Below, in pieces: positions 1 to 20,000 of a stretch of 20,000 bases of DNA. The stretch is from an uncultured virus (IMG/VR IMGVR_UViG_3300046368_000651) (lineage: Duplodnaviria; Heunggongvirae; Uroviricota; Caudoviricetes): the IMG/VR virus record IMGVR_UViG_3300046368_000651, positions 55,759-75,758 of that record; one strand, written 5' to 3'. The notes under the pieces were generated by a model. It saw nothing but the letters and a program-made list of their open reading frames with translations, had not been told where the DNA came from and made no database searches. Position numbers and translations under genes: made by a program. Every line of letters begins with the position of its first letter. Position 1 is the first letter of the stretch.

Positions 1-1445
1 TCTACAATCTTGTTTTCCTGTGTATCTATAACAGCTTCGATATCTGCATCTTTTCCTATAGTGATAGTATCACGTAATCTTTGGATAAGAGTATTACTTG
101 CGGCAATTTGTGCGTCTGCACTTGCTCTAAGGTCTTTAATTGCTTGTCTTGCTGTGTTGATACGAGGATCATCTGCTTGTCTTAAGGCAGTAATTGCGTC
201 TTGTGCAGTTTGCCTTGCTTTTCTGTTTGCAGGAATGTCTATGTCTAAGACTGTGTCTATCTTTGTCTGTATATTTGCTCGCATTAATTTTGCTTCGTCA
301 ACAGCGCCACTTCGGATACTGTCAACTGCATTTAACAAAGATTGTTTACGTTGTAAAACATTGTCGGTCTGTGTGCCACGCAGATCTTTTACTAGATCTG
401 TTAGTCGTGTTCTTTCGGCATCTAAGGTGCCTTGTGCCTGTGTTCTTAATTGTACTGCTTGTGTTTGTAATGTGCTTATACGTGATTGCTGTGCGTCTAC
501 CCATTTGGCAAGAGCAGTTCTTGTGTTGCTACCAAACAAACCGTCACTGGTAACACCTATAACAGCCTGTCCTTCTTGTATCTTAGCACGTTCAGTACTT
601 TGTAATTTATTAGTTGTAACTACAATTGCATTTTCTATGTCTGCAATTTGTTGTTGCAATGCTTCAATCGCACTGTTGTCAATGCTTACTTCGCTTATGC
701 GTTGTTCATATTCATTTGCTTGTGTGTTGATGCGTTCTAAGTCTGCATCTAGTTGTGCAATCTGATCACTGTATGGTTGTACTTGCGCTTCAATACTTGC
801 TACACTTGTACCAGCAAGTTCGGTTCTGTAGCTTTCTACTACACTATTTAAACGCTGTAAATCAGCATCCAAACTAACTAGCTCTTCTTCATACACATTC
901 ACTTGATCTTCAAGTGCTTGTAATTGTGTTTGAATTATTGTATTCTGTTCATCAATAGCAGGCTGTATACGTTCGTAGGCTGTATCAATTCTGCCTTGCT
1001 CTTTATCAATTTGATCTTGTACTGCATTATTACCAGCGCCTACACTTGCTTCTGCTTCTACAATACGTTCTCTTGCACGAACAATAACTGCATCTTGTCG
1101 AACAAGCTCTTGTTCAATGCGTTCAATTTGTGCAATGCCTTCGTTGGCTGCACTAGTTTGTTCAATATGTGCTTTACTTAGAAAGCCAAAAATACCCATG
1201 CTTGTAATAAACATCAATACAACCACAGCAATAGCTAGATAGTATTTTAGCCACCAACGTGCTTTGTGCCAATACTTGTGCAACCACACTGCTGTAACTA
1301 ACTTGCCTATTTCTAAAGCACCGCCCATAATAACAATGGGTAGGGCAGCGGCGGCAAAAATTGCCACTAGTCCGCTGACCGAATAATATATTGCAACGGC
1401 ACTAATACATAGTGCAGTTATTAAAACTAGTAAACCTAAAATCAT
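1..1445 (-). CDS. Membrane-anchored long coiled-coil protein (runs off the window at its 3' end), with an internal peptidoglycan-binding-like motif
   Basis: Not in the ORF track because the stop lies outside the window. ATG at 1445-1443 opens MILGLLVLITALCISAVAIYYSVSGLVAIFAAAALPIVIMGGALEIGKLVTAVWLHKYW...FITSMGIFGFLSKAHIEQ (about 3 hydrophobic segments), then a Q/E/A-rich heptad sequence to the window edge. QAVIGVTSDGLFGSNTRTALAKW lies at about 501-569. Confidence 0.85.
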   Translation of the reverse strand, partial: MILGLLVLITALCISAVAIYYSVSGLVAIFAAAALPIVIMGGALEIGKLVTAVWLHKYWHKARWWLKYYLAIAVVVLMFITSMGIFGFLSKAHIEQTSAANEGIAQIERIEQELVRQDAVIVRARERIVEAEASVGAGNNAVQDQIDKEQGRIDTAYERIQPAIDEQNTIIQTQLQALEDQVNVYEEELVSLDADLQRLNSVVESYRTELAGTSVASIEAQVQPYSDQIAQLDADLERINTQANEYEQRISEVSIDNSAIEALQQQIADIENAIVVTTNKLQSTERAKIQEGQAVIGVTSDGLFGSNTRTALAKWVDAQQSRISTLQTQAVQLRTQAQGTLDAERTRLTDLVKDLRGTQTDNVLQRKQSLLNAVDSIRSGAVDEAKLMRANIQTKIDTVLDIDIPANRKARQTAQDAITALRQADDPRINTARQAIKDLRASADAQIAASNTLIQRLRDTITIGKDADIEAVIDTQENKIV

Positions 1446-1452
1446 CGTGTAG

Positions 1453-1458
1453 TATTTA
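1453..1458 (-). promoter_or_regulatory. Late-promoter-like TAAATA box
   Basis: The minus strand reads GCTAAATACTACACG-ATG in a 15-bp intergenic gap. The same box recurs upstream of other genes. Confidence 0.55.
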
Positions 1459-1460
1459 GC

Positions 1461-1952
1461 CTATTCCCACCTATAGAATATATGCGCACCTATTCTTCCG
1501 ACTAGTTGTAGTGTCTTAGCCCAACGTGGATTAACATATGTAGCGTGATAATGCGTAGAGCCTTCCGTAATGCCGCGATATTTGTTTTCTTCAACCATAT
1601 TCCAAGCAATACTTTGTGCTTCTACCCAACGATCTTCGTCTTGTGGCCTGTCATGTTTTCCGTCACAGTACCAACTGAATTGACACTTGTTACGTAGCAT
1701 ATTTCCGTTAGCATCTTGTAATCCTTGCTTGACTACACCACAAACTGTATCTGGATAACGTGTATCATTTACACGATTCAGCACTACGTCTGCTACTGCT
1801 GCCTTGTCTGCTAGGTTGCTTCCTCTTGCTTCATAGTATACATTCAGTGCCATACACTGCACTTGTGGAAATAGTTTTTCCAATTCAAAGTTTTGAGCCG
1901 ATGCTGGACCGGTCACGAAAAGTAGCATTACTGCTGTAATAAAATGTTTCAT
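1461..1952 (-). CDS. Cell wall hydrolase, SleB/Hydrolase_2 family
   Basis: Signal peptide, then CMALNVYYEARG (catalytic Glu), AVADVVLNRV, YPDTVCGVVKQ, CQFSWYCDG, GSTHYHA and IGAHIFYR motifs. Confidence 0.92.
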   Translation of the reverse strand: MKHFITAVMLLFVTGPASAQNFELEKLFPQVQCMALNVYYEARGSNLADKAAVADVVLNRVNDTRYPDTVCGVVKQGLQDANGNMLRNKCQFSWYCDGKHDRPQDEDRWVEAQSIAWNMVEENKYRGITEGSTHYHATYVNPRWAKTLQLVGRIGAHIFYRWE

Positions 1953-1976
1953 ATTTCTACCTCAATGATTGTTTTG

Positions 1977-2330
1977 TTATCTACGCATACTTGAGATGTC
2001 TTTTGCATCTTCTTTTCTGTCTGCGAATACTGGTACCATATTACTCTTATGCATTGTTGCAATACCAAGCAACTGACGTTCGCCTGAATATACCATAGAC
2101 TCCTTTGCTGGACCATGTCCTGCAATCTTGTTGCCTAGTGGTACTGTGTCACGTGTTTTGTAATCTGGTATTTCGTTGGTGTGTTGTGCTGTACTTTTGC
2201 CTACACCCATCTTTACAAGCCACTGCTCGTGTTCAGCTTGTGCTTTTTGTAGCTTCTTACTCTTGCTTTGTTTCTGTTTACGATTGTAACGAGTGGTGGT
2301 CATATAAGGACCAACTAGTGACATTGTCAT
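1977..2330 (-). CDS. Hypothetical phage protein (basic N-terminus, GIATMHKSNMVPV motif)
   Basis: Good SD (AGCAGGAG) and its own sigma70-like promoter. The C-terminal motif is recalled from T4-like phage hypothetical proteins. Confidence 0.75.
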   Translation of the reverse strand: MTMSLVGPYMTTTRYNRKQKQSKSKKLQKAQAEHEQWLVKMGVGKSTAQHTNEIPDYKTRDTVPLGNKIAGHGPAKESMVYSGERQLLGIATMHKSNMVPVFADRKEDAKDISSMRR

Positions 2331-2334
2331 AAAA

Positions 2335-2379
2335 AAACTCCTGCTAATGTTTCTACTCTAAGTAATATAGCAGGAGTTT
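2335..2379. repeat. Perfect 12-bp inverted repeat covering the SD of 1977..2330
   Basis: aaactcctgcta at 2335-2346 and tagcaggagttt at 2368-2379, with a 21-nt loop. Confidence 0.8.
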
Positions 2380-2392
2380 AGTTGAATGTCAA
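2364..2392 (-). promoter_or_regulatory. Sigma70-type promoter TTGACA-N17-TATATT
   Basis: Minus strand GGTTGACA TTCAACTAAACTCCTGC TATATT, with a TGn extended -10. Confidence 0.7.
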
Positions 2393-2395
2393 CCT

Positions 2396-2875
2396 TTATT
2401 TTGCCATTTTAGCAACTGCGGCATCATAGTCTTCACGACTTACTACACCTTCGGTTAGTAGACGTTCACGGTTTGCCATATGTGCAGCCTGTGTGTCGTC
2501 TTTTGATCCGCCAAAGTAAGGAACACAATGTCCTTCTATTTCCATAATCTCTGTAACTTTTTTCATTTCGCCGTTGTATTCTACTTTGAAATCTCCTAAG
2601 ATACGTCCAAACTTGCCTTTCATATCTTCGCCTTTGCGGTCTTCCGTAGTGATAAGTTTACCGCCGTGCTTCATAAGTTCTTTCAAACGTGCTTTAGCCG
2701 CTTCGCCGAACAAGTCTTCTACTTTGTCTCTTGTGCGTGACTCAGGCGTATCAATGCCCATAATTCTTACACGCTCGTCTGTTAGTGTTACACCAAAACC
2801 TAGATCAATGTCTACGTCTACTGTGTCGCCGTCTACTACTTTAATGACTTTTACGTCATACTCATTATGTTGCAT
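2396..2875 (-). CDS. Thermonuclease (SNase-like) family nuclease
   Basis: VIKVVDGDTVDV, RVRIMGIDTPES and KFGRILG motifs. Confidence 0.9.
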   Translation of the reverse strand: MQHNEYDVKVIKVVDGDTVDVDIDLGFGVTLTDERVRIMGIDTPESRTRDKVEDLFGEAAKARLKELMKHGGKLITTEDRKGEDMKGKFGRILGDFKVEYNGEMKKVTEIMEIEGHCVPYFGGSKDDTQAAHMANRERLLTEGVVSREDYDAAVAKMAK

Positions 2876-2887
2876 TGTGTTTCCCTC

Positions 2888-3154
2888 TTAACTTAGTTTC
2901 TTTTTAATCCACATGTAGATTGCATACACTACTAATAAGTATGCTGTGGCTACTGTAACGTCTACAATATGTTCTCGCATGTGATAGATAAATTCTATAC
3001 CTGCTTGTACATCGCCCTGACTTCCTGAGTTTTCAGTAATGTTTATTGTCTTACCTTCAAATCCATCAAATGCCCCATCTTCAATAATAATATCACATTC
3101 GATACAGTCTTCTTCGCTAGTAGGAAATTCTACTGTTTGATTTATGTCTGCCAT
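2888..3154 (-). CDS. Hypothetical acidic protein with a C-terminal transmembrane helix
   Basis: ORF preceded by a TAAATA box (3181-3186). Hydrophobic VTVATAYLLVVYAIYMWI is followed by KKK. Confidence 0.7.
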   Translation of the reverse strand: MADINQTVEFPTSEEDCIECDIIIEDGAFDGFEGKTINITENSGSQGDVQAGIEFIYHMREHIVDVTVATAYLLVVYAIYMWIKKKLS

Positions 3155-3190
3155 TGCCCTGCCCTGTTATGTACTATGTTTATTTAGTCA

Positions 3191-3219
3191 TAAAAAAAGG
3201 CCGCATAAAGCGACCTTTT
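3191..3219 (-). terminator. Rho-independent terminator after the porin-like gene
   Basis: Minus strand AAAAGGTCGC-TTTAT-GCGGCC-TTTTTTT. Confidence 0.85.
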
Positions 3220-3237
3220 AGTTGTTATGTGTTTAAC

Positions 3238-4044
3238 TTAGAAGTTGAACGATAAACCTGCTGATGGTGTAAAGTCTTCTGCATCTGTGTCATAGTCAAC
3301 ACCAGCAGTAAATTCTGCACCTGCATAGTCCATTGTGTACTCACCACCAATGTGCTGTAGTGTGTTTGCATCTGTACCGTTTACGTATGCTGTTAGTGAG
3401 TTTACTGCAAATGTGCCTTCATATGCAAATACTTCTGCATCTGTGTCATATGTTAATGCACTACCTGCTGTTGCTACACCTAAGTCTACGCCAGATACTG
3501 CACCACCGAACACTGTGTTTTCACTGTCCATGTTGTAGTCCATTGCACCTGTAATAGCAAAACGATCCATATCAATTGTGTATGAACCTTGAATGTTGCT
3601 TACATCAGTTACATCTGTTGTCCAGTCTGTTAAGCCTAGTGCTACACTTGCACCAGCTACTGATACTGCTAATGATTCTGTCATTGCTGGTGTTGCCAAT
3701 GTTCCGTCAGCTGCTGCATTTGCATCTGTTTCTGGCATTAAGTTGTTGTCGTCACCAAACGCTAAGCCTACGCCTGCTACTGTAGTTCCTACAGTCCATG
3801 TGTCTAGTGTTAGAGCACTACCGTCTGTTGCACTAAAGTCTAGATCTACTGTTGCCAATGAACCTGCATCGATGTCTAGTTCGATACCCATTGTGCCACC
3901 GTAGTTGTCACCAGCTGTTTCAGCAAAGTCTAAGTTTACTGCACCTGAGATAACTGGGCCTGTTGGAGCCGCTGTTGTTGTGTCTTCCGCTGAAGCCGCA
4001 CTTGCAAATGCCGCTACTGCTAAAATGGTAAATACGTTACGCAT
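3238..4044 (-). CDS. Porin-like outer membrane beta-barrel protein (alphaproteobacterial type)
   Basis: Sec signal peptide (MRNVFTILAVAAFASAASA), acidic G/A/T/D-rich amphipathic beta-strand pattern, C-terminal AGLSFNF ending in Phe (BAM signal), SD GAAGGA. Confidence 0.75.
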   Translation of the reverse strand: MRNVFTILAVAAFASAASAEDTTTAAPTGPVISGAVNLDFAETAGDNYGGTMGIELDIDAGSLATVDLDFSATDGSALTLDTWTVGTTVAGVGLAFGDDNNLMPETDANAAADGTLATPAMTESLAVSVAGASVALGLTDWTTDVTDVSNIQGSYTIDMDRFAITGAMDYNMDSENTVFGGAVSGVDLGVATAGSALTYDTDAEVFAYEGTFAVNSLTAYVNGTDANTLQHIGGEYTMDYAGAEFTAGVDYDTDAEDFTPSAGLSFNF

Positions 4045-4082
4045 AATAATTTCCTTCTTGTTTTGTTATGTGTTCATAAAGT

Positions 4083-4109
4083 AAAGGGCAAGTTCGACGC
4101 TTGCCCTTT
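4083..4109 (-). other. Perfect 10-bp stem-loop in the porin 5' leader (5' stabiliser or terminator of the upstream operon)
   Basis: AAAGGGCAAG-CGTCGAA-CTTGCCCTTT, just downstream of TATAAATA (4118-4125). Confidence 0.7.
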
Positions 4110-4117
4110 CACTGTTT

Positions 4118-4147
4118 TATTTATAACATACTTTAGTAAAAGTGCAA
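4118..4147 (-). promoter_or_regulatory. Composite sigma70-like / late promoter of the porin gene
   Basis: GGTTGCAC-N16-TATAAATA (TGT precedes TATAAA). Confidence 0.55.
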
Positions 4148-4192
4148 CCGTTTAGGTGAATCTTTACTGAAAGTGTGTTCTCTTTGCAACAG

Positions 4193-4414
4193 TTATCCGC
4201 CGCCTTGAAATGTACCGTCATTGGCTCTATACCAATTCTTTTGGTTGTGTATTCTACCCAACAGTTCTTGTATCTCTGTCATTTCATCATGCAGTTGTGT
4301 TGATACATCACCTTGTGCAATAGCCATACCTCTACGACCTGCTTTTGCTCTTAGTGCTGATTCAATAACTTCAATGTCACGAATCGATAATTCAAACTGT
4401 TTGTTAGGTTTCAT
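4193..4414 (-). CDS. Hypothetical protein, last gene of the coupled cassette
   Basis: Starts 1 nt after the upstream stop; helical, soluble-looking, 73 aa. Confidence 0.7.
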   Translation of the reverse strand: MKPNKQFELSIRDIEVIESALRAKAGRRGMAIAQGDVSTQLHDEMTEIQELLGRIHNQKNWYRANDGTFQGGG

Positions 4415-4415
4415 A

Positions 4416-4625
4416 TCACCAAACTCCTAATGTTCTTCCGTTGCCTGCTATAATAGCACAACATGTTAGTATATGCAAGACAATCCAAAACGTTCTAAAC
4501 GCTAGTGCTCGTCTTACATCTTTTTGTCGAATGGGCAAGAACTCTGGTTTGTCATCGTCACTAAGTCCGATTGGCATTCCAACTGTCCTTGCCCACATTT
4601 TTAAAAAGCGTCTTTGTCCGCTCAA
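4416..4625 (-). CDS. Small membrane protein (probable TTG start overlapping the DoxX stop)
   Basis: TTGA overlap at 4625-4622 with GAGG upstream. Sequence ...KMWARTVGMPIG...RTFWIVLHILTCCAIIAGNGR has one TM helix. The track start at 4667 is probably too far upstream; ATG at about 4598 is an alternative. Confidence 0.65.
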   Translation of the reverse strand: MSGQRRFLKMWARTVGMPIGLSDDDKPEFLPIRQKDVRRALAFRTFWIVLHILTCCAIIAGNGRTLGVW

Positions 4626-5029
4626 GTTCTGTTTCCTCGCAGAGCAAAGTACATGCCACCTACCCAAAGTAGTACATGCAGATTGTCATACCATAAGACG
4701 TCCCAGAAACTTTCGGGTTCGCCTGTCCATATAACACCTGTCATAATACTGGCAATAGTAATACCACTGAAACGTGTAATAACATCGCCAAACTCTTTTG
4801 TGCGTTTGATATAGTCTGCCATGCCGCCGACCAACAATCCTGCGGCAGCACCAAGCTCTCCAAGTACAACAAACGTCCAAACTAATAGTGTAAGTTCTAC
4901 TGGTGAGTCTTCAATGTTGATTGGCCACTTGTTCATTCCTTGCTGAAAGAATACAACAATAAGCGGAATACGAAGCAGCCAATGAGTCATACAAAACTCT
5001 GGTATTCTGTGTACTAAAGTTTTAATCAT
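4622..5029 (-). CDS. DoxX-family membrane protein
   Basis: WLLRIPLIVVFFQQGMNKW, VVLGELGAAAGLLVGG and TRFSG pattern; about 4 TM segments. Confidence 0.75.
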   Translation of the reverse strand: MIKTLVHRIPEFCMTHWLLRIPLIVVFFQQGMNKWPINIEDSPVELTLLVWTFVVLGELGAAAGLLVGGMADYIKRTKEFGDVITRFSGITIASIMTGVIWTGEPESFWDVLWYDNLHVLLWVGGMYFALRGNRT

Positions 5030-5448
5030 TACAGATCAGCCAGCAACTCCTTGAATTTCTTTTTTGACTTGCCTTTTACTTTTGTTTTGGAAATATCATT
5101 ATCTCCGTCACCTACAACTACAATAGCAATCATACCCATTGTTTTGTGTGGAGTACACTGATACAAATACACACCTGGTGTGTCAAATGTAATCGCAACT
5201 TCTTTTGATAGTTTTGATTTACGTGGTGCGTCCCATCCGTCCGGACCTGCAATAAATTCTACATTGTGTCCTTTTGATGTTGGTACCCATGTGATTGTAT
5301 CGCCTACTTCAATACGTGCGATATCTTCACTATATACCATCTTAGCGCCATCTTCACGCTTGTTTAGCATATCGATCGTCATATCCTCTGCGAGTGCCGG
5401 AGTGGCAAGGGCGAGGATAATACTTACTGAACTTAATAATTTTCTCAT
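5029..5448 (-). CDS. Pseudoazurin (type 1 blue copper protein)
   Basis: Signal peptide; MLNK...MVY...GDTITWVPTSKGHNV; GVYLYQCTPHKTMGM supplies His/Cys/His/Met copper ligands with pseudoazurin spacing (C-x2-H-x4-M). Confidence 0.92.
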   Translation of the reverse strand: MRKLLSSVSIILALATPALAEDMTIDMLNKREDGAKMVYSEDIARIEVGDTITWVPTSKGHNVEFIAGPDGWDAPRKSKLSKEVAITFDTPGVYLYQCTPHKTMGMIAIVVVGDGDNDISKTKVKGKSKKKFKELLADL

Positions 5449-5657
5449 TTCTTATCCTTTACATTGAGATTGGACGGATTGTATTGTTCGCCATTATAGC
5501 CAGGGTAGGTGTCGTCCTCTACCCCAAAGTTACATGATGCCACAATAAACAAAAATGCTATTGATGCATATGTAGTTCGCTTGCTCCATGTTATGAAGCC
5601 TTCGAATGTCTTTTCTGCTTCTATTTGAGCGGCTGCTCTTACTTCATTGTCTGTCAT
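5445..5657 (-). CDS. aa3-type cytochrome c oxidase subunit IV (CtaH)-like single-TM protein
   Basis: Start MTDNEV through an ATGA overlap with the upstream small ORF. AEKTFEGFITWSKRTTYASIAFLFIVASCN resembles the TFxGFI+TM motif of alphaproteobacterial subunit IV (recalled, not searched). Confidence 0.6.
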   Translation of the reverse strand: MTDNEVRAAAQIEAEKTFEGFITWSKRTTYASIAFLFIVASCNFGVEDDTYPGYNGEQYNPSNLNVKDKK

Positions 5658-5812
5658 TCTAAACCTATACACGGAATAAGAATAGATTGCTTACAATTTT
5701 CTGGGTAAGCAATAGCTGAGCCAAGTATAGGTAGACCAACCATACCAATAATGATAATCAAGAATGCCCAACCTAGGCCTTTTGTAGTGCAATATTGTGT
5801 TTGCTCACTCAT
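5654..5812 (-). CDS. 52-aa membrane protein missing from the ORF track
   Basis: MSEQTQYCTTKGLGWAFLIIIIGMVGLPILGSAIAYPENCKQSILIPCIGLE*. It fills the gap exactly, with an ATGAGTGA overlap upstream and an ATGA overlap downstream. Confidence 0.8.
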   Translation of the reverse strand: MSEQTQYCTTKGLGWAFLIIIIGMVGLPILGSAIAYPENCKQSILIPCIGLE

Positions 5813-6164
5813 GCTCGCCACCATTTGCTCGGCCGTTGTACTTACGTCCTGATTTCAAAATGTTGTTAAGTGACTCTGGATTATTTTCTGCTTGACGGAA
5901 TGTTACAACTGTAATTGTAATACCACTAATCAAAAGCAAGTGAAAGGCTGCGCTTAGGCCAAAAGCCACGTAACTTCCTACCATTAGGGCAAAGATGCCA
6001 CTCCAGATAAAAAACAGACACTGGAAGATCATGTGTCCTACCATAGGGTCTAAATTACGTAGTGGTGACTTTTCTACTGTCATTACACTGTCCCACATTT
6101 CACGTGGAATGTTTGCAATTTCAGTTAGTGTGGTTGCCCAACCAATGGGTTTTGGATTCTTCAT
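5805..6164 (-). CDS. Hypothetical membrane protein with two His residues in or near TM helices
   Basis: SD CAGGAG; WDSVM..EKSPLR..D..VGHMIFQ..FIWSGIF...AAFHLLLISGITITVVTF. Confidence 0.8.
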   Translation of the reverse strand: MKNPKPIGWATTLTEIANIPREMWDSVMTVEKSPLRNLDPMVGHMIFQCLFFIWSGIFALMVGSYVAFGLSAAFHLLLISGITITVVTFRQAENNPESLNNILKSGRKYNGRANGGEHE

Positions 6165-6197
6165 AGTTTTCTCCTGTGTGTCTTTTGGTGTGTACTA

Positions 6198-6226
6198 TAT
6201 ATAGCATAAAAAAATACAGAAGTCAA
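6198..6226 (-). promoter_or_regulatory. Sigma70-type promoter TTGACT-N17-TATATA driving the redox cassette
   Basis: Minus strand GGTTGACT TCTGTATTTTTTTATGC TATATA. Confidence 0.65.
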
Positions 6227-6240
6227 CCGTGCAAGGTGTG

Positions 6241-6846
6241 TTAAATTGTAGCAGGCATAGTAAATAATGCATGTACACCATCATCGGTTGGCCTACGTGC
6301 AAATACGCACCACTTGATTACATCTTGATTAGGATAATGTTCGTCACAATACTCTCGAAAACTTGTTCCTGTTGTGTACACATCATCTGCAATTAATACA
6401 GGATCTGTTGGATCTCCGCTTGCATATTTGTTTAGTGCTTCGCCTAGTGCCATACCGCCTCTTGGGATACCTTCGGCTTTGTAGAAAGGACGTTTTTGGT
6501 AATCCATTATCATACGTGCAAGTCCTTCCCACCACTCTGGGCGTATAGCATCGCACTCAATCTTCCATGCTAGTTTTAGTCCTGCATGACTTGTAAAGTC
6601 GCCAACTTCAAATAAATCTGCGCCTGTTCTAAATACCATTAGTTCTCTTTCCAATTCTTCAATATAATCTGCTGCTTGCCAAGCAAAATGTTCTGTGCAT
6701 CTTGTCTTCCATTCTTCGCCTGCTTGATTTTTTAATCTTACAACCCATTCACTTTTTTGTTGTCTTGGTATAATATCTGTATATACCTTATCAACTACAT
6801 CGTGTTCGTTTTCTTCTAATTCGAATCCGTGTGTATTATGCGTCAT
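6241..6846 (-). CDS. Type I phosphoribosyltransferase (orotate PRT-like) with an N-terminal extension
   Basis: GDFTSHAG, KIECDA, GIPRGG and PRPP-binding LIADDVYTTGTS. The PRT domain could also start at ATG 6639. Confidence 0.75.
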   Translation of the reverse strand: MTHNTHGFELEENEHDVVDKVYTDIIPRQQKSEWVVRLKNQAGEEWKTRCTEHFAWQAADYIEELERELMVFRTGADLFEVGDFTSHAGLKLAWKIECDAIRPEWWEGLARMIMDYQKRPFYKAEGIPRGGMALGEALNKYASGDPTDPVLIADDVYTTGTSFREYCDEHYPNQDVIKWCVFARRPTDDGVHALFTMPATI

Positions 6847-7651
6847 TATTAGCACCTGTTATCATTTTAATATTCTGTGACAACTTTGCGTTGAACTCTG
6901 CATCTGTTTGCGAATGTGCTAGTCCTTCACTTAATGCTCTGCTAAAACTTGCTGTGATGTCATTATTCATTGATAGCCTACGGCATGCTTCTTGTGTAGC
7001 ATATCCGCCACTAAGGAATACAACCTTTTCTACGTTGTGTTTAACTGTCAAGTTATGATACAAGTTAGGTGTTTCAGGAGGTGTTAGTTTAAGAATAACG
7101 GAAAAGTCTTTGCCTTGTAAATATATTTCTAACAATCGATACAGCTCATCTTCAATTGCGGCTTTGTCAGGATGATCAATCGGCACTTCGGGTTCGACAA
7201 TTGGTACAAGACCGTACTCACTAATTGTGTGTGCTAGTTCAAACTGCTGTTTAAGAACTGCACCTATCATGCTTTCACTTTTAATAATGCTACGCATCTT
7301 AGTGCCGTAGATTCGAGGACCAATGCCGTTTGTAGCCCATTCGCACATAGCACGTACATCAAATTCTTTGAGCATACCGTTGTCTTCGCATCCGCTATCA
7401 ACTTTTAGAAACGTGTCAATACCTTTTTCATCAAGCACATTAACCATGCCGCGGGTGACTGTGTCTTGGTAGAGGATTGCTCCCCAGATGTTTGAGTCGT
7501 TGAAGTCAGGACTGTTGACCATTCTAAGACGCATAGCATGAACTTTCTCCATCTTGTTTTCTTCTGTGTATTCTTGTCCGTAGCGTTCTAGTACGCCACC
7601 TGTTGAACCACCACTGTGATCCATTGCTGCAATAAATCTATGATCACTCAT
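6836..7651 (-). CDS. fda: Class I fructose-bisphosphate aldolase (bacterial type)
   Basis: FIAAMDHSGGST, FLKVDSG, GTKMRS, GLVPIVEPEV, LKLT (Schiff-base Lys), VVFLSGGY and ASFSRAL. Start is set at MSDHRF (ATGAGTGA overlap). Confidence 0.9.
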   Translation of the reverse strand: MSDHRFIAAMDHSGGSTGGVLERYGQEYTEENKMEKVHAMRLRMVNSPDFNDSNIWGAILYQDTVTRGMVNVLDEKGIDTFLKVDSGCEDNGMLKEFDVRAMCEWATNGIGPRIYGTKMRSIIKSESMIGAVLKQQFELAHTISEYGLVPIVEPEVPIDHPDKAAIEDELYRLLEIYLQGKDFSVILKLTPPETPNLYHNLTVKHNVEKVVFLSGGYATQEACRRLSMNNDITASFSRALSEGLAHSQTDAEFNAKLSQNIKMITGANNDA

Positions 7652-7982
7652 ATGTTTCGCCTGTTTCACGGAAGAAGTTTTCACTCCAAAATGCTTTGTC
7701 GTCAATCCATACATCGTAGTTTTCTTTTTTGCCTACGCTGAGTTCATGATACTTTGCACCCCAACCCTCTAATTGGTTCTTGGTTAGGTCGTAATAGTCA
7801 ACGCCACTAACACACCCGCGAGCAGTCATATACTTAATTGTATGTCCTGCATCGTACAATGCATTTACTCGTGCAATGCGTTCTGGCATTGGAATATGAT
7901 TTGCATAATCCTTCTTGCCGCCGCTGTCTGGAATAATTACTTCCTTGCAGATCGTACCGTCGATATCAATTACATATTTCAT
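7644..7982 (-). CDS. Small HAD-superfamily phosphatase (capsule-biosynthesis phosphatase-like)
   Basis: IDIDGTI, YMTARG, GK and WIDDKA (HAD motifs I-IV). Confidence 0.85.
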   Translation of the reverse strand: MKYVIDIDGTICKEVIIPDSGGKKDYANHIPMPERIARVNALYDAGHTIKYMTARGCVSGVDYYDLTKNQLEGWGAKYHELSVGKKENYDVWIDDKAFWSENFFRETGETYE

Positions 7983-8001
7983 TAAACGTCCTTTATATTA
8001 G

Positions 8002-8305
8002 AGTGGCACTTCTGTTGCTAGGCAGTACCCGCCCCCACATACCCTTAGGCTGCTAATGCCATTTCTGGCGCATAATTGTTATTTGCAATTATAAAGTTTG
8101 ACCAATAACGCAGTCATCCGGTTAACTCCACTTCACTTTCACACCTGTCGATCCTAGTTCTGCCCCATCATAAACATACGACTTGCGGCTTTCGGCCCTT
8201 GTCCTATGCACAGGAAAGTAGGTGCATCTACTCTCATATGTTTATGGTGGAGCAGCGCGGTACTGCCCCGCGGTCCAGTATGTGTCTACGTTGCTTCAAC
8301 GTCAA
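8002..8305 (-). ncRNA. ssrA: Circularly permuted two-piece tmRNA (alphaproteobacterial type)
   Basis: The acceptor piece ends ...GGAC-CGCGG-GGCAGTA-CCGCG-CTGCTCC-A-CCA (CCA end at 8245). The coding piece starts GGGGCAG-AACTAGGATCGAC at 8166. They form a 7-bp acceptor stem with a G3:U70 pair. The tag ORF at 8086-8045 reads ANNNYAPEMALAA*. Outer ends are approximate. Confidence 0.95.
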
Positions 8306-8310
8306 CATAT

Positions 8311-8341
8311 TATTTATAACATAGTTTTGTAAGCATGTCAA
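8311..8341 (-). promoter_or_regulatory. Composite sigma70 / late promoter of the tmRNA
   Basis: GGTTGACA-N17-TATAAATA. Confidence 0.7.
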
Positions 8342-8350
8342 CCACGAAGA

Positions 8351-8358
8351 TATAAATA
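8351..8358 (+). promoter_or_regulatory. T4-type late promoter TATAAATA
   Basis: TATAAATA-TTAGC-ATG directly before the radical SAM gene. Confidence 0.65.
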
Positions 8359-8363
8359 TTAGC

Positions 8364-9227
8364 ATGAAACCATTTAGTATAGGCGATGCTGCTTTTAATA
8401 TCAGTATGACATGCAATCTTACATGTGAAGGCTGCGAAAGTTTTAACAACTACAATTTTAAAGGGCAAGTAAAATTTGCAGACTATGCCGATTACTATAA
8501 AGAATGGAGTAAAAAACTTAATATCGAAACTGTAACTATTCACGGAGGCGAACCATTTACAAATCCAGACATATTAAATTGGGTTACGAATTTAAAAAGG
8601 TTATGGCCAACTGCTGATGAGTATTATGTAGCAACCAACGGCACTATATTACGTAACAAGATTACAGTTGCAAGACAAATTATAGATCAAGGATACTTTA
8701 TAAATGTAACTGTTCACGATCCTGCAATGTATGAAGACATACGTAATCAACTAGAAGAAGTATTAGAACCATACGACTATCTAATACGTAAAATGGATCT
8801 TGGTTACGAGTATTATGATAAGCATACTGAACAGATATACGGATTGATAGAATATAATTATCACTTTAAAAAAAGTGCTATCGATTATATAAAAGACAAA
8901 ACATGGTACATGCATCGTAGCGATCCTGTTCAAGCCTATAAAACTTGCTTAGAAGATCTTAGTCCTTGTAACTTCTTTCATAAAGGAATGTTATACCAAT
9001 GTCAATTAACAGCATTGCGTGATGATTTATTTTTGCAGTTTAGTATAGAACCTGATGCAGTTGACTTACTAAAAAAGTACAATCACGGGGATCCATTTTA
9101 TCCTATGAATAAACTACGCAAGTTTTTTAGAACTCATAACTTACCAATTCCACAGTGTACTCTATGTCCTGGTTGCCCTGACACACATCCTATATTTCCA
9201 ATGGCTAAAAAGAAAATTAAGTTTTAA
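8364..9227 (+). CDS. Radical SAM enzyme with extra C-terminal Cys residues (possible SPASM/twitch-like domain)
   Basis: CNLTCEGC (CxxxCxxC), HGGEPF, ATNGT; C-terminal C...C...LYQC...PQCTLCP. It is the only real plus-strand gene in the window. Confidence 0.9.
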   Translation: MKPFSIGDAAFNISMTCNLTCEGCESFNNYNFKGQVKFADYADYYKEWSKKLNIETVTIHGGEPFTNPDILNWVTNLKRLWPTADEYYVATNGTILRNKITVARQIIDQGYFINVTVHDPAMYEDIRNQLEEVLEPYDYLIRKMDLGYEYYDKHTEQIYGLIEYNYHFKKSAIDYIKDKTWYMHRSDPVQAYKTCLEDLSPCNFFHKGMLYQCQLTALRDDLFLQFSIEPDAVDLLKKYNHGDPFYPMNKLRKFFRTHNLPIPQCTLCPGCPDTHPIFPMAKKKIKF

Positions 9228-9446
9228 TTACCACTTAGTGGCACGTACTTTAGAAATGTGTCTTTGTGATTTTATTGCATTCATACAACTTAGTATGCGT
9301 CTTGATTTTTGATGGGGTCTATGATAACCATTTTTACTCTGCCAATGTTTATCTTGTTCCATTTCTTTAGCTAATTCTTTAGCCAATAATTGTTCAATAT
9401 ACAACAAATCTTCGTCGCCTAGATTGTTAAGCTCTTTTGACACCAT
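9228..9446 (-). CDS. Hypothetical protein (MVSKELNNLGDEDLL...)
   Basis: SD AGGAGA lies upstream of ATG 9446. The longer track start overlaps the next gene. Confidence 0.65.
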   Translation of the reverse strand: MVSKELNNLGDEDLLYIEQLLAKELAKEMEQDKHWQSKNGYHRPHQKSRRILSCMNAIKSQRHISKVRATKW

Positions 9447-9633
9447 TGTGGAATCTCCTATTATATGCTTGTTCAAAACCTTCTTCATAATCACATAACG
9501 GAGCCCCATTGCAACCGTCGACCCATAGTCTTTTAAAGTAGCTATCTGCTGATTGAAATGCTGTAGCATCACTCTCTGGAATATGGCCTTTTACCATCCA
9601 AAACAACCGATATGCTTCTTTATGTTCTTCCAT
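9427..9633 (-). CDS. Hypothetical protein
   Basis: TATAAATA (9639-9646) lies 5 nt upstream of the ATG. Confidence 0.7.
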   Translation of the reverse strand: MEEHKEAYRLFWMVKGHIPESDATAFQSADSYFKRLWVDGCNGAPLCDYEEGFEQAYNRRFHNGVKRA

Positions 9634-9677
9634 AAAGATATTTATACTAAGCCACGCTTGTTGGCGCTAACAAAGAT

Positions 9678-9941
9678 TTACGATCCTTCAGGAAAGAACC
9701 AATAGAGCAAACCTCCACCTGAATCAATTTCTTTTTCAAGCTCTTCAGTTCGCATATAGTTAATAGTTTGCCCATGTACTTGTATTGCCCACATATCGCC
9801 TGGGTCGTAAAAAGCAACGCCTTGCATTGCATTTCTTTTAAACGTAATAGCACGATAGGTTAACTCGTCATCTGCCTCCTGGTGTGGCGGGATGCCATAG
9901 TTACTCATAATGTATTTTTTTAAATCAGCTAGTGTGTTCAT
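9678..9941 (-). CDS. Hypothetical protein
   Basis: SD AGAGGA and a TAAATA box at 9962-9967. Confidence 0.7.
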   Translation of the reverse strand: MNTLADLKKYIMSNYGIPPHQEADDELTYRAITFKRNAMQGVAFYDPGDMWAIQVHGQTINYMRTEELEKEIDSGGGLLYWFFPEGS

Positions 9942-9967
9942 TTTATCAATTCCTCTACTGTTATTTA

Positions 9968-10150
9968 TTACATATCACGTTTCTTGTCTTGAATTTCTTT
10001 ACGACGATCTGATATTAAATCTTTCATTTCAGTCAAGGCTTGCCTAGCACGAACAGCAGAGGCTTTTACTCCGCTTTCAAACTTTTCACTTTCTTTGATA
10101 TAGATATCAACAGCCAGCATAAGCTCTTCGTGTAGACTTTTCTTTTCCAT
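9968..10150 (-). CDS. Small helical protein, Hc1 (histone H1-like)-family-like
   Basis: EKFESGVKASAVRARQAL..MKDL...RRKEI resembles the G-x-KAAx-x-RARKA pattern of Hc1-like proteins. TAATG overlap with the upstream gene. Confidence 0.6.
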   Translation of the reverse strand: MEKKSLHEELMLAVDIYIKESEKFESGVKASAVRARQALTEMKDLISDRRKEIQDKKRDM

Positions 10151-10653
10151 TACTTGCCTGTATATGCATTGCTAAGATTAACCTTTAGGTCCAACAAGCT
10201 GTCTTGGTTTGCTTGATACCTAATACCAATACCGCCTTTGTTGCGCCAACGATCAATGTTGCTAGGTTTGTCATCAACTAAAATATTTGGTTCTCCTGTA
10301 ATTTTATCAACTGCATATGCTTCTTTAGCCCCAGTAAAAATAAGATTATGTATTTGCGGCATGAATCCGTATCTAGTTAGCCATACACGTTTATGATACG
10401 AACTGTTGTCTTTGTCTCCACGTAACGGACTTGAACAAATGCCATACTCGTCACCTGCAAGTTCTCTACAGTGATCAACTAGTTCTTGACTTGTTGGAAA
10501 CAGCTCAAGTGTATCAAAAAAGTTTGTGTGTTTAAGTGCCATGATTGAGCTATCGCGATCTGGTAAGTCTTTCCAGTGTGCTATGTTATAAAAACGCTCA
10601 ATACCACCGAAGAAGTCAGCAATGACTCCGTCCATATCTAAATATAATTTCAT
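10150..10653 (-). CDS. 5'(3')-deoxyribonucleotidase, HAD family
   Basis: LYLDMDGVIADF, ICSSP, K..W and ILVDDKPSNI..W..KGGIGI. Confidence 0.85.
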   Translation of the reverse strand: MKLYLDMDGVIADFFGGIERFYNIAHWKDLPDRDSSIMALKHTNFFDTLELFPTSQELVDHCRELAGDEYGICSSPLRGDKDNSSYHKRVWLTRYGFMPQIHNLIFTGAKEAYAVDKITGEPNILVDDKPSNIDRWRNKGGIGIRYQANQDSLLDLKVNLSNAYTGK

Positions 10654-10685
10654 GTGTGCCTCTCTATTTGCCTAAATTATGCTTT

Positions 10686-10713
10686 ATTATAACATAGGAG
10701 ACTGCGTTGTCAA
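10686..10713 (-). promoter_or_regulatory. Sigma70-type promoter TTGACA-N16-TATAAT
   Basis: GGTTGACA ACGCAGTCTCCTATGT TATAAT, with a TGn extension. Confidence 0.7.
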
Positions 10714-10721
10714 CCAGTTTA

Positions 10722-13031
10722 TCACCAAGGTAGTGCAATATTGTATGCGTATACTACTCCGGTTTTGTCTGCTACGTATAGTTTTGTTCCGTATCCATTA
10801 TACCATATTGAAGCTGGTTTGTTATTTGCTATCATTGGAATGTCTACACTTTCTATTGCTGTGATAGTACCGCCTAAATCCCACGGAGTGCTATTTTCAA
10901 ACAAATGCAACTTTCGTTGATTAGTTACAAATAATATATATTTTCCGTCGTGACTAACCTCAAAGCCATTTATTTGATAATCGTCGCCAACTGGTATTTC
11001 GTGAGTTCCTCCACGTGGTATTACAAACTGCGCACTAGTTCCAGTATCAAGAGTCCATCCGCCTGTTGCATTTTCTACACTAGAGTTAGTTGAAGTCATT
11101 TGTCTTAACCAATAGATTTCTGGAGATGAAAAATCACGTAACAATACAAATAATTTATAGTCAATATTATTATTACCGTCTGCATCTTGTCTATAACGAA
11201 GATCAATAACATCCGTTGCTGCTCTATTAAATGTTGCATCACCTGCTGGGCCATTATCTTCTACCCACGATGTAATATTTCTTGTAGACGGTGGACCGAG
11301 AGGAGCAAAGGGAGACGGAGGTTCGCTTGATATATATGTCAAGTGGTACTCTCTGGATTGTCCAGTGCCTTCGGTTTGAATTGTAACAGCCCTCTTATCT
11401 GTAGTACTAGTCATACCATGCATAGGCCAGCTGTTGTGACTGGTGTTTTCTTTATAACCAAAATCTGACAAGCCGCTGGTGCCTAAATTGTCTTGGTTGA
11501 AGCTCCATGTTTCTCTTAACAAAGTACCCGTGCCGTATTCTTTGAAAAAACTTAAATATCTAGAAGGAGAATTATAGTTTAAATTATTTTCCATTAATAA
11601 AGCATTTGAGTTTAAATAATAAGCTGGTAGGTTTGTCTGCCTAGTTCCGGTCATTATACCTAACGCTTCGTTTGCACCTCTTGCAGGAAGGAAAGTCAAT
11701 GTACTCATATCATAAGGTGTGCTCAATGCGCCTATATGTAGTGTATTGCCTGTGCTCCACCCTTTGATAAGATAAAAAATAGATCCTGCCGGATCGCCGT
11801 TTGGAAGCACACCACCATTTAACTCTTCATTCCATGCCATTCCTACCATTAATCTACTTCCATGGACATCACCTAAATCGTGACTAACTACAGTTTCTGT
11901 TGATAGTGTGCTTAAATCAAAACCTGTACTCATAGTTCTTGTTCTAAAATTCCAATCTTGTATGTCATTACAATAAACTACTTTTGTTCCGTCATTGGTG
12001 ATATAACCGCCAAAGAATTCACTTGAAGTATCTGATTGCGTAGGTGTTGAAGACATAGTAGTCAAATCGTAGCCTGTGCTTAATGTATATTTAAATAGTC
12101 CGCCGCCGGTACCATCTGTACCAACTATTAATTCAGTACCGTTACTATTAAATTTTAATAATGTTAATGTGCTGCTAAAAATACTAATTCCATAACCACC
12201 AAAAGTAGTTGTCTGTGTGGGTGTAGTGTTAATTGATGTAATATCCCATGCAGTATTAAGAGTGTATTTTTTAATATAGTTTCGTGTTGAACCAAGTTTA
12301 GCTGTTATAATAGTTGTACTATCAATATATATTGTATGTGTTCCTATATCAGACTGACTAGCCACGGGTTGTTGTTGTTGTGATTCAAATAGTCCTTGCC
12401 GATTTTGTAGCCAGTCAGGATCTGCATCAGTATCGCCTGGAAAAAATCTAAAATTAGATTGATAATACTGTTTGCCGCTGTTGGCAGAGGCAGATGCAAG
12501 AAATCCTCTATTGTTTGGCATAACACTAGGATTGTAAATGATCTCTCCAAGGCCGCCAGACCCTACACTCTTTAATCCAGTAGCTTCTAAGCCATGTAGT
12601 CGAGGTCCTACACCGATACTTGGATACTCGATAGTAGAAATTTTATATAGTCTTGGATTAACACTTGTATTATTAATAGTAACCGATACTGATGTTGCTA
12701 AAACATCAGTACCTGGTGTATTTTGAATGTACGTATATAGTTCTACTCTAAAAGTTTCTGCATCATCATCAAAGCTACTAGCGTCTGCGGTAGGAGTAAT
12801 TGTAAAAGAAGCAGCATTACTGTTAATAGTTATTACTCCATCTGTGTCATCTAGCTCACTTTGATTACTTGCTTCCCAGTATAGATCGGTTCCATCAGAT
12901 ATATTAGTTGTAGTCACATTGAACGTTAATGCACTTCCTTCATCGATATTGTTAGCTGTTGGAACAATTGCATAAGTGCTATTGTATCCGGTTGAGCCAG
13001 ATGCTGCCATGAGCATTTTGGTTATAATCAT
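10722..13031 (-). CDS. Virion fibre/receptor-binding-like protein (Ig-like N-terminal domain, propeller-like repeats)
   Basis: Start MIITKMLMAASG through an ATGA overlap. IDEGSALTFNVTT...ETFRVEL is Ig/Calx-like. Repeats: YTLNTAWDI, YTLSTGYDL, MSTGFDL, LSTPYDM, NSTPWDL. Confidence 0.7.
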   Translation of the reverse strand: MIITKMLMAASGSTGYNSTYAIVPTANNIDEGSALTFNVTTTNISDGTDLYWEASNQSELDDTDGVITINSNAASFTITPTADASSFDDDAETFRVELYTYIQNTPGTDVLATSVSVTINNTSVNPRLYKISTIEYPSIGVGPRLHGLEATGLKSVGSGGLGEIIYNPSVMPNNRGFLASASANSGKQYYQSNFRFFPGDTDADPDWLQNRQGLFESQQQQPVASQSDIGTHTIYIDSTTIITAKLGSTRNYIKKYTLNTAWDITSINTTPTQTTTFGGYGISIFSSTLTLLKFNSNGTELIVGTDGTGGGLFKYTLSTGYDLTTMSSTPTQSDTSSEFFGGYITNDGTKVVYCNDIQDWNFRTRTMSTGFDLSTLSTETVVSHDLGDVHGSRLMVGMAWNEELNGGVLPNGDPAGSIFYLIKGWSTGNTLHIGALSTPYDMSTLTFLPARGANEALGIMTGTRQTNLPAYYLNSNALLMENNLNYNSPSRYLSFFKEYGTGTLLRETWSFNQDNLGTSGLSDFGYKENTSHNSWPMHGMTSTTDKRAVTIQTEGTGQSREYHLTYISSEPPSPFAPLGPPSTRNITSWVEDNGPAGDATFNRAATDVIDLRYRQDADGNNNIDYKLFVLLRDFSSPEIYWLRQMTSTNSSVENATGGWTLDTGTSAQFVIPRGGTHEIPVGDDYQINGFEVSHDGKYILFVTNQRKLHLFENSTPWDLGGTITAIESVDIPMIANNKPASIWYNGYGTKLYVADKTGVVYAYNIALPW

Positions 13032-15457
13032 GCCATTGCGTCTCCGGCTTGAAACCCAAACCAAGATGTGCCATTGAATGTAGTAAACACATAAATGTCC
13101 AGTTCTCCATTATTTGGCACGTCAGGCTGAACGCCACCAGACCATAATACACTAGACGGCCAAGTAATGCTAAAAGTTGGATTACTTGAGCTCCTATTTA
13201 GATATAATGTAAAAGACTCAACTCCAGATGCATATCCTTGAAATACGAAAGTTGTACTGCCGACTAATGTTATAGAAAAATGATTTGCACTACTAGTATC
13301 TAGAAGCTTTGTTGATTGCACTGCGCCTTCGCTGCTAAAAAATTCAGTTACATTAGACTTTAAATTAATACTGCCTCCACCGTTTGCAGTAATATCAATA
13401 TCGCCATTAGTTGTTGAGGTAGTAAGACTATAAGTTTGCATGTCAAGATTACCGCCTAATTGTGGCGATGTATCGTCAACAACATCGCCGCTGCCGCCAT
13501 CTGTAATTCCATATCCGGCAAGTGTTGTTGGTGTTCCTGTTAGATCAGAAAATGCAACACTTGTAAGATAGTTACTATCGTTTGTCCACTGGCTAATGTT
13601 ACCACTTTTATTTATTAATGTATCAGTTGAACTTGGTGTAAATATAATGTCACTTGTTAATGCAAAGGTTCCTGGTGTTCCACCTGGTATACTATGAGTA
13701 TTAATTGTGCCTAAACTTGTAATATCATATGTTTGTGCGTCAAGGTTACCACCTAATTGTGGAGTAATGTCAGCAGCTACACTAGCGATTCCTTTTGTTG
13801 TCCAAATATAATCGCCGGTGTTACTGTTTAAAGTTGGATCCCAACCTAAAACGTCACCTGAGCCTGCAGTACTAGTATTTAAATGCGCATCTACACTTGC
13901 ATCTGCATATCCTCCTCCACCGCCGCCGGAAATATCAGAAAGTAAGGCATAGGTACCTCCGCTACCTGTAGGAAGAGTGTGTCCGTTTAGACTACCAGTA
14001 ATTGTAACACCATCGTTGCTGGTTGCTAATCGTTCATTATTGTCGTAGTATAATGTACTTGCTGAACTTTTAAACTGAGCAAATTTACTTCCGCCTGAAG
14101 ATTGGACAATAGTTGTAGAGGATATAATTTTTGTTGTACCAGAGCCGTCGCCAGCTCCTGTATCTTTTATAATACTATCAGTGCCATCATGAAATATTTC
14201 AAAATCTGCCGATGCACCTAGTGCTAGTTTGCCATTATCAGCAAAGGTAATACTACTGCCATTTGCAACAGGTGTTGTGATAAATCCTGCATCATTGGTT
14301 AGATCGCTATTATTAAGTCCTGATATGCTTGTAATGTAACCGCTATCATTGGTTAACTGGCTTATATTTTCGCCATTTATACTAGTAAGATAGCTGCTCA
14401 AGTCAGGTGGTGTATATTGAAATTGTCCATTAGTGTTGTCATAAGATACACTGCCCGATCCACTTGCGGTTGCACTAGCAATAAAACTTAAACTGTTTAA
14501 TTGTATGTAACCTGGGTTACTAAAATTAACAGTAATGTTACCTTCTATATCACTAGTTGTTGATATAGAAGTTCCGCCTTTGATGCTAAATGTTTCACCT
14601 CGAGAAATACTAATGCTAGTAGAATCGTCTGCTGTAATGTTAAAAACATTATCTTCAATACGACTAAACCTATCAATAACTGTAGTTGCAAAATTTGGAT
14701 CGTCTCCTAATGCTGCTGCTAGTTCATTTAACGTATTTAATGCACCAGGAGCACTATCAATTACATTAGCAATAGCACTATCGATATTTGCTTGATTAAC
14801 TCCGTCAGTGATACCAAATCCTGCTAAAGTTGTGGGCTTGCTTGTTAAATCGGCAAAAGCCACACTAGTTAAATAACTACTTAGATCGGGCGGAGTGTAA
14901 TCAAATTCGCCAGTAGTGTTGTCGTAGGATAACGCTGCTGTTCCTACTGCATTTGTTGTTACACTAATCTCTGTTAAATTAATATAGTTAGCATCATTTG
15001 TAAATGCACTTACATCCGTAGGAACTCCTGTGAGACTACTGAATGCAAAATCTTGTGTAAAACCATTTGTGATTGTTATACTATCGGTTGCAGAATCTGT
15101 TGAGATAGAGATGTTTGTTCCAGCTACTAAAGTGATTGTATCTGTTTTACTATCTGCATCAATATTTGTTTGCCCAGAAACTGCAAAGGTACTAAAAGCA
15201 TTTTGATTTATCTCGCCGCTTGCTTGAGTAGCTGCAAGTTGATCCCATCCTACACTAGTATACCCTTCAAATAAATTAAGTGTATTATTATATCTTAAAG
15301 AACCTAAAGTAGGAGAACTATCACGCTCTGCTGTACTACCAATTGGAATTTGTACAGAACCACTTACACTTGTGCGAGGTGCAATAGCATCAAAATTATC
15401 ATCCATTTCTGTATAGGTTAACGCCGAACCTTTAGTAGAACGTTTTGTTACAGCCAT
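13028..15457 (-). CDS. Tail fibre-like protein with modular internal repeats
   Basis: APGALNTLNELAAALGDDPNFATT fibre motif; repeated PTTLAG(F/Y)GITD, YTPPDLSSYLTS, PQLGGNLD and TND.GYIT; T/S/G-rich. Confidence 0.8.
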   Translation of the reverse strand: MAVTKRSTKGSALTYTEMDDNFDAIAPRTSVSGSVQIPIGSTAERDSSPTLGSLRYNNTLNLFEGYTSVGWDQLAATQASGEINQNAFSTFAVSGQTNIDADSKTDTITLVAGTNISISTDSATDSITITNGFTQDFAFSSLTGVPTDVSAFTNDANYINLTEISVTTNAVGTAALSYDNTTGEFDYTPPDLSSYLTSVAFADLTSKPTTLAGFGITDGVNQANIDSAIANVIDSAPGALNTLNELAAALGDDPNFATTVIDRFSRIEDNVFNITADDSTSISISRGETFSIKGGTSISTTSDIEGNITVNFSNPGYIQLNSLSFIASATASGSGSVSYDNTNGQFQYTPPDLSSYLTSINGENISQLTNDSGYITSISGLNNSDLTNDAGFITTPVANGSSITFADNGKLALGASADFEIFHDGTDSIIKDTGAGDGSGTTKIISSTTIVQSSGGSKFAQFKSSASTLYYDNNERLATSNDGVTITGSLNGHTLPTGSGGTYALLSDISGGGGGGYADASVDAHLNTSTAGSGDVLGWDPTLNSNTGDYIWTTKGIASVAADITPQLGGNLDAQTYDITSLGTINTHSIPGGTPGTFALTSDIIFTPSSTDTLINKSGNISQWTNDSNYLTSVAFSDLTGTPTTLAGYGITDGGSGDVVDDTSPQLGGNLDMQTYSLTTSTTNGDIDITANGGGSINLKSNVTEFFSSEGAVQSTKLLDTSSANHFSITLVGSTTFVFQGYASGVESFTLYLNRSSSNPTFSITWPSSVLWSGGVQPDVPNNGELDIYVFTTFNGTSWFGFQAGDAMA

Positions 15458-15693
15458 TATGTTTGTTCTCCGTTATCATTGTAGTATTTACCCACATATG
15501 AATTTAGAGAATTTCCAACTACACCAGGATTGTCTTCGATGTAATTAGATGTTGTATACTCAAACAGCTCTATTTCAGCTTCGGTTAGTGCTGTGTTAAA
15601 CACATAGGTCTGAGCTATCAAACTTGCTTTAATTCCTGGATCGGTTTCTACTGCAATCTGAGCCAGTAAACTAGCATAGTTTGGATTTGCCAT
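15457..15693 (-). CDS. Hypothetical protein, possibly virion-associated
   Basis: TAATG overlaps on both sides, between the PAAR and fibre genes. Confidence 0.7.
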   Translation of the reverse strand: MANPNYASLLAQIAVETDPGIKASLIAQTYVFNTALTEAEIELFEYTTSNYIEDNPGVVGNSLNSYVGKYYNDNGEQT

Positions 15694-15986
15694 TATTCAT
15701 TTACCAACACAGACGCAACACCGTTGAGAGCCGAGTTTGCTGGAAAACTACCATGTCCTCCTGTGGCATCGCCTGATCTATGAACAAGTTCGCCTTCGCA
15801 GTATACGTTTGGACTTGTGCCTACTACTGGATCGCCACATGATGTTGCATCTCCATCTCTAATTACGTTACCTAATCCAGCAAATACGCTGGTTTGTGAG
15901 GCAACATATTTTGTTTGGTGGAAAGGATTTGGAGTAGGACTTGCGTGTCCTACATGTTTATATTTGTCAGTAACTAACTGAGGCAT
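15693..15986 (-). CDS. PAAR-repeat spike tip protein (T4 gp5.4-like)
   Basis: SVFAGLGNVIRDGDATSCG and NVYCEGELVHRSGDATGGHG repeats with His/Cys Zn ligands; SD AGGAG. Confidence 0.82.
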   Translation of the reverse strand: MPQLVTDKYKHVGHASPTPNPFHQTKYVASQTSVFAGLGNVIRDGDATSCGDPVVGTSPNVYCEGELVHRSGDATGGHGSFPANSALNGVASVLVNE

Positions 15987-15994
15987 TTATACTC

Positions 15995-16285
15995 CTAGGC
16001 CATTTGAATGCCTGTGGTGCTAGTCATATATTGTTTGGCCATTTCTGGTTCTGTTTTGCACACAAACATCACTGTACTCTTATTTATCGGTACTTTTGCA
16101 TCCTGTGCAATAGTAAATGCAAATGGTGCTAGACCCATTCCTTGCTGTGTTGCCATTAGTGCAAGGGGCTTACTAACTGTAATAGTTTTGTCGTTTTCTT
16201 CAACAAAACGTGCAACAACTTCGTCGCCGCTGGTTGTTTTGATTGTAATTGTATCGTTTGTTTTGTATGGTGCTTCGATAATCAT
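15995..16285 (-). CDS. Conserved phage protein, possible Sm-like/SH3 beta fold
   Basis: TIKTTSGDEVVARF...TVSKPL...GLAPF...Y...TTGI pattern. Confidence 0.65.
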   Translation of the reverse strand: MIIEAPYKTNDTITIKTTSGDEVVARFVEENDKTITVSKPLALMATQQGMGLAPFAFTIAQDAKVPINKSTVMFVCKTEPEMAKQYMTSTTGIQMA

Positions 16286-16938
16286 TCGTATCCAAATCTT
16301 TCTTTTGTTTTTTTAAACTTATTTTGTATGTATTCTAAGTGTTCGTCACTTATTTCTAAATCTGGGTAGTTGTAATGGTTTCCTGGGCCGTCTTTTGCAT
16401 TAAATTTAGTAGTACTTAATAATGTCTTGAGAAACGGATTCTTACTTTTTGTACCTAGTCTTACTATTTCCATATCATCGGTATATTCATCGCCAATATC
16501 GTGTACACAGTGTCGAAAGAAAGCAGAATCATGTGCCAATGGCGATGCTGGATTTCTTTTAAAATCAGCAAGTTTTACATTATCATATTGTTTTACTAAA
16601 TTCATATGTACATCAAATGTGTATTCAGTTACTAGTTTAGAAGGCAGATGGCGATTATCTACAAAATATTTTGTCCTGTCAAAATTGTGATTCCAATGCC
16701 TCCAGTAGTGCCAGTAACCACTAATAAATCTTTCTATTGGATCGCGAACTAAAATATACATTGGCTTTCTGTTTGGAGTGCGCCTCATATATTCTTTTAC
16801 ACTAGTTCTTCCTGCTGCTGGATAAGCCGAATCATGCTCGACCCAAACATAGTCTTTTGACACTGTATGTCGCAACATAGTAGTGCCACACTTGTTAAAG
16901 AAAAACAGTACGCCCTTGTCGTTGTACAGGAATGCCAT
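16282..16938 (-). CDS. Sulfotransferase family 2-like protein
   Basis: 5'-PSB-like NKCGTT and 3'-PB-like VRDPIERFISGY. Confidence 0.7.
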   Translation of the reverse strand: MAFLYNDKGVLFFFNKCGTTMLRHTVSKDYVWVEHDSAYPAAGRTSVKEYMRRTPNRKPMYILVRDPIERFISGYWHYWRHWNHNFDRTKYFVDNRHLPSKLVTEYTFDVHMNLVKQYDNVKLADFKRNPASPLAHDSAFFRHCVHDIGDEYTDDMEIVRLGTKSKNPFLKTLLSTTKFNAKDGPGNHYNYPDLEISDEHLEYIQNKFKKTKERFGYE

Positions 16939-17028
16939 TTATTTTTTACGCTTTTTAGTAATTTTTGTTGCTCGTTTTGCAGCAACTTTCATCTTAGTTT
17001 TTGTTGCTCGAGGTTTACGAAGTGCCAT
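16939..17028 (-). CDS. 29-aa highly basic peptide missing from the ORF track
   Basis: MALRKPRATKTKMKVAAKRATKITKKRKK*. TAATG overlap with the glutaredoxin stop; its own stop abuts the next ATG. Confidence 0.7.
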   Translation of the reverse strand: MALRKPRATKTKMKVAAKRATKITKKRKK

Positions 17029-17279
17029 TATAAAGTATACCCTGTTCCGTTATATCCAGTATCTTCTAAGTATTTTACAAATTCATCATAGCCGCCAACT
17101 GCTTTGCCACCGACTGTAATTTGAGGAAATGTTCTAGCATTTGGAAATACTTCAAAAACTTGTTCTCTAGTAAAGTCTACGTCTAATTGTTTGTAGGTGT
17201 ACTCGTACTGCCGTGTTTCGCATAGGCTTTTTGCCCTGTTGCAAAACACACAATTCTCTTTACCCCATACCTCAATCAT
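17028..17279 (-). CDS. Glutaredoxin (NrdC/Grx-like)
   Basis: CVFC active site, TFPQI and VGGY; located directly downstream of nrdB. Confidence 0.92.
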   Translation of the reverse strand: MIEVWGKENCVFCNRAKSLCETRQYEYTYKQLDVDFTREQVFEVFPNARTFPQITVGGKAVGGYDEFVKYLEDTGYNGTGYTL

Positions 17280-18403
17280 AGACTAAAGCCTTTGAATGTA
17301 TCTGCTTCAACATCTTGCTTTGTGCCACCTGAAACATAACTTGTAATCTCTGTTTCTTGTGGAGCAACTTGTACATCTGCACCTGAGATCCATTTCTGTG
17401 TCCACGGCAGTGGGTTATTCTTTACACTATAAGGCGACTTTAGATTTACGTTAGTCATTCTACGTGTGCAAATCCATTCAATATACTGTCCTAGTAGTTC
17501 AGTATTCAAACCAATCATTGAGCCGTCTTTAAACAAATACTTTGCCCATGCTTTCTCTTGATCAACTGCATCTACAAACATCTGAATACATTCAGCTTCT
17601 GTTTCTTTTGCAATCTTAGCATAGTCTGGGTCGTCTGTTTTAAGAATCTTTAGTAGCATTTGTGTACTTGCCAAGTGCAAGTTTTCATCACGAGCAATTA
17701 GTTTAATAATTTTAGCATTGCCTTCCATTTTCTTTAGTTCAGCGAATGCCCAACTACACGCAAATGATACATAGAAACGCACACCCTCTAAGATGTTTAC
17801 ACTCATTAGTGTAAGCCACAAGTTTTTCTTTAGTTCATATAAATCAACTGTTTTCTTTTTACCATTGACTGTGTGAGTGCCTTCGCCTAACAAGTTGTAC
17901 CACATGCTTTGCTCAATTAAGTCGTCATAGTACTTTGAGATATCTCCAGCACAATCTACAATCTCTTCAATGTCCATTAGTTCATCAAAGATTTTACTAG
18001 GGTTGCTGTATACGTTGCGAATAATGTGTGTATAACTACGTGAGTGAATTGTTTCACTGAATGTCCATGTCTGGATCCAGTTCTCAATCTCTGGCAAGCT
18101 CACAATAGGAGCAAATGCTTCTACTGGTGCTCTACCTTGTACACTATCCAACAGGATCTGACGCTTCAAATTACTTGTAAAGATATGACGCTCGTGGTCA
18201 GTAAGTGCTTTAAAGTCCTTGCTGTCTTTGGTTACATCAACTTCTTCTGGTCGCCAAAAGAAACCAAGTTGCTTATCAGTTAGCCCGTCAAAGCTCTTAT
18301 ATTTTAGTGTATCGTAGCGTTGGATAGTCGGACCGCCCGACGGATCCAAAAACGCTAGAACCTTTGTGTGATCAGTTTTATTTGTTGTATCAAAAACGCT
18401 CAT
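17276..18403 (-). CDS. nrdB: Ribonucleotide reductase class Ia beta subunit
   Basis: FFWRPEEV, LLDSVQGR, SETIHSRSY (radical Tyr), LEGVRFY, RDENLH and VAPQETEITSY. Confidence 0.97.
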   Translation of the reverse strand: MSVFDTTNKTDHTKVLAFLDPSGGPTIQRYDTLKYKSFDGLTDKQLGFFWRPEEVDVTKDSKDFKALTDHERHIFTSNLKRQILLDSVQGRAPVEAFAPIVSLPEIENWIQTWTFSETIHSRSYTHIIRNVYSNPSKIFDELMDIEEIVDCAGDISKYYDDLIEQSMWYNLLGEGTHTVNGKKKTVDLYELKKNLWLTLMSVNILEGVRFYVSFACSWAFAELKKMEGNAKIIKLIARDENLHLASTQMLLKILKTDDPDYAKIAKETEAECIQMFVDAVDQEKAWAKYLFKDGSMIGLNTELLGQYIEWICTRRMTNVNLKSPYSVKNNPLPWTQKWISGADVQVAPQETEITSYVSGGTKQDVEADTFKGFSL

Positions 18404-18422
18404 GTGTGTATCCTTTTTTTAA

Positions 18423-18451
18423 GTTATAGCATATGTTTTCTAGTTTGTCAA
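18423..18451 (-). promoter_or_regulatory. Sigma70-type promoter TTGACA-N17-TATAAC upstream of nrdB
   Basis: AGTTGACA AACTAGAAAACATATGC TATAAC. Confidence 0.7.
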
Positions 18452-20000
18452 CTAGATAACGCAGGTTTCGCAATATTCGTCTTCGACGTCAGCTGATTCA
18501 AGTTCTGGTAAAGCTTCTGCACCCATCATTTTGTTGATATCTAATTCGCCTTGACCATCGTGTGTGTTAAAATAATACAGTTGCTTACCACCGTATTTAT
18601 AAAACATAAGCATGTGTTGTAGCATTGTACTCATTGGAATCTTTTCATCATCATAGAACACTGGATTGTAACTTGTGTTTACACTGATGCCTTGGTCGAT
18701 GTACTTCTGCAACACTGCCATAATTTTTAAGTAACCTTCTGGCGATTGCTGATCCCACAGTAGGTCGTACTTGTTCTTTAGACGCTTGTACTCTGGTACA
18801 ACCTGTTTAAGAACACCGTGCTTTGATTGCTTCACACTAATCAAACTACGTGGAGGTTCAATGCCGTTGGTTGCATTTGCAATCTGCGCACTTGTTTCAC
18901 TTGGCATAAGTGCCATTAGTGTTGAGTTACGAATGCCTGTATCTTTTAGCTGTGCTCTAAGTGCATCCCAATCCATACGCTCAACATGCGGCACCAACTC
19001 GTCTAAGTCTTTCTTATACGTTTGGTTAGGTGTAATACCGTGTCCGTACTTTGTTTCCATGTTGCCACTTGGTGCGCCAACTTCTGCTGCTAGGTCTGCA
19101 CTTGCTTTAATCAAATAGTAACTCCATGCTTCTGCATACTCGTCTACCATTGCTAACCCTTCAGCATCGATATTTTGATAATCAAGACCGTTCTTGGCTA
19201 ACCAATATGCAAAGTTAATAATACCAACGCCTAAAGGACGGCGTTTCTCTGTAGATAACTGTGCTGCTAGGATAGGATAGTTTTGGTAATCTAGTAGTGC
19301 ATCAAGTCCACGTACTGCTAGTTTTGCTACACGTTCAAAGTCTGCCGGAGTTCTAACATTACCCCAGTTGATTGCACTCAGCGTACACAAACTAATTTCA
19401 CCATCAGGGTCATCAAAACTCTTTAATGGCTTTGTTGGTAAGTCAATCTCTGCACACAAGTTTGATTGTTTAATAGGTGCAACGTCAGGAAGGAATGCGC
19501 CGTGGTCATTAGCATTATCAACATTCTGTAGATAGATACGACCTGTGTTCTTACGCTCTTCCATAAAGCTACCAAATAGTTGTGCGGCGGGAATAGTTTT
19601 TTTGCGTAGTCGTGTATTACGTTCAGCTGTTTCATATAGCTCACGGAATTTATCTTGGTCTGCAAAGAACGCATCATACAAGCCCGGTACATCACTAGGC
19701 GAGAAAAGAGTTATATCGCCGCCTGTAACAAGTCTTTCATACATTAGTTTGTTAAACTGTACACCATAGTCCATATGACGCACACGATTTTCTTCTGTGC
19801 CTTTGTTGTTCTTTAGCACAAGCATTTCTTCTGCTTCTAAATGCCAAATAGGATAATAAATTGTAGCTGCTCCGCCACGCACACCGCCTTGGCTGCATGA
19901 CTTTGTTGCTGCTTGAAACATCTTGTAGAAAGGGATAATACCTGTATGGTAAGCATCGCCCTTGCGGATTGGAGAACCAATAGCACGGATACTGCCGCCG
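18452..20000 (-). CDS. nrdA: Ribonucleotide reductase class Ia alpha subunit (5' part outside the window)
   Basis: SCSQGGVRGGAAT, QSNLCAEI, CTLSAINWG, MPSETSAQIANATNGIEP, KQLYYF and C-terminal CETC. The frame stays open to the window edge (GGSIRAIGSPIRKGDAYHTGIIPFYK). Confidence 0.97.
   Translation of the reverse strand, partial: GGSIRAIGSPIRKGDAYHTGIIPFYKMFQAATKSCSQGGVRGGAATIYYPIWHLEAEEMLVLKNNKGTEENRVRHMDYGVQFNKLMYERLVTGGDITLFSPSDVPGLYDAFFADQDKFRELYETAERNTRLRKKTIPAAQLFGSFMEERKNTGRIYLQNVDNANDHGAFLPDVAPIKQSNLCAEIDLPTKPLKSFDDPDGEISLCTLSAINWGNVRTPADFERVAKLAVRGLDALLDYQNYPILAAQLSTEKRRPLGVGIINFAYWLAKNGLDYQNIDAEGLAMVDEYAEAWSYYLIKASADLAAEVGAPSGNMETKYGHGITPNQTYKKDLDELVPHVERMDWDALRAQLKDTGIRNSTLMALMPSETSAQIANATNGIEPPRSLISVKQSKHGVLKQVVPEYKRLKNKYDLLWDQQSPEGYLKIMAVLQKYIDQGISVNTSYNPVFYDDEKIPMSTMLQHMLMFYKYGGKQLYYFNTHDGQGELDINKMMGAEALPELESADVEDEYCETCVI

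Follow-up and report, generated by a model that had tools for sequence, protein, structure and literature searches.

A phage-borne cassette that links pseudoazurin, CtaH-like and DoxX-family genes and may act on the respiratory chain of marine alphaproteobacteria

We propose that a cassette of small genes carried by a large marine phage may act on the aerobic respiratory chain of its bacterial host. The core of the cassette is a trio of genes encoding a pseudoazurin, a protein resembling CtaH (subunit IV of the aa3 oxidase) and a DoxX-family membrane protein, and, judged from gene order, the linkage of these three genes is phage-made. The retention of the trio in hundreds of related phages suggests that the respiratory chain of infected bacteria is tuned by the phage. 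In the reading that we find plausible, if somewhat short of probable, the module would, during infection, sustain or re-route the terminal part of aerobic electron transport, which leads from bc1 through a copper carrier to the aa3 oxidase, perhaps sparing iron or haem. The preliminary description of this DNA had taken the cassette for a module of electron transfer or copper handling, and the phage-borne state of the genes, the identity of the named ones and their recurring linkage bear this out, while the functional steps are all ones that we infer.

The window, by which we mean the whole 20,000-nucleotide stretch that was analysed, makes up the last part of a 75.8-kb viral contig, to which Methylophilales phage Melnitz and Pelagibacter phage HTVC008M are the closest isolates. 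Genes for a tail fibre, a PAAR protein, an endolysin, a ribonucleotide reductase (RNR) and a head protease share this contig with the cassette, in agreement with the original view that its genes are phage-borne. All of the contigs that carry the cassette fall in one broad T4-like phage lineage, a placement that rests on a quick tree, and the hosts are likely to be found among non-photosynthetic or non-cyanobacterial marine alphaproteobacteria. A megablast search with the whole window matched only short pieces of RNR, and the pseudoazurin, DoxX-like, CtaH-like and porin-like proteins had no tblastn match in 50,697 phage records, a set from which records very near this genome were possibly excluded. 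As is the case for phage auxiliary metabolic genes, the cassette genes reside in a phage genome, have close cellular homologues and are conserved in related phages. The cassette was thought not to have been described as a system, and we found no such description in the literature searched, although the genes may be listed under other names in the supplements of PMC7029224 and PMC9004378.

All seven of the minus-strand open reading frames that had been described between 4193 and 6164 are present, and they overlap or abut one another (Table 1). The g1 and g2 genes overlap by 8 nt, the g2/g3 and g3/g4 junctions are both ATGA, those of g4/g5 and g5/g6 are TAATG and TTGA, respectively, and g6 and g7 are separated by a 1-nt gap. 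Three of the genes have alternative starts, namely the second ATG (52 aa) or 5824 (56 aa) for g2, an ATG (70 aa) or an upstream GTG (75 aa) for g3, and a TTG (69 aa) for g6, whose longest reading frame is 83 aa, and in each case the short start is backed by the family alignments. A hydropathy scan places hydrophobic segments in g1, g2, g5 and g6 and none in g7. The T tail of the hairpin that follows g7 is weak on the minus strand.

Table 1. Positions of the cassette genes and neighbouring features in the window
Feature	Position	Strand	Description
g1	5805-6164	-	119-aa membrane protein, family unassigned by Pfam/PHROG/NCBIfam
g2	5654-5812	-	52-aa single-pass membrane protein, three Cys
g3	5445-5657	-	70-aa CtaH-like protein (aa3 oxidase subunit IV family)
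g4	5029-5448	-	139-aa pseudoazurin precursor: signal peptide and type-1 copper domain
g5	4622-5029	-	135-aa DoxX-family membrane protein
g6	4416-4625	-	69-aa protein, single C-terminal hydrophobic helix
g7	4193-4414	-	73-aa soluble, probably helical protein, family unassigned
g8	3238-4044	-	porin-like outer-membrane beta-barrel adjoining the cassette
Promoter-like site, sigma-70-like	6198-6226	-	TTGACT, 17-nt spacer, TATATA; ~35 nt upstream of the g1 start
Hairpin	4083-4109		11-bp, G+C-rich, in the 148-nt g7/g8 gap; possible terminator or attenuator

The promoter claimed upstream of g1 is there as described, with TTGACT at 6226-6221 and TATATA at 6203-6198 on either side of the 17-nt spacer. 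A bare match of this kind means little, because a consensus scan of positions 3000-8500 gave 12 promoter-like sites against 14.9 expected by chance; the scan rule requires the last -10 position to be T and did not list the g1 site. Conservation is more informative, as among 14 distinct sequences from upstream of the g1 relatives, 12 have a loose -35/-10 pattern, and in most of these 12 (8-10 by eye) the TTGACTT and CTATATA/CTAAAT boxes are in the same place with a spacer that varies. The cassette is also present in RNA libraries. In six metatranscriptome runs, each from a different study, 49-73% of the sequence words are present, and contigs from four of these runs cover the cassette and cross the g7/g6/g5, g4/g3/g2 and g3/g2/g1 junctions; such contigs reveal neither the strand nor whether one transcript spans the genes, and the libraries may contain DNA. 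The depth of the RNA contigs is low across 6132-6305, and in all four runs the cassette is covered more deeply than the stretch upstream of it (6306-8045). Transcription that starts at the promoter would be expected to give such a pattern, but contigs cannot show starts or rank genes, and the pattern is not counted as evidence here.

The description of the g4 product as a pseudoazurin with intact copper ligand motifs is upheld by matches to Pfam Copper-bind (1.5e-15) and to the pseudoazurin in PDB 1bqk (8.4e-25), in which the GHN and C-T-P-H-x-x-M-G-M motifs are aligned. The residues that we take, from the known structure, to be the type-1 copper ligands (His61, Cys98, His101 and Met106) are invariant across 13 viral pseudoazurin sequences. 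In NCBIfam, g4 matches TIGR02375 over positions 1-115 of 116 with the C-terminal helical extension kept, and the alignment to 1bqk reaches residue 114 of 124. The TIGR02375 score of 103.3 bits is slightly below the equivalog cut-off of 109.85, and pseudoazurin is clearly the best assignment when compared with amicyanin (47.4 bits) and plastocyanin (34.9 bits), with E-values of 6.2e-30 for pseudoazurin versus 1.5e-8 for plastocyanin. Hence g4 resembles the pseudoazurins of alphaproteobacteria and other denitrifiers (PDB 1bqk, 1paz, 1adw) over its full length, helical C-terminal extension included, and keeps their ligand motifs and signal peptide, and it differs from them in being phage-encoded and in falling just short of the equivalog score. 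All 13 of the aligned viral pseudoazurins have an N-terminal hydrophobic segment that ends in A-x-A ahead of the conserved mature start, and export of the protein to the periplasm is predicted from this segment.

Pseudoazurins are donors to denitrification enzymes, and we know of none that is a donor to an aa3 oxidase, which counts against a respiratory role for g4. Cellular homologues are 42-73% identical to the phage protein. Copper nitrite reductase is encoded in none of the five cellular genomes that have close pseudoazurins, and thus the classical partner is probably absent in these closest carriers; one COX1 is present in four of the same five, which makes the aa3 oxidase a plausible partner instead. 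A complex prediction for the mature pseudoazurin and the CtaH-like protein (score 0.01, mark 0.32) counts neither for nor against binding.

The assignment of g3 as CtaH-like holds as well, given a match to Pfam COX4_pro_2 (PF07835) at 24.7-24.9 bits, above the cut-off of 22, and matches to the same family by 8 of 13 viral g3 family members (E ≤ 0.01). When aligned by hhalign to three cellular CtaH members, the g3 family gives 86.6% (E 4.5e-6, 29 columns), and in phage and cellular proteins alike a hydrophobic helix comes after a K-T-[FY]-x-x-F motif. They differ in length, as the phage forms have 63-83 aa with a conserved tail whereas cellular CtaH has 36-45 aa as called. The phage-specific tail is ~29 aa long, conserved and rich in Tyr, Asn and Gly, and it opens with a nearly invariant Cys in a lipobox-like V-A-S-C context, followed by Asn. 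Compared with subunit IV of the aa3 oxidase (CtaH, PF07835), g3 thus exceeds ~45 aa, has a shorter hydrophobic stretch (~14-17 residues) and carries the Cys and conserved tail; because this short stretch ends in V-A-S-C, it could serve as a lipoprotein signal that is cleaved off, in which case g3 would not be a stable subunit of the oxidase. The 102 close relatives of g3 are all metagenomic. In one cellular genome CtaH lies ~1.2 kb from COX1, and in two cellular genomes it adjoins a pntA-like gene and not cox genes, which counts against the respiratory reading.

That g5 belongs to the DoxX family, as had been stated, rests on its family members, all 11 of which match Pfam DoxX (E ≤ 0.05, best 1.1e-8). 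The phage protein itself scores 18.2 bits against this model (PF07681), below the cut-off of 23.6, and two cellular relatives score 27.1 and 30.7 bits. An Atlas search with g5 returned DoxX clusters for 29 of 30 matches, Cys13, His16 and His118 are invariant in the family, and cellular relatives, found in two alphaproteobacterial genomes, reach ~70% identity over pieces of 55-62 residues. In hydropathy g5 passes the threshold only at ~44-71, with further hydrophobic stretches visible, and the DoxX family has about four membrane helices. The likeness to the DoxX family, which includes the DoxX of bufferin gene clusters and DoxD-type quinone-linked proteins, lies in a family match across all viral members. 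The sections of PMC12452194 that deal with DoxX proteins give no established mechanism for them.

The remaining genes are less easily placed. The size and membrane segments of g1 agree with its description as a 119-aa membrane protein with two His, and the family alignment gives three invariant His (44, 75 and 118). In the protein an amphipathic N-terminal helix precedes a two-helix hairpin, and His44-Met45, His75 and a C-terminal G-E-H are all invariant. Its predicted fold is a helical hairpin (pLDDT 70.6), for which Foldseek found nothing in the PDB at E ≤ 0.001. Neither g1 nor g2 has a Pfam, PHROG or NCBIfam match. A profile search with g1 gave 234 representative clusters at E ≤ 1e-3, and the clusters looked up yielded only 'hypothetical protein', one 'YdbS-like' label and one Puniceispirillales MAG protein; among the 62 of these clusters scanned against Pfam, which were drawn from the best 150 of the 234, no family recurs, and an Atlas search returned unnamed viral clusters only. 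Homologues of g1 are found in Melnitz, within a similar run of small hypothetical genes, and in an OCS116 single-cell genome, beside crtI/crtB/crtY. Nothing in Melnitz matches the pseudoazurin, the DoxX-like protein or the CtaH-like protein. Bis-His haem sites had been named as something to look for in the membrane proteins, and one within a single g1 monomer was set aside, because in the model the two membrane His are at opposite ends of the hairpin, and g1 matches no haem-protein family.

The sequence and hydropathy of g2 agree with a 52-aa membrane protein containing three Cys, and it directly follows g1 in most gene arrangements. The 69-aa g6, which was also correctly described as having a membrane segment, carries Cys residues as does g2. 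Comparison by hhalign of 18 small neighboring families found no relation among them, and since the best pair reaches only 10.8%, the families f14 and f15 are not diverged forms of g1 or g2. The g8 product, which adjoins the cassette, has a signal peptide and a C-terminal Phe, and its AF2 model (pLDDT 75.6) has 16 strands and best matches the Rhodobacter (Rhodopseudomonas) blastica porin by Foldseek (E 3.7e-9), so g8 may belong to the same envelope island as the cassette.

One argument for a common function is the linkage of these genes. The cassette is common in a collection of viral contigs, with 268 and 378 matching stretches, the 268 being those that encode a pseudoazurin relative. Linkage was counted in the 46 pseudoazurin loci that have at least 2.5 kb on either side, which form 26 clusters at 95% identity. 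The CtaH-like gene is present in 19 of these clusters, DoxX in 18, g2 in 17 and g1 in 13; at least two of these four are present in 22 clusters and at most one in the other four. Looser neighbors are g7 (14 clusters), the porin gene g8 (nine), g6 (five) and a PRT-like gene (five). Around the viral pseudoazurin there are 47 distinct gene orders with several different flanks. Pseudoazurin is present in 42 of 47 viral loci found with DoxX as the seed and in 26 of 38 found with the CtaH-like protein, a scan that used a single protein as query. In cells the situation is different. Among 63 loci in marine alphaproteobacteria that encode the closest pseudoazurins, none has a CtaH-like, g2, DoxX, g6 or g7 gene within 8 kb, the pseudoazurin gene has varied contexts, and CtaH and DoxX are sited elsewhere. 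The trio is thus kept together in viral contigs despite shuffled orders and flanks yet is never together in these cellular loci, which is the basis for regarding the linkage as phage-made. The synteny looked for in both phage and alphaproteobacterial genomes therefore holds in the former and fails in the latter, and the cassette of seven narrows to a tight association of pseudoazurin, CtaH-like and DoxX genes, with g1 and g2 as frequent neighbors and g6 and g7 as looser ones.

Linkage could also arise if the region is an accessory-gene hot spot of the T4-like lineage, in which small genes that are neutral or useful each on its own accumulate and, with no joint function, travel together by shared descent and shared early expression, and we consider this improbable. 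Since all of the contigs come from one broad lineage, shared descent inflates the co-occurrence. Unrelated small reading frames come and go in the region (families f10, f11, f14, f15, f26 and f22), the g1 homologue in Melnitz sits in a comparable run of small genes, and every partner is absent from some loci; indeed, the 12 CtaH-seeded loci that lack pseudoazurin, the four clusters with missing partners and the g1 of Melnitz all count against a joint respiratory role. A hot spot would not readily explain why three genes from separate host loci stay within ~2 kb across the 47 orders and several different flanks, why the PRT-like, g6 and porin genes of the same region are kept far less often, why stop and start codons overlap, or why pseudoazurin is so rarely missing beside DoxX.

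In the respiratory reading that we prefer, the phage would have assembled the module from genes scattered in marine alphaproteobacterial genomes, and host polymerase would probably transcribe it from one conserved sigma-70-like promoter. The products would be a secreted pseudoazurin, a CtaH-like membrane protein with a phage-specific periplasmic tail, and DoxX, along with several small membrane proteins. Electrons from bc1, or from quinol via DoxX, would pass through the copper carrier to the aa3 oxidase, in which the phage CtaH-like protein would fill the small-subunit site. ATP for replication would be secured with a carrier that needs copper and not haem iron.

Much the same set of proteins might instead serve in periplasmic copper or redox/thiol-stress handling, which we regard as unlikely. 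The cupredoxin would then be a copper store or a redox buffer and not a respiratory carrier, and DoxX and the small membrane proteins bearing His, Met and Cys would buffer copper or oxidative damage to the envelope. The residues that would be expected to do so are present, in the invariant His44-Met45, His75 and G-E-H of g1, the Cys of g2 and g6, and Cys13 and His16 of DoxX, and a porin gene comes next after the cassette. Copper in the open ocean is scarce rather than toxic, however, the phage protein retains in full the type-1 copper site and C-terminal helix that characterize pseudoazurins of electron transfer, and the CtaH-like protein would have no role in such handling. According to the sections of PMC12452194 on bufferins, DoxX genes belong to the core of clusters that aid growth under copper stress, in which a precursor (DUF2282 or similar), an MNIO enzyme (DUF692) and a DUF2063 partner form the core beside DoxX. 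A Pfam search of the cassette, extended to all open reading frames from 4193 to 7982, matched no DUF2282 precursor, MNIO or DUF2063 partner, and the idea that the cassette is a bufferin cluster was rejected because these partner genes are missing.

Two further proposals are more doubtful. It is quite unlikely that the entry port of the oxidase is rebuilt altogether, with the CtaH-like protein in the place of subunit IV, its tail docking a pseudoazurin that is fed by quinol via DoxX, cytochrome c dispensed with and bc1 bypassed; such a route would run on while the haem oxygenase and bilin reductase of the phage strip haem for iron. Remodelling of the envelope for superinfection block or lysis timing, in which the small membrane proteins and the porin would alter the cell surface or membrane in the manner of many early phage membrane proteins and pseudoazurin alone would be metabolic, would accord with hydrophobic segments in five of the seven products, the porin after the cassette, the lipobox-like Cys and Asn at the start of the g3 tail and an endolysin gene 2 kb downstream, but it is likewise quite unlikely, given that two of the membrane proteins come from redox-associated cellular families with close host relatives and that no cassette reading frame matches a PHROG exclusion or lysis family.

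Phage genes that sustain host energy conversion are well known for cyanophages and photosynthesis, with petE plastocyanin, petF and PTOX as examples of electron-transport auxiliary genes, and to our knowledge very little is known of comparable phage genes for the respiration of the abundant marine heterotrophic bacteria. The cassette resembles cyanophage petE in that a phage carries a host-type blue copper carrier that presumably sustains host energy conversion, and g4 matches PHROG 515 'PetE plastocyanine' at 1.1e-7. It differs in that the carrier is a pseudoazurin, the gene for it is linked with those for the CtaH-like and DoxX proteins and the hosts are likely marine alphaproteobacteria. 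The cassette thus unites three genes that are held apart in cells. If it does act on the respiratory chain, then part of the respiratory machinery in infected cells of major marine alphaproteobacteria would be viral, which would affect carbon turnover as well as the demand for copper and iron. Since the phage sets both the oxidase subunit IV family and the DoxX family beside a defined partner, the cassette also offers a handle on these two families, both of which are poorly understood.

A connection between phages and respiration has been made from the side of cofactor supply. The main text of PMC11480375, in which the words azurin, plastocyanin and copper are all absent, argues that phage tetrapyrrole genes (haem oxygenase, PcyX/PcyA-type bilin reductase and AlaS) help to maintain the function of respiratory enzymes, cytochrome c oxidase among them. 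What these genes affect is the supply of the cofactor, whereas the cassette encodes a carrier and membrane components. The two are also found together, as the contig that carries the cassette has genes for a haem oxygenase and a bilin reductase, and in another group of phages hemF- and hemC-like phage genes are found within 1-2 kb of the CtaH-like gene.

The pseudoazurin gene of this phage (g4) lies within a cassette of seven minus-strand ORFs (g1 to g7), all of which are present as claimed in the preliminary description and are overlapping or nearly abutting from 6164 to 4193. The junctions from g1 to g7 are, in order, an 8-nt overlap, ATGA, ATGA, TAATG, TTGA and a 1-nt gap, and family conservation of g2, g3 and g6 begins at their shorter starts. 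The immediate upstream neighbours are an aldolase-like and a phosphoribosyltransferase (PRT)-like gene. The contig is clearly from a phage, as it encodes tail fibre proteins, a PAAR protein, an endolysin, both RNR subunits, thioredoxin, a head maturation protease and a baseplate-related protein, and its nearest cultured relatives by the 681-aa CHASE2-cyclase protein are Methylophilales phage Melnitz (51% identity) and Pelagibacter phage HTVC008M (34%). Its haem oxygenase and bilin reductase genes are separated by one ORF without a recognised family, and we take them to resemble the HemO/PcyX pairs of marine phages. The window makes up the final 20 kb of its IMG/VR record. This source record has 75,758 bases and an estimated completeness of 24% (CheckV), which would fit the jumbo size of a related genome, contig PBPT01000016.1 (L101; 335,231 bases). 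This contig is filed in a 'Candidatus Neomarinimicrobiota' MAG and additionally encodes a pseudoazurin and a g1 relative; since it has at least 10 protein genes in common with our phage, we regard it as probably a jumbo phage of this lineage whose genome was mis-binned.

Positions of the cassette and other features (window positions unless a locus is named; L084 is the stretch of the same contig upstream of the window)
Feature	Position	Strand	Remarks
g1, unknown membrane protein	5805-6164	-	119 aa
g2, single-pass membrane protein with three Cys	5654-5812	-	52 aa
g3, CtaH-like	5445-5657	-	70 aa
g4, pseudoazurin	5029-5448	-	139 aa
g5, DoxX family	4622-5029	-	135 aa
g6, one C-terminal hydrophobic helix	4416-4625	-	69 aa
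g7, soluble	4193-4414	-	73 aa
g8, porin-like outer-membrane barrel	3238-4044	-	directly downstream of cassette
11-bp hairpin	4083-4109		within 148-nt gap, g7 to next gene
TTGACT, 17-nt spacer, TATATA	6226-6198	-	in 76-nt gap upstream of g1
Second upstream motif	6229-6255		same place in loci L025, L028, L034, L062, L069, L072
PRT-like protein	6241-6855	-	204 aa; faint phosphoribosyltransferase match
Class I fructose-bisphosphate aldolase-like gene	6836-7714	-	NCBIfam PRK05377 3.1e-72, below model cut-off
Radical SAM protein	8364-9227	+	region's only plus-strand gene
Small protein adjoining PAAR gene	15995-16285	-	96 aa
Metatranscriptome contig cover	3845-4380		spans g8/g7
Metatranscriptome contig cover	4377-4655		spans g7/g6/g5
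Metatranscriptome contig cover	5212-5773		spans g4/g3/g2
Metatranscriptome contig cover	5619-6066		spans g3/g2/g1
CHASE2-adenylate/guanylate cyclase	L084 2811-4856	-	auxiliary gene
CsgG curli secretion protein	L084 10654-11436	-	auxiliary gene
Ferredoxin-dependent bilin reductase	L084 13392-14078	-	1.8e-16
Haem oxygenase	L084 15253-15792	-	Pfam 3.3e-16
Hsp20	L084 16138-16605	-	auxiliary gene
IMPDH/GMP-reductase-like	L084 16637-17797	-	auxiliary gene
Cellular g1 homologue	L157 18943-19302	-	OCS116 single-cell genome, contig 13

The names originally given to g4, g3 and g5 are upheld by family matches. Judged by its sequence, g4 is a pseudoazurin, with matches to Pfam Copper-bind (1.5e-15), to PDB pseudoazurins (8.4e-25, in an alignment that includes the GHN and C-T-P-H-x-x-M-G-M motifs) and, over the whole model, to NCBIfam pseudoazurin at 103.3 bits, which is slightly short of the equivalog cut-off (109.85) and much higher than the amicyanin and plastocyanin scores. 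The copper ligands described as intact (His61, Cys98, His101 and Met106) are retained, together with the signal peptide, in all 13 of the diverse viral copies. The CtaH-like g3 matches COX4_pro_2, the family of subunit IV of bacterial aa3 oxidases, at 24.7-24.9 bits (cut-off 22), and 8 of 13 viral family members match it individually. It has a motif before the helix in common with three cellular members from marine alphaproteobacteria, and comparison of the g3 family profile with cellular CtaH gives 86.6% probability (E 4.5e-6). The phage proteins differ from cellular CtaH in that the hydrophobic stretch is just about 14-17 residues long and ends at a nearly invariant Cys in a lipobox-like V-[AVF]-[SGA]-C, followed by Asn and a conserved Tyr/Asn/Gly-rich tail of about 25-30 residues; close relatives of g3 (n = 102, 63-83 aa) are all metagenomic. 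The window copy of g5 scores 18.2 bits against Pfam DoxX, below the cut-off of 23.6, while DoxX is matched in 11 of 11 viral members (best 1.1e-8), DoxX clusters make up 29 of its 30 Atlas neighbours, and Cys13, His16 and His118 are invariant. By these family matches, g5 is a DoxX-family protein.

No known family was found for g1 (Pfam, PHROG, NCBIfam, Atlas and a Pfam scan of relatives) or for g2, g6 and g7 (Pfam, PHROG and NCBIfam). The g1 protein is predicted to form an amphipathic helix followed by a two-helix hairpin, its family has invariant His44, His75 and C-terminal G-E-H residues, and a profile search gave 234 representative clusters. The porin-like g8 starts with a signal peptide and ends with Phe, and its AF2 model (pLDDT 75.6) shows 16 strands; its best Foldseek match is the porin of Rhodobacter (Rhodopseudomonas) blastica (3.7e-9), and tblastn gave no match in 50,697 phage records.

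The single promoter proposed for the cassette is present as a site, but such consensus matches are by themselves no better than chance (12 found versus 14.9 expected). Its boxes are conserved among g1 relatives: the loose -35/-10 pattern is matched in 12 of 14 distinct upstream sequences, most of which (8-10 of the 12 by eye) have TTGACTT and CTATATA/CTAAAT boxes at a fixed distance from the start with a varying spacer. We interpret conserved boxes with a changing spacer as the mark of a functional promoter. Some 10-25 nt farther upstream than the -35 box is another conserved motif (roughly GCTACA-N-TTTAACACACC), which persists in loci with a different upstream gene and which, in the window, overlaps with the end of the PRT-like ORF. 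Sampled words of 3200-7000 were 49-73% present in six metatranscriptome runs from six studies, and contigs from four of the six runs, placed at ≥95% identity, cover the cassette and span gene junctions. They are consistent with expression of the cassette and not proof of it, since contigs tell us neither the strand nor whether one transcript spans the genes, and RNA libraries may contain DNA.

Pseudoazurin relatives are encoded in 268 viral stretches, and the 46 loci examined, with at least 2.5 kb on either side, fall into 26 clusters when grouped at 95% pseudoazurin identity. A CtaH-like gene is near pseudoazurin in 19 of these clusters, DoxX in 18, g2 in 17, g7 in 14, g1 in 13, the porin-like g8 in nine, and g6 and the upstream PRT-like gene in five each, with at least two of the four main partners (CtaH-like, DoxX, g2 and g1) in 22. 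The genes occur in 47 different orders (for example, pseudoazurin-DoxX-CtaH and CtaH-DoxX-...-pseudoazurin), and the flanks vary from an aldolase/PRT side to an Hsp20-like or a cell-wall hydrolase side. The 47 DoxX-seeded loci with full flanks include pseudoazurin in 42 and a CtaH-like gene in 32, and the 38 CtaH-seeded loci include pseudoazurin in 26 and DoxX in 19, although the counts are not independent events because the locus sets share contigs and come from one broad lineage. Recurrence, shuffling and reciprocity indicate that selection keeps at least the core trio of pseudoazurin, CtaH-like and DoxX together. In another group of related phage contigs (L268-L274), coproporphyrinogen III oxidase- and porphobilinogen deaminase-like genes (both identified from L270 only) are located 1-2 kb downstream of the CtaH-like gene, at about 6130-7840 per locus, with no pseudoazurin nearby.

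Synteny, suggested as a check in phage and alphaproteobacterial genomes, holds in the former but not in the latter, as CtaH-like, g2, DoxX, g6 and g7 genes are within 8 kb of pseudoazurin in none of 63 cellular loci. These encode the closest cellular pseudoazurins (42-73% identity; Rhodobacteraceae, 'Rhodospirillaceae' MAGs, OCS116, Pelagibacterales and SAR116), each a lone gene in varied surroundings, and the sole g1 match among them is that of L101. In two marine alphaproteobacteria (L148 and L149, of genomes G004 and G001), a small COX4_pro_2 gene outside any cox operon is immediately upstream of an AlaDh/PNT (pntA-like) gene, and in a third genome CtaH is about 1.2 kb from COX1. One cellular DoxX relative (about 70% identity over pieces) is flanked by dehydrogenase and nitrilase-family genes, and that of Pelagibacter HTCC9565 stands between pirin and CDGSH genes (pirin-DoxX-CDGSH), with the COX2 gene about 1.8 kb away. 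In a pseudoazurin tree, 46 of 47 viral rows form one supported group, which an unresolved fork joins to the 47th (L069) and to a cellular group of Ascidiaceihabitans-type Rhodobacteraceae and a long-branch SAR116 set; the tree gives no firm donor, as it is a short, midpoint-rooted quick search. The pseudoazurin of a 43-kb contig from a 'Rhodobacteraceae' bin (L092) nests inside the viral group, and this stretch has 35% G+C, whereas the Ascidiaceihabitans loci have about 50%; we consider a viral origin or mis-binning of the contig probable.

We tentatively propose that the cassette could be a respiratory support module, because the classical pseudoazurin partner is probably missing, because of the pairing with an oxidase subunit IV family protein, and because of the tetrapyrrole gene content. 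No copper nitrite reductase was found in the five incomplete cellular genomes with close pseudoazurins, hence the probable absence of the classical partner, and four of the five have a single COX1. The aa3 oxidase would be the obvious electron acceptor, to which the subunit IV pairing points too, and the haem oxygenase, the bilin reductase and the L268-L274 tetrapyrrole genes also point to respiration; phage tetrapyrrole genes have been argued to help keep respiratory enzymes working (PMC11480375, in the portion available). The products would be directed to the envelope, with pseudoazurin located in the periplasm, the small proteins in the inner membrane and a porin-like barrel encoded next. 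In this scheme, the oxidase would receive electrons from the copper carrier and would be the site of action of the CtaH-like protein, and DoxX might be a quinol link. Against a respiratory role, g3 could instead be a cleaved lipoprotein, given its short hydrophobic stretch and its lipobox-like Cys, cellular CtaH genes are not always beside cox genes, and pseudoazurin is absent in 12 of the 38 CtaH-seeded loci. Moreover, Melnitz, in which the pseudoazurin, DoxX-like and CtaH-like proteins have no match, encodes a clear g1 homologue (tblastn 1e-7; family profile 1.2e-41), and the cellular g1 homologue (family-profile E 2.4e-25) adjoins crtI-, crtB- and crtY-like carotenoid genes and lytB. Given these points, g1, g2, g6 and g7 may be mere neighbours of the core trio. 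The interpretation first given, of a respiratory or copper module, is partly supported, and each of the steps proposed above is one that we infer.

A role in copper or redox stress, which would suit the His, Met and Cys content of the cassette proteins and the presence of DoxX in bufferin clusters (PMC12452194, in the portion available), is unlikely; a Pfam scan of the cassette region found the bufferin partner genes absent. It is similarly improbable that the genes have no joint function: many unrelated small ORFs do come and go in the region, but this fails to account for three genes of separate host loci staying within about 2 kb despite rearrangement. Envelope remodelling or exclusion, suggested by the membrane bias of the products and the porin, has no family support in PHROG and is very unlikely.

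The functionally nearest known system to the respiratory module proposed here is the cyanophage electron-transport gene set, which includes plastocyanin (petE) and PTOX, and we would rate the cassette as an auxiliary electron-transport module, but a multi-gene one that would serve respiration in phages of heterotrophs. Nitrifier viruses with cupredoxin genes are reportedly already in print. In the literature searched, nothing relevant was found on pseudoazurin in phage, as judged by titles and the start of abstracts, or on DoxX as an auxiliary metabolic gene; for marine cupredoxin auxiliary metabolic genes the records, in the parts available, concerned nitrifier viruses only, and for plastocyanin in Pelagibacter phage the titles were only of cyanophage and plankton metatranscriptome work. 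Plastocyanin, azurin, cytochrome, DoxX and respirat- are absent from the main texts of a pelagimyophage survey (PMC7029224) and the Melnitz paper (PMC9004378), in which 'copper' refers to EM grids only. A description of the cassette was not found in this literature, with most subscription journals outside its scope.

Elsewhere in the window, G+C falls to 33-37% at 8000-9500, around the radical SAM gene. The 96-aa protein encoded next to the PAAR gene matches PHROG 527 (9.2e-16) and, weakly, PHROG 471 'methylamine utilization' (3.9e-4), with no Pfam match, and may be a second MauE/DoxX-like small membrane protein.
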